Positions 1 to 64,000 of a stretch of DNA of 64,000 nt are shown piece after piece. Positions within the stretch are counted from its first letter, which is position 1. The number at the start of each line of letters is the position of its first letter. The stretch is from assembly GCA_000004985.1 (NCBI GenBank), contig GG738882.1; one strand, written 5' to 3'. The notes below the pieces were generated by a model. It was not told the origin of the DNA. It worked only from the letters and a program-made list of their open reading frames with translations, and searched no databases. Made by a program: the position numbers and the translations under genes. The stretch comes from Naegleria gruberi (taxonomy: Eukaryota).

Positions 1-167
1 TCAACAAACCTTCCGAACAATTTCCTCAATCAACCATTTCATTGTGTATTATTATATTAATAAGGCAGAAATGTTTCAATGTCTCTATTATTTCCATTTG
101 TGCCTCTTTTCAAAAAGCAATAAAGTGTTTCATCACTACATTACACTATGGAAATCAAATTCAAAAA

Positions 168-806
168 ATGGAACAGAAATGTGATCCACTTTCTTTGTTA
201 CCTATTGAATTGGCGAGAGAAATTGCATGCTTTCTGGGTGATGAGGATTTGTATTTTAATATTACATTTGTTTGTGAGTATTGGAGGCAGGAAATTGCAT
301 TTCCGATCATTGCAGAATGCTATAGGAATTTGATGATGGAAATTAATGGTGAAATGGAGGAGAATTTGAGTAGTTTTAATTGTTTGTTTACAACAAAATA
401 TGGCAGAAGATTTCTCAGATTTAAATTGAAAAGTTTAGTGTTTGAATATTCTCGGAATATATTTCAATATTTGATAATTAACGATGAGAAAATGATTTGT
501 GATGTAGACGAATGGTTAGGAATGGAGAGTTTTCAGAAACTAGTTCAATGTTTTTCTAGGAGTTTTCATTCAGAACCAAGAAATGAAACAATTCTGTCCA
601 ACTTATTAGAAAGAATTGAACGATTATTCAGTCCTTCTATCACAATTTTCATAACAAAAGATGACACTTCTTGCGACAATTCAGAGAAGGACAGTCAGAT
701 GTTGGAAAATCCTCTTTTATTCAATGTGTTAGAGGTAATCCTGTTTCAATGCTCAATGATGATCGAACAATGTCTCCAAATTTTTCAATCAAGGAATACT
801 ATCTGA
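168..806 (+). CDS. F-box domain protein (hypothetical)
   Basis: The first ATG (about 168) lies in the frame of track ORF 42..806, whose labelled M is a TTG. The N-terminus MEQKCDPLSLLPIELAREIACFLGDEDLYFNITFVCEYW fits the F-box pattern LPxE..I..L..DL....VC..W. No homolog was recognised for the rest. Confidence 0.4.
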   Translation: MEQKCDPLSLLPIELAREIACFLGDEDLYFNITFVCEYWRQEIAFPIIAECYRNLMMEINGEMEENLSSFNCLFTTKYGRRFLRFKLKSLVFEYSRNIFQYLIINDEKMICDVDEWLGMESFQKLVQCFSRSFHSEPRNETILSNLLERIERLFSPSITIFITKDDTSCDNSEKDSQMLENPLLFNVLEVILFQCSMMIEQCLQIFQSRNTI

Positions 807-1231
807 AAGATGTATTCAAGGCACAAGTTCAATTATTTGATACGCCCAATCCTCAAGTTTACACTCGAATACCACACATGTTCTTTAGGAATTCTTCAGT
901 ATTGCTCCTAATATTTGATGTAACTTTGAAATCTTCATTTGAGAGGATTTCTCAAATCTCAAAAAATTATGTGGAGCAATTAAGAGAGAAAAATGAGCAC
1001 CCTGAAATTATGATAATTGGAACGAAAACAGATCTTGATGAATCTTTGAGAGTTGTTTCATATAATGAAGCATTAGGATTGGCCTTTAAACAATTCGATG
1101 GTTCGCTCTATTTTGAACTATCCAACACAGATATCAAACAACCAATTTCAGTTATATGGTATTGTTTAATTCAGAGATATTTATTGCAACAGAGCTTGGT
1201 ACACATCCAAACAGATCCAACCAGACTCTAA
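671..1231 (+). CDS. Small GTPase-like domain with degenerate motifs; possible pseudo-GTPase, maybe the 3' part of the upstream F-box gene
   Basis: GQSDVGKS is a P-loop. LFDTPNPQ stands where WDTAGQE is expected, and IIGTKTDL stands where NKxD is expected. The labelled start is TTG, with a TGA three codons upstream in frame. The ORF overlaps ORF 42..806 in another frame, and no clean splice joining them was found. Confidence 0.35.
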   Translation: MRQFREGQSDVGKSSFIQCVRGNPVSMLNDDRTMSPNFSIKEYYLKDVFKAQVQLFDTPNPQVYTRIPHMFFRNSSVLLLIFDVTLKSSFERISQISKNYVEQLREKNEHPEIMIIGTKTDLDESLRVVSYNEALGLAFKQFDGSLYFELSNTDIKQPISVIWYCLIQRYLLQQSLVHIQTDPTRL

Positions 1232-1681
1232 AATTGTTAACATTAAAACTATAAACCTTAAAACAACCGATTTGTTCCTTTGTTACCTTATGTCACATGT
1301 CAACTCCTCAATAATTTTCGAAATCCGTTCCGAGTCAGTAACAGAACGGTGTCGTTCAAGCTGTCCATCATCTTTAAAAAAACATCACAGTCACCAAAGT
1401 TGATTTCAAAGCAGCAAAACTCGCATTTTTGGCGCTGAGAACAACTTCAAACCATCATCACAAAAAGAGGCCAAATAAATCTCTCGAGAGCCTTTGTGGT
1501 TGTCCTATCGATATAATTGTTATTGAAAAACATCATCATCAAGAAGAGGTGTGTTGGACTGAAGAAAATTTTCACCTCCACCATCACTCCATCATCATTT
1601 GGTGTACAAATACATAGCAACAACAACAACATTTTAATTTATTAATTTATTAGTAGTAGTTTATAATAGATTGTGGATAAT

Positions 1682-4600
1682 ATGAGACAGTCCTCCGATA
1701 TTACGATAGAACAAACTGTATCTCCACTTTCGGGTGATGAATTATCTATTGATACCAATGCCAACAATGTGGTATCTTCTATGGTATCATCTCCTATTGT
1801 GTCTGATCATACCATCATGACAAGAGAAGAGATGGCAAGAAGAAGCAAAAAGTTACAAATACTATCACTTTTATGTGATAATAGTTCTAGATTTGATATT
1901 TCCTATCATGCAGAGAAACAACTAAAGGTAAGCAAATTAATTTAATTATTGGATTTACATCATCATCAATTAAAAATTAGGCTCTAGAATCGATTCTTCA
2001 AAGTATCATAACGGAGAAGTGTGAGGGCGAATGGTTGGAATTAGGATTGTATCCTTGTCTTTTTCAATATTTATGTAGTGCTAACAAAGTTAGTTTAGAG
2101 ACAATCAATCTTGTCAAGAAGGTTGTCATGTGTACAAATTTGACAGAACCACAAAACTTTTCATTATTTATGGATGTGTTTAACGATTTTGTGTATGAGG
2201 AACAAAATATAACAAATTTGTTATATTTACTTTATAGAATTCTCTTCCAAAAGGAAGATACTATTATGCAGGTTTGTTATCAACTTTTTTTGTTTTTTAA
2301 TTGAATGTGAAATAGTTGTTTGTCAATAGATCTGGTGGAAACTTTTTATTAGACATTTACAGAAAGAGACTTGTAAAAAACACGGAAACAACTTCAAAGT
2401 ATAGTCATGCCAGAAAGCCAATGGTAAAACAAAATGTCACTCAACATTTTATTAAATCTCCTCGACCAGTTGCTCCAACTCCAAGAAAGAGTGCATCTAC
2501 TTCTCTTATCAAACCACCAAAATTATATACAGCTTCATTTAATAATAGTATTAATGCAGAGATTGAAAAGAATATTAAGAATAGAAAATCAACAACAGAT
2601 TTTGGATCAATTTTTACATCACCTACAACTAGCGACAGTAATTTGATTAATCATACTCCAGGTACAGAAAGAAATACTTCTCCATCAAACATTCAAGAAG
2701 AAAAAAGTTCTCCTAGTATGACCCCTAGGGACTCCTCAATGATGTTTAAAGTACCACCACTTAAATTACCATCAAAGAGTCAGACAAATGCATCAGCAAC
2801 AAGAATTCGAAGAAGATTGGATCCTAATTTGGTCAACTTGGAAGGATTGAGACTTAGTATTGATACACTCCGTACTCAGTCAAACAATGGCAATAGTATT
2901 GAAAATGTACAGGAATTGAAGCCAAAATCAAGTGTTGAGCATTTTGATTCATTAGCTGTAAAGCTTGGTGAATTATATATTGCCAACGATCTTACCTATT
3001 TGATCCCTATTAAGAGAGATCTCGATATGCAACTTTCCCCAGATGAAACTAAACTAGAAACTGACATTCAACAAGTTTCACTTGTAACCCATGTCGAAGA
3101 TTCAACGTCACTTGAAGAAATGATATTTTCCAAGCTGTCTAATGACATTTCCGTTCACAGACATTTCATTTTGAAAATGTTACAGGCTGTATCTAAATTC
3201 CAAATTATTAGACAATTTGCTAGAAATCCTGTAAATATGTTCATGCATGATTTGAGTTGTCTTAGTTACAAGATTAATTTATTGGAAAATGAAAAGTTTA
3301 TCAATAGTGTTGAAAAGAATAATATTTCAATAATTTATGATATTCTTTCACAATACGCTGCTGATGTGGAAGCTAAATACTTTAGACTTTGGAGAATGAA
3401 TAACTCTAATAAGAGTTCTGATCCAACTAGAGATAGAACATTGAAAAAGTTCGATATTTTCTTGTGGAGATGGACTGGTATTGCCGAGCAAAGTATTGAA
3501 AATGATGACTGGGAAGAAGTACACTACCAATTACAGACACTCTCTAAATACCTTTATTCATGTGTGTCAAGAGTTCAAGCCTCTCAATGCACAGCTGTTT
3601 GCTTGGAAACTCTCCTGAAAGTTCAGGTTGCTTGTCGTAGAAAGAGCAGAGATTTCCAAGGCTCTTATAATTTTAGAGATTTGATCGAGAAATATCCAAT
3701 CATGCTTAACATTGTACATTTATTACTCGAAATTTTCGATTTTATTTGTGGTAGTCCTGAAAGACATCCTTTGTTGATGGAATTCTTCTACTTTAATTTG
3801 ATTGAGAATTTGGAGACTTTCTCTTGGTTGAGAGAATATGCCATCTTTACTCTTAGGGAGGAAGTTCATTCTAATGTAAATACCAAATCATTCCCAATTA
3901 CTCTTGAGGATAGAAGGGTAAGAGTATTGAAACACTACCAAGTTCTTATGGACTTGTTCCAAGACTTGGGAGAGGAATTTTTCTCAAAGAAGGAAGAAAA
4001 TACCCACAGCGTAAAGCAAAAGAATTTGTTGAATTATATGATGATGAACGAAACCAGTGGTGTATCTAATGGCTCTATGAATTCAAGTAGAAATGGAGAA
4101 GAAACTTTCAACATTGAAGACGATAGTGGTGTCATGAAACAATTTGACTTTTTAGTTAACCCAGTTGATGGCTTAGTTTTGGGATTCCTGACAAAGGGTC
4201 CTATCACTGAAAATTATACAGTCAAAAAACAAATGTTAACTCTTCTGGAAAAGATGTTCAGGTTGCCATATCTTCCATTTTTAAGAATCGAGTCCTATGT
4301 TAATACCTACATTAGATATCACTATTTGAATTTTGTCAAACTCTATATTGATCCAAGTATTGATCCTATTACTTTGGAAGCCTGTAAATTACACATTAGC
4401 GTCTTGATTGCATTTTCAATGAATAAGACACCTCAAATCGTCAACAGATTTTTCACTATGAAAGTTGTACGATTTTTGGCAAGAGAAATCAACTTGGAAC
4501 ACAAAATTCATGAAAAGAGACATCAAAACCAACAGAAAATTGATGCTAATGCCAAAATTAACATTAATTACGACTATAATAATGAGCATACAGATACTTA

Positions 4601-7600
4601 CACCTCAGATGATCACTCAGACACTGATGATAATAGTGAGGAAGAGGAAGAAGAAACAGCCACTGCTGAAGACATTTCTGAGGATGATAGCGATTTTGAT
4701 TCCCCAAACACCAATGCTCAAAAACCTCCTGTTAACCTTATTCCTGGTCTAAACTTGAAAACATCCACAAATACAGCATCGCCACCTATCATCAAGGCAC
4801 TGCCACTTCCAAAAACAAACTCTACTTCTACTCCAAAAGAGGAACATAAACCATCTGCAGAGACCCCAGCAACAGACACTTCAGATTTAACATCTGACTC
4901 AGATGAAAGCGATTCAGAACCTGAACCAGTTAAAAAGCCTGTTATTCCATCTTTGGGACTTGGTGGATTCAAGCTTCCTAGTGTTGGTCAACAACCAAAA
5001 GAAATTGCTCAACCAGAACCTACCACTACTGTTCCTGCCACTACTGGTTTTAAATTACCAATTACTATGCCAAAATTGGCACTTGGAGGTTCCTCAGGTT
5101 CTAATGGCCAGGAAAGCAAGCCAACTATTCCACCACTTTCATTGGCATCCAAGAATCAAGGAGTTATGGAGAACAATGGTTCCCTTATTATCAATTCGGG
5201 CAGAAAGAACAAAGACTCTGCTAGATCAAGTAAGAAGGAGGAAACAACAGAAGATTCAGATGATGATGCTGATTTTATTAACACTCCTTCGGCTCCTAAA
5301 TCTCATACTGCTATTCCAAAGCTCAATTTTTTACTTGGTGGATCCAACTATGATGCCAACGCCCAAACAAATGGAAATGCTGCTGCCACTACAAACAATG
5401 ATAGTAGCAACACTACCACTACTACAACAGTTGCTAAACCTCCTGGCTTGGCTTTAGGTTTGAATCTTGGAGCTCTCAAGACCAAAACTCCATCTAATAC
5501 ACCAACACCTGTTCCTACTACTCAACCTACTGAGCCAGTACCAAATACCACTGTTGAAGCATCCAATCCATTGAACGTATCAATGGGATCCAAGAGCTTC
5601 TTAGAAAAACTGAAATTGAACAAGTCCAAAGAAGGATTCTCTACAAGATCTGAAAGATCCGAAAATGAATTCCTTTATGAGGATGATCTTAGTGATGACG
5701 AGATTCTTTCCAGCTTGATCGAATCTACTGTTCAATTCGTTGAAAGACATGAAGCTATGAAGGGTTTGGAATCTGACGAATTGCAATTCTATGAAAAGGA
5801 GAGAAAGAACAGAAAATTATACAGAAATGATGAGTTACACGTAGCAATTTTGACCTTGTTGATGTCACTCATGATTACTGCTAACTCTACTCTTGATTCT
5901 AGATACTGTGATCAGTTCCCTCTCAATAAGAACCTTCCAAATATTCCTTTCATGCTTCACTACCACATTAATGATCTTTACAACGAGCAAATCATTCCAC
6001 TGCTCCATGATACAATTGTTTCTTACTGTAGTATGAATGATAATTTGATAGGCTTGAATATTTTACTCAGACTATTATGTGAAAAGCTCTTTGAACCAAA
6101 CCTTTATAGTGTAAAGGAGGAAAGATTGGGTGTTGGTGCCTTTGGTGATGTTTGGAGATGTAAACTCAAGTTTACTCACTCTTCTGTGAAAACAGTGGCT
6201 GCCAAGCTTCTCAAAGTTCCAAAGATGATTGAAGATGCTTGTATCTTATACACTATTTTCAATGAAATTCTTATCATGGAAAAGTTCAAAGCTGACCCAA
6301 GAATTTGTCGTATGTATGACTACGGTGTTACAAAGGACAATTACTATATTGTTATGAAGGAATACAAGTGTAGCTTGAAGACTTGGAGATTGAAGCAAAC
6401 AACTCACTTTTTACAAAATATTCCATTGTACATGAATATTTTCAAGAGAATTTTGGAATCTTACAAGTTTTTGTATGATAACAACATTAACCACTTTGAT
6501 TTAAAGTGTGACAATATTTTCTTGGAACCGTTTGATGGAGTGGATGATACCAAGTTCTTTAATCATCAATCTGACATGCCACACTTTGAACTTGTTGTTG
6601 GTGATTTTGGTGAAAGCTTTATCTATTCAAACGATGAAGAGGATGGTTACACCACTAGACACAGAGGTACTGAATGTATTAAGAGTCCAGAAATGTTAAA
6701 GATTGAAATGATGGACACCAAGAGTAAGAATTATGACAGAAGAAGAAAGGTTGGTGCTAACAGTGCCAGTGATATCTGGTCTTTGGGATGTCTTTTCTAT
6801 GAATTGTTGGCAGGTGATTTCCTTTTTGATGCCTCTGAATTTACTACTTTCTTCATGTTATTGACTGACAATAAGAAGACTTTAATTTCTCAAGAAAGAT
6901 TCTTAAAGATCCATTATAATCACTTCCTTATGGATATTTTGAGCTATATTTTAGTGAGAGATCCACTCAGAAGACCATCCATCAATGACTTGTTGCAACG
7001 TTTCTCTTTCTTTGTTAACGTAATGCCTTCTTGGCAAAAACTCAGAGAAATGACACCAGAAGACATTGAAAACGAGTTTAACAGTGCCAGAACAACCTTG
7101 ACCAGTAGAGGTATCACACCAGCAAAACCTACTCTCTCCTATCAATATGATGATTATTTACTTCATCCTTTGGAAACTCCACACACCTCAAAGACATCTA
7201 ATAGAAATGAGGCTGCAAAGGAACCATCATCTAGTGGATCTGACAAGACTAAGCCAAAGGGTGGATCAAATCAAGATGCTCTCGCTAATTATCTTTCTGT
7301 TTACAATTGGACTAAGGAAGACGTTGAATTTTACATTAAGAAGGCAACATTTATTATGAAGAATAGATTATATTTGGTATCTGACGATTTGGCATATAAC
7401 AAGCCTGTTTTGAATAAGCTTGGTATTACTCACATTGTCAATTGCTGTATTTCTACCTCAAAATCTCAATTCCCAGAAAACTTCTTCTATTTTAATCTCA
7501 AGGAACATTTATCTGAAAGCTCTCTTAAGGCATACTCGGAATATATAAAGGCATTTGAATTTGTTAGAGATGCTATCAAGAAGAGAGGTAGAGTATTAGT

Positions 7601-8648
7601 TTACAGCGGTAAGGGATTGAGTAGAAGTGGTCTTTTTGTTGTTCTTTTCCTCATGGATACATACAACCTCTCTAGCTATGAATCCTACCTCTTTGTTAAG
7701 AGCAGAAGACCTGCATTGAGACCAGAAATTCTTACACACTTTTTGCATTTCTTGCTCAAAGTTAAGCAGATGCAATCAGTTGAATCACAAAAGAAGAAGG
7801 CACTTAGCGAGCTCAAAACACTTTCTACTTCTGGATCTCTCTTCAAGAACAAATCTCCAGTCCAAGCTCTTCTCCAATCTCCTCCTCAACACAGCCACAA
7901 GAAGTTGAATAAGATTCATCAAAGTGTTTCCAAGATGCTCGAAATGAAGAAATTGAAAGAAAAGCAAGAAGCTACTAACAATGAATCATCTTCCAACTCT
8001 GCCAGCACTCCTACAAAGAAAGGAAAACAAGAAGAAACTGTCCATTGGTATAGATGTATTTGTGGTGCTTGTGTTGTTGGTGTCATGTCTCCATTCTCTG
8101 TACATTCATTCCATGCTGGAAATATTACTCACGAACACAGTCCAATCAGATGTTGGCCATCCTTCTTGCAAGAGATGAAATTATTATACTTCTATAATGC
8201 TAATCTCGTTAATATGGGATTCACTACAAAGGACAGAGTACTTCTCGATCCATTTGAGGTTCACCAACACTCAGAACCAGTACCGGACAATCAATCTGTT
8301 GGAGACTATCAAGAACCAATTTGGAAAGTTAACAAGTGTAAATATTGTGGATTTTTAGTGTTTGCAACCAAAGATAAGGATGTTGGATCACCTCCATCAG
8401 AAAAGAGTGCACAATTATCCAATCAAGGTTCTCAGGCCCAACCAACACTTAAGAGACACAAGAGCAAGGAAAGTATCTCAGTTTCTCCTGCTTCAAACGA
8501 TTTACTTTCACCAAGTGGAATATCAATTAGAGGATTTGAAATTGCTGTTAATTGTTCACTCAAGACAACCAATGTGATTGCTAAATCCAATGTTAATAAG
8601 GTTCAAGATTTGAGACCTTCTCTCTTCTTCAAGGGAGCTAATGTGTAA
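1682..8648 (+). CDS. Large multidomain protein of about 2290 aa with a non-RD protein kinase domain plus a Cys-to-Ser dual-specificity-phosphatase-like (STYX-type) domain; 3 exons
   Basis: Exons are about 1682..1927, 1981..2271 and 2316..8648. Intron 1 is AAG|gtaagc...attag and intron 2 is a 44-nt CAG|gtttgt...aaatag; frames are continuous with track ORFs 1673, 2035 and 2316. The kinase domain carries GVGAFGDVWRC, VAAKLLK, HFDLKCDNIFL, DFGES and DIWSLGCLFYEL. The DSP-like domain carries VLVYSGKGLSRSG in place of VHCxAGxxRSG, with the catalytic Cys replaced by Ser. The protein also has acidic, Ser/Thr and Pro-rich low-complexity regions. Confidence 0.7.
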
Positions 8649-8854
8649 TTTATTATAAATTATTATACTTGGTTTCGAACTTTAATTTCTTTGTGAAGTG
8701 TTTCAAATTTTTGTCAATGGTACGATTTAGAAAATTGACCTTTAAGGTGAACAATAGAACCAACAGATCCATCAATTGTAATTGGGAAGTAAGAGTTGAT
8801 TTGATAAGATTAGCTGGATGTTTTGGACATACTGTTTGATAATAATTTCAAAAT

Positions 8855-11245
8855 TTAGTTTATTTCTTCTTTCAAAATTAAATCAAAATCTTGATTATTC
8901 AATTCAGAAGACTCCTCAGGTACTATTCCAGAAGATTCTCCATTTTTCCTTTTTTCAGCTTCCTTTTTCATTTGCTGCCAATTTCTTTTTCTTGTATTTG
9001 TGAACCAGTTGGCAACTTGAACATAGGTAAGACCTGTTTGTTCAGATAAATCTTGTTTTTCTTTAGAACTTGGATATGGATGTTCTATGTGATCCAAAAA
9101 CCAATCTCTCAACACATCTGTGGCATTTGAAGGTAAAAAGTGTTTTCTTTCATTTGCTCGCTTATCATCAAATGTCATTTGTCCTTGAGGGCTTGATGAT
9201 AAAACCATTTGTGAATAACCCATTGACTGATTCATTGTTTGTTGTTGACCAACATTCTGACCTGTTGATACTGAAAATGGATTGGAAATATTTGTCTGAT
9301 TCATCAAGCTTCGTTGTAATTGAGTCATAAACTCATTCATATTTTCAGTTGAGTGATTGTGCATTTCTTTTGTCGGAGAGCCAGGTCGAGAATTAGGCAA
9401 TGAGTTTGGTAATGAATTAGGTAACGAGTTAGGTAATGAATTATTTTGAGATCCAGACCTCGAAGGCAATGGACTATTTGGAGGAGCTGTTAAACCTTGG
9501 AAGAATCCTTGTTCCTTTCTTCTGTGCATTCCTGGTTGCCTCTTTGCTGTACCTGGAGAATTAACGTATGGTTTCTGGGTAGCTCCACTATCTCTACGAT
9601 GATAATTTGTTGGAGTGTTTGTTATAGGATTTGTTTCAATTGAAATTAGGGTCGATGGAGGTGAGGCATTTCCTTGAAGCATGGCTCTGAAACTCTGTTG
9701 ATAGGGAGATGGTGAAGAACTCAATGGTAAACCATCGAGTGGGCTAGAAACGAGTCTCTTCTTTTGTGGCATGTCATGTGTTGATAGTGAAATTAAGGAA
9801 GATTCATCTCCTCCACCAATTCCAATTCCACCTGCTTCCTTCACATTGAGTGCATTGAATAGTGTGAAATCACTTGGCGACTCTTCAGAATTGAAAAAAC
9901 TAGATCCAGTAAATCCTTCACTACTTCCCCCACTTGTACTGTCAGCTGTATTGAAAATATCTTCAAGACCATCATCTTTCAATGAATCTTTAACATATTT
10001 GAAAATGGAACGTTGTTGATTGGTTGGTAATTTTGTTAAAATTGATAATCCTGAAGGAACTGAAATGAGTGGAGAAGAATTTGAATGAGGACTTGAAATA
10101 ATTGGATCTGAGCTTTCAGAAATGGCATCATACTTTCTCTTTCCCTTTCCAATAAGTGTTTGTTCAATAATTGTTTGAACTGTATCTTCACTTGTTGCCA
10201 TAGACATGTCAATTCCATGTTCTGTCAATGTGCCAGTTTCAAAATCTTCACTAATACTCAAAATACCTTCAATACGTGGTGTTGATGGTGTTGTTGAGAT
10301 AAATTCATGAAAATCATTCACATCCAATTGCAAATTTGGTCCATTAACAACATGATCATCTACAATACTAGGAGAAGAAGGATACAAGAAACCTCCTTGT
10401 TGTTGTTGATGAAGTTGATAATTATTCTCATTGAGTGACTGTGTCATTACTTGTTGACCATTGATTGATTGACCAAAAGGAGTTTGATGTGTGGAATTGA
10501 AAGTAAATGTTCCTGGCATGAATACATTATTGTTTACATTCTGTTGTTGTTGATAATGCAATTGACTCAATATATTATTGTTATTATTACTATTATTATT
10601 ATTATGAATAAAACCAGAATTATTGTTAGTTAAGAAAATAGTAGGTGTTTGATGAATAGAGGCAGCATTGTTATTATTATTGGTTTGAATTGGTAAATTA
10701 TTCAATAGATAATTTTGATGATTTGAATTTGAATTTGGAGGAGAGGAAGGAGAATTGGAAGATGAAGTTGTTGTTTTCATTGTATTATTCTGCTGCTGTT
10801 GTTGATTGGTTGAGGAGGAACCATATGAATTCATCATATTATTATTCATATTCATATTCATATTCATATTATTATTATTTGTATTTGTAGTGGTTGAATG
10901 ATGATGATGTACATTATTGGATGATGAAGATGATTGATTCATCAAATTGAACAATACTTGTTGAGAGGGCAGATCATATTGAGAAGCGTAGAATAATAAC
11001 AATTGTTGCTGTTGTTGAGGTGTGAGAGATGAAATCAGTGCATGGCTCATACTAAGTGGTTGTTGTTGATTCATCATGTGCATGTACAATTGTTGCTGCT
11101 GCTGTTGATTGACTTCATATGGTTGTTGTTGTTGACCGCCCAACAAGCCTTGTTGATTGTTGTTGTACATGCGTTGTTGTTGTTGTGGTGTTTGATGAAG
11201 ATGATGATTTGATGCCGCTGCCTGATTAATATTGCCATGCATCAT
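8855..11245 (-). CDS. TALE-class homeodomain transcription factor, Q/N/S-rich
   Basis: The C-terminal homeodomain reads DWFLDHIEHPYPSSKEKQDLSEQTGLTYVQVANWFTNTRKRNW, with the PYP three-residue loop and WFxNxR recognition helix. ATG-ATG at 11245 starts the ORF. Poly-Q/N tracts are extensive. Confidence 0.75.
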   Translation of the reverse strand: MMHGNINQAAASNHHLHQTPQQQQRMYNNNQQGLLGGQQQQPYEVNQQQQQQLYMHMMNQQQPLSMSHALISSLTPQQQQQLLLFYASQYDLPSQQVLFNLMNQSSSSSNNVHHHHSTTTNTNNNNMNMNMNMNNNMMNSYGSSSTNQQQQQNNTMKTTTSSSNSPSSPPNSNSNHQNYLLNNLPIQTNNNNNAASIHQTPTIFLTNNNSGFIHNNNNSNNNNNILSQLHYQQQQNVNNNVFMPGTFTFNSTHQTPFGQSINGQQVMTQSLNENNYQLHQQQQGGFLYPSSPSIVDDHVVNGPNLQLDVNDFHEFISTTPSTPRIEGILSISEDFETGTLTEHGIDMSMATSEDTVQTIIEQTLIGKGKRKYDAISESSDPIISSPHSNSSPLISVPSGLSILTKLPTNQQRSIFKYVKDSLKDDGLEDIFNTADSTSGGSSEGFTGSSFFNSEESPSDFTLFNALNVKEAGGIGIGGGDESSLISLSTHDMPQKKRLVSSPLDGLPLSSSPSPYQQSFRAMLQGNASPPSTLISIETNPITNTPTNYHRRDSGATQKPYVNSPGTAKRQPGMHRRKEQGFFQGLTAPPNSPLPSRSGSQNNSLPNSLPNSLPNSLPNSRPGSPTKEMHNHSTENMNEFMTQLQRSLMNQTNISNPFSVSTGQNVGQQQTMNQSMGYSQMVLSSSPQGQMTFDDKRANERKHFLPSNATDVLRDWFLDHIEHPYPSSKEKQDLSEQTGLTYVQVANWFTNTRKRNWQQMKKEAEKRKNGESSGIVPEESSELNNQDFDLILKEEIN
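9391..9443. repeat. 12-bp tandem repeat (about 4 copies) inside the homeobox CDS, encoding (SLPN)n on the minus strand
   Basis: aattaggcaatgagtttggtaatgaattaggtaacgagttaggtaatgaatta encodes LPNSLPNSLPNSLPNS. Confidence 0.6.
10846..10878. repeat. Hexanucleotide microsatellite (attcat)n inside the homeobox CDS, encoding (NM)n
   Basis: attcatattcatattcatattcat read on the minus strand gives NMNMNMNM. It is flanked by aat/caa codon-repeat tracts between about 10560 and 11200. Confidence 0.6.
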
Positions 11246-11931
11246 TATCGGTGGTGGTTGAAAGGAATTGAGTTGTGTTGTTGTTGTTGGGAATTATTCG
11301 TTGCGGAGGAGAGTAAGGAAAGTAATAAATCATTACTGGTCGTGGTAGTACTATTATTGATATTGTTATTATTATTGTTACTACTACTAGAAATAATATT
11401 GGTAGTGGTGGCGGAAAGGTTGTTATTGGAAGGGGTTGATGGATTTGAATTGTTATTTGGAGAGCTTTGTTGACCAACAACGGAAGAAGACATTTTTGAA
11501 AGTGTTGGTTGCTATTATATTGATAGGATCAAAGGGTGTGATTTAAATGATTGTGAGATTTTTGTGTTGTTTTGAAACAATTTCTTGCATGCCAAATGTC
11601 AGTTTATTGTTGTGTTGACACTGGAATGGTTATTTGATGGCAAGGAAGATTGGTTTCTTTTTTTTAGAGATGTGATAAAGTACGAGGTGAAAACAGTTAA
11701 CTCAGTGAAGATGTGATTTCGAATAGTTTCTTTCAACAAGTGGAGAGAAAGAAAATTAATGTTTACGGGTGAAATGTTGTAGCTCCTCAAAAAGGCAAAC
11801 TCAAAACAATGGTTGTGAACATTTATTTGTTTAGGTTTTAGCTTCCAATAGTTTTAAACGAATCCTTCAAACCTTACAAAAAACATTTACCCAGAGAGTG
11901 AATTTCCCGCATCAAGCAATCAAACTTGTTT

Positions 11932-13587
11932 TTATTTCTCTACAGAATCATAGTAGGAGGATGTGTTTAATTCAGTTTCGTTAAGGTTATCCGAAAGTAA
12001 ATTTTCTTTCAATGCTGCTGAGGCACTAGTAAGTGATTGCTTTCTAATCCTTTCAGCCTTACCGAAACATTTCATGTACATGTCCTTAATCTCCTCTCTT
12101 CTTGAATCCATAAATAGAACAGAAACATTTACAATTAAAATAAAGTAATATCTGAACGCAATTGCCATTGATCTCATCATGAATGAAAAATCCAACACAG
12201 ATGAGATTGGAATAAGAAAATGAACTGAAATGATAAATATCAAGTAGTAAACAATTGAAGAATTGAGTAAATTGACATCTGACACTTTTTTCAATAATCT
12301 AAATCCAACAATTCCAAATGTAAGGAAGAATAATCCAATGAAAAATGCCAATAATGCGTAAACAATGGCAAATGTATACTGATAATCAGTATAGAGATGG
12401 GCAATAATTACAGAAATTGCAGAGATTAGAATAAAAATTGAAATTCCTAAATGAACCCAATTAATGACAACTCCATATTTTTGGTTGACCATCTTACCAA
12501 TTAATCTCAACCAATTGAAAATCCATGAAAATAAACCGATTAGTGCAAATGAGAAACTGGAATAATCCATAATCATTCGATAATTTCCAGGGCCATATAA
12601 TTGAGCTAGATACAACTCAATGGTTAAGATTAGTTCTGAAATGAGTGCACCCAAGCAAGGGCATACTATATATAAACTTTTTCTCCTTCTAAAATCAATA
12701 AATTTTGGAATAATTACAAGAAAAATCATCAATGGAATGGAAAGTGTATGTGAAACAATTACAAAATATCGAATGATCAAGTCAATCCAATAATTATATC
12801 TATTTCCGTTACATTTGAATGAAAAGTAACCTTGGTTTCCATCGACACAATAGCAAATATAATTAAAATCGAGACCTGCTGCATTGAAGTGAAATGACTG
12901 ATTCAAAATTGGTGAAACAATTGATTTGTTTACAACGAATGGAATTCCAAATTCTACTGAACCACAATATAGAGCTGAAGTTGGAAAATTATAAACCATT
13001 ACTTGAGTATAGAAATCTCTAGGATTACAATCATATGTCTTATTACCAGGTTTACAATAGACACAATAATTCATCCAATCAAAAATTGTAGTTTCCTGAT
13101 TTGTAACTTGTTTCAAATATTCAGGTAAGTAATAAGTTTCATTGTAATCACAGAGAAAGGAAGCACAATCCCTCCCAAGAATATTCTCCCACTTTCTCAC
13201 TCTACCACAAATATCATACCACTCTGATGGTTTTGATGAGGTGTGAAACATTGAATACATGATTGAATTGTTATATTTGTGGAAATGAGCGTCGACTGAG
13301 TAATCGTTCCATAGGGTTACATTATCACAATAGAAATCATCTGGAATATCTGAGAAGATGTACTTTTGTTGTGGAAGGTATGAATTAAAGATGGAATAGA
13401 GCATGATTGGGGAGGTATTGGTACAATTGTGAAAGTGTTTCGAATAGAATCGTTTTGGTGAGTGCATGTCAATGATGGAGTTATTAAATCTTGGAGAGAA
13501 TCCAATAACTGATGAAAATTGAAAGACAAGCAGAATGGAACAAAATAAACATAAACCATAGAGAATTGATTTGTGACGTTGAGACAT
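11932..13587 (-). CDS. Seven-transmembrane receptor-like protein with a large Cys-rich N-terminal ectodomain (frizzled/smoothened-like or GPCR-like)
   Basis: The likely start is MSQRHKSILYGLCLFCSILLVFQFSSV, a signal or anchor sequence, at about 13587; the track ORF extends upstream with no stop. The ectodomain of about 300 aa has many Cys residues. Seven hydrophobic segments follow, from LIIRYFVIVSHTLSIPLMIFLVII to MAIAFRYYFILIVNVSVLFM. Confidence 0.55.
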   Translation of the reverse strand: MSQRHKSILYGLCLFCSILLVFQFSSVIGFSPRFNNSIIDMHSPKRFYSKHFHNCTNTSPIMLYSIFNSYLPQQKYIFSDIPDDFYCDNVTLWNDYSVDAHFHKYNNSIMYSMFHTSSKPSEWYDICGRVRKWENILGRDCASFLCDYNETYYLPEYLKQVTNQETTIFDWMNYCVYCKPGNKTYDCNPRDFYTQVMVYNFPTSALYCGSVEFGIPFVVNKSIVSPILNQSFHFNAAGLDFNYICYCVDGNQGYFSFKCNGNRYNYWIDLIIRYFVIVSHTLSIPLMIFLVIIPKFIDFRRRKSLYIVCPCLGALISELILTIELYLAQLYGPGNYRMIMDYSSFSFALIGLFSWIFNWLRLIGKMVNQKYGVVINWVHLGISIFILISAISVIIAHLYTDYQYTFAIVYALLAFFIGLFFLTFGIVGFRLLKKVSDVNLLNSSIVYYLIFIISVHFLIPISSVLDFSFMMRSMAIAFRYYFILIVNVSVLFMDSRREEIKDMYMKCFGKAERIRKQSLTSASAALKENLLSDNLNETELNTSSYYDSVEK

Positions 13588-13929
13588 TTTTTCACGTTTT
13601 GAAAATTCCAATATTAGAAGCTTTTGTAAACAGTTTCCAAGTTGAAGAGTTAAACGTGAACTTGGTGTTGAATTTTCTATATAATTCTTTAAAAAGTATT
13701 GAACGCATTTATTGTTAACAAATCTGATATTTCCTGAACAATAATATATAAGGTATTCCACAAACTCTTAACATTTCCACATAAAAATTGATGTAAAAAA
13801 TTGAAATCTCATGTATGATTCCCATAAATGTTAATCATTATTTAAATTTCCAGCTATTTTTATCTAATCAATTTTCTTTCAGAAATCTCAAAAATTAAAT
13901 TATTTGAAAATTTTAATTAACAAAAAAAA

Positions 13930-15453
13930 ATGTCTCTCAAATTTGATTGGAATGCCCTCACACCAGAATTAACAAAATCACTCCGAGAACAGTTGAATAG
14001 TAAAATTGAGCAAGCAATATTTAAATCACATCCAAATGGCGCGGAACAAGATGATGGATCAGCTACTGTATATTCTTCTGTAACAAGATCAAATATTAAT
14101 GGATTGGAAATTTCTCCTAATCAAGCTTTGAGTTATTTAATTGTTGAAAGCTTGGATTTGGGAGCATCGGGTCCGAATATTCAGATTAAAGATATTCAAC
14201 AGGCTCCTGATGAAAAATTGTTTTTACAAAGAGCAAAATATTACGAGAATAAGATTTATTCAAAACTTTATCCAGCTAATAACAATCAAAAGAAGCCGGA
14301 AAAGGTTTCTAATGTGGATGTATCAAAAACAATGAGAGGAAATAATGATGATAATGTTAGTGTGGCATCTATACAACAATCCACTATAAGTTCATTGCTT
14401 GTACCATCTCCGATGTTTATGGCTAGTATGCAACACAGAAAGAGATTAGGATTAAGTTCTACGACAACATCCTTCTCACCTTTGGCTCAAAATAGTTTAT
14501 TGATGGCCTCAGGTAATCCATATTATCCAATGTCTGTGGGTGGAGCTATGAGTGATGTTTATTCAGTAACAACTGGAATTGAACATGTTGGAGGAAAACC
14601 AATCACTTCAAGTAACTTGAATAGTTTAAGAAAGGCTCCTCTTAAAACTCATCTCTGCTCTATCGGAACTATTTACAAAGTTGCTCCAAAATCTGATCTA
14701 AGACAAAAGAAGGAACAATTAGTGCAAACCAAACGTAGATCAGCATGGTGGAAGGACAGAGTTACAAATATGGAAAATAGAAGAGAGGTCAATAACTTTA
14801 TTCCTCCTGTACAAATATTGAATAATGGATCGGATAAACTTGCATTAAATCCTGTAGATCTAAAGGATGCAAATTTGATGAAGGAAAAATTATTTGATCT
14901 TGGATTTTTATTAAGTGGTAAGAGAAATGGTAAGGGTGGTGTTAAAGTGTCGTGTCACCTTTCATACAGTGGAAATGCATCGATAAAGATTGCCTCTGAG
15001 ATAAGAATTAACCTACCAATACCTGGTTTCATTACCATTCCTATTGAAATTGAGCTTACTAGATTTATTTTTGATGGCGATCTTACAGTCATCTTTTATC
15101 ACAATGGTTCATCAAAGGAAAATAAGGTGTTAGTATACTTTGAAAATCCTGTTCTTCCATCATTTGATGTGGATGAAGCTAAAGTTCCTACCCAATTCAA
15201 TGATCAAAAGTTGATGGCCAATTATATTATCAAATCCACAGGTGAATATTCACCATTGAAAGAATTCAATATTACAGTGAAAGTGGGTGCGTCTCTATCT
15301 AGGGAATCACTTCCAAGTGAAGGTGAAGACAAAATTCTTGAAGATAAGACAGAAATTAGTAATTTTGTTAAGGAACTAGTTCATAAGGTTGTCAAGGATT
15401 TATTGATTTATCCAAATGTTTTTACTCAAGAAATTGAAATTCCTGAAGAGTAA
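13930..15453 (+). CDS. ERMES complex SMP-domain subunit (Mdm12/Mdm34-like)
   Basis: The N-terminus MSLKFDWNALTPELTKSLREQLNSKIEQ resembles the MSFDINWSTL...HLNS start of fungal Mdm12/Mdm34. The start codon sits directly after an A9 run. Assignment to family member is tentative. Confidence 0.45.
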   Translation: MSLKFDWNALTPELTKSLREQLNSKIEQAIFKSHPNGAEQDDGSATVYSSVTRSNINGLEISPNQALSYLIVESLDLGASGPNIQIKDIQQAPDEKLFLQRAKYYENKIYSKLYPANNNQKKPEKVSNVDVSKTMRGNNDDNVSVASIQQSTISSLLVPSPMFMASMQHRKRLGLSSTTTSFSPLAQNSLLMASGNPYYPMSVGGAMSDVYSVTTGIEHVGGKPITSSNLNSLRKAPLKTHLCSIGTIYKVAPKSDLRQKKEQLVQTKRRSAWWKDRVTNMENRREVNNFIPPVQILNNGSDKLALNPVDLKDANLMKEKLFDLGFLLSGKRNGKGGVKVSCHLSYSGNASIKIASEIRINLPIPGFITIPIEIELTRFIFDGDLTVIFYHNGSSKENKVLVYFENPVLPSFDVDEAKVPTQFNDQKLMANYIIKSTGEYSPLKEFNITVKVGASLSRESLPSEGEDKILEDKTEISNFVKELVHKVVKDLLIYPNVFTQEIEIPEE

Positions 15454-15467
15454 AATCTTAAAATGAT

Positions 15468-17002
15468 TTATTCAGTCTTTTGCTTATCTTTTGGTTCGGC
15501 AGTGAAAGTCAAAACAATGACAAAAACGACGAAAGCACCCATCATGACGAAAACTGAAGTATAATATGGGTAAGCAGCTGGAACGAAACGTTCAAATTCG
15601 TTAATGTGCATTGGTCTAACAGTAACTTGATCAGCAAAGATCAATTGGTTGAAACCATGTCTTCTATGATCAACAACAAACTTGAATACACCATAAGTAT
15701 CAGGAGCCTTAAGAGTAGCGCTGTACTTTTGAGCCTTTTCGTCAAACTTCAAGAAAACTCTTTGATATGGGTGGAGCATGATGAAATCAAGTTGAATATC
15801 ATCAGTAACATATGGAACCCAATCTCTACCATTCCATTCTTCAATGGAAACAGTATAAGTCAATTCTTGACCAACTCTGTAAGCAGTTGGTTGAGTCTTA
15901 GTTACGTCATCAGCCAAATAGTGATGAACCTTAGTATGTCTCAACAAGCCTCTGCTTTGGAAAGCCCATCTAATAAGTTCAATAGAGAAGAGAGCATTAC
16001 CAGAAGCAGCAAAAGTCTTGGCATTACCATCCAAACTGAATTGAGTGATGGAAGCATCAAAGAATTGATTTGAGAGCAAATCCATAGAACCACAGATAGT
16101 CAATCTAGCACCATTACGAGCTTGATTAGCACCAATGAGAACAGTTTCTCTTCCCTTAACCAAAGGTTCAGTTTGGACTCTTTCATCGGAAGTAGAGTAA
16201 GAATAAGAGGTAGAAGCACCAGACAAGATTGGAACCAATAACTTGTTTTGTGGCTTAAGGAGCATACCCAAACCTCTGAACAAAACTGGTTGTGTGGAGA
16301 ACTTGGAGAGAGCACTTCCCAAAATGTTTGTCTTCTTACAAGCAAATTGCTTTTCATCCTTGATAACAATGGTGGTGTGCTTGTCAGAATCAAGTTTAAC
16401 ATCATAGTTAAAGTGATCAATAACATTGGTACCATCATCATCCAATTCAATACCACTTTCAATGGCAACCTTTCTGAGGTTTTGAGTCAAACCATCTTCG
16501 CTTGCAACAATGAAAACATTGTGTCCTCTATCAATAAATTCCAAAATCTTTCTTGGGTCATCCAAATCACCACCAAGTCCTTTAATATTGTTCAATAATA
16601 AAATATAGAATAGTATTTAAATCATAGTGTAATGATAATACAATATTAATATTCACATAAAGATGAAGAATATTTTGATAAATCGGATGATGATGAACAA
16701 TAATACTTACTCTTAGCCTTTGGAGCCATGATGAGCAAATGATCATAAACATTTTCGCCATACTTTATCAAGGAGATGGAGTCAAAAGCCAACTTGATTT
16801 CAACAGAGAAACCAGCCTTCTTCAATTCATCGAACAATCTGGAGTGGGTAGTCTTAATTTGTGTACTTTCAACAACAACCAATACTCTATTTCTATAGTT
16901 AATTGGCTTGTTATTTTCCAATTCAACTTCATCAGCCAAAGTTGAGGATACAGCAAAAATGGTCATTAAACAGACCAACAATAAAAGGCTGGAAATTTTC
17001 AT
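15468..17002 (-). CDS. DDOST: Dolichyl-diphosphooligosaccharide-protein glycosyltransferase 48 kDa subunit (OST48/WBP1), 2 exons
   Basis: Exons are 16711..17002, with signal peptide MKISSLLLLVCLMTIFAVSS, and 15468..16579. The intron of about 131 nt runs AAGA|gtaagt...attaaag. SLIKYGENVYDHLLIMAPKAK and LGGDLDDPRKILEFIDRGHNVFIVASEDG...VIDHFNYDV align with human DDOST, including an identical SLIKYGE. A C-terminal TM segment is followed by a KxKxx tail (KQKTE). Confidence 0.75.
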
Positions 17003-17127
17003 TTTTTTTTTAATCTGAGAAAAATTTTAAATTATTGTGAATTGATTATGTGTTGGTAGAGTCAGGAAAATTGATCTCCTCACTCTATCACTCAAAGTTG
17101 TTGTAAATAATTATTGAATTCACAAAT

Positions 17128-18465
17128 TTATGGATCATTGTTGGGAGATTTGATTTTCAAAACTTTGGTTGCATAGGCATGCACTTGGACTCGAGTTCTT
17201 GATTTTACATAAACCTCACTAAGTTCTTTCCAATTGGTTCCACATTGTTGTAAACCTTGGAGTAATCTTTCGTGTTCTTCACTTGTCCAAGGTCCATCAT
17301 TGACAAAATTCTTTATCCTTTTAGTTTTGGAATAATTAAAATTGGAAGATTCATCAAAAGTTGAGGGTATTTTGGAAAGATCTAATACTATTGGATCTGA
17401 AAATGGAGGTGCTGAGCTAGATAAATTGGAAAGATCATTGGATGAGGATGGGTTTGATGATTTGAGAGGTCTTAAATACGAAGAAGGATTACTCGGCTCT
17501 AAATATTGACCAGAACTACTAACCAGTTCTATACTATTATTGGCCGAGGATGAACTTGCTAAGGTTGGATTGGATTTCTGTAATAAATTAAGAGGAGTGA
17601 GGGAGTAATTTTGGGTTATGAGAGGAGAATTGATACCTGGTTGCTCGTTAACATGTTGACTCTTATTATTCTTGAAATTATCTCCAAGTGGAATGAGAGT
17701 GGATGGAGGATGAGTGGCTGATTCTTGGTGAAAATAGGGATTTGTTTTGGAGTCTCCTCTATTTGAACTTCTAAATGACACAGAATCAGTCGAGATGGTT
17801 CGTAGAGAGATGGAAGGATTTGGAGATGGGTCAATATTGGGTGATTCTAAACTACTCAATGAGGTTGAAGAGGATCTTGAAATGCCAGTTCCATAATTTG
17901 CCACTCTCGTTGAAGGTGCTGATGACATTTCTGAAGAAGAAAGTGAAGAGGGTGAGGATGAAGAGCCAACTACATGTCTCTTTCTCAGTATTGTGAAAAT
18001 ATTGCTGTCAAAATGTGGTTCCACCTGAACAGAGGGTTCTAACAGAGTGGTTGAGGTAAATTGTGGTCGAGGAATGTTTCGAATGTTATCATTATTTTGC
18101 ATTCTCACATCATACAGAGTATTGTTATTTGAAAAATTAACAGATTGCATGTTTTGATTGTTATGAATTGTTCTAGCATATTGATTCTCGTAATTATTAT
18201 GAATTGGTGTGGAATGAGTTGAAGGGTAATGATCATTGTTTGGATTTCTTGCATAGGGATGATAACGATATTCAGTGGTCGATTTTGAATGATTAGATCC
18301 AAAGGTTGTGCTACTATTATTCGTTAATGGAACCAAATAATCATTTGGGTTCATCGTTGCATGTTGTTGTTCTTGTTGTTGATTGTCTTCCACTTGCTGC
18401 AAACTATTCTGAAGCCTGGGAGAGGGTTTGTTATTTGCAGATTCATTGTTTGTTGTTGCTCTCAT
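17128..18465 (-). CDS. Myb/SANT (SHAQKYF-class) DNA-binding protein, S/N-rich
   Basis: The C-terminal WTSEEHERLLQGLQQCGTNWKELSEVYVKSRTRVQVHAYATKVL matches the single-repeat SHAQKYF-type Myb domain. Confidence 0.6.
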   Translation of the reverse strand: MRATTNNESANNKPSPRLQNSLQQVEDNQQQEQQHATMNPNDYLVPLTNNSSTTFGSNHSKSTTEYRYHPYARNPNNDHYPSTHSTPIHNNYENQYARTIHNNQNMQSVNFSNNNTLYDVRMQNNDNIRNIPRPQFTSTTLLEPSVQVEPHFDSNIFTILRKRHVVGSSSSPSSLSSSEMSSAPSTRVANYGTGISRSSSTSLSSLESPNIDPSPNPSISLRTISTDSVSFRSSNRGDSKTNPYFHQESATHPPSTLIPLGDNFKNNKSQHVNEQPGINSPLITQNYSLTPLNLLQKSNPTLASSSSANNSIELVSSSGQYLEPSNPSSYLRPLKSSNPSSSNDLSNLSSSAPPFSDPIVLDLSKIPSTFDESSNFNYSKTKRIKNFVNDGPWTSEEHERLLQGLQQCGTNWKELSEVYVKSRTRVQVHAYATKVLKIKSPNNDP

Positions 18466-19079
18466 ATTGAATGATAAAAACCAAGAGACAAGTTATTCTT
18501 TTGAAGCTGACAATTTTCAGATTTGCTCTTATTGCTGTTATTCTGTTGTGATAGAACAGTATTTGAAACAGCCTCTTTACACAGCGTGCTTTCTCTCTTT
18601 TTTTGTATCTCAAAAATTGTATTAATTTGTATTGTCCAATCTTGAACCACTTTGCATTAAAATTGTTCTTTAATTTTCTCTCTGATTAGAAAACTCTGGC
18701 CAACACTATTTCCGAAAAGATGATGTTTTGAAGAGAAAAATGTTTTCTTGGTGATATTTGGTTGTTGAAGAGTGTTTTTTGAGCTGTGTTAGTAGTTAAC
18801 AAGTTGGCAACAAGAATATCAAGAATAGTACTTGAATGATAACGAATAATTGTTGAAGAAGGGAACAGGCGGCTAGAAAACAGAGAAAAAGTAATTGCTC
18901 GAATTTCTTGTTATGCAGTTTCTTTTTGGGTTGCAAATAGGGTGATGTGAGCAAATTTCGAAATATTCAACTGCCAATGTAAGGTGAGATTTAATCAAGA
19001 AAAGTAGCAAGATGTCCAAATACGGCATTATTGAGAGCCTATTATGAATATGAATTTTATAATTTATTAATTGATATAA

Positions 19080-19152
19080 GTACCCTTGGCTCAATTGGAA
19101 GAGCATCGGCCTACGGAGCCGGGGGTTGTGGGTTCGAGTCCCACAGGGTATA
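19080..19152 (+). tRNA. tRNA-Arg (anticodon ACG)
   Basis: The sequence gtaccct tg gctc aattggaa gagc a tcggc ctACGga gccgg gggtt gtggg ttcgagt cccac agggtat a folds as a cloverleaf. The acceptor stem has 7 bp with one G-U, the D-arm and anticodon stem pair correctly, and the T-loop is the GGTTCGAGTCC B-box. The discriminator is A. Confidence 0.85.
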
Positions 19153-19198
19153 ACTTTTTACATAAGTAATCAAGTGGTTTATTTGCGATTTGAGAAGC

Positions 19199-19402
19199 TC
19201 ATAAATATTCCTCCGTGACAATATTTTCAATATATGTTGTAGTGTAGACTGCATCTGGATTTGTGCTTTCATCAATATTTACAGTTTCTTGTGGTTTGTT
19301 TGCTGGTGGCTTTTTGACAGAAATGACTGTAGCTGTTTTGGATTCGAATATTTCTGGCGCAGTAGCGTCTACTTTCTGAGTTGAGGAGCAACTACTTCCC
19401 AT
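19199..19402 (-). CDS. Small hypothetical protein (67 aa) with an N-terminal MGxxCS dual-acylation-like motif
   Basis: The ORF begins MGSSCSSTQK, with Gly2 and Cys5 suggesting myristoylation and palmitoylation. It has no recognised homolog and could be spurious. Confidence 0.25.
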   Translation of the reverse strand: MGSSCSSTQKVDATAPEIFESKTATVISVKKPPANKPQETVNIDESTNPDAVYTTTYIENIVTEEYL

Positions 19403-19643
19403 TTTCTTTTAAATTTGTTATTTTCATTGAACATCATCATCAATAATTGTCTTTAATATCTCTCAAGCAAGATTGTCATCTTCATCCTTAAGGACATATC
19501 ATTCGTTCTTCAAGATTAATATCAATCAGGGTATATTACTACTATTGATGGCTATTTCTGCTGAATTAAAATTTATTGTATATCAGTTTATTTAAGGTTG
19601 TAAATTTTCAAGCTGAGTAAATTTGCTTTGTTCAACATTCATT

Positions 19644-20322
19644 CTAACAACCACATGATTTCCTCTCTCTAATTGAATTATCAACAACCACTTTAGAATT
19701 AAATTTAATGGTTGAATTGTCAAAACTCTCAGATTGAAGTCCTTGCATGACATAGGCCTCTCGTACCGCCTGGAAAAAAGCTTGCTCAATATTATGTTTG
19801 GAATAGGCACACGTCTCAAAGAAGAGTATATTATTATTCTTTGCATATTCTTCTCCCTCCGAGGTGCTTACTTTTCGATGTTGTTCCGAATCAAGCTTAT
19901 TTCCCAACAGGACGACAATTATCTGAGAGGGTGAAACTGATTCATAGAGATACCTTAGCCACCTGTCACAGGATTCAAACGATTCTCTACTGGTTATATC
20001 ATATACAATGTACGCAATTTTCGATTTCAAATAATAACTCCTCACTAGGGCACTAAATTTTTCCTGACCAGCTATTTTCCAATATATTGACAACAATTTA
20101 ATCCACAATGAATCTATCTACTATTGAGAATTCCTTACCTGTATCATATATTGAAACTTTAATTGTATTCCCATCCATGTTCACTTGACGATTAAAAAAT
20201 TCAACTCCAATTGTCGGAGCACTCTTAGTCTTTAATTCGTCTCCAACCATACTCCGAGCTATACAACTCTTTCCCACTCCACTATTTCCAATTACTATGG
20301 CTTTTATCATCATCACCAACAT
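19644..20322 (-). CDS. Rab-family small GTPase, 2 exons
   Basis: Exons are about 20139..20322 and 19644..20071. The 61-nt intron ACAG|gtaagg...aaaatag|CT splits switch II, so the spliced product reads IYDTAGQEKFSALVRSYY. Other motifs are GNSGVGKS (P-loop), TIGVEF, GNKLD and ETCA. The C-terminus is CGC, a Rab geranylgeranylation motif. Confidence 0.8.
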
Positions 20323-20558
20323 TAAATCATTACTACTTGAATAAAAATCAAATTATTATTACCTTTGATGTATTGTTCATGGAGAGGCATTTTATTGAGG
20401 ATGGCTATTGAGGTTTTGTAAAAGAATTAAATATTTCTTAGATTTGCGTTGTATCAATTTTCGATAAAGCTCTCTTTGAACAAACTAGTGAATATTAGGT
20501 TGAAAATAGAGGTTGAAGTTTCAAAACTCGAGTTTACTAGAAGTTCAATCAAAAAAAA

Positions 20559-21523
20559 ATGAATCGATTGGTGGGCAAACTGTTTTCATCCAATTATTGT
20601 AAATATTCTCCATCGTCATCGGATTATGTAAATAACAAATGTGTAAATACGTTGGTGATCAATAGATGTAGTCGCAATACTAATAATTCTTCATTTTCTA
20701 TTGATTTGATAGGGAGAGCTTCCGATCCAAAGCAGAGTTTCAGTTTATTATCCTTTGTAAAGCAACAGGAATTGAAGAGGAGAAAGTCTGAAGAGGATAA
20801 AGCTGATTTGATTTTTAAAAGGCAAATTAAATTGATGAAAAAAGCAATTCAGGAGGAGAATGAACGTAAAGAATGTATTACACAAAATATGGATGTTAAG
20901 ATGAGTATGATTGAAAAGAGAAGGGAATGGAATGATTTGACAGCTATTTATTTTCAAAATTTTGTTCTTGGTTTGTTGAATGAAATGATGGAAGATGTAA
21001 GGTAAAGAAACAGGCTGTTGGTTCCATTTCATTACAGGCTGAGCCCTCAATGCCTCTTACAGCCGAGGAAAAGAGCTCAATACGAGAAAAATTCAGATAC
21101 AAAGTCGATACAACCTCGGTTCAGTTTTATGACAAGATTATCAAGACAGATACTGTCAGACCTGATTTAAAAATTGAAATTGATGGAAGGAAATTCATAT
21201 TTGATTCAAAGCACTATAATTCTAAGAGTGTGAGAAAATCGCCTCTTATTGGGAAAGTAATTATGGGAAGTGATGAATCCAAAGTGAAAAAGAATGAAGT
21301 AAGCATTTACGAGGTTGTAAAATTGTACAGAGATATTCATGCATTTCGAGCTGAAGGTGGTGGTTTAGTTTTATCGCCAACAACTATATTGAGCTACTCT
21401 GCCAAACTTTTAATGGAAGAATTGAATCTTATCACCATCAAAATGACCAATAGGAGATCGAGTCCAAATACTATCAAGAATGAAATTAGGGAATTTATCA
21501 CAACAGACCACTCTACAAAGTAG
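20559..21523 (+). CDS. Hypothetical protein, putative 2 exons
   Basis: ORFs 20559..21005 and 21050..21523 can be joined by a 41-nt intron GAT|gtaagg...attacag|GCT, in phase 0 on both sides (20559..20996 and 21038..21523). The start codon follows an A9 run. No recognised domain was found. Confidence 0.3.
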
Positions 21524-21657
21524 TTTCTGAACATAATTCTTTAGGAATTTATTATCAATCTACATTTTGTTTTTTGAAAGATTAGAGTATTTATTCAAGT
21601 AGGGTATAGCCTTGTAGGAAAACTTGTTTGACAATACGAATCTGTTACTACTATAAA

Positions 21658-22107
21658 CTAATAAGAAAAATTTTGCACATAAATAATGCCACCAGCCAAT
21701 AAAATTCCAAAAAGATAATTCATCATAGCTCCCAATCTTCTGAATGGCGAAACTTGATTCAATGAATTTTTCGACATTAATCCACAAGTAATTGAAATTC
21801 TTCCCAACACATATCCAATCATTCCAAATCTCAACCAATGCAAAACATTGATATCTACACTTCCCTGTGGTGCATACATTGCCTTTGATTCAATAAATAA
21901 CATCAATGCAATAATAGTTGGAGTATATTCAGCATGATTGGCATGTGCCCGAACGGCCTTAGTCAAAGCACTGTTTGGATCATTTTCATCACATCCTATT
22001 GATTTTCTGGACGACATTCTACGAGAACTCACAACAGATCCTAATACAAAATTTGCACCTGCAAGGAGAGCTGAAGCATAAATTCCGACTGGTTTATCTT
22101 GAATCAT
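21658..22107 (-). CDS. MAPEG-family microsomal glutathione S-transferase (MGST1-like)
   Basis: VRAHANHAEYTPTIIALMLF matches the MGST1 RAHLNDLENIIPF region. The protein is about 150 aa with 3-4 TM segments. The first ATG is at 22107; the track M at 22149 is a GTG. Confidence 0.6.
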   Translation of the reverse strand: MIQDKPVGIYASALLAGANFVLGSVVSSRRMSSRKSIGCDENDPNSALTKAVRAHANHAEYTPTIIALMLFIESKAMYAPQGSVDINVLHWLRFGMIGYVLGRISITCGLMSKNSLNQVSPFRRLGAMMNYLFGILLAGGIIYVQNFSY

Positions 22108-22498
22108 TTTTTTTGGTTTGGTTTTTATGTTTGCAATTTTTGTAAACACTTGCCGAAATTGGAAGATAGGAAATTAAGGTGGTGCAGGTTTTTTGTCCAA
22201 TAAGTGCGTTGAGTTTCGTTTAAGGTTCTCGAATAAAGTTGATCCGAAAACCTCAATTGAGTGGAATAATATTTAAATATGAAATTGAAAAGATCTATTT
22301 AATTGTTGATTGATTTTCTATTGAAAACGCCACTAATTATTTATGAGGTAACTTAACAAATATATCCAATTCCATATTGGGAAAGACAATAGAGATGGAA
22401 TTGATCTCGATTTAACACTCACTTTAATGCAAATACAACCTAAAATTCCATAACAAAAAAACGAAATAATCCAAACAACATAATAACAACTCAAACTA

Positions 22499-22870
22499 AT
22501 GGTCACACCACTTTCTTCCATCAACCAAACTCAATTTCTGAACTCTTTCAAATTTGAAGCTACCATGCAAGGAACCAACAAGAATTTCATCATTTATAAG
22601 GGATTTCTCGATAATGGAGTATTGCAAATGCAAGGTGTGAATAATAATCACTTTATCATAGCAACATTGAGTGAGAAGGATAGAGATATATCACCACTCA
22701 TGGTTTTTAAATATCATGGAGGGAATAATCAAGTGAGTTTGGATAGAGAGAAGCAAACTTTGTCAATTACTGATCATGGATTGAATCAGGAGCTGTATGG
22801 AACTTATAGAATTGAATCGAGTGGTGGAATTGACCAGAAAGGAAATCGATTTGAAGATAATTTTGATTAG
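22499..22870 (+). CDS. Hypothetical protein (123 aa)
   Basis: An ATG-initiated ORF with no recognised domain. Confidence 0.25.
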   Translation: MVTPLSSINQTQFLNSFKFEATMQGTNKNFIIYKGFLDNGVLQMQGVNNNHFIIATLSEKDRDISPLMVFKYHGGNNQVSLDREKQTLSITDHGLNQELYGTYRIESSGGIDQKGNRFEDNFD

Positions 22871-23148
22871 TTTTTTTCAAACACATAATTCTTATTAATT
22901 CCTTACAAGTTCAATGAAACGACAAATAAATTTATTGTAAAGATTGTAAAGCAACACGAACATTGCGTAACACATTTTCAACCTCAAATTCAAATGTGAA
23001 TCTATTTTTAAATCAACTCTGAAATTGAAATAAAAAGCAAAGATGAGAAAAATATTCAAATTCCAACAAAAAAAAACAAAGAACATTTTCCGAGTTGATC
23101 ATCAAATCTAAGAAATTTTACTTAACAGCGATTATACATTAGAACATC

Positions 23149-24705
23149 ATGTCGTCATCATCATCGAGTAATAACAACAATAGCAATTCCTCAGCATCAT
23201 CCAATACTAATAACAATAATACAAATAATACAAATAATAACAATAACGCAGCAAAGAGAGCAATGAAGACTAAACCACAAGCAGAGAAGGAAATTAAACC
23301 TAAAAAGACACAGGAAGAGAAGGATAAATCGTTTATTACATCACAGGAGATTATTAGTAGAATTAAATGGGATGAAAAGTTCTCAACCTTTCTTGATGAT
23401 TTTACAATTGGATATTTGGATAGATTTGAAGGCTTGATGAAATGTTCAGTGCAAGAATTTGAAGATTCTGGTGAAATTCCATATCATAGAATTTGGTTTG
23501 TCTATTTCAATGGAATTATCATTTGGGATAGAGAGAAGAGAATTGATAATGTTTCTAAAGGAAAGTTGGAAGTGATTATTTCAGAATATTTCATAAATAA
23601 GCAAAAGGAAGAGGAAAGAAAAAGAGCTGAACTTGAGAAGGAAAGTAAAAAGAAAAAGAAGAAAAGGCAACCTGTTGCTTCTGCTAGCTCAGAATCATCA
23701 AGTCAACCAACTGAACAAGAATCTCAACGACATTCATCAGATGAAGAAGGCAGTAGTGAAGAAGGTGGTAGCTCTTCTGAAGATGATGGAGAACAACAAA
23801 TCACTGAACAAGTCATCTCTGAACCATTAGAGCCAAATACTGAAGATATTCTCTCTGCCTATGCAGCTCAATACAAGACTAAAAGAGTTAAAAAGGTCAT
23901 GTTCTCAAAGAATAAGACTAGAAAAGCTCAAGAACAATATGAACCTGAGGATGATTTGGAAAAATGGTTATTGGAAAATAATGAAACCAATGAGGCACTC
24001 GTTTTGCAGTTCCCAACCATGATTTCACAAAGAGGAGGTCACTACCATATCATTTTCGATTCACAAAAGAAATATAATGAGTATATTAATGCCTGGAAGA
24101 GCTCAATTGAAAAGAACCAAATTTGTTACATTGAAGAAATGAGAACAAAACATGCATTCAAACTCTATGTGGATATTGATATCAAATTAACAGTTCCAAA
24201 CTCACCTTACAATATTATTGAACATGGTTGGATCAAACTCATTCAAGATTTTGCAAAGGAATATTTCCAAGGATCACAAGATGTTTCAATGTTAGTGACT
24301 GAATGTCACTCAAATTGGCACGATAAGACCAACAAGACAGCCAAGTACAAATCAGGATACAGACTCTTTTTCCCAAGTATAGTTGTTGATTACGACAAAT
24401 TCTGTGATTTTACCTATCAACTTTCTTATCACATGTTGAATGTTGTGGGTTCATATGAAAATCAACCTGAAGATTGGAGTTTTGAGGATGTAATTGACTT
24501 AAAATCATGCAACCACCCAAGAGTTAGACTTTTCGGAACCACCAAGTGGAGAAGAGGAAGACTGTTGCCAAGAAAATATACTTTTGCTGGTTGGTTTAAT
24601 ACAGATAGTGAGCTTGATGAAAAGAAGACAACTGAGCTCAAGAATAACTTGTTTGAATTACTGAGATTGACTTCAGCAAGAATTGAAGATCCTTTCGAAG
24701 AATAA
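23149..24705 (+). CDS. Protein with an MJ1316/DUF504-like domain and an AEP/primase-polymerase-like domain
   Basis: The N-terminus is a poly-S/N tract. RIKWDEKFS...GYLDRFEG...EIPYHRIWFVYFNGIIIWDREKR fits the MJ1316/DUF504 pattern (R..W, DRF, HRI, WDR). An acidic and Ser-rich linker follows. The C-terminal region has KLYVDIDIK (AEP motif I, hhhDhD), KSGYRLFFPSIVV (motif II-like but lacking the His) and EDVIDLKSCNHPRVRLFGTTKWRRG (motif III-like, D...R.RL.G..K). Confidence 0.45.
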   Translation: MSSSSSSNNNNSNSSASSNTNNNNTNNTNNNNNAAKRAMKTKPQAEKEIKPKKTQEEKDKSFITSQEIISRIKWDEKFSTFLDDFTIGYLDRFEGLMKCSVQEFEDSGEIPYHRIWFVYFNGIIIWDREKRIDNVSKGKLEVIISEYFINKQKEEERKRAELEKESKKKKKKRQPVASASSESSSQPTEQESQRHSSDEEGSSEEGGSSSEDDGEQQITEQVISEPLEPNTEDILSAYAAQYKTKRVKKVMFSKNKTRKAQEQYEPEDDLEKWLLENNETNEALVLQFPTMISQRGGHYHIIFDSQKKYNEYINAWKSSIEKNQICYIEEMRTKHAFKLYVDIDIKLTVPNSPYNIIEHGWIKLIQDFAKEYFQGSQDVSMLVTECHSNWHDKTNKTAKYKSGYRLFFPSIVVDYDKFCDFTYQLSYHMLNVVGSYENQPEDWSFEDVIDLKSCNHPRVRLFGTTKWRRGRLLPRKYTFAGWFNTDSELDEKKTTELKNNLFELLRLTSARIEDPFEE

Positions 24706-24748
24706 ATTAACAATGATTTACTAAACTCTATAAAAACTCTTGTACAAA

Positions 24749-26364
24749 TTAAGCTACAGTAGTGCCCTTCTCAAATTGACGAAGAGCAGCTCTTTCATGT
24801 GGTAATAAGGTTGGTATTGTCGAGAAGTAATAATTGAATGGATAGTATAACAAAAGAACAGCATCACTACAATACAAGTCGGCAAATCTTTGAACCTGAG
24901 TGCTAAAGTATGATTCTCTTGTGCCAGATCTGAATGTACTACCAAAGTATGAGTTAAAGTGAGCATTCAATTCTTCTTGCGCCTTAACAATTTGTTGTTT
25001 CACTGGTACTTCATCCCTCTTTGTTGTGATTGGATATGAAGAGTCAAGTCCCTTGAAGCTCTCAGCACGTAAATATTCCAATGTATTTACTTTAGCCCAC
25101 ATTTCAGTTGATCTTTTTGTCATCCAGTTATTAGTTTCCTCTTCGACTTCTCTCACAATGAGTAATGTTCTCCACAGGCATCTATTTTGTTTGGTGACAA
25201 TAATGTCATGGAAAATATTATCTCCAACATAGAGAACCTCAGATCCCTTTGTTTTGGTGAATTTCTTGAATAAACTAAATGAACCTCCAGTATAAACACT
25301 TCCCTTCTTGAATCCCTTAACTGCTGATAATTTCAAACTACCAGTTGCTTGATCTACTTCTCTGAGAGTTGTTCCTTCCTTGAAAAATTTAGGTTTTTGC
25401 CCATTTGTAATGATAATATCAAAGAAATCAGTCCACTTTTCATATCCATCAATTGATTTGTCCAATAAATAGGCCATCACAGCATTAGTGTAAAAGTATT
25501 CAGAATTGGTGAGGAGGAATATCTTTTTACCTGCTTTTCTCATTCTATCAAACAAGAGAGGTAATCTTTCGTCCTTCTTAATATATTTATCCAAATCAGC
25601 CATGACAGTTGTCTTGAGACTGCTATCACTGTGAATGGCTTGAACACATTCTCTAATATCATCAAAGAGTGACCAATAGGAAAGTCTAGCATCTTGATCT
25701 ACTTGTTCATCTGAATCACTTGTAACTTGTCCACTTTCTTTACATGCAATAAAATTACTCTTTTCAAAATAGTCAACCATTGATGCATAAAGTGATGCTT
25801 CTGGAATTCCAAATAAAGTATCATAACAGAAATATCTATCTCCAATTTCAGCTTCTGGATGAATCAAAAAATCAGGATAACAATGCACATAATCAGATCT
25901 TTTAACAACCTTCTTTCCATGTACACATTGTAAAATAAATCCATAATGGTCAACTTTCAAAATATTACCATGTCTCTTATCGAGGAATGTTCCTCTCACT
26001 GCAAATGATGGATCATAGGTAATTTGAAGAATCTCAGGTGGATAACCCTTAGAATCAACAAGTCTTTGTAAAATTAATTTTGTACACATGGATTCGAATA
26101 CTGGTGAAATGTAATTCTTGAAATGTTTGAAAATTCATTCAAATATTTGATAACTTACAGCACTATATCACATTAAATATTATGAATCAAACATTCAACA
26201 CAACTTACAGTGTATAATCCATATCAAATCCAAAATATTCAATATTATTTAAATTTACAGTACGATTCACAAATATACGATGATCGACAGGTCTTCTGTA
26301 TTTTCCATTATTTATCACTGTTGAAGTGTCGATTGGATTTTGTTTCATGGCTTCGGAATACATT
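24749..26364 (-). CDS. Cytosolic purine 5'-nucleotidase (NT5C2/HAD-IG family), 2 exons
   Basis: Exon 2 is about 24749..26117 and exon 1 about 26210..26364. The intron of about 92 nt runs ACACT|gtaagt...ttcaag. Exon 1 encodes M(YSEA)MKQ...[24 protein letters not shown](L), which contains the NT5C2 catalytic motif DMDYTL. Downstream [30 protein letters not shown] aligns residue for residue with human [47 protein letters not shown] and [13 protein letters not shown] are also present. Confidence 0.8.
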
Positions 26365-26809
26365 ATTGATTCAACAGCTGATGAAGTTTCCTCTGCAGTT
26401 GGTTCTCCTTTTTTTATATATGTAATATTGAATTAATATAATTAATTTCATCAATTCATTCATCATCATCAATGTGATCCAATATCCAAAAATGTAAAAT
26501 TCATATCCGATGATGATTCATTATCCATCTACTTACTATTTATCAGGTTGAGAGAAAAGTTCTTTCTATTATTATTATTATTGCAAATAATGTTCTTCTT
26601 ATGCAAAATAACATTTTCAATGTGTGATGAGGTTCGGAGGAGACCAAATTGTTGTGGTTGGTACTTGGTGTGCAACTTGGCAAGCGATGATAACAAAGAT
26701 GACGACTTTCTCATTTTTTTTTTGTAAAGTTTTTAACAAATATTGAAATTGACATACTTGTTGTAGAAAATTTCGGACAATTAATGGGAAATAGGATTTA
26801 CGGTAGAGT

Positions 26810-27538
26810 TTATTGTAAAGTATTTTGAATAGAGAGCTGGGTCAAATGATGAATGAAGGTCAAGAGAATGAAGAATGGAAATCCAGAATAGAAAGAAGAA
26901 GGACCTTCCTTTTTGAGAATTAAGGAAAACTTTGCAAGTGGTGATTGCTTTTCATCGAGAGCTGTTTGAGATTGTAAACGTCTGACTAGAATTCGTAAAG
27001 GATAGAGAAGAATACTTGAGGTAACGATACAGGAAGGTTCTATTAAATTGCTTGATTGACCGAGAGCTGTTTCAATTGAAGGTCTAATGGTTGATGTGAG
27101 AAAAGTTGTGGAAAGTGTATCAAAAACTCTAACTAAACTTCCTTTCATCAATCCACTGACACCTTCATGATCTACAATGGTCCACAAAACAGAAAAGAAA
27201 TTCTTCTCTTTCATTTGTGGATCAGTTGACAATCTGGTGAGAACAGTTTCAAACGGTAATGCAAGAAGTGATAGAGCTATATATTGCCATCCGAAAGATC
27301 GGTTTGATTCAATGAAGAGATTGGCAGCTTGGAGCATTAAAGATGCATCCAAACCTTTCCACAATTGTAAAACATTTTGATTAGCCAGAACGGATGCTAC
27401 ATGAAATGCATTCCCTGGAACATCTCTGGTTTGTTGAGCCAAAAGCACTCTGATCAGTGGTTGTTCAACGATTGACACAAATAATTTGCTGGTCAGACGT
27501 TGAGAAAGATCAGAACTGATAAGCTGATGGTTGGCCAT
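26810..27538 (-). CDS. Hypothetical protein, possibly a divergent mitochondrial-carrier-like membrane protein
   Basis: Three spaced segments resemble the carrier signature: PLIRVLLAQQ, PFETVLTRLS and YPLRILVRRLQ. At 242 aa the protein is too short for a canonical six-TM carrier, so this is weak. The ATG lies 50 bp beyond the BCS1 stop. Confidence 0.25.
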   Translation of the reverse strand: MANHQLISSDLSQRLTSKLFVSIVEQPLIRVLLAQQTRDVPGNAFHVASVLANQNVLQLWKGLDASLMLQAANLFIESNRSFGWQYIALSLLALPFETVLTRLSTDPQMKEKNFFSVLWTIVDHEGVSGLMKGSLVRVFDTLSTTFLTSTIRPSIETALGQSSNLIEPSCIVTSSILLYPLRILVRRLQSQTALDEKQSPLAKFSLILKKEGPSSFYSGFPFFILLTFIHHLTQLSIQNTLQ

Positions 27539-27588
27539 TTTTTTTGATTTGAAAGGTCAACCACAAAGTGAGAGAAAGATTCTTGTAT

Positions 27589-29085
27589 TTAAAATTCACT
27601 TTCGTTGCTCAATTCACCAACATTTTCAAATGCCTTCTTTGGATTCGACTTGTACTTCATAAAATATCCTTGCAATTTGGCTGGAGTAATTTGAGCATTG
27701 GAAAGTTTTTCAGTAAAGTTGTCAGCAAGTTGTTCAATATTTTCTTCTCCTTGGTAAAAGTTGAGGAAGAGCATTTTGATTTGATTCTTGTTGGCGAATC
27801 CAATGTGGAATTTTCTGTCAATTCTACCAGGTCTAATGAGAGCTTCATTAAGTTTCTCTGGATGATTGGTGGTGAGGAAAATGATTCTGCCCTCTTGAGC
27901 TCCCAGACCATCGATCGAGTTCAAAAGTCCACTCACTGATATATGTTGGTCAGAATCGAATTTCATATTGGCGCTTTCAATGGCTGATTCACATGAGTCA
28001 ACATCTTCTATCAAAACAATTGATTTTTGTGGGACCTTGTGAAGAAGTCTAGCCATTTTCTCATCATCCAATTTGTTGCTACTCACATTGAGCACATAGA
28101 TATCTAAACCTAATTCACCAGCTACTGCCATTACTGTTGATGATTTACCAGTTCCAGGTGGTCCTTTCAACAAAACTCCTCTTCTATATGGAATTCCTCT
28201 GGTATAGTAAAATTTAGATCCATCCACAAATGATTTCAAATCTGTTACAATATCCTCAAGAATATTATCTCCCAAAATAATTGAATCCAATGGTCTCTTT
28301 GGCTTTCTTGTTAATTCCTCCCAATCATAACAATCCAAGCTAGGTGAATATATTACTGTTTTATCCTTTTTATGCTCCTTGAATAGAGATCTAGCCTCTT
28401 CAACTAAATCAGTAAGAATTTTCTTGTCACGAGCAAGGATTGTAATTGTTAGCTTTTCTCTATTCTTCTTTTCTTCTCCTTTTGGCATTACTTTTTCAAT
28501 ATAAATCCAAGTTAATTTCCCCTTGTAATTGAAAAAGTGTCTCACACCATCAACAGGAGTGAACATTATTTGCTTATCAGTTTCTTCTGAGTTATTCTGA
28601 GGAGCAAACATTGATCCAAAAACTCCAAACAATCCTCCAAGCATATTCGAAACAGCTCTATTATCTGATGAAAGTACAGAAACATGTCTACAGTTTTGGG
28701 TATATGGATGTTGAGCAAAATATGACATTAACCAATGATAAGCTTCATCATCTTGATCAACAGATAAATGCAAAGTCATCTCTCTTTCAAGAATTGGTAA
28801 AAGAACTTGATTAACTCCTTCATAGCCTAAATAAAACACTCCAGCACCCAATATCCACTTCCACCATTGAATTTTAAACCCACCACTTCCAAAAGGAATT
28901 TGGTTTTTGCTTTGTTCTTCCGAATTTAATTTAAAATTGGTATGAAACTGATTAGACTTGCTGATCATTGAGCAGTTATTCTTCATCAATAAATTTCCTC
29001 CGATGAATACTGATGATGATGTTTGTCTGACACTGGTGAGACGACAATAATTCATCAGTAATGCTCGTTTTTGCTTTAAAAACAT
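27589..29085 (-). CDS. BCS1: Mitochondrial chaperone BCS1 (AAA ATPase)
   Basis: [22 protein letters not shown] corresponds to human [45 protein letters not shown] includes the sensor 2 and Arg-finger region. The N-terminal BCS1_N region has a TM segment, and the overall length is typical. Confidence 0.85.
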   Translation of the reverse strand: [498 protein letters not shown]

Positions 29086-29214
29086 TTTTTTTGATAGATT
29101 TAATAAATTTATTTATTTAACTGTTGGAACACAAAGTTCCATTAAATTGATATAATGTAAATTTGTAATAGTGATATTAATGTTGAAATTAAATCTAAAT
29201 ATTAAAAAAATGAA

Positions 29215-30141
29215 ATGAAAAGGTTTAGAAGTAATGATGATAATTTTCAGGAATTAAAAAATCAAGAAAATATTTGGGATGATTCGGATGAGGAATTGAA
29301 TAGTGATGACGATGAGAATAACGGAAATTCAATGGTAGAAATTGCTACTCATCATAATGTTTCTAAAGATGAAAAATTGGCACATGATGAATTATTAAAT
29401 TATAAGGAAGAATTTTGTTTTCCTTTACAGAATAATAAGCAAGTAAATATTCAGTTGATAACTTCAATTTCTAGAGAGGCAAGACATACGGGAACTCATT
29501 TGTGGAATTGTTCAGTCTTGCTGACAAATTATTTGATAGCTCAATTGGAAAGTGGTGGAGAAGAACTGTTTGGAAAGTTGAACAATGGACCATTTACTAT
29601 AATAGAATTGGGTTGTGGATTGGGACTTCCCTCTATTGCCACCTGTAAAATCAATCCCAAAAACAGATGTATACTAACAGATTTATCAACCCCAGATTTT
29701 GAAAAGAGGTGCTCAACTCAATGTGAGATTAATGATCTGGCACAAGATCAATATGATATTATTCCAATTGATTGGGGAAACAATTTTATGGAAATTGCAA
29801 AATTTGCAAGAGAAAATTCAGGCAAAAAGATAGATTTGATTGTTGCCACTGATTGTCTGTATGATAAGAAACTTTATGATCCATTCTTTTCCACTGTTCA
29901 CTTTTTGAAGAAATTATTTAATAATCCCGATCTCCCTTTACTATTGGCTCAATACAAGAGAAATGAATCCGATAATATTACCTATCAATTAAAGAGATGG
30001 AATCTCAAACCAAAACCTGTAGTTTGGAAAGAAAGTATCAATTTGGAAAAGTATTTGAAAATCATGGGCAAGAGTAATGATATTTTAGAAAAGCAATTTT
30101 ATGAGCTTTATGATTCTACTCAAATAGTTGTCATCCAATAA
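29215..30141 (+). CDS. Class I SAM-dependent methyltransferase, METTL21/FAM86-type protein-lysine methyltransferase-like
   Basis: HLWNCSVLLTNYL...FTIIELGCGLGLPSIA is an AdoMet motif I. IDLIVATDCLYD is typical of the METTL21 family. Confidence 0.55.
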   Translation: MKRFRSNDDNFQELKNQENIWDDSDEELNSDDDENNGNSMVEIATHHNVSKDEKLAHDELLNYKEEFCFPLQNNKQVNIQLITSISREARHTGTHLWNCSVLLTNYLIAQLESGGEELFGKLNNGPFTIIELGCGLGLPSIATCKINPKNRCILTDLSTPDFEKRCSTQCEINDLAQDQYDIIPIDWGNNFMEIAKFARENSGKKIDLIVATDCLYDKKLYDPFFSTVHFLKKLFNNPDLPLLLAQYKRNESDNITYQLKRWNLKPKPVVWKESINLEKYLKIMGKSNDILEKQFYELYDSTQIVVIQ

Positions 30142-30149
30142 ACAACTAT

Positions 30150-31534
30150 TTACTGCTTTTGCTTTTTCTTAACTGGTTGCTGCTGTAATGGATTTCCTAC
30201 CACTTGTGGAATAGTACCATTGGTTGGAGTTGGATCTTTCTTCTTTCTCTTCAAATTGTTTGCATTAGCAGCTGCATTATTGATTGGTGGCTTTGGTTGC
30301 ATTGACGAATTTGAGGCCATCATTGGATTACCTTGTGGAATTTGAGGTTGATAGTTTTGATTGTATTGTTGCTGAGGCATTTGATAACTTTGGTTATATT
30401 GTTGCTGTGGTACATTTGGTTTGACAGCCATTGGTTTTGTCTCTGGATATTTGTAATTGTTATGCTCAAAACAGCTATTAATGGTGTAAGAAATATTTGA
30501 ATAATGTAGACTTACTTGTTTGATGGTTTGTCTTTAAAGTACTTGTGTTGGAGAGCTTCCTTTGCAGTAATTCTTTTAGCAGGATCATATTCCAATAATT
30601 GTCTCAATAAGTCATATTCTAATGATTCTTTTGGCATTTTGAAAACACTTTCTAATGTATTCGTAGTTTCACTAAATGAAGCAAGATGCTTGCTCTCAGG
30701 TAGGCTATTGATTGTAGGCCATATTTGGTCATTTGGTTTACCTAACACTGTGAAAATCTTATCCAATTGATCACGTTGGAAAGGATTTGGATTATTGTTT
30801 TGTTTAACTTCTTCACCTTTGAATAGTGGCTTGAGCTCAAATAATTCATACATAATACATCCAACACTCCAAATGTCAATAGCAGGAGTGTAATGCTTGG
30901 CTCCCATCAATAATTCTGGAGCTCTGTACCAAATTGTCACAACAGGACCATCATCATGGAACCTTCTAAGTGGTGCTTTGAATACACGAGCCAAACCAAA
31001 GTCAGCAACCTTAACAACACCTCTATCAGCATGACTATCATCATTGATTAAAATGTTGGAAGGTTTCAGATCTCTATGGATTACCCACTTGCTGTGAAGA
31101 TATTGAATTCCTTTTAAAATTTGGTACATAATTGATTTTATCATGCCATCGTCAAGTTTGGGTGGGAGAGGTGGACCTTGTGGTAATCTCATTAATGTTT
31201 TATGATATGCTAATAATCTTTCCAAATCCAATTTACAATAATCCAAAATCATATTGAAACTACCATCATTATGAATCACAACATCCTGTACTTTGAGAAC
31301 ATTTTCATGTTCCAATTCTCTTAACAAGTTAATTTCTCTACAAAGTGTAATTGGAATACCATCATCCTTACCACTCCTCATAAAAAATTGTTTGACAGCA
31401 ACTTTCTTTTTTGTTTTAATATCCTCATAACAACTCACACTTCCGTAAGCACCTTTACCAACTACACCCAAACATTTATACTTTCTATTAAAATTGTCAT
31501 ATCTTTGTTCCGTTTTTGGTCTTAAATTATTCAT
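30150..31534 (-). CDS. CDK8: Cyclin-dependent kinase 8 (Mediator kinase) homolog; probably 2 exons with a Q/N-rich C-terminal tail
   Basis: GKGAYGSV, VAVKQ, CREINLLREL, HRDLKPSNIL and HADRGVVKVADFGLARVFKAPLRRF...VVTIWYRAPELLMGAKHYTPAIDIWSVGCI align closely with human CDK8. The ORF stop at 30512 lies inside a consensus donor (AACAA|gtaagt). A 41-nt intron (about 30475..30515, ending aatag) joins in frame to the Q-rich ORF 30150..30431. Confidence 0.7.
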
Positions 31535-31777
31535 TTTCTATTTACAAAAATTTTATACTACAATAATTATTCAAAATTGATACGCGATTCTACTAATATT
31601 ACTCTTTGAGTAGGCAACAAATTCCCTCCACACACACTTTCCGAATTAATAATTGATGATGAATCAAAGTCTACTCAAAGCGAGTTGGGATTTTGAGAAT
31701 TTTTTTTGAATGCTAAAAATAAAAAATACAAACAAAGCTCAAGTTTTTGAAGGCAAAACTTGCAAAATTTATTGAAG

Positions 31778-31999
31778 ATGAAATTAGATGATGATAAACT
31801 GCAAGGTAGTGGAGGAGAGGAATTAAATTCACATCAAATGATGGCTGATACTGATGATATTAAACAGGATTCTATTGTGGAAAATGTTTCGGAAGTTGTA
31901 CGAGTGTATCATGTGCCAAATTCAATGAATGATCACTTTCACAATTATAAATGTTTGGTTTATGATGAAAAATGTAGGTTTTATGATCATCACAATTGA
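31778..31999 (+). CDS. Small upstream ORF (73 aa from its ATG) overlapping the TSEN34 start in another frame
   Basis: ATG at 31778 encodes MKLDDDKLQGSGGEE... The ORF ends at 31999, after the TSEN34 ATG at 31929. Confidence 0.2.
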   Translation: MKLDDDKLQGSGGEELNSHQMMADTDDIKQDSIVENVSEVVRVYHVPNSMNDHFHNYKCLVYDEKCRFYDHHN

Positions 32000-32759
32000 T
32001 TATTTAGTTTGGAAAGCTGTGAAAATATTGAGGGATAAATATCGAATTTTAACAATTCCTTTTGGATCACTGCCCAATTATATTCAACAAAATGTATATA
32101 GCTCTTTACCTTGTTTGATAACACCTGAATCTGTTAGTTTGGGAGTGGAGAAGGGATTTATTCGAGTTTATGAGGATTTAAATAGATCTAATGTGACAAG
32201 TTTGGATGAAATATTACTCAACAAACACAGTAGCAAGACACCAACTCAATTACCTTCAAATGTTCCAGCAGGTCATAATGCTGGTCTTTCCCAGAATATT
32301 TATTTATTTACAATGTCCTACAATCAGTCAACTGAGAAATACTCACAAGAACCTAAAGATATTACTCATTTGTGGAAGCATCCTTATACTCCTTCTGAAA
32401 AAAATAAGTATGAAGTATTTAAGGATTTACATTCGAATTGTGGATTCTTCCTTACGAGTGGTGATAAATTTGGATGTGATTTCTTGGCCTATAAGGGAGA
32501 TCCAGTTCTCCACCATGCAGAATTTCTGGTCTATGTTCAGGAGTATGATAAACCGATTGAATCATTCCAAATGATTAGTATTGGAAGATTGGCCAACAAT
32601 GTTCACAAAACTGTACTCTTTGCATCGTGGAATCCTCAATCCAATCAAGTGGAATATTTAAATATGAATTGGTTCAATCCTCAGCCCATCAAAACTTGGA
32701 AAATCAAAGAATTATGTAACAAGTACAAACAAGAACTTAACAACCAAACCTCTCATTAA
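31929..32759 (+). CDS. TSEN34: tRNA-splicing endonuclease subunit Sen34
   Basis: The C-terminal catalytic motif GFFLTSGDKFGCDFLAYKGDPVLHHAEFLVYV...ISIGRLANNVHKTVLFASW matches human [30 protein letters not shown]...VAAGRLGTSVRKTLLLCS. The N-terminus MIITIDYLVWKAVKIL resembles human LVVEVANGRSLVWGAEAVQAL. The actual start may be an internal Met. Confidence 0.7.
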   Translation: MITFTIINVWFMMKNVGFMIITIDYLVWKAVKILRDKYRILTIPFGSLPNYIQQNVYSSLPCLITPESVSLGVEKGFIRVYEDLNRSNVTSLDEILLNKHSSKTPTQLPSNVPAGHNAGLSQNIYLFTMSYNQSTEKYSQEPKDITHLWKHPYTPSEKNKYEVFKDLHSNCGFFLTSGDKFGCDFLAYKGDPVLHHAEFLVYVQEYDKPIESFQMISIGRLANNVHKTVLFASWNPQSNQVEYLNMNWFNPQPIKTWKIKELCNKYKQELNNQTSH

Positions 32760-32855
32760 ATATTTAATCCTCTCGAATCATTTTCATATCACGAACCAAA
32801 AATTAAGAATTCTTACAATGGACAGAAACTGGAGGATAAATTAACTTTAAAAAAA

Positions 32856-34938
32856 ATGCAAAACAACAACGTGATTACTCTTTCGGATGGTGAAGATGAA
32901 GACGATGAAGTTGTGTCAATCTCCAATCCGAATACCAGTCCCAACAATATTGGTAATGCACCATTGATGAGAATGAACAATGGAGGAGCATTAATTCAGA
33001 ATAATAATAATAATATTAATCGGAATGTTTTCATACCTCCTCCATCGTTGGTTCCTTCCTCTTCTGTAATGGTTGGATCCTCTTCATCGAGTGTACTGCC
33101 TGCGAATGAAAATATTGGTGGTGGTGATGAAGGTGGTGATGAGAATGACGATGATGTATTGATTGATGAACCTGAAGATGATGAGGATAAAGATAATATT
33201 TGTCTAATTTGTCAAGATGAATGGAAAACAGAATCAAATCATCCTCACAAAGTCGTGGCTCTTAATTGTGGTCACATATTTGGACATTCTTGCATTTCTC
33301 AATGGTTACAAACCAAAAGAATTTGTCCTGTCTGTAAGAGACCTGCCGAAGAATCTGATTTGAGACCTATTTTCATTCAATCATCAGCTAATAGATTTGC
33401 CATAGAAAAGATTCAGAAAATTAGTGACAGAGAAAAACAACATTTGAGGAGGAAATTAAGACAAGAAAGAAAAAAGAGAAGAATGTTTGAATCGAGAATG
33501 TTAAAATTAAGGGAAAAAATTAAGAGATACATTTCAAGCTCCTCCAATCCTAAAACTAATGTAAATACTGATGTACAGATATCTCAAAATCCAAAACAAT
33601 TTCTAAAAGAAATATATACCGAAATTGATTCATGTCCTTTTGAACTCAAACTAATAGATACAGAAAATATGGAATTTCAACCAGAAGACCCTGATGTTGT
33701 GATTCAATCATCAAATCAGAACTCGTGCTTTGGACAGTACAAAGTCATGAGAAATGATTATTCACACAGGTTATTTAAATTTTTGGATGATCCTGGTCAA
33801 ATAGCATTTGACACTCCAAGAAATGCTCTGAGTATTTACTCATCTATAGCGAACTTGTATATCGATATTCCACTTTTTGGGAGAAGCTCTAGTGCATCTC
33901 CTTCCTCACCAATAGATGTAATTGACCTCAATTACTCGTCGAAAACTAACTTAATTTATGCATCTCTTGAAAATAATGATATTAAGATTGTAGATGGTAG
34001 GACTAGAAATAGTGTAGTATTCGATATGAGACTATCTAGTAGAGCAAATTGTATCTGCATTAATGAAAAATATGAAAATTACTTCATATGTGGTACAGAG
34101 ACTGGAAATATTACAGTTTTAGACATTAGACTGCCTAGATGTATTGCCTTTGATTACCAAGTACCTCACAGTGGCATAACAACACATGCAAACTCTGTGG
34201 TTTCTATTGATTGCATACCATCCAGTGACACTATTCTTTATTCTACCCTATCAGGAAATTATCAAGCCAAGCTGAACTTTGAATCGAATGATGTTATTGC
34301 AGACATTGGAGATACAAGCACCATTCAACCTGACTCTGTGCAAGATATTTCTTTTCCATTCATTCCAAAATCCCTCAAACCATTCAATATGAAATATGAC
34401 AGCTACTCAAAACGTACTTTATTTTCTTACTCTACTTTTGGAAATCCTCAAAGAACTATTGATCACTTAATTTTGAAAGAAACTAATAATGCTTTCCCAG
34501 TTACTGATGATATGATAAAAATAGAAGAAAAAGATGACCTTTCTTCACCACTCCAGTTTACTTCATTTGAAAGATGTATGTATTTTAATGATTTATCAAT
34601 TTGATTTTCTAATATTTACAGTTGAACATCATCCTACACCTATCCGAAAGTTCAAAGCACCAACTTGTTTATTCAATTTAACAACTACTGGACTGATTGA
34701 TTTGGATTCTAGTACTAATACTCAATCATACTCATATCTTAATGGTACATCACTTATGGCATATACAGGAAATAGAAAATTGACATTTGTTAATACTTTA
34801 ACAGGAAATAATTTCCAAACCATAAAGACAGACAATCTGCTGCCAGCATCCTGTCTTGACAGTTTGAACTGCCCTATGGGAACTTATATTGGCCAACTAT
34901 CTCCTGAATCACTTTCAATATATGTCTATAAAGGATAA
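32856..34938 (+). CDS. RFWD3: RING finger and WD-repeat protein 3 (RFWD3-like E3 ubiquitin ligase), 2 exons
   Basis: The RING CLICQDEWKTESNHPHKVVALNCGHIFGHSCISQWLQTKRICPVCKRP follows the RFWD3 pattern C.IC..W...L.CGH.FG..CIS.WL...CP.C. A coiled coil and WD-like repeats follow. Exons are 32856..34575 and 34622..34938, joined across a 46-nt intron AGAT|gtatgt...tttacag in the correct frame. Confidence 0.65.
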
Positions 34939-35652
34939 TTATACGAATTTTGACCACTTTGAATTAGATGATTTGTTAATGGTTGGATTATTTGCAAATG
35001 TTGGTTTAGTCTTCTTTTTTGGTTGTTCATCCTCTTCCTCAAAAAAGAAGTGGTCATTATCTTCACTTGTTTGAGGAATTGTTTCATCATTGTAAGAATC
35101 CCAATCACTATTATTTTTCTTATTACTTGTGGACTTGGTATTTCTGCTATTACCTGAATTGTAGCTGTCATATTCATCATATTCAGCATATTCTCCTTCA
35201 TCTCCATCATCCTCAGCTTTTTTCCTCTTTTTACTTTGCGATTTAGTTGCAGGCTTTCTTGATTTCTTCTCCTTTTCCAAACTTGTCACAACATCAAATC
35301 CCTCGTCCTCATCCTCATCATCATCATGAACATATCTTTTCTTTTCCTCCTTGAATTGACTCCATTTACTAGCCGATGCCTGTTTGTAAATTGGTTTTTT
35401 CTCCACAATTTGTTCTTCATTTTCCTCCTCCAATTGTCTAGCCTCCAAAACTTCCTGTTCAATTTCACCTCTCTTCATATTTAATTCTTGAACAATTGGT
35501 CGAAGATCCTTCGGTTGATTAGAGTTGGCAAATACTTTTCTGATCGATTGTTGAGAGCCACATAATTTACATTTCCACTTCCGATTCTTTGTCACCTGAT
35601 TAATACTAAAGGCTGTGCAATTAAAACATTGGAAGATGGCGTGTTCTGGCAT
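34939..35652 (-). CDS. MRNIP: MRN-complex-interacting protein (MRNIP/UPF0544, C5orf45 homolog)
   Basis: The N-terminal zinc ribbon FQCFNCTAFSINQVTKNRKWKCKLCGSQQSI aligns with human FHVLRCCSCRLFQAHQVKKSVKWTCKACGEKQSF. The protein has an acidic, K-rich middle, and the C-terminal SKWSKFV corresponds to human SKWAQFV. Confidence 0.7.
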   Translation of the reverse strand: MPEHAIFQCFNCTAFSINQVTKNRKWKCKLCGSQQSIRKVFANSNQPKDLRPIVQELNMKRGEIEQEVLEARQLEEENEEQIVEKKPIYKQASASKWSQFKEEKKRYVHDDDEDEDEGFDVVTSLEKEKKSRKPATKSQSKKRKKAEDDGDEGEYAEYDEYDSYNSGNSRNTKSTSNKKNNSDWDSYNDETIPQTSEDNDHFFFEEEDEQPKKKTKPTFANNPTINKSSNSKWSKFV

Positions 35653-36059
35653 TTTTTTTTATTTTGAAAAATTAAAAAAATTATTCCAGACAGAAGTGGA
35701 AGATTTTGTTGTGGAAAAAACAATTATTACTTAGTGGTATTTGCTTGATTACCAACATTAATTTACAAAAATTGGTTTTTCTCTCTTGTCATTGTTTCGA
35801 TTCGGCCTATTTTGAGTTTCCTGTTTCTACTGATATCAAAAGATTGAGACAAAATCAACATATTTCGAATCCTTAATAAGTGAAAAATCAAAATTAGATA
35901 CTCTTTAATTAGAAGATGATTATCTGGAACATTAATAATTATATATAAATAGTATAATTTTGGAAATTGTATTTTCATAGTCATTCCAATTCGTTTATTT
36001 AAAAAGTAAATTATACTAATCAAACTCTTTGCTTCCAATTCACACACAACAAAAAAAAC

Positions 36060-36900
36060 ATGAGCACTACAAATCGTCTAATAATATTTAGAGGAATTTC
36101 TGGTTCAGGTATTTATATTAGAAATTAATAAATTCACATGGTTAATATTTACAGGAAAAACTCATATTTGTGATCAGTTAATGATGAGATTTTTAGATAA
36201 TAAGGTCGATTCTCCTTCCATCAGAAATGTAATGAAACTTTCAAGAGATGATTTAAGGGCCAACCTCTTTCCAGACTTTGTCACACCGACCTTCAGCCAA
36301 GAGGAAGAAATGATGATTGATGAGTGGATCAAGAGGACAGTGAGGTATTTCTTTCATCACCACAATAATTCGAAAAACAAGGATGATGTACTCTATGTTT
36401 TTGTTGATGGCATGTGTTTAAACAGTAATGAATCTGTTAAATCTTTTGAAACACTCTGTAAAGGTATTGGAGTTGATGAAAAAGGGGAGGACGAAACTGT
36501 TAAAGAAATTGTTCAACTCACAACAACGATGGATTTACCTGGCATTCAATCATCCAACAATACGGGAGCTCAAGTACCAGATGATCATGTATCATGTGAA
36601 AAATTGACTAGAGTAATCAATGAACAACTAATCAATGTTGAGTCAAAGATCAAAAAATTGGCTTCTTTTTATTGTGTTGAAGTAGAAAGAGATGAATCAG
36701 ATTGTAAGGAAGCAATCGAGGAGATGAAAGATAGTCATCCAGCAAAACAGAGCAGAAATTATGATAAAACAAAACAAGAATTTACCAGATTGGATGAGAA
36801 ATACACCAAGACCATCAATTACAAATTTGTTTACAATAGAGAGGACAAACTTGAAGAAATTGTTAATGATTTGACAGAATGGATTAGACAAAATGATTAG
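36060..36900 (+). CDS. P-loop NTPase/kinase (AAA_33-like), 2 exons
   Basis: Exon 1 is 36060..36108 and encodes MSTTNRLIIFRGISGSG. A 46-nt intron (gtattt...tttacag) precedes exon 2 at 36155..36900. The Walker A motif GISGSG|GKTHI is split by the intron. The family is unresolved, with Kti12, PSTK or polynucleotide-kinase-like folds all possible. Confidence 0.5.
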
Positions 36901-37237
36901 AAATAAACTGAAATTGACTTGATTGTCACCAACAAAAAAGACAACTGGAATGGTGACCCTTTCACAGCAATCAAGCACACCAAACCATTGTTATCTCTCC
37001 GCCCAATGAATTATTTGCAGTATGATTGCTGACTTTATTAAAATAACTCAAACAATGCAACGGGCAGGAAATACTCAAGAAATGAATGTTGTGGTTTTAC
37101 GAAAAAGATTATTTTATTCAAGAAAGCATACAATTTCCGTAAGTTTGAACCAACTATTTCTCCCGCCATTGTATTTTCATTAATGTACAACAAAAACAAC
37201 AGACAAATAAAATACCTCAACAACAAGGAACTATACA

Positions 37238-37583
37238 ATGGTACGTGTCGTTTGATACAAACGGGTTTTTTAATGATGATGAAAAATAGAGCGAAATCGA
37301 TGAAACATTGAAGAGAATTAAGTCTCATAAGGGAGTGGAAGGAATTGTTATTGTAAATAGTGAAGGAATACCTATTAGATCGGATTTTATGAATGATGAT
37401 GTAAAAGTAAAATATGCTGCCAATATAACACAATTAGTTGCCAAAGCTAGATCGGTCGTCAGAGATCTCAATCCTCAAAACGATTTAACCTTCTTGAGAG
37501 TAAGAACAAAACTCCATGAAATTTTAATTGCCCCAGATAAGGAATATATTTTAATAGTTGTACAGAATACCAACTTTGAATAA
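37238..37583 (+). CDS. DYNLRB: Dynein light chain roadblock-type (LC7/DYNLRB)
   Basis: Exon 1 is the ATG alone at 37238..37240, followed by a 49-nt intron (gtacgt...aaaatag). Exon 2 at 37290..37583 encodes [31 protein letters not shown]...[38 protein letters not shown], which is about 60% identical to human DYNLRB1. Confidence 0.85.
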
Positions 37584-37729
37584 ATTATTAGTTATTTAAT
37601 AAAGCCAATTATTTCATGAAGAATCAATTATTTTCTAAATCTTTGCTGTTATGACTATAATTTAAAAAGGCGGGAAGAACAAGAGTTTATTGCAAATGGC
37701 GCCAAATTCTACACTTTTCATCTTAAAAA

Positions 37730-38830
37730 ATGTCTCAAGACTCAAGTATTAATGATTCTTCTCTAATGTTGGACGATTCTATATCTTTCTCAAACCGTTT
37801 TGATTTTGAGGAAACTATAAGGCAAATCCAAGAACAAAGCAAGAAAGTCAGCAACCACTTGAATCAATATTCTAAATATCTTGCTCCGAGCCCTAAAGTT
37901 GAAAAAGAACAACAAAGTATCAAACCCACTACAACAACATCAAATAAGCAAAGCTCTCCTACAGCTAATTACTATACCTCAGTCCCAACAACCACAACAA
38001 CAAGGCCTCCATCGGTAAATTCAGTCTCTATGGAAGCAAAACAAAGTATAACATCAGGATCGGGGAGCAATTCTCTCCACAACCCTACTAAGAGTGTCCA
38101 ATCTGTGGCCACGCCTCTAACCTCTAAATATTCTCCGTCTGACCCCATTGAGGCTTTGATGAGGGATTTTCGAAATGAAGTTAAGGACATTGATAACTGT
38201 ATTCATCACTCAAATGATACTCCAGAGAGTTACAAATACGACTCTCTTTATAAAGACGAAGAGACAGATGGATATGAAGAGGAACCTGAATACTCTCTGT
38301 ACAATACCTCCACTCCTATCAATGAATCAGTTAAAAAATCTAACAGATTAGTTACTGAATCAATGTCAAAATTTAAAAGAATGAACGAACATGATTCTCA
38401 ACCAATTTTACCTAACAAGCCACCTACATCATCACATCGTTTGGGAGCTCACAATGATAGTGTTTTTTCTCCAATTTTGAATAGCTCTTCCAAGACTTCA
38501 CATACCTCTTCGCCAATGATTACCTTCTCCACGGCAGAGAAGAGTAGAGTTACTGATCCAGATATCATGTTTACTCCTCAACATTTAGGAGGAAGTGGAT
38601 TATTTTCAAGTAGCAATATCACTAATCAAGAAAAACAAAAACAAATTGTACCACAACAATCAAACCAAGCATCATCAAACACTGAAATGTTGCTTAGAAT
38701 TGAGAATATTCAGCTTAAAGATGAAATATCCAAATTGAACTCTACTGTGGTATCTCTACAAAGTAGAATGGAAGGAATGGAAAAGAGTATGAAACAATTA
38801 TTCGATTTGTTAACTCATCAAAATAAATAA
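37730..38830 (+). CDS. Hypothetical S/T-rich protein with a C-terminal coiled coil
   Basis: An ATG ORF with low-complexity Ser/Thr/Pro regions. The C-terminal heptad-like segment reads LLRIENIQLKDEISKLNSTVVSLQSRMEGMEKSMKQLFDLL. Confidence 0.35.
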   Translation: MSQDSSINDSSLMLDDSISFSNRFDFEETIRQIQEQSKKVSNHLNQYSKYLAPSPKVEKEQQSIKPTTTTSNKQSSPTANYYTSVPTTTTTRPPSVNSVSMEAKQSITSGSGSNSLHNPTKSVQSVATPLTSKYSPSDPIEALMRDFRNEVKDIDNCIHHSNDTPESYKYDSLYKDEETDGYEEEPEYSLYNTSTPINESVKKSNRLVTESMSKFKRMNEHDSQPILPNKPPTSSHRLGAHNDSVFSPILNSSSKTSHTSSPMITFSTAEKSRVTDPDIMFTPQHLGGSGLFSSSNITNQEKQKQIVPQQSNQASSNTEMLLRIENIQLKDEISKLNSTVVSLQSRMEGMEKSMKQLFDLLTHQNK

Positions 38831-38992
38831 TAGGTCAATGAAATCTAGATTGACTAAACATTTCAAGATCCTATCTTTATATGTTTAACAATATTTTATT
38901 ATTTAAATTATAATATTTTTTGGTCCCTTATTGATGACCCTTAAATTAAGTTAATTGTACAAAATTCGTTTTGATTCCTGCTCTAAAGTGAA

Positions 38993-41125
38993 TTAATAGA
39001 CACGCTTGAATGGTGGAATATATCCCCACTCCTTTTCATCGAGAGTATAACTGTGGACTGGTCTATATTCAATATTGACCTTACCAGTATCAACATCCAT
39101 TGTGGTAAGAGTGTGCTTCATCCATGTAGCATCATCTCTGTCTGGGAAGTCGTCACGAGCGTGAGCACCTCTGGATTCCTTTCTGTTTTCAGCTGAAAGC
39201 ATAGTTTGTACAGCATTGATCAAAAGGTTTTGTAATTCGAGAATTTCATAAAGGTTAACATTGTAAATTGGTGACTTATCGCCCAACTTAAGGTATGGGA
39301 GCTTATCATAAGCTTCCTTAATGAGTTTACAACCAGTTTCCAAAGTTTCTTGCTTACGATAGACAGCAGCATAGTTTTGCATGACACTTTGCATTTCCTT
39401 TCTCAATTCGTGACATTTGATAGTTCCCTTATCACTATTGAAAAGCTTATCCAAACGAACAATTGATTGCATACCAGCATCAGATGGAAGAGGCTTATGC
39501 TTAGTATCCTTTGGCAAATTTTCCATGACGTACAAAGCACAAGCACGACCAAAGACGACAAGATCCAAAAGTGAGTTAGCACCCAAACGATTAGCACCGT
39601 GAACAGAAGCACAAGCAACTTCACCAGCAGCCAACAAACCCTTAACTGGATAATCTGGTTGATCTTCAGACTTCTTATAGACAACTTGACCAGTGTAAAG
39701 AGTTGGAACACCACCCATATTGTAGTGAACAGTTGGAACGACTGGAATTGGTTCCTTAGTCAAATCGACACCAGCGAAAATCTTGGCAGTTTCAGTAATA
39801 CCTGGTAATCTTTCGTGAAGTAAATCAGTTGGCAAGTGATCCAAGTGCAAGTGAATGTGATCCTTCTTTGGACCGCATCCTCTACCTTCCAAAATTTCCA
39901 TAGTCATAGCTCTACTGACAACGTCTCTTGAAGCCAAATCCTTGACACTAGGAGCATACTTTTCCATAAAACGTTCACCTTCACTATTTCTCAAGAAACC
40001 ACCTTCACCACGAGCGCCTTCTGTAATTAAACAACCAGCACCATAGATACCAGTAGGGTGGAATTGAACAAATTCCAAATCTTGATTTGGTAAACCAGCT
40101 CTAGAAACCATGGCAGTACCGTCACCAGTACAAGTGTGAGCAGAAGTACATGAACCATAAGCTCTACCATAACCTCCTGTAGCCAAAATAGTGTAGTGAG
40201 AACGGAAACGATGCATACTACTATCTTCAAGACAATAAGTCATAACACCTCTACATTCATCTCCTTCCATCAACAAGTCCAAAGCGAAATATTCAATAAA
40301 GAATTGGACGTCATATTTCAAAGCCATACCATAGTTTGTGTGGAGAAGAGCGTGACCTGTTCTATCAGCAGCAGCACAACATCTTCTAGCTTGACCACCT
40401 TTACCAAACTTGATACTTTGACCACCGAAAGCTCTTTGATAAATTTTACCTTCAGGAGTACGAGAGAAAGGAAGACCCATATGTTCCATTTCAATAACGG
40501 CTTGTGGAGCTTCTTTACACATGTAGTGAATAGCATCTTGATCACCCAACCAATCGCTACCCTTGACTGTATCATAGGCGTGATAAGTCCAGTGATCTTC
40601 TGTCATATTTCCAAGAGCAGCGTTAATACCACCTTGAGCAGCAACAGTGTGTGATCTTGTTGGGAACAACTTGGAAATACAGGCAACCTTGTATCCAGCT
40701 TTGGCCAAGTTGGCAGCACAAACGAGACCAGCACCACCAGCACCTACAACAACAGCATCATAAGTATGGTCAATTACTGGATAAACTTGTGAGAGTTGTG
40801 GTCCCTTATCGGTCATTGTTCCTTGTCTAACAGCACTATTTCCTAGCACAACCAAATTTTTGGTATTAGATGAAAAACATCTTTTAGTATTGGATGTTGT
40901 TGTGGATGTTTTAGTAGTAGAATTAATTAATGATGATGAAGATGAAAAAACAGAGTTGTTTTTTAATTGTTGTTGGATTGAAGACTTCAAAGCAGAGACT
41001 CCCTTCAACTTTCTGCAAGACTTGAGCATTTTTTGAGTCTGAATATTTTTTATCAAAATATTTTTAAAATTATTTTCTTGCCTGCTGCAGCCAAAAATCA
41101 TCCGAAGCCTAAAACTCCCCAGCAA
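38993..41125 (-). CDS. SDHA: Succinate dehydrogenase (ubiquinone) flavoprotein subunit, mitochondrial
   Basis: [11 protein letters not shown] is the FAD-binding GxGxxG motif. [10 protein letters not shown] carries the covalent-FAD His. [13 protein letters not shown] and [10 protein letters not shown] are present, and identity to SDHA is high along the full length. The long N-terminal presequence suggests the true start may be an internal Met (MLKSC...). Confidence 0.9.
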
Positions 41126-41866
41126 AAGACAGATGTTCTGTATGAAATGGATTAGAGAAGGGACAATAACAATGATATTCAGCTTGAGTGTTTGACCGAC
41201 AACTCTAAGTTGTGTTGTCCCTTGCTAGCGATATGCTTTGTTGCGATTCTCTCTTTTGATGACTAATTCAAGCAGCTGGGCTTGAATTTACAATAACTCA
41301 AATTGAACATTAAAAAATACATCAATTCAGAGATGAATTGCATCAAGGAATGAATGTTAAGGAAATTAGAGTTGTTTGAATTAGCTTATTTTACACATTT
41401 TAAATCAATGTCCAAAATGGAAGAATAAGGCAATCAATTACGATGATTATCATAATTGGTTAAGGATAAGATCATCATTAGTATAAATATTGTCTATCAA
41501 TTCAATTCATGAAATTCAATTTCATAGCAGGCAACATGCTTTTGATTAAGGACCCACTTGCCGAACCGTTTGAATCAATCAATATTTCATTTTACCAGTT
41601 CATGAAAAGCAACTTTCTGCTCTCCGAATAGACTATGATATCAATCGACATTGGATGAATTGATGAACGTTTTGGTTTCGTAAAGACATCTTGGGTGATC
41701 ACTTTTGGAACCTTGTTACCATTCCAAATATGATGTCAAACAAAAGTTCTGTATTGTTATCTGCCACCATTGTATCTATCTTTCCAATCATGCCAGTTGA
41801 TACTTCTTTAAATACCACTGGTGATACAAGTCCAATGCATCCAACAATCAAAAAAAACAAAACACT

Positions 41867-42904
41867 GTGTTAACAATGAAACTCTTTATGGCTCTCATCT
41901 TTTTATTCCTTGCATTGTTGGCTAACAATGGCAGATGTGCAACAGTAAATCCAATTGCATCTGTTCAGTTTAATCAAGTGATTGATGCAGCCATGACCAA
42001 TATTTTGCACAAGTCAGAAATAACAAGTGCTATCAATGATTGTAAGTAGTTGTATACTAAGTTTTATATGGAAAATATATTCGAAATTAGTTTTTACGTT
42101 TCCTGCTCCTACTTGTTATGCTTCAATTTCCTTCCCTGCCATCAATCCAATTCCTGCATCAGTTTCTCAAATTCGATTCTGCAATCTCAACTATGGCCTT
42201 TACAAAACTTTAGTAAGTAATTACAGCTCTTAAGTTTCTTATTAACCAAATTATTTGCTATATTCAATTAGGGAAATGCAATTGTTAGTGCAATCAACTC
42301 CCAATACAAACTTTCCCTCACAGCAAATTATGACGCAGTGGTCAATGTTTCAGTTTCTTATTTCAATTCATTGAAAACTGCAGTCGATTCCTCAGTGTGT
42401 GATGTTGTCATTGCAGAGACAGTATATACTGCAGAAAGAGCAAAGCTTGTAAAATATACTACTTGTGGTTATGGAAGCACCTCATATGGTTTTTTAAGAG
42501 GAGCATTGGATAATTCAACCATTAGTATTTCAAATGTAAATGATTTGAATAATCCAGCAGTCAAAATTTCAGTTGTTAAGGGATCAATTTTTGACACCTA
42601 TGTGAATCAATCATTACCATTAGCTCAAAAGGTGTATGCTTCCTATGGAGCTCAAATGCAATTGGTTGCTGATGGGGTTGTCCATGCAGTTGTGGATGAT
42701 GCAGTTGGACTTAATCAATTTCGATTGAACAATATGAAAGATTGCACTTCATGTTTTGTGAAACTATTTGGAGATGTTAGCACCTTCTCAGCTTTTACAG
42801 AACTAACAACCAAATCGAATGGAGCATTTTCAATTTTTAACACCTTTACTCTGTTAATGATGTGTACAGCAAGTCTGTTTATTAGTTTTCTTGTAATTTT
42901 ATAA
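41867..42904 (+). CDS. Secreted periplasmic-binding-protein (SBP_bac_3) -like protein with a probable GPI-anchor signal; 3 exons
   Basis: Exon 1 (41867..42041) encodes the signal peptide MKLFMALIFLFLALLANNGRCA. Exons 2 and 3 are 42091..42212 and 42272..42904. Introns are GATT|gtaagt...aaattag and TTA|gtaagt...caattag, and frames agree with track ORFs 41867, 42027 and 42338. The mature region VCDVVIAETVYTAERAKLVKYTTCGYG...VKGSIFDTYV...DGVVHAVVDDAVGL resembles bacterial type-3 solute-binding and glutamate-receptor ligand-binding domains. The C-terminus is a hydrophobic tail, NGAFSIFNTFTLLMMCTASLFISFLVIL. Confidence 0.5.
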
Positions 42905-42934
42905 ACATGTATTAAATGATAATTATGATCTCAA

Positions 42935-44662
42935 TTAAATATTGATTTCAACAGTTCCATTTTCCAAGTCTGCCAATAAATTCTTCATTTGACTGTCAAT
43001 GGTTGAGAGAGCAAATTGGACATGTTCGAGATTTGTGAAGGAACCACAAATTGCCAATCTCAAACAATACTTTCCACCCAAAACAGTATGACTCATGTAC
43101 ATCATACCATTTACATTAATTCTTTCAATAAGAATCTCGTTGAAACGATTTTCCTTTTGGAGAGACCATTCTGAATTGTGATATCTGAAACAGATAAGAC
43201 TGGTAACTCTTGGAGCTAGGAATTCAATGCATGATTGCTTTCTCAATTCAGTTTCGGCATATTTTGTAAGATTAATGTGATGTCTGAGATACTTTTGAAG
43301 TCCACTAATACCATAAACTCTCATAACAAGCCACAATTTCAAAGATCTGAAACGTCTACCAAGAGGCAACTGCCAATCTCTGTAATCAGTAACAAGTCCA
43401 CTACTGGATGCCTTATTTTTCAAATATTCAGGATCTAAAGACAGAGCATTCTTCAAATGTTTTCTCTCCTTGACCCAAAATGCACAACAATCAAAGTTTG
43501 TCAACATCCACTTGTGAGGATTGAATGTGAAAGAATCAGCAAATTCCAAATATTCACAATTATCACCACCAACAAAAGCTTGTCTACATTCAGGTAGCAT
43601 GAGTGATGATCCAACGAATGCAGCATCAACATGAAGGAATAATGAAAACTTTTGACAAATTGCTCCAATCTTGGATAAATCATCAATGGCAGTGCTACTT
43701 GTTGTTCCAATGGTTCCACAAACAAAGAATGGAATTAAACCATTTTCCAAATCCTGTTGAATAGTTTTTTCCAATTCATTTTCATTCATATTATAAGTGT
43801 CTGGATAGGCAGATATTTTCCTCAAATGAATAATACCAGTGACCATGCATGCCTTCTCAATAGAGCTGTGAGTTTGACTTGAAACGTAGGCCACTAACTT
43901 TCCTTGAAAATCAGCTTGATTGAATGAATCACCCATTTCATTCTTCATTTGGACACGTTTCTTTTCTTTAGCTGCTAACATTGCAACTACACCAGCTGAT
44001 GAAGCTGTATCTTGAATGGATCCTCCCTTTTCAGAAAGTGGTTGTTGAGATTTCAAATTTTGTAAAATAACTTACACCTGTTGTTTCACTTAAAAAGTGT
44101 TTTGGTAAATGGAGAGCTTTGGCCAACCAGTCCATAACAATAGTTTCCAATTCTGTGCATGCAGGTGAAGTAATCCAACTAAAACCAATGACATTGAACA
44201 TTCCTGACAAGATGTCACCAATGAGAGCAGGATATGAAAAATTGGCAGAAAAGAACTATCATTTTCAATTATTCTAATACATGTATTCCAAAAACCTACA
44301 GAATAGAAATTAGGATGTTGCCAATGAGTTACTCCCATAGTAATCTTCTCAGAAACATCTTTCAAAATATCATCAAATGATTCTCCATTAAGAGGTGCTT
44401 CATTTGGTAATAATTTTTGCAAATAACCTGGTTGTACTTGAGAACAGACTGGGTGATGAATTTTGTTTTCTTCTAAAGTATTGTTTGGATTAATTAATTG
44501 ATCATGATAATTAACAATATAATCACCAACTGTATTTAGGTGATTTTTGAAATCGGAGGCAGACCATGGATGTTGAAAATTGAGTTCTTCAAGTGTAAAT
44601 TCCGATGATGAATTGTTATTCTCTTGTGATGGGAGTGGCTGTTGATTGTTTGATGGAAGCAT
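42935..44662 (-). CDS. DDC: Aromatic-L-amino-acid decarboxylase (PLP-dependent group II decarboxylase), 3 exons
   Basis: Exons are 44300..44662, 44076..44255 and 42935..44026. Introns are a 44-nt TCT|gtaggt...gatag and a 49-nt GGT|gtaagt...gaaaag. The spliced product reads ...GVTHWQHPNFYS|FFSANFSYPALIGDILSGMFNVIGFSWITSPACTELETIVMDWLAKALHLPKHFLSETTG|GGSIQDTASSAGVV... and aligns with human DDC. The PLP lysine is in SFTFNPHKW. Confidence 0.85.
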
Positions 44663-44758
44663 TTTTTTTATGTGAATTTACTAGTTGACCAATTCTTCCT
44701 TTCATAGATGTCTTCTTATTACAATAATACAATCAATTTATATACAAAATTTGTACAA

Positions 44759-47700
44759 TTATTTCTTAGTATCACCAGAATAGAGGGAGATGATAGAATC
44801 GGTTGATCCAGCTGCTAAACACATTCTGAAAGGATGGAATGCAAGACATGAAATTGGACCAATTCTTTGACCTAAAAATCCGTCATGATAATAAATCATG
44901 CTTAATGTTTCACCTGATGTGTTGAAAACTTTGATGAATTGGTTATTGCTACCACAAGCCAATACAGGAGCATAATTATGGATGGCTAATGCTGTCATCG
45001 ATCCCTTATGAGCGTTGAATTGTCTTGTGCATTTGTTAGTAACTCTAGTATCCCAGAACATGATATCACCACTAGAATAACCAGTGATAACTTGATTGCT
45101 ATTGACATTTTGAATCTTGGCACTTACTACCCAATTCTTACTGACTTCTTCATAATTTGAAATAAGTTGGTGAGTAAGTACTGGTCCACTATTTGGTGAT
45201 TCTCTCTTGTCGAATAAGAGAACTTTACCATCACTACAACCAGCAGCAAAGAGATATCCATTATTTGGATCAGCCGCAATACTCGTAACTGGAACATCCA
45301 GAGGAATATTTTGAACACAATATTCCTTATCGACATCCCAAATCTTGACTTTTTCAATATCACCAGTGACATAAAGTGTACCATTGTGTTGTTGCCATTC
45401 TGTTAAAATTCCCAGACCTGAATCACTGCTGAGGGCTTCATGAGCAGCTCGGAAAGAAGATACTGGCTCTTCTTTCTTTTCATAATTCTTATAGATTGCA
45501 ACATTACCAGCTGCTGATGCAACCAACAACATGGATTGCTCTGCCTCTTCGTTAATGATATGGAAATCTGTAATTCTACTCTTGAGAATGTCACCACATC
45601 TAAATTGATTCACAATAGCACCTCTAACCCAATTCCAAACACTTAAACCATCATTCTCATCAGAAACTACTAAATATGGTTCAAATCCATGGAATTTCAT
45701 TTGAGAACAAATTTCACTTTCATTTCCAAAGAAACCAATTTGTTCTTCCAACTTCTTTTTACCAGCAACCTTGAGCATTGTATTGGCTTCCTTAACCAAA
45801 TGCTCGTTTCTCTTTCTTCTCTTAAGAACTTGTTGGGATACAAAGCTGTCATCCTTTGGTGAATTCTCGGTAAGAATTGGATTTGAAAAATATTCACAAC
45901 TTCTTTCATAAAAGTTTGATTTCATGAATATCATATTACTGTTAGAAGAAGAGGTGACATCCAAGCTGTCAGAGTCAGTATCTTCATCAGAATAATTGCT
46001 TTGTTGATTAACAAATCCGGCTTTCAAAAAGTCAGAATCACTAGCGCTTCTTCTCATTGATAATTTGTCAATCAATCTCTTTTGCATTGGCTTGGCTGGA
46101 CTCTTTGGAGTATTTTGAGTATTATTGAATGCCTTTTCTTTGATGAGGAAGAGTTCTCTTTCGAAATCTTCATCGTTCAATTTTGAGTAAGTATACCTCA
46201 TAAAGCTCAGAATCTTGTGGGCTTCTTCGGCAACTTCGCGAACAGGATCAAAACACAACATAATAGCCACTCTACAAACGTCAAGAGCAAAATATGAAAG
46301 TTGACCAAGCTCTCTATCCTTCATATCTTTGAGAACTCGGGCATCCTTTGGAGTGGAAGGTTGAGTGGTAACTTCATCAACAGGTTTTCTTTCCTTCTTT
46401 TTCTTCTTCTTTTGTTGGAATATTAAAGTATTAGGTGATGATGAGTTTGAACCAGAAACCAAAATTGGTGTTGGGGCATTGTTGAGGTAGTGAGTTTCTT
46501 CCTTAATTATGGATTTCAAAAGTTCTGGTGCAATAAATTCGCCATATTGTTGAATAAATGTACCAAGAGCATAAACTAGCTCCTTTCTAACCATTGGAGA
46601 ACCATCCAAAATTGTTTGATAAAGAGCAGTGCAAATCTTGATTTCTCCTTGTACTCTTTCTTCGGATTTTTCTGGCTTATTTCCAACAAACTTTTGAAGA
46701 GTGAAAATACTTGCTGCTCTAACTTCTGGTACATCATCATTTAAAAGTCTTAAAACTTTTTCATGAGTAGTAGATTTGATAGCCAATTCTTGACCTTCAT
46801 CAAAATCTTCAACGAGCTTTGCAATCAAGAGACATGCCCACTTTCTAAGAATTGGATCTTGTTCAGTCAATTGAGAGGAGCAAAGATCAAACAAGTTCTT
46901 ATATTTGAGACATGCTTGTTGGCCAGGATTAAATCTATCTGCAATAACTGATAAAACAAAGCAAGACATTGCTCTCAATTCAGTATCATTATTTCTTTCA
47001 ACTAGTACATTGATGAAATAGCTATGACCATGATCCTTTACAAGATCAATTTGGCATGGTTTGTCGAGTGCCAAAATTTTAGTCCAAATAAATACTAAAA
47101 TTCTTCGAAGTTCTACAGAGTTACTTTGGAGAAGTTTGAGAACGTATGGGAAAATACCAACAGAGAGAGCCAAGTTTACAGCCCAGCTTCCCATATCCAA
47201 AAATCTTCCCAATAATGTGAGAGCTCTCAAACGATGGCTTTGACTGAGTAAAACTTGAAGTAAGATTGGGAGTTGTGTTGGTGGTTTTTGAATTCTATGA
47301 CCAAATTCCAACCAAACTTGGAAATCTGTAAGTTGTGCAGAGAAGAATGGGTTATATTGATATTCAGCACTTGGATTGTTAAATAAGTTAGGAAGTTGTG
47401 ATACACATTGGTCAAGAGCCAAATCCCATGCATCCCACATTGGATGGTTGTGTGTTTCAGGTAATTTAGGATAGCTTACTGGTGTACAATTAGCTGATCT
47501 CATAATTCTATCAGCCAACAAGAAATTTCTAAACAAACTAGCAACAAGAAGATCTTGTCTGAAAAGTTTGTGGAATAAATCTCTTGGTAAAACATTCCAA
47601 GCAATAGTATCAGTAACTGCAGTAAAGATCCAATTCAATTCACCAAGAGGTGTTCTTCTGTCATTGATTCTACCTGGAATATTTTCTATCAAGTCATCAG

Positions 47701-48838
47701 TAACTCCAGAAACGAGCTTATTACGTTGTCTAAACCATCTCAATGCAATTTTGATAGGTGTAGTAAGACATGATGTGAATAAATCAGCTGGGTATTCAGG
47801 ATTCATTGGTAAATTTTCTTTAACTCCACAAGCTGCTAAAATAATATTTTCCTTCTTCATGACACTTCCTCTTGGAGGAGCATCTTTTTGTTCAATAATT
47901 TGAATAAAACTATTCAAAATTATTCCGGCATTAGAGCAATCAAAAACATAAATTGAAGGAGAATCCATCCAACAATACAGATCATAAAGTGACAATGGAA
48001 TATACTGAGTAAAGGTCTTATTGAAAACCCAAATTTCACCATTTGTTGTTGGTTTTGGAACACCGTGACCATTGTAATGGAACAGTATTCTCTCCTTTTT
48101 AGCACTTTTTCTTAACTGTACACAAGTTTTTTTAACATCTTCAACAGTAGGATCAAGACATTGCTTATATCTTGCTCTTGGTTGCCAACGTTCATATTGT
48201 AATTTCAAATTACTACCAATAGCTTCCAAAGCCTTTTGTGGATGAGTTTGAGGATCAACCCAACACTCCAACTTTGCACAAGGTTGAACCTTGACAACAT
48301 CTGGAGGATCAACTCCAATATTCAAACAAACAACAAGTGCAACGTGAACAGTTTTTAACTAAATTCAAAATTATTAAATATGAAATTGGTATATATTTCT
48401 ACTACTTACTCTTTGTTTCATTCTCCAATCTATAACTTCTCTAGGTACTGGAGTAAAAACTTGATGTCTATCACTTGTGAAAAAGAGAGGCTTGTTTGGA
48501 AGGTTAGTAGATTTTCTTCTTCTAGATTTTGTCAATCTAAACGAAGCTAAACCATCAGAACTTTGACCAAATGGTGGAGAAATAGATGTGTTTGATGAAG
48601 GAGAAACATTGTTCATACTCGGAGTTGAAAGACCTTGATTATTTTGAGAGTAACCATCATCATAATAATCCCCTCCTAGAGTTGATCTTCCTGATTGAGC
48701 ATATTTTGGCTCATTTTCAAAGTTTTCTTCATCATCATTTTGTTGTTGATTGTTTGGTTCATCATTATCGATATCATCATTATCGTCATCTTGATTTGTT
48801 CTCCTTCTGGAGTTTTCTTCATAATCGTTTGGAATCAT
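44759..48838 (-). CDS. RPTOR: Regulatory-associated protein of TOR (Raptor), 2 exons
   Basis: Exon 1 is 48410..48838 and begins MIPNDYEE... A 51-nt intron AGA|gtaagt...gaatttag precedes exon 2 at 44759..48358. The spliced [42 protein letters not shown] matches human [42 protein letters not shown]. The RNC caspase-like domain, HEAT/ARM region and C-terminal WD40 repeats are present. Total length is about 1342 aa. Confidence 0.9.
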
Positions 48839-49401
48839 TGTTTAGATGATGATTTTTGTTATTTAAATTCTACTACTATATTCGTATTTGTGGAAAGTAA
48901 ATATGTGTGTGGTGTTCTGAGTAATGTCCTATTATTATTTCTTGTCAAAATAATTCATTTCAATGTAAATACGCTTCACGACCACACAACGTATTTTTTT
49001 AATTTGATTAAAAAAAAATATTAATATTTTAAATACCAAGAAGAATTGCACGCGACAGCTTGTGATATTTTCGGCTAAGAGAGAAGATGATTGCCAACCC
49101 AATTAGTTTCAATTACTAAAGATTAATTTTTCGGATTTTATTTACGAACAATTGCCTTTTGCTTTTGGTATTATTGAAAGTTAAATTTAGCAATTTTTGA
49201 TAATATCATAGATCTTTTGCAGAGATGGAATTGATACCAACCACAGAAACTTTCTCAAAGAAGCTTACTTTCATATTTCAATCCAACCCAATGTTTACAA
49301 CCAAGTAATGGACGTTATTACTTCGTTGTCCATAAAAAAATTAAGGTCATTCCAATAAAAAAACAAAAATACTGCCTTATATGTGAACCTATAGGTTTAG
49401 T

Positions 49402-50664
49402 TTATTTGAAGAATAAAATTCCATAATCTAGGATCTGCATTTTGTACAAGTCTTTGTAGCTTTGTTGATGTGGAGCTAAAGAAGGATTATAGCCTGTTTG
49501 TCTGTTACTAGCTTTCAGGTTTTGAAGATGACAATATTTAACACCCTCCTTTCCATCAGGATGTTCACCTCCAAACAGTAATCTGTAATGTACATTTTGA
49601 GACCAGGTAGCAAACTTTAACTCGTCACGGTAAAGTTGAACTAGTTCAGTGGCCAGTCTATCATCGTTGAAATTTCTATTGGCACCTTGGTAAAATGTGG
49701 TATTTCTCTTTTGGTGGTATTTTTGTCTGGATGTCTTACTGAAAATATCATAAACACAGGCAAGAGTTAGCACTTGCTTACTGTTTGTGAGCTTGATTAA
49801 TAATTCTACAGAACGTTCCCAATTTTTTCTGTCATATGCATTGTGAGGCTTGTAGTACTGAGATAGACTGTTAACTACTATACACTTGTATGAATTCAAT
49901 TGTTCCAAGTTTTGAAAATTATCCTTTAGGGATTCTCTTTCAGCTGATAAATCTTCATTTTCCATTAATTGCTTTTCTCTCATCATGTTACTCTCGTTGT
50001 GTCTCCTGTGTAGTGCTTCAAAGGCAAGGGCAAGTTGAAAGGAATTGTCAACTCTAAAAATATGAATTCTGCTCAATACTTCCAACACAAATGAATTATA
50101 ACTAATTTCTGATGCATCAAAGATTTCTTCCACAATCATTTCCTCTGATATCGAACTAAAATCAATCATCTCTCCAGATTTTCGTTTCATATCATAGAAG
50201 GCCTTATAAATATTCATTTCTACAATTTCTATAAATCTTGGTTTTTCAAATTTATCATCCAAATCAAAATACAGAACTTGACATCCTTCTCTTGGTTTAG
50301 TCTTTTCATCCCCAGAGAATTGTAGAGTTTTAAAATGTGAAGGCATAGCAATATGACACATGGCAGTATAACAAGTTTGTGTAATACCCTGCCCTTCATT
50401 TCCATACAATTCAACAATAGTTCCTCCCAATTTCATCTCTCCGATCACTTGATCAAACGGTTCAACACCTGTCTGCAGTGCATCAGTTCTTTTTCTCTTG
50501 AAAAAACTTAAAGCATTCTCCGAATAAACCTTATTATCAAGAAATAGAGAATTTGTTTCCTTTGATGTACTCGTTCCGACAATACTATTAATTTGTGAGT
50601 CACATTCCATCTCCGATGAGGAGAAGCCAAACAAGAGACTTTGAAACTCTGGTGCTAGCTGCAT
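49402..50664 (-). CDS. RAD51-paralog-like RecA-fold protein (XRCC2, RAD51D or XRCC3-like) with a degenerate Walker A
   Basis: FDQVIGEMKLGGTIVELYGNEGQGITQTCYTAMCHIAMP fits the Rad51-family pattern lD.lLgGGi..G.itEl.G..GsGKTQlc. GQGIT stands in place of GSGKT, so the lysine is lost. VLYFDLDDKF is Walker-B-like. Confidence 0.4.
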   Translation of the reverse strand: MQLAPEFQSLLFGFSSSEMECDSQINSIVGTSTSKETNSLFLDNKVYSENALSFFKRKRTDALQTGVEPFDQVIGEMKLGGTIVELYGNEGQGITQTCYTAMCHIAMPSHFKTLQFSGDEKTKPREGCQVLYFDLDDKFEKPRFIEIVEMNIYKAFYDMKRKSGEMIDFSSISEEMIVEEIFDASEISYNSFVLEVLSRIHIFRVDNSFQLALAFEALHRRHNESNMMREKQLMENEDLSAERESLKDNFQNLEQLNSYKCIVVNSLSQYYKPHNAYDRKNWERSVELLIKLTNSKQVLTLACVYDIFSKTSRQKYHQKRNTTFYQGANRNFNDDRLATELVQLYRDELKFATWSQNVHYRLLFGGEHPDGKEGVKYCHLQNLKASNRQTGYNPSLAPHQQSYKDLYKMQILDYGILFFK

Positions 50665-50914
50665 TTTTTTATTTTATTTTTTAATTAAATGTCTATTTTT
50701 AAGTGGAAGAATTTTTCCAGATTATTTTGGAAGCAATCATTTCAAATGAAAATAATTTGACAGTTTTGAATTAGAATTGGAAAACATGAATAACTTTTAC
50801 AATAATCTCTAAACTTTTAAATATGAGATATTTTATAAACGTCTTTTAAGAGATGAATAATAAACTATTTAAACTTGTAGATTGTAATAAGTTTCCAACA
50901 AGCTATTAGAAAAA

Positions 50915-51154
50915 ATGTTAGAAAGTGAAAACAAAGAATGCAAAGCGACAAAGCTTCTCAAGTCTTTGGGTTATTCCTCCCCAAAGAAATTAACTGATAG
51001 AGGCGAAAGAAACACCATAAAAATAACTCTCTTTGAGGCTGAAATTCTTAAAGACCTCAATTCCAAAGAGAAAGTTGTAATTCGAATGGTTGAAAATCTC
51101 GATCCAGAAGTACTAGTAGAGTTCGAAAAGGAATATGAAGCTGCTAAAATATAA
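50915..51154 (+). CDS. Hypothetical small ORF (79 aa); possibly a 5' remnant of the downstream kinase-like gene
   Basis: An ATG ORF with KVVIRMVENLDPEVLVEFEKE, a weak resemblance to kinase subdomains II-III. It ends 4 nt after another frame opens that contains a DFG-like motif. Confidence 0.2.
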   Translation: MLESENKECKATKLLKSLGYSSPKKLTDRGERNTIKITLFEAEILKDLNSKEKVVIRMVENLDPEVLVEFEKEYEAAKI

Positions 51155-52819
51155 ATATAAAGATCAGATCCGTTGGAAGACATGTCTCTTCACTGGATGT
51201 CTCATTTTGCAAGACTAGTTGTTCTAAATCACTGAAATATTTTGGCATTTCAAAAATCAAGTATTTTTCATAAGGTATTACCTTGTTGATTTTTACAATA
51301 TTTGGATGATTAATATCTTTTAATTCAAGTTACTTCTCCTCCTGAATTATATAGTGAAACATATGATGTTTGGGAGTTGGGAGCTATTATTTATCAAATG
51401 ATAACTGGTGATTTAACAACCACGTTTCGTCTATTGCAACCTCACCAATTAAGAATGCATTTATATGGAACTGATGAAGAGAATCAAGTTGTAACAGATG
51501 GTTTGTATCAGAAAAGATTGAGGAATAGCTATATGGTCCCATACTTGTGGTCCTGTTTTCAGAATCATGCAAAGAGGATTCCTTCTGTTGCAATTATGGA
51601 GGAAATACTTGCTCAATTTTACTTTTATGTTTCGAATACAAAGAAGATTTTGACAAAGGAAAGAAAGGAAAAACCAAAGGAATTTTTCGTGTTGAACTTT
51701 TTCCAACACTTAGCAACAAACGAGGACAAGTTTGAAGAAATTCTCAAAATGGAATCTAAAGACATGAATAATACAGAGCTATACATTAAGAATGTGTTCA
51801 ACACCATGTTTGGTAATAAGGGAGTTTTCAATGTAAAAGAAGGAGAATCCAGTAATGAGTTGAAGAAATATTCTGTGTACTTTAACAAATTTCAAGGGTT
51901 TTATATGTTATTCAATGAGAAGTTTGACACGGCAAAGACTATCTTCCAAAACGTGTTGAATATTCATGCACATGATTTCACAGCATTTAATAATAAGGCC
52001 TTGGTTGATATGGCTTTTTCCAAGTTGGATGCAAACGGGGAATCAAAGAAATATTTGTCAGATGCCAAATCAGGTTTGATGCAAGCTATCAACAACGATC
52101 CTTTTTATGTTAGTGCACTAGTCAATCTTGCCAATATTTATGAATTCGAAGGAGAAACTCATAAAGCGACAGAAAATTACGACAAGGCTTGTAAATATTC
52201 CAGAATAGATCGTCAGAAATTCAATTCCCATCTTAACAGGGCTATTTTCAAAGCGCAGCAATGTTCATTTGATGAAGCACATAGTGATATCAATGAACTA
52301 TTGGCCATATTTACTCAATCTCCAATCATTCATGCCACCAAACAATTAATTAAGTGGATGCAATTGAGAAGTATTCCAACTTCCGCATCTGATTTTGTCA
52401 AGTTGGAAAATGAAATTTTGGAAGAATTTATGCATTTAGAGAAAGTTAAATACCTTCAAAATAATATTCCTTTCCAATTATATAAGGTGCTTTTCTATTT
52501 CCACAAACAGATACTCAAGAAGGATTCTCTCAAGCTATTGAAAGATATATTCCCTAATAAGGTTGAACCAAAAGTTCTATTCTGTTCCACCATTGTAAAT
52601 AGATTCTCTCTGCAATACTTTGAAAATGGAGAAATTCAAACCATTCCTCTTTTCAGAAATGAAATTTTGGATCTACTCAATGAATTGGAATTGTGTCCTC
52701 TTGAAAAAAGACCTGAATTTTCAGTTAATGATTTAGTTCAACTTTCGAGAGGTGATTATCCTTCCCTCACTCTCAAAATCAAAAATCTTACTAATCTTCT
52801 GTTAGGTATCAATTATTGA
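51148..52819 (+). CDS. Kinase-like (probably pseudokinase) C-lobe fused to a TPR-like helical domain; gene model unresolved and possibly a pseudogene
   Basis: The 51148..51264 frame encodes RHVSSLDVSFCKTSC...SLKYFGISKIK, with HxD-like and YFG in place of DFG. The 51330..52819 frame encodes (L)TSPPELYSETYDVWELGAIIYQMITG, which are subdomains VIII-IX, then TPR-like repeats (YVSALVNLANIYEFEGETHKATENYDKACKY...). The frames cannot be joined by a clean canonical intron. One option is a 94-nt intron from AA|gtattt to tatatag|T, which would delete the APE-like segment. Confidence 0.4.
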
Positions 52820-53078
52820 TTGAAGTTTCAAATTAACTATTCTCAACTAATCAAAAAGACTTTCCATTAAGACACATGTTTTCACAATCGATCATTCCCA
52901 GTATGCAACAAAAACCTTCTCAAAAACAAATTAAAAACAAGAATATTTTAAACCTTTGGATTTCGCTCTTCGAATGTAGCACCTCCTCATAGCCCGACGT
53001 TGTCAGAAACTCACATCCGATTCCTTGCATTTTCACATCATAAGCAGCAACAATTCAACATTATTTAGTATTAAAAAA

Positions 53079-54398
53079 ATGTCTGTTGTTATCACTGGTG
53101 GATGTGGTTGTATTGCTCAACATTTGGTGAGGGAATTAATCATCAATAATGAGAAAATGGCACTTGGTGTCGAGAATATAATTTTGTTGGATGTGAGACC
53201 GAATTGGAGACCTTTCTGGCATGATTATAAAGAACTGGAGGGATCACAAGGGGATCATGATCGGTTGAGACCCTATCCAACACTAGAACAGGAAAAGATT
53301 GTGAAATTTTACTCTGTTGATTTGAGTAATAAGGAAAAATTGGAAGAACTTTTTGAGAATGAATTGATTCCTAATTTCCCAAATTTGAGTACTATATTCC
53401 ATGTCTTGTCAACAACAGTGTTGTGGTCTCCAACCTTTGATATTTATGATAAGATTAATGTGAAATTGACAGAAACCTTGTTGGATATTAGTTACAAGTA
53501 TGATTCGATTAAGAATTTTATTTATACTAGTTCTGGATCGATATTTTGGAGAGAATTCAATGAAAAGAACAAACGATTGGAGCTCAGAGAGGAAGAATAC
53601 CAAACTGTTGAAAGAGATGAGAAGGGTTATGTGAAAAATGTTAAACTTCACTTTTCAACTCCACCATCAAGTATGGATTACAGCTATGTTCGTAGTAAAC
53701 AATTGGCGAATGAGATGGTTGTTGAGAGAACATTCAGAGACAAGTCCAAGCATCTGAATACTGTTTCTCTGGCCTTGTGTATGTCAATTTATGGTGAATC
53801 TGAAATTCAAATCTCTAATAGTGTGACACAACCTTACATTTTGAACAAATCAGGAGGAAAGGGACATAATTTATATTCTGGAAATGCAGCCTATGCTCAC
53901 GTAATGGTATTCAAGGCAATGCAAGATCAGGAAAAGGCAAATAGAATGAGAGGATTGACCTACATGATTTATGACAACAACGTTGGTCAATTACACAATG
54001 AAGCAGTTAGAGGAATAATGAAATGCGTAACTGGAGATGCAGAAACCTATAGCGAGGATAGATCTGAAGCAGTTTCTTTAAAAATTCTCTATGCTATCTG
54101 GTACTATTTCTGTGTAGTCAATTTCTTCGTCTATTTATTAACCTTACTCGTTCCACAAGCCAAAAAGTGGTACTTTATGCCATTCATTACTGCATTTATC
54201 ATTGATATTACTTATTTGGATAGATATATGGTGTGTAAGACATTGAATGCAAAGAATGATTTTGGATATGAAGAAAAATACACCACCCAAGACAATTACT
54301 CTCAAATAGCTCTACACTTTAAAATATTGGAAAAACAAGGTAAAATGAAACTCCACAGATTGCCACCAGTTAACAAATCTGATAAGAAATCATTATAA
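53079..54398 (+). CDS. 3-beta-hydroxysteroid dehydrogenase / sterol-4-alpha-carboxylate 3-dehydrogenase family (NSDHL/ERG26-like) with a C-terminal membrane segment
   Basis: The start MSVVITGGCGCIAQHLVREL is a Rossmann TGGxGxxG motif. The YxxxK catalytic motif is in DYSYVRSKQLAN. A hydrophobic C-terminal stretch is present. The track M at 53025 lies upstream, and the ATG at about 53079 is preferred. Confidence 0.7.
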   Translation: MSVVITGGCGCIAQHLVRELIINNEKMALGVENIILLDVRPNWRPFWHDYKELEGSQGDHDRLRPYPTLEQEKIVKFYSVDLSNKEKLEELFENELIPNFPNLSTIFHVLSTTVLWSPTFDIYDKINVKLTETLLDISYKYDSIKNFIYTSSGSIFWREFNEKNKRLELREEEYQTVERDEKGYVKNVKLHFSTPPSSMDYSYVRSKQLANEMVVERTFRDKSKHLNTVSLALCMSIYGESEIQISNSVTQPYILNKSGGKGHNLYSGNAAYAHVMVFKAMQDQEKANRMRGLTYMIYDNNVGQLHNEAVRGIMKCVTGDAETYSEDRSEAVSLKILYAIWYYFCVVNFFVYLLTLLVPQAKKWYFMPFITAFIIDITYLDRYMVCKTLNAKNDFGYEEKYTTQDNYSQIALHFKILEKQGKMKLHRLPPVNKSDKKSL

Positions 54399-54595
54399 AT
54401 TATATTCGAATGTTATGTGCTTTTCGACAACATATTTTAACAAGATTCTTATTGTTTGCAAATCTCAATCTAATTGCCATGTAAACACACTCCCAATTTC
54501 TAATGTTAAATTTCATTCACTGCTCGTTTAAATCATAATTTGAAACAAAAATTAGAAAATAAATTTAAAAATAAAAAATTCTCATTAAAAAAAAA

Positions 54596-55750
54596 ATGTC
54601 CACGCCAGCAGATTCTGTTACTCCCACCGATCATACAACTACAACAACATCAATGGAGGATGATCCACAAAATACAGTAGTAACATCAAATTCTCGTGAA
54701 CAGGAGGATAAAGCGATGGCTGCTTTGGATTTATTCGGAGATCATGATGGTGGTGTAACAAAAATAACAACAACAACAAGTGGTGATAATAATAATATGG
54801 CTGATGAAGATGATGACGATGATGATGATTTATCTGATGATGATGACGATGGAGTTACTTTTGTGACTAGTACAGAAACTGCAGCACAAGCAGCTACAAC
54901 AAAACCAACAGAAGTTACACAAATTGCTATCGGTGATTCTAAAAACAATGTTAAAAGTCAAGCTAACAAATCTGTGGATTCACAATCAATTAATGGAGAT
55001 CAATTTAAAGGAAGTGGTTATGTAGAACTTTTTCCACTCAAGATGAATGAAAATGTCTTCTTCAATGATTTACAAAATTATGAAGATAAACCTTGGAGAA
55101 AACCTGGAGCAGATATTACAGATTATTTTAATTATGGTTTTAATGAGGAAACATGGGAATTGTACATTCAAAAACAAAGAGAATTGAGAGGAGTTTATTC
55201 ATCAAATTCCGAAAGAAGTAAATATGAGTCGAGGGATCAAAGAGGTTCTTCTAGGGATCCTCGTTCATCAGGAAAGGACGATAGATCTGGAAGACCACCT
55301 GCCTCTCCTGTCAGTACAACTAGTAGCAATAGTGATGATAGACGATATGATAGAAGAGACGATGATAGATATGGAAGAAGATATGATAGAAGAGATGACA
55401 GAAGAGACGATAGAAGAGACGACAGGCCAAGAGACGATAAGAGAGACATTAAGAAAGATAATACCCCAACTAGAGATTCAGATTACAATGATAAGAAGAG
55501 ACCTATTTCATCTTTGGAAAGTCCAAAATCTTCTTCATCAAACAGAGATAGTAGGGATAGTAGGGACAGTAGAGATAGTAGAGACGGAAGAGACTCAAAG
55601 CCTTATGGAGGAAAAGATAGCTACTATGGTGGCGATAGAGGAAGAGGTGGATCAAGCAGTGGTGGACGAGGAGGAAGCTCTTATGGAGGTAGCTCAAGTA
55701 GTAGCAGTGGTGGCAATAGAGGAGGAGATCCTAAGAAACAAAAACGTTAA
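54596..55750 (+). CDS. FIP1: Pre-mRNA 3'-end processing factor FIP1
   Basis: The conserved Fip1 motif is [35 protein letters not shown]. An acidic poly-D N-terminal region and an RD/RS/RG-rich C-terminal tail are present. The start follows an A10 run. Confidence 0.8.
55546..55584. repeat. 12-bp tandem repeat (agggatagtagg-like) encoding (SRD)n within FIP1
   Basis: agggatagtagggacagtagagatagtagagac encodes [11 protein letters not shown]. Confidence 0.5.
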
Positions 55751-55818
55751 ATTATTCTCAATAATTATTTTTCTAAGCTTTTGTAAAATTTAAAAAATTT
55801 AAAATTTCTTTTTATAAT

Positions 55819-57786
55819 TTATTTCTTTTTCTGCACAGATCCGAGTTTGGCCTTCAAACCTTCTACTGAACGTTTTGGAGTAGCACTTGGAGTAGCAGCC
55901 TTCTTTGGAGTTTGGGATTTCTTTGGAGTTTCTTGGGCAACTGGTTCAGCAACTTTTTCAACAACAGCTTCAGTCTTCTTTGGGGTTGATTCTACCTTCT
56001 TTGGTGTTTTCTTTGGGGTGACAGGTTGAGCTTCTTGCTTTTCTTCAACCTTCTTTGGAGTTTGTTGCTTCTTAGCTGACTTGGATTCTTCCTTAGTTTC
56101 AGTCTTCTTTGGTGTAGTTGGTTGTTCAACAACTTCCTTAACTTCAGCCTTCTTTGGAGTTGGAGCTGATTTCTTTGGAGTTGCTTCAGCCTTCTTTGGA
56201 GTTGATTCGGCCTTCTTTGGAGTAGCAGCTTCAGTTGACTTGGTACCCTTCTTTGGTGTTGATGGGACTTCCTTAACTGGTTCAACAGGAGCATCCTTAT
56301 TCTTCCATCTCTTTTCAGCTTTGAAAACTTTAGCCTTTTCCATATCAATATCAACATTTTCGTAAATCTTTACATAAATTGAACGGTTAGTGTGCAACAT
56401 GACCATTCTGATATCAGTTTGACACAATTGAGAGAATGCTTCCTTAGTTTCAGCATTATTTGACTTATTTTCCAAAAAGTGTGAAATATTTGCAAAAATA
56501 TCCTTTTCTTCCCATTCAGTACGAGCAATTCTGATTGTGAAATGTGAGTTACCTTGAGTGATGAATGCCTTTGAGTGAGTCAAGTCATTCTTAACCCAAT
56601 CAAGAACATTTTCAGATGTGACTGGACGGAAACCTTGCTTTCTCTTCTTGTATGAGTTGAACAATGCAGAAACTTTCTTGGAAAGGGTAGTATCACAAAA
56701 CAGTAAATCATATTGATTCAAAAAGTGCTTCTTTTCGTTGAATCTGTTGTATCTAGTATTTTCAAATGTGTTTCCGTTAAGATAAGTAGTACCAATATCA
56801 AGCATGACTTCAGAGAGTTTCATAACTTTGAGTTTTCCAATATATTCGGATTCTTTCAAGATATTTGTATATTGTTCATATTGGTCGTCTTGTACAATCA
56901 ACAACATTTGAAGAGATGAGAATGGAAGTTGTTCCTTAGAGAAGTTCAAAATTGGTTTCAAGAGAGGAACGTCAACTGGTGAGGAAATATTATGCAAGTA
57001 TGGATTCTTAAGATAAACTGAAATGAAGAATGTAAGACTAGGATCTTGGTCAGCAAACAAAAGTCCTTCTCCTGGTTCGGTAATAGATCTATCATATGAC
57101 TTGAGTTGTTTGATGGTTTCTATCACTTCACTCTTTTCCAATTGTATATGTTTAATAGATGATTGTCTACTTGCTTCAGCTTTTAAATTGTTAAATATTC
57201 CATAAAATTATAAATACTCACCAATAGCAACCTTGTAATATCCTGTTGTAATAAATTTGAATTGTTTACCAAATAATTTATCATCCATTCCAGTAAATGC
57301 TTTAATTGCTTGTGGTCTAGACAATGGTTTAGCAGAGTAAATTTCATCCTCGATTGGTTCTTGGTCATATTCATAATCAGGATCTTCCTCAATTTCATCA
57401 TTTCCAGTAGCAGCTCGTTTAAAATCAGGATCAGCATCATCTAAAAAGAATGTTGCGGTATTATTTTCATCATCAAAAGTTAATTCACTATCAATATAAT
57501 CTTTCATTGCTTGGTCAAAGCCAATTTCTTCATCTTCAAGTTTTTCCAAATCTTCCTTCTTCGGAATAAGTGGAACATTTAATTTTTGGTTGAATGGTTT
57601 CTTACTAGGCTTGATTTTATTCAAAATTCTGTGATAGTTTTCAATGTGATTCTTCTTTTTTTGAAATAAATCTTGCTTTTGTTCATCATTGGCTCCTTTC
57701 AAAGCCTCTTTAATTTGTTCCTTGTGGAGTTGATTAGTGGAGAGTGGTTTGGCGAGTGGAACTTTTGTTGGACGAGCTGAAGACAT
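55819..57786 (-). CDS. RSL1D1: Ribosomal L1 domain-containing protein (Cic1/Nsa3/RSL1D1-like) with a Lys/Pro/Thr-rich repetitive tail; 2 exons
   Basis: Exon 1 is 57222..57786 and begins MSSARPTKV. A 42-nt intron ATTG|gtgagt...tttaaaag precedes exon 2 at 55819..57179. L1-like core segments include FFISVYLKNPYLHNISSP and FANISHFLENKS. The C-terminal (TPKKAExTPKK)n repeats are histone-H1-like. Confidence 0.65.
55890..56290. repeat. Imperfect tandem repeats of about 24 bp (ccttctttggagtt...) encoding TPKK repeats on the minus strand
   Basis: About 10 copies of gccttctttggagt(t/a)g... are visible on the plus strand at 55890..56290. Confidence 0.55.
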
Positions 57787-58051
57787 TTTTTTTTAAACGA
57801 ACCAAGAAATTTTTGTTCAAATTTTTTGCTGATTATTGAATGACACTCAAAATATTCATCATCAAGAAGAAGAATATTATCTTCATCAAATAATCTATCA
57901 CTCTCGGCACCAAATTCATACTGCTTGCAATAAAGTACTGTACAGTTTAATTGTTTCTTTGGGGATCACAGAATAGTCATTGATGCTGTGAATAGAATTT
58001 CAAGTCGATAAAGAGGGGGAATGAATTGATAGAATTCAAAAGGAAGAAAAA

Positions 58052-60433
58052 ATGCTAGATAGAGAACAACTTGTTTTCAATGTTGATGTTGCTTTTATTG
58101 TGCAGAGTTTTCTGAATGATTCGGATCGAAGAAATTGTGAACAGGTTTCTATTAATTTTCATCGTGCTTGTAATACTTTGGAGAGATTGGAGTTTAGGGA
58201 CCGATTGCAAAATGTTGAACTGAATTTGATCAGAGAGAAATTTGATAAATCATCAATTGCCTCGTCTCCAAAAAGAGTTTTTTCATCAGCAGAAGAAGTT
58301 TTCAATGAAGATATTGAAATGGAAATTGAAGCTTTTGAGAGAAAGCATATCAAGATTCCATTTCATTTGAAAGAGTATTTGAGAATGTCAGTTCATTTAG
58401 ATCCCTATTTAATTTTGGACATTCTGAAGGAATATGTATTTATGCATCCATTGACAGTTTTGTGTCCTTTGAGCGATTGGATTGTCATTAGGGAAGGGGA
58501 AGAATATTTGATTGGGGAGTTTTCTAATTCAAGTGGAAGAGAAAGTTTCATATTTACTTTGAATCAAAAGCAAAATGGAAAATGCTCAATATTCATGACC
58601 ATTACAAAAAATAACAATTTTGGATATGATCAGATTATTTCTTACACCACCAAAAAACGAGTTGAGATTGGTACATTGAAGAGATGGTTCAATAATTATG
58701 GATTTGGATGGTTTGTGAATAGGAACATCTTTCACTACTCTTTCCATAACTCCTTACAAAGAAATCATTTGGATTTGTTCCAAATTTCCAGGAATACCAC
58801 ATCAAGTTTCAACTCTCAACACATCTACAACTTGATCAAAAATTACAAATTTGTCTTTCCAGGTGCGCTTATGGAGAAATATAGCATCGACTTGTTGAGA
58901 GAAGGTCTAATAACTTTGAAACAACTAAAGGAAAATCTTAGAAAAGATCCAAGAATAATCGATATGGCAGTGAGATGCAACGGATTGAATTTGGAGTTTG
59001 TTGGAAAGGAATACCACAGAAATGAGGAAATGGTTCGAAAGGCTATCTCACAAAATGGATTGGCCTTAAAGTTTGCATCCAAGTCTGTACGAATGAATAA
59101 GGATATTGTGGAGATGGCATATAGACAAAACAAATATGCACTTAAATATTCATTGCTATCACCTAAGGAGGATTCAAAAACAATTTCAGATAGATTCCTG
59201 AAATACTTTTCCTTCAATCAAGATCCTAACTGTGAAATAGAAACTTTATTCCCCAACAATGACTATCTTTTGAGATGTATCTATGGATTTGGATTGGAAT
59301 ATTTTTCTCAATATCAAGTTGATATGATCAAAAGATGTCAGAGAGAGGACAACACTGCTCAAAATATTCTATTCCAAGCACCTTCTGTCGGTAAAACATT
59401 GGCTTCATTAATTGTAGCTTTGGAACGTATACAAAAGTTTAAATCTATATTGGGAAGTGGAATTCACTGCTTGATTCTATGCCCTAATAGAGAACTTGTT
59501 ATCAAAGTTGCCAGATTATTTAGCAGCTTATTAATGTGGAATGATATTAATATCATAACGGCCCATGGAGGTCACATTGAAAAGTTATATTTTTATAATT
59601 ATGAAACGTACATGCCATGTACTCCAATGGAAGTTGATTTCAGTAGAAAAACTGAGACATCCCCCAACCCTAGTATTCTTATTGGAACACCAGGTAGATT
59701 AGCACTTGATGATTTAAGAAGTGGAATGTTTGAACTAAACAAAGTCCATACAATAATATATGAGGAAGCTGATACCTTACTGAGCGGAGAATACGATTCA
59801 CTTACACATATTATGAGAGAAATTGAAGAGTACAATCCAAATTGTAAACTAATGAATATCGTATTGTGTCAAACTCTCACAGAAAGAATGTACTTTAAGA
59901 TGAACACTACATTCAATCAAAATCTGGAATATTTCTATAAGGAGGAAAAGTTTGCATTTTTGAAACCACTATCACTATTGAGGGGTTTTATAGACCATGA
60001 AATTGTTTCAGTAGAAGACTTGAGTGATACTGAGGTCCACAATCTCAAGTTAGATCTCTTAAAAAAGAATGGGGATGAGATTCCATTACTTGTTGCGTTT
60101 GGAAATAGAAGATCCATTGAAAGGTATATTGATGGAAATCAATCCATATTAATTTCAATACTACACTCTGACATGGAGCAACGGGATAGAGAGCTAGTAT
60201 GGAAGGAAGCTAACGAATTGACGTGTCAAGTGTTGTCCACAACAGATATCAACAGTAACGCCATGTTGCTTACAAGAGAAATCCATACAGTGTTTCAATT
60301 TGATTTTCCATCCTCAGAAGAAATATTCATCAAAAGAATTAGATATGCCCTTTTTAGAGAAAACAAGATGAAAGTAATAACATTTGTAAACTCTAAAAAA
60401 CAAGAGAGGAGAATCCTCAAGTGGCTTCGATAA
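58052..60433 (+). CDS. DUF4116-repeat protein fused to a divergent DEAD-box-like helicase core (EEAD variant)
   Basis: The N-terminal half has DUF4116-type repeats (RCNGLNLEFVGKEYHRNEEMVRKAISQNGLALKFASKSVRMNKDIVEMAYRQNKYALKY). The C-terminal half has APSVGKT (Walker A), PNRELV (motif Ia), GTPGRL (motif Ib-like), YEEADTLL in place of DEAD, and HGG. Confidence 0.5.
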   Translation: MLDREQLVFNVDVAFIVQSFLNDSDRRNCEQVSINFHRACNTLERLEFRDRLQNVELNLIREKFDKSSIASSPKRVFSSAEEVFNEDIEMEIEAFERKHIKIPFHLKEYLRMSVHLDPYLILDILKEYVFMHPLTVLCPLSDWIVIREGEEYLIGEFSNSSGRESFIFTLNQKQNGKCSIFMTITKNNNFGYDQIISYTTKKRVEIGTLKRWFNNYGFGWFVNRNIFHYSFHNSLQRNHLDLFQISRNTTSSFNSQHIYNLIKNYKFVFPGALMEKYSIDLLREGLITLKQLKENLRKDPRIIDMAVRCNGLNLEFVGKEYHRNEEMVRKAISQNGLALKFASKSVRMNKDIVEMAYRQNKYALKYSLLSPKEDSKTISDRFLKYFSFNQDPNCEIETLFPNNDYLLRCIYGFGLEYFSQYQVDMIKRCQREDNTAQNILFQAPSVGKTLASLIVALERIQKFKSILGSGIHCLILCPNRELVIKVARLFSSLLMWNDINIITAHGGHIEKLYFYNYETYMPCTPMEVDFSRKTETSPNPSILIGTPGRLALDDLRSGMFELNKVHTIIYEEADTLLSGEYDSLTHIMREIEEYNPNCKLMNIVLCQTLTERMYFKMNTTFNQNLEYFYKEEKFAFLKPLSLLRGFIDHEIVSVEDLSDTEVHNLKLDLLKKNGDEIPLLVAFGNRRSIERYIDGNQSILISILHSDMEQRDRELVWKEANELTCQVLSTTDINSNAMLLTREIHTVFQFDFPSSEEIFIKRIRYALFRENKMKVITFVNSKKQERRILKWLR

Positions 60434-60658
60434 ATGAATAGTATTTCACCAATATATCACAAGATATTCTCAATAACACCAGACCAATATGGTCACACCA
60501 AAATAGAGTCATTCACAGCATAATGTTGTAAACAATGTCTTCAATAATTAATACTACATTAATACAACTGTGTATTATCTTCTCTCTCTCAATAGAGTTT
60601 CAAAAAAATAACCTCACATATTTGCTTGTGTAAGCGCAAACCCCAAATTTACCTTAAT

Positions 60659-61358
60659 ATGCCCCCAAAGAAAGATAAAGCACCTGAATTGCCTATTGTT
60701 GTGATGGGTTCGGGTGCAGTTGGAAAAAGCTGTTTGGTATGTATTCAAGAGTGTATGCATAAATTATTTAACATTGAGTGATGGTTGCTGTTACATTGTT
60801 ATGAATGAAAATAGGCTGTACAATATCAACATTCGATATTTGAGGAACATGACTATGATCCAACAATAGAAGATAATCATCGTAAGGAAGAAGAATTAGC
60901 TGACGGAAGAACATACTGTTTAAATATAAGAGACACAGCAGGAGAGCCTGAATTTATTGGATGTAGGTTTTATTTGTGTGCTTTGAGGAATTAACAATTA
61001 TTTCAAAGTGTTGGAGAATGCAATCGAGGAAGGAGAGGGTTTTATGATTGTATATAGTATTATTGATAAACGTTCCTTTGAGGAAGTTGTTGGATTTATG
61101 GAATTGATCCAGAAAAAGAAAGGTGGAGAGGAAGTGCCAATTATGTTAGTCGGAAATAAGTGTGATTGTGAATCAGAGAGAGTAACAACTACAGAACAAG
61201 GACAATCTCTGGCTAAACATTATGGAATTACCTTCTTTGAAACCAGTGCAAAGACTGGAGAACAAGTTAAGGCTTGTTTCATTTCTATTGCTGAAAGAGT
61301 CAAGGAAAGTATGCTTAAGAGTGGAAAAATCAAGGATAAGAATTGTACTCTAATGTAA
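60659..61358 (+). CDS. Ras-family small GTPase with a CaaX box, 3 exons
   Basis: Exons are about 60659..60736, 60815..60962 and 61009..61358. Introns are TTG|gtatgt...aaatag and GGAT|gtaggt...tcaaag. The product MPPKKDKAPELPIVVMGSGAVGKSCL|AVQYQHSIFEEHDYDPTIEDNHRK...RDTAGEPEFIG|LLENAIEEGEGFMIVYSI...LVGNKCD...ETSAK...CTLM has GxxxxGKS, YDPTIED, DTAG, NKxD, SAK and CaaX. Switch II carries Glu in place of Gln (DTAGEPE). Confidence 0.85.
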
Positions 61359-62053
61359 TTAAAATAACCATAATAACAAACTCTAGTTTTTACTGTCTCT
61401 GAATGTTTCTTTCCGTTTAAACTGAAAGGATCATTATTGCAAAAACTGAAAGATTGTTTCATTCCTTGCCATCAACACGTTCCATTTGTTCATCTCAATC
61501 TATTTCAAATCTTTAGTTTGTGTCAAAGCATATTTAATTTATTCGAAATGATACACCATAAGATTGAATCCAACCATAAGGTTGCTTCCTTCAACGAAGA
61601 TTGAAACTGTTTGTAGTATTTCAACAACGAATACTTATTCTCTATAGTCTCCTCTTGTAGTAAAAAACTGAAACAAACTATTGAACTTCTGTACAACCTT
61701 AATATGAGTTGACCTTTTGTTGAAATGATCTATGATCTTTGCAATCCATTTGTGTTAATATTTTCCAAGAGCGCAAACCATGTGTGATTGTTGATTTCAT
61801 CTGCAAAAATTTTACAGCAACAACAACCACGACAATTGTTGTATCAAAATTGATTGGTCTTCCATTGGCACTCACTTTGGAAGTGTTTTGTATGGTTTTG
61901 CATTGATTATTAAACAATACACATCAACAATAATCATTGTTTTGGAATTTTATACATTGAATATATTGTATTGCATTATTGACAAAAACTATAATAACGG
62001 AACAAAATTCAACTTCATCTATTAACGTAATTCGAGAGAATATATTAAAACAT

Positions 62054-64000
62054 TTTCATCATTATGAATACAGCTGCAGGAAGTGTCGTATTGGATAATA
62101 ATTCCATCACAGGAGGAATACCTGCAGGAAGTAATTATGAAAATGCTTCATCTCATCATGGAGGAGCATTAACAACAACAACAGATGAACCAGTACTAAA
62201 TGAAACTCATCATCACACCAATAACAATCATCGGAAGAGTCAGAGTTTTGGAGGAACACCAATTACAATAGTGCCACCAACCATTCTGACTAAACCTAGC
62301 AATAAGAGGGATATTACAACAACTCCTGTTGATGGTCAGGAATTAGACGAATTAGACGATGATAATACTGTTTCAGGTGTTGCACCTGGTGCAGACACTA
62401 GCAAACATGCCTATTGTACTCCTAGAAGAGCTATTGTGAATTGTCAAAACTTGGAAGTAATTTCAGAAAAACTAAAGAATCGTAAATTGAGAATTTGTGT
62501 ATATATTAAGGAAAGAGTTTATAAGAGAAGAAAGACATTGAAATCCTCAATTATAGATGTACCAACTTTGAAGAATCAGGCAAATATAGCTGCCGATCAA
62601 TCACTACAAGTGCCACTGAATAACATTTCCTTCAAACTGAAATATTCACATCACTTTAAAAAGAAGATTGACATTTTGAGAATTTCTCTACAATCAGCCA
62701 AGAAAAAGGGTGATTCTTTTAAAACTATTTCAATAGTTTCTATTAATTTATTACACGTTTTGCAGAGACCTTTTGATGAAACTGTTTCCTTCCTCATCAA
62801 AAAGAAAAAGAAGAAGCAAGGAAAAGAGGAAGGAGGTGAAAACAGTCCCAATCAAAATAATTTAAACAATACCCCAAATCATACACTCTTCAATACTAAT
62901 AGTGCCATTTTACATTACTTGTCAAGTGACGATGAAGATGAAGAAAAAGAAAGATATCACAACCACCAAACACATCAAACTTCTCAAAATCTAGATCCTG
63001 TTGCTAATCTAAAGGTTTCTATTCAAACTTTGCCAATATCATTGACAGAGGAAAGAAAAAAGAAAAAGAAATTCCCATTCTTGGGAAAGAAGGAAAGCAC
63101 AAATCCAAATGGTATTGTGCCAGTTATGGAATCGTATGAATATGATTTTACAGATGATGATGATGAAACAGATGATGATAGTGATATTGAGTATGAGTAT
63201 GCAACTGGTTTACAACCAGGCACTGATATTCCAGCATCACCAATTAATAATCCAATTTCTTCTCCAATGGCCGATAAATCAAGTATACTGAAAGAGGATA
63301 AAACTCTAAAAGCAGTGATTGGAATCAAAGACAATATTATGAAAAAGTGGAAATCATTCAAAAAGAAAGGACATCATAATGACTCTGATCATGAACCAAC
63401 ATCACCCAGAGGTGCAGCTGCAAGCTCTGAAAACCCAACACAAATTACCATCAAAATTGATAGAATTCCAATACAAGAACAACTCAAGGAGCTTTTATCC
63501 AACAAGACAATTGTAAAGAAAATTATATTAATTAATGGCAGTTTTAGAAGAGGACAAAGGATTTGGAGCTTTTTGAAACGAACTGGTGGATTATATTCAA
63601 AAGATATTTTATGTACATATTCATGTGAAGATGTAGCTTTGGCTATTAACAAGATATTTGAAAGCAATGCAGAGAGAAGGTATGTCAGTGACCAAGAAAA
63701 TAATGAAACAAAAATTGTTATTCTTGGTAACGATGCCTATGTAAATGATGTTTTAAGAGCATGTCTTACATTGACAACAGATGAAAAGGTTTGGAATCAA
63801 ATTCTCTTCTACCTGGTTCCAATACCTTCTAAGAAAGGAGAGGAGGTTCTCCACCGATCAAGGAATGAAGTTTCTAATTACCTGTATGCTAAATGCACCA
63901 AATATGCCCAACTTTTCTCAACAGATGACTGGAGAAGAGCTCTCTGCTATTCAGTTGATGTAGAGGATTATGTAGAACATGTTTTATTTGAGTATTTGGA
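62054..64000 (+). CDS. Hypothetical protein, 5' partial relative to the window end (continues beyond 64000); possible NT-C2-like N-terminal domain
   Basis: ATG at about 62054 opens a frame with no stop to the end of the window, which is why it is absent from the ORF track. Low-complexity S/T/N and acidic regions are present. PRRAIVNCQNLEVISEKLKNRKLRICVYIKERVYKRRKTLKSSIIDVPTL resembles an N-terminal C2-like (EEIG1/EHBP1-type) fold only weakly. Confidence 0.35.

What the first reader, a model, noticed from the sequence alone, without database searches (positions are those of the whole stretch)
41867..42904. Secreted, probably GPI-anchored, protein with a bacterial periplasmic solute-binding (type 3) -like fold; gene invisible to the ORF track
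Three exons separated by two GTAAGT introns, of 49 and 59 nt, encode a signal peptide and then a domain of about 200 aa. That domain resembles bacterial amino-acid-binding proteins and glutamate-receptor ligand-binding domains. It ends in a hydrophobic C-terminal tail typical of a GPI-attachment signal.

A cell-surface-tethered small-molecule-binding module of this kind could be a chemosensory protein, or a gene of bacterial origin.
Basis: partly seen in the sequence, partly recalled or inferred. Interest (0 to 1): 0.55.

Follow-up and report, generated by a model that had tools for sequence, protein, structure and literature searches.

The report
Amoeba surface protein, rearranged nutrient-binding fold
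This is a real three-exon gene of a Naegleria-like amoeba for a secreted, probably lipid-anchored cell-surface protein built on the prokaryotic amino-acid-binding fold; the fold's last two helices sit at the front, an arrangement whose closest prokaryotic match here is in marine and Asgard archaea.

Summary
ATG 41876, exons 41876-42041, 42091-42212 and 42272-42904, and GTAAGT...TAG introns of 49 and 59 nt give a 306-aa protein. It has an N-terminal signal-like segment and a hydrophobic C-terminal tail. Homologues match each exon in its own frame, and a 99%-identical metagenome strain carries an 8-nt deletion inside intron 2.

The fold call also holds. An AlphaFold model of exon 3 (pLDDT 92) matches amino-acid-binding proteins and GluR0. 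The family profile hits solved family-3 binding proteins at E 1e-16.

New here:
- The gene belongs to a multigene family in Heterolobosea (Naegleria, Willaertia and others). Databases auto-name it "solute-binding protein family 3" and it is uncharacterised.
- The fold is circularly permuted. The N-terminal helices correspond to the canonical C-terminal helices.
- The most similar prokaryotic proteins found are permuted, C-terminally anchored archaeal ones (Marine Group II, Kariarchaeota), not bacterial ones.
- Some relatives carry this ectodomain on a transmembrane protein kinase.
- The Arg and Asp that hold an amino acid's backbone are conserved, while the specificity positions vary.

Most likely it is a surface-tethered binder of an amino-acid-like ligand, used for sensing or scavenging. 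The GPI anchor, the ligand and expression are untested.

The parts
41876..42041 (+). Exon 1 (aa 1 to first base of codon 56): start ATG, signal-peptide-like segment, most of the N-terminal helix pair
   Evidence: Hydropathy of aa 1-19. Homologue tblastn HSPs from 41936-41954 onward.
41876..41941 (+). Signal-peptide-like region, MKLFMALIFLFLALLANNGRCA (aa 1-22). The cleavage site is not predicted with a tool.
   Evidence: Mean Kyte-Doolittle hydropathy above 1.9 for windows within aa 1-19. Homologues carry equivalent N-terminal hydrophobic segments.
41960..42041 (+). N-terminal helix pair (aa 29-55, VQFNQVIDAAMTNILHKSEITSAINDF), equivalent to the C-terminal helices of canonical family-3 binding proteins. 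This is the permuted element.
   Evidence: hhalign of the Naegleria-type N-terminal profile against the bridge profile gives probability 94.4%, E 9e-8. The bridge profile hits only the extreme C-termini of solved binding proteins. The homologue model shows helices 26-40 and 43-53 at pLDDT 94-98.
42042..42090 (+). Intron 1, 49 nt, GTAAGT...TAG
   Evidence: Splicing restores the family motif FxFPxPxC.
42091..42212 (+). Exon 2 (rest of codon 56 to aa 96): Cys-containing linker (C64), first strand of lobe 1 (IRFC, C86) and start of helix 1
   Evidence: tblastn HSPs at 42099-42182 in a separate frame. Alignment.
42213..42271 (+). Intron 2, 59 nt, GTAAGT...TAG
   Evidence: An 8-nt deletion (42241-42248) and one substitution in the 99%-identical strain L001 fall inside it. 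The junction restores YKTL|GNAIV.
42272..42904 (+). Exon 3 (aa 97-306 plus TAA stop): remainder of lobe 1, lobe 2, return strands and the C-terminal tail
   Evidence: AlphaFold model at pLDDT 92.0. Foldseek hits.
42162..42799 (+). Bilobed binding-domain core (aa about 80-272, interrupted by intron 2)
42437..42439 (+). Codon AGA = Arg152, equivalent to the alpha-carboxylate-binding Arg77 of HisJ/LAO (motif T-x-E-R)
   Evidence: Aligned to TPER of AncCDT-1. Invariant in 60 of 60 family sequences. The role is taken from established HisJ/LAO/GlnBP structures.
42698..42700 (+). Codon GAT = Asp239, equivalent to the alpha-ammonium-binding Asp161 of HisJ/LAO
   Evidence: Aligned to the D of the TDS motif in AncCDT-1. 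Asp or Glu in 52 of 59 family sequences.
42815..42901 (+). Candidate GPI-attachment signal: small residues S278-N279-G280, spacer AFSIFNTF, then a hydrophobic run to the last residue (aa 288-306)
   Evidence: Hydropathy, and no charged residue after K277. Tails of the same layout occur in most full-length family members. Modelled as a lone helix after the last strands.

Best explanation
This is a real, spliced gene of a vahlkampfiid heterolobosean amoeba of the Naegleria/Willaertia group.

**Product.** A 306-aa secretory protein made of these parts in order:
- a signal peptide;
- a two-helix element that corresponds to the C-terminal helices of canonical family-3 solute-binding proteins;
- a cysteine-containing linker;
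- the bilobed type-II amino-acid-binding core;
- a C-terminal hydrophobic signal, most likely exchanged for a GPI lipid anchor.

**Family.** It is one member of a lineage-restricted multigene family of circularly permuted, disulfide-rich, C-terminally tethered binding proteins.

**Likely mechanism (inferred).** A small ligand carrying an alpha-amino-acid-like carboxylate and amine is clamped between the two lobes. Invariant Arg152, Ser/Thr201 and Asp239 hold it. The side-chain pocket differs between paralogues, so the family samples different ligands at the cell surface. Eukaryotes lack binding-protein-dependent ABC importers. The bound protein therefore most likely acts in sensing or capture: as a co-receptor or presenter to a membrane partner, or as a scavenger. 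Relatives in other amoebae have the same ectodomain wired directly to a transmembrane protein kinase.

**Shown:** gene structure, fold, permutation at family level, conservation of the anchor residues, family distribution.

**Inferred:** GPI anchoring, ligand class, signalling or scavenging role.
For: **Gene model.**

**Organism.** The neighbouring SDHA is 85% identical to Willaertia magna and 72% to Acrasis kona. Family members occur in N. gruberi, N. fowleri, N. lovaniensis, W. magna and Heterolobosea sp. BB2.

**Fold.**
- Exon-3 model: pLDDT 92.
- Foldseek: probability 1.0 to AncCDT-1, a Trp-binding protein, AbpA, GlnBP and GluR0.
- Full-length homologue P0004 model: pLDDT 92.4, pTM 0.86.
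- Family profile against solved structures: E 1e-16.
- 40 of 65 family members hit Pfam SBP_bac_3 at E of 0.01 or better.
- This protein hits TIGR01096 at E 3e-6.

**Permutation.**
- The models have no helices after the last strands, only the tail.
- The N-terminal profile hits only the C-terminal ends of 43 solved binding proteins at E down to 2e-11.
- The link from this subfamily's N-terminus to that profile has probability 94.4%.
- P0059 aligns collinearly across a domain boundary in a bacterial tandem-domain protein.
- Moving the helices back to the C-terminus in silico extends TIGR01096 coverage from 16-213 to 17-250 of 250 and raises the score from 155.5 to 171.1 bits for the archaeal protein P0071. 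For the P0059 ectodomain the score rises from 32.6 to 39.9 bits.

**Binding residues.** Arg152 is present in 60 of 60 sequences, Asp/Glu239 in 52 of 59, Gly200 in 54 of 64 and Ser/Thr201 in 63 of 65. Neighbouring pocket positions vary.

**Extracellular features.** Six family-conserved cysteines and three N-x-S/T sequons.

**Tail.**

**Kinase-fused relatives.** P0059, and P0087 from Nematostelium gracile.
Against: - No transcript or protein evidence for this gene was available.
- No GPI predictor or GPI-pathway check could be run. The tail could be a plain membrane anchor.
- This protein on its own stays below Pfam's SBP_bac_3 threshold: 16.6 bits against 26.4.
- Its own N-terminal segment gives no direct hit to canonical C-terminal helices. 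De-permuting its own sequence does not improve the scores. For this particular protein the permutation therefore rests on a profile-profile link and on the model of a homologue about 36-41% identical.
- The residue five positions before Arg152 is usually Ser or Thr in amino-acid binders. Here it is Val147.
- The first strand and loop of lobe 1 are 8 residues shorter than in paralogues, so the pocket may differ.
- The spliced protein itself could not be modelled because of a tool restriction.
Confidence: 0.65

Rival explanations
1. The protein is the same, but the C-terminal hydrophobic segment stays in place as a single-pass membrane anchor rather than being replaced by GPI.
For: The closest archaeal relatives and the kinase-fused relatives use a true transmembrane helix at the equivalent position. 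No GPI predictor was run.
Against: In those relatives, basic residues (RRKK, KKRRDS) follow the helix. In this protein and in most stand-alone family members the hydrophobic run ends the protein with no charged residue after it. A cluster of small residues precedes it by about 8-10 residues, which is the classical GPI-signal layout.
Confidence: 0.2
2. It is a surface coat or adhesion protein that keeps the binding-protein scaffold but no longer binds a small ligand. Family expansion would then reflect surface variation rather than ligand diversity.
For: It belongs to a multigene family with local clusters, for example W. magna ABK040_010430 to 010448. It carries a GPI-like tail. The binding protein PEB1a is a bifunctional adhesin (NCBIfam name). 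Pocket positions vary.
Against: The residues that hold the ligand backbone are invariant or nearly so across 65 divergent sequences: Arg152 in 60 of 60, Ser/Thr201 in 63 of 65 and Asp/Glu239 in 52 of 59. That is hard to explain without ligand binding.
Confidence: 0.12
3. It is an enzyme built on the binding-protein fold, of the cyclohexadienyl-dehydratase or MltF type, rather than a binding protein.
For: Cyclohexadienyl dehydratases and MltF appear among the sequence and structure matches.
Against: The best matches are binding proteins (AncCDT-1 is the non-enzymatic ancestor; AncQR, ArtJ, GlnBP). Catalytic residues were not examined. No second catalytic domain is present.
Confidence: 0.04
4. 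It is a recent bacterial transfer or an assembly contaminant, as suggested by the reader's "gene of bacterial origin".
For: The fold is overwhelmingly prokaryotic. Bacterial tandem-domain proteins appear in the hit list.
Against: The gene has two spliceosomal introns of the host's own style. It sits between eukaryotic genes, SDHA and a decarboxylase, at host GC content. Dozens of diverged paralogues exist across at least five heterolobosean species. Archaeal permuted proteins score far higher than any single bacterial domain.
Confidence: 0.03

Closest known systems
Polar amino-acid-binding proteins of bacterial ABC importers (Pfam SBP_bac_3 / TIGR01096: HisJ, LAO, GlnBP, ArtJ, reconstructed AncCDT-1 and AncQR)
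   Same: The bilobed type-II fold. Detectable sequence homology. The backbone-anchoring Arg, Ser/Thr and Asp.
   Different: It is circularly permuted, with the canonical C-terminal helices at the N-terminus. It is eukaryotic, with introns. It is rich in disulfide-forming cysteines. It is tethered at the C-terminus. No ABC permease partner is expected. The sequence falls below the curated family thresholds.
Archaeal permuted family-3 binding proteins with a C-terminal membrane anchor (P0050 and P0071 from unnamed sequencing runs; P0081 = MHA2252251.1, a Candidatus Kariarchaeaceae MAG; Marine Group II / Poseidoniales MAG loci L004-L026)
   Same: The same permutation point, with the helix pair first and the domain ending at the FG-x-GV return strand. 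The same C-terminal hydrophobic anchor position. They are the best-scoring single-domain prokaryotic matches to the family profile at 67-72 bits, one of them collinear over the full length.
   Different: They have no cysteines. Their anchor is a transmembrane helix followed by basic residues. They have no introns and still score strongly on canonical models (TIGR01096, 143-159 bits). The direction and timing of any transfer are not resolved.
Uncharacterised heterolobosean proteins auto-named [quoted passage not shown] (e.g. N. fowleri FDP41_000021, N. lovaniensis C9374_008029, N. gruberi NAEGRDRAFT_68554, W. magna ABK040_0104xx)
   Same: The full architecture, the cysteine pattern, the N-terminal helices and the tail. 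E-values run from 1e-43 to 1e-20 at 30-43% identity.
   Different: This copy comes from an unannotated relative. It has an 8-residue shorter first strand and loop, and Val at the position five residues before the Arg.
Ligand-binding domains of ionotropic glutamate receptors (GluR0, AvGluR1, NMDA and plant GLR)
   Different: No channel segments split the domain. Only two hydrophobic segments exist, at the two ends. Glutamate receptors keep the canonical helix order.
PfVFT1 of Plasmodium falciparum (PDB 5jkq; Parker et al. 2017, PMC5563136; PMC13199436)
   Different: PfVFT1 has no identifiable membrane anchor and is reported as unlikely to be GPI-anchored (PMC13199436). It is much more distant and is not part of this family.
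Receptor kinases with a family-3 binding ectodomain (P0059 from an unnamed sequencing run; P0087 from Nematostelium gracile; compare bacterial StpK7 and the BvgS/EvgS sensor domains)
   Same: The same permuted ectodomain, including the C..R..C.Y motif.
   Different: Those proteins have a transmembrane helix and a cytoplasmic Tyr/Ser-Thr kinase domain. The window gene ends at the lipid-anchor signal.

Membership tests
Pfam SBP_bac_3 (PF00497) / TIGR01096 polar amino-acid-binding proteins | Sequence score at or above the curated family threshold | tested here: not met
   PF00497 scores 16.6 bits (17.3 for exon 3) against a cut-off of 26.4. TIGR01096 scores 26.8 bits against 256. Homology at superfamily level is nevertheless secure through the family profile, at E 1e-16 to solved members.
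Pfam SBP_bac_3 (PF00497) / TIGR01096 polar amino-acid-binding proteins | Bilobed type-II alpha/beta fold with a ligand cleft between the lobes | tested here: met
Pfam SBP_bac_3 (PF00497) / TIGR01096 polar amino-acid-binding proteins | Canonical chain order: first strand at the N-terminus, helix pair at the C-terminus | tested here: not met
   The helix pair is N-terminal and absent from the C-terminus.
Pfam SBP_bac_3 (PF00497) / TIGR01096 polar amino-acid-binding proteins | Arg, Ser/Thr and Asp that bind the alpha-carboxylate and alpha-ammonium of the ligand | tested here: met
   Arg152, Ser201 and Asp239 align to the canonical positions and are conserved in the family. The Ser/Thr five residues before the Arg is Val here.
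Pfam SBP_bac_3 (PF00497) / TIGR01096 polar amino-acid-binding proteins | Works with an ABC permease and ATPase encoded nearby | not tested
   The immediate neighbours are SDHA and a pyridoxal-dependent decarboxylase. The rest of the window was not screened for ABC components.
Heterolobosean permuted binding-protein family (unnamed; UniRef auto-name [quoted passage not shown]) | Full-length similarity, with signal peptide, N-terminal helix pair, P-x-C linker, C-D...R...C-x-Y-G motif, C-x-x-C near the end and a hydrophobic tail | tested here: met
   phmmer E-values from 1e-43 to 1e-20 against Naegleria and Willaertia proteins. The alignment shows every listed motif.
GPI-anchored proteins | N-terminal secretory signal plus a C-terminal signal: small omega-site residues, a polar spacer, then a hydrophobic run ending the protein with no cytoplasmic residues | tested here: met
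   By inspection and hydropathy only: S278-N279-G280, an 8-residue spacer, hydrophobic aa 288-306, and no charge after K277. The layout is conserved in the family.
GPI-anchored proteins | Actual GPI attachment (predictor score, PI-PLC release, mass spectrometry) and presence of the transamidase pathway in the organism | not testable with these tools
   No PredGPI or SignalP was available. One pangenome paper only mentions evidence of GPI-anchored proteins in Naegleria (PMC9928731). No paper on a Naegleria transamidase was found.
Ionotropic glutamate receptors | Binding domain split by channel transmembrane segments (S1-M1-M3-S2-M4) | tested here: not met
   Only two hydrophobic segments, at the extreme ends. 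No Lig_chan match.
Cyclohexadienyl dehydratase-type enzymes on the binding-protein fold | Catalytic residues of the dehydratase active site | not tested
   These enzymes appear among the matches, but active-site positions were not compared.

The most novel reading that the evidence does not exclude
Free-living amoebae of the Heterolobosea, and some Amoebozoa, may carry an undescribed cell-surface system for recognising amino acids or related metabolites. It would be built on a circularly permuted binding-protein fold inherited or acquired from archaea (Marine Group II or Asgard Kariarchaeota) rather than from bacteria. Diversified GPI-anchored binders such as this gene would work alongside receptor kinases that carry the same ectodomain. 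That would parallel binding-protein-dependent chemoreceptors in bacteria, re-invented with eukaryotic anchoring and signalling parts.
Probability: 0.22. Interest if true: 0.75.

Novelty: new variant of a known kind. Interest (0 to 1): 0.55.

Why it matters
Free binding proteins of this fold are a hallmark of prokaryotic nutrient uptake. In eukaryotes the fold is known mainly as the ligand-binding part of glutamate receptors.

A eukaryotic multigene family of stand-alone, surface-tethered and rearranged versions would add three things:
- a new way in which bacterivorous amoebae, including relatives of the pathogen Naegleria fowleri, may sense or harvest amino acids;
- a natural example of circular permutation in this widely engineered biosensor scaffold;
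- a case in which the closest prokaryotic relatives found for a eukaryotic surface protein are archaeal.

Family members in N. fowleri would also be candidate surface antigens. None of this is established for function. The gene itself is one more member of a family that databases already label automatically.

Tried and rejected
- **Single-sequence searches.** Pfam and solved-structure searches with the spliced protein gave only sub-threshold hits.
- **Word-indexed protein search.** It found only the exon-3 ORF of a near-identical metagenome strain. Repeating it with the family alignment returned only 7 proteins. The exhaustive representative search was needed to find the family.
- **Modelling the spliced protein.** Exon 3 and a full-length homologue, P0004, were modelled instead.
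- **AlphaFold-database fold search.** The library was unavailable.
- **Direct tests of the permutation on this subfamily alone failed.** The Naegleria-type N-terminal profile gave no significant hit against bacterial proteins or solved structures. The family HMM aligns to bacterial domains only over positions of about 136-260. De-permuting the window protein gave no gain. The first hhalign comparison was discarded as circular, because the two alignments shared sequences. It was repeated with disjoint sets.
- **Exact look-up of a neighbouring window ORF** found nothing.
- **Literature searches found nothing relevant.** Topics tried were Naegleria solute-binding proteins, the homologues' locus tags, the metagenome project, natural permutation of binding proteins, and a Naegleria GPI transamidase.
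- **Paralogues in the window.** None was found.
- **Readings considered and rejected.** Glutamate-receptor architecture, a recent bacterial transfer or contaminant, and a pseudogene.
Full report
**1. The observation**

The window is AT-rich (about 33% GC) and gene-dense, with long ORFs on both strands. At the given coordinates the first in-frame ATG is 41876.

I joined 41876-42041, 42091-42212 and 42272-42904. This removes two introns of 49 and 59 nt, both GTAAGT...TAG, and gives an uninterrupted 921-nt reading frame of 306 codons. Read unspliced, the frame hits stops in both introns.

Four independent results show the model is more than chance:
- GTAAGT is depleted in the window, with 8 copies on the + strand against about 22 expected. 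Two of the 8 lie in this gene.
- tblastn with five homologues gives an HSP starting exactly at 42272, and separate HSPs over exon 2 in another frame.
- Both junctions rebuild motifs conserved in the family: FxFPxPxC and YKx[VL]Gxx[IL]V.
- A 99%-identical metagenome contig (L001, ENA ERZ929261) differs by an 8-nt deletion and one substitution inside intron 2. Exon 3 carries only five substitutions, three of them synonymous.

The neighbouring decarboxylase gene on the minus strand has a 49-nt GTAAGT...AG intron (44027-44075). Its only indel between the two strains also falls in that intron.

The protein has exactly two hydrophobic segments, aa 1-19 and aa 288-306. The second ends the protein, and the last charged residue is K277. 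One correction: exon 3 is visible as a 188-aa ORF.

**2. Organism and family**

The adjacent succinate dehydrogenase flavoprotein is 85% identical to that of Willaertia magna and 72% to that of Acrasis kona. The best hits, at 87-89%, are unnamed environmental sequences. The window therefore comes from a vahlkampfiid heterolobosean that is not itself annotated in the protein collection.

The word-indexed search found only the exon-3 ORF of the near-identical strain. An exhaustive phmmer search with exon 3 found 90 cluster representatives at E of 0.001 or better, 39 of them at 1e-10 or better.

The named representatives are predicted proteins of Naegleria gruberi, N. fowleri, N. lovaniensis, Willaertia magna and Heterolobosea sp. 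BB2. UniRef auto-names several of them [quoted passage not shown]. W. magna has a local cluster, ABK040_010430 to 010448. The window holds a single copy.

Full-length members are about 280-340 aa and share these features:
- a signal peptide;
- a conserved N-terminal segment, FxQAIDAA...;
- a P-x-C linker;
- a C-D...R...C-x-Y-G motif;
- C-x-x-C near the end;
- a hydrophobic tail.

I found no paper on this family.

**3. Fold**

The spliced protein alone is sub-threshold on Pfam SBP_bac_3 (16.6 bits against 26.4). It hits TIGR01096 at E 3e-6, far below that model's cut-off.

At family level the homology is secure. Of 65 members, 40 match SBP_bac_3 at E of 0.01 or better. The family profile hits solved amino-acid-binding proteins at E down to 1e-16, including AncCDT-1, AncQR, a glutamate-binding protein and GlnBP.

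The model has pLDDT 92.0. Foldseek gives probability 1.0 and E about 1e-11 to 1e-9 for AncCDT-1, a Trp-binding protein, AbpA, Cys-, Gln- and Arg-binding proteins and GluR0.

**4. Circular permutation**

Neither model has helices after the last strands. The chain goes straight into the tail. Instead, two helices precede the first strand: 26-40 and 43-53 in P0004, equivalent to aa 29-55 here.

More canonical-looking relatives begin with a segment such as GNDEFLDALNAALHNIIDDGTYDTIYSTWF. That is the signature of the C-terminal helices of HisJ, GlnBP and similar proteins.

The supporting results are:
- A profile of 13 such N-terminal segments hits 43 solved proteins at E of 0.01 or better (best 2e-11). 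All are family-3-type, and nearly all are matched at their extreme C-terminus; the one exception is the tandem-domain chain 6h30, matched at the C-terminal helices of its first domain (196-224 of 460). Examples are 3vv5 224-258 of 260, AncQR 202-233 of 233, HisJ 203-231 of 238 and GlnBP 194-222 of 226.
- The Naegleria-type N-terminal profile, 27 sequences including this protein, aligns to that profile with hhalign probability 94.4% and E 9e-8, using disjoint sequence sets.
- P0059 aligns collinearly to a bacterial tandem-domain protein. The alignment starts in the C-terminal helices of one domain and runs through the next.
- Moving the helices back to the C-terminus in silico extends TIGR01096 coverage from 16-213 to 17-250 of 250 and raises the score from 155.5 to 171.1 bits for the archaeal P0071. 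For the P0059 ectodomain, coverage goes from 21-169 to 22-250 and the score from 32.6 to 39.9 bits.

There is a caveat for this particular protein. Direct tests are negative: there is no hit from the subfamily-only profile and no gain on de-permutation. Its permutation rests on the profile-profile link, the homologue model and the missing C-terminal helices. I had no coordinates, so I could not superpose the helices.

**5. Nearest prokaryotic relatives**

The family HMM scores three proteins at 72, 67 and 68 bits: P0050, P0071 and P0081. The P0071 alignment is collinear over positions 6-306. No single domain of the bacterial tandem proteins in the hit list scores above 42 bits.

A near-identical member of P0081's 90%-identity cluster (P0100) is NCBI MHA2252251.1, from a Candidatus Kariarchaeaceae MAG, an Asgard lineage. 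A scan of one genome per prokaryotic species gave two kinds of match:
- A Kariarchaeota MAG and about 22 Marine Group II (Poseidoniales, Thalassarchaeaceae) MAGs match at about 50% identity. In most of them the match starts at residue 15-40, so it includes the helix pair (two matches are cut at residue 156).
- Bacterial matches are about 30% identical. All but one start near residue 95, the start of the canonical domain.

The archaeal proteins end at the FG-x-GVR strand, followed by an acidic or Thr-rich linker, a transmembrane helix and basic residues. They therefore share both the permutation point and C-terminal tethering with the amoeba family.

This is a similarity argument, not a phylogeny. 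MAG binning errors and the direction of any transfer are unresolved. It does make "bacterial origin" the less likely wording.

**6. Function**

Alignment to AncCDT-1, read with the established HisJ/LAO/GlnBP structures, gives these equivalences:
- Arg152 corresponds to the alpha-carboxylate-binding Arg (HisJ Arg77).
- Gly200-Ser201 correspond to the lobe-2 G-T-T motif.
- Asp239 corresponds to the alpha-ammonium-binding Asp (HisJ Asp161).

Conservation across 65 family sequences is as follows:

| Position | Conservation |
|---|---|
| Arg152 | 60 of 60 |
| Ser/Thr201 | 63 of 65 |
| Gly200 | 54 of 64 |
| Asp/Glu239 | 52 of 59 |
| 145, 147, 202, 203, 205, 238 | variable |

This pattern fits a family that keeps the grip on an amino-acid-like backbone while varying side-chain specificity.

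Six conserved cysteines (C64, C86, C139, C161, C254, C257) and three N-x-S/T sequons fit an extracellular protein. The tail has the classical GPI-signal layout: S278-N279-G280, an 8-residue spacer, and 19 hydrophobic residues to the end with no following charge. Most stand-alone members share it. The archaeal and kinase-fused relatives instead have basic residues after the helix.

Two relatives carry the same ectodomain on a transmembrane Tyr/Ser-Thr kinase: P0059, and P0087 from the amoebozoan Nematostelium gracile. The fold is therefore used for signalling in this wider family.

I conclude that the product is most likely a surface-tethered binder of an amino-acid-like ligand, serving sensing or capture. 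The GPI anchor, the ligand and any partner are inferences.

**7. Comparison with known systems, and novelty**

The protein works like a polar amino-acid-binding protein. It fails two membership tests for the curated families: score thresholds and chain order. It is not a glutamate receptor, because no channel segments are present.

It is a clear member of the unnamed heterolobosean family. PfVFT1 is a precedent for a secreted protist protein of this general fold, but it lacks an anchor (PMC13199436; Parker et al. 2017, PMC5563136).

The gene itself is one more member of an auto-labelled, uncharacterised family. I found three features described nowhere in the library I could search: the permutation, the probable GPI tether and the archaeal affinity. 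I therefore rate it a new variant of a known kind, with moderate interest.

**8. Limits**

- There are no transcript data.
- No signal-peptide or GPI predictor was available.
- The spliced protein itself was not modelled.
- There is no tree.
- The taxonomic origin of several key environmental sequences (P0050, P0059, P0071) is unknown.

Noticed in passing
window 42935-44662 (- strand): The neighbouring gene is a pyridoxal-dependent (aromatic amino-acid-type) decarboxylase with a 49-nt GTAAGT...AG intron at 44027-44075. The 190-aa ORF listed at 44090-44662 runs out of the true frame near its 3' end. The gene's stop lies only 30 nt from the stop of the binding-protein gene, in convergent orientation. 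An amino-acid decarboxylase beside a putative amino-acid binder may be coincidence.
   Followed up: partly
window 38993-41125 (- strand): Succinate dehydrogenase flavoprotein, apparently intronless. It is 85% identical to Willaertia magna and 87-89% to unnamed environmental sequences. The source organism is therefore a heterolobosean not represented by an annotated genome in the protein collection.
   Followed up: yes
whole window, both strands: The hexamer GTAAGT is about 2- to 3-fold depleted: 8 and 10 copies against about 21-23 expected per strand. This is consistent with avoidance of spurious 5' splice sites in a compact genome.
   Followed up: no
P0036, P0069, P0083, P0088 and similar bacterial proteins (not in the window): Bacterial proteins with 3-5 tandem family-3 domains fused to a permease start with a lobe-2-only half-domain. 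They end with a lobe-1-only half-domain just before the membrane part. The repeat register therefore looks shifted relative to the canonical domain.
   Followed up: no
L011 2863-5961 (Candidatus Thalassarchaeaceae MAG): A 1032-aa archaeal protein carries a family-3 domain opened at a different point: it starts at DWDPIIP and ends with the canonical first strand and helix. The same VVLTDD...TATS linker joins the canonical C- and N-termini. Two large further repeats follow, which by eye may be type-I binding-protein-like but were not scanned. No ABC transporter genes are adjacent. This suggests several independent openings of a tandem or circular ancestor.
   Followed up: no
P0059 (unnamed sequencing run), P0087 (Nematostelium gracile): Receptor-kinase architecture: a permuted family-3 binding ectodomain, one transmembrane helix and a Tyr/Ser-Thr kinase domain. 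The source organism of P0059 is unknown.
   Followed up: partly
window 10001-12000: A strong local GC skew of +0.34, against 0.15 or less in absolute value elsewhere. It coincides with the ends of long minus-strand ORFs (8855-11245 and 11932-13761).
   Followed up: no
window 19080-19152 (+): A tRNA-Arg (ACG) gene, the only tRNA in the window.
   Followed up: no
window 55334-55447: An imperfect 12/24-nt tandem repeat (GATAGAAGAGAC-like) inside a coding ORF. It probably encodes a charged low-complexity stretch.
   Followed up: no
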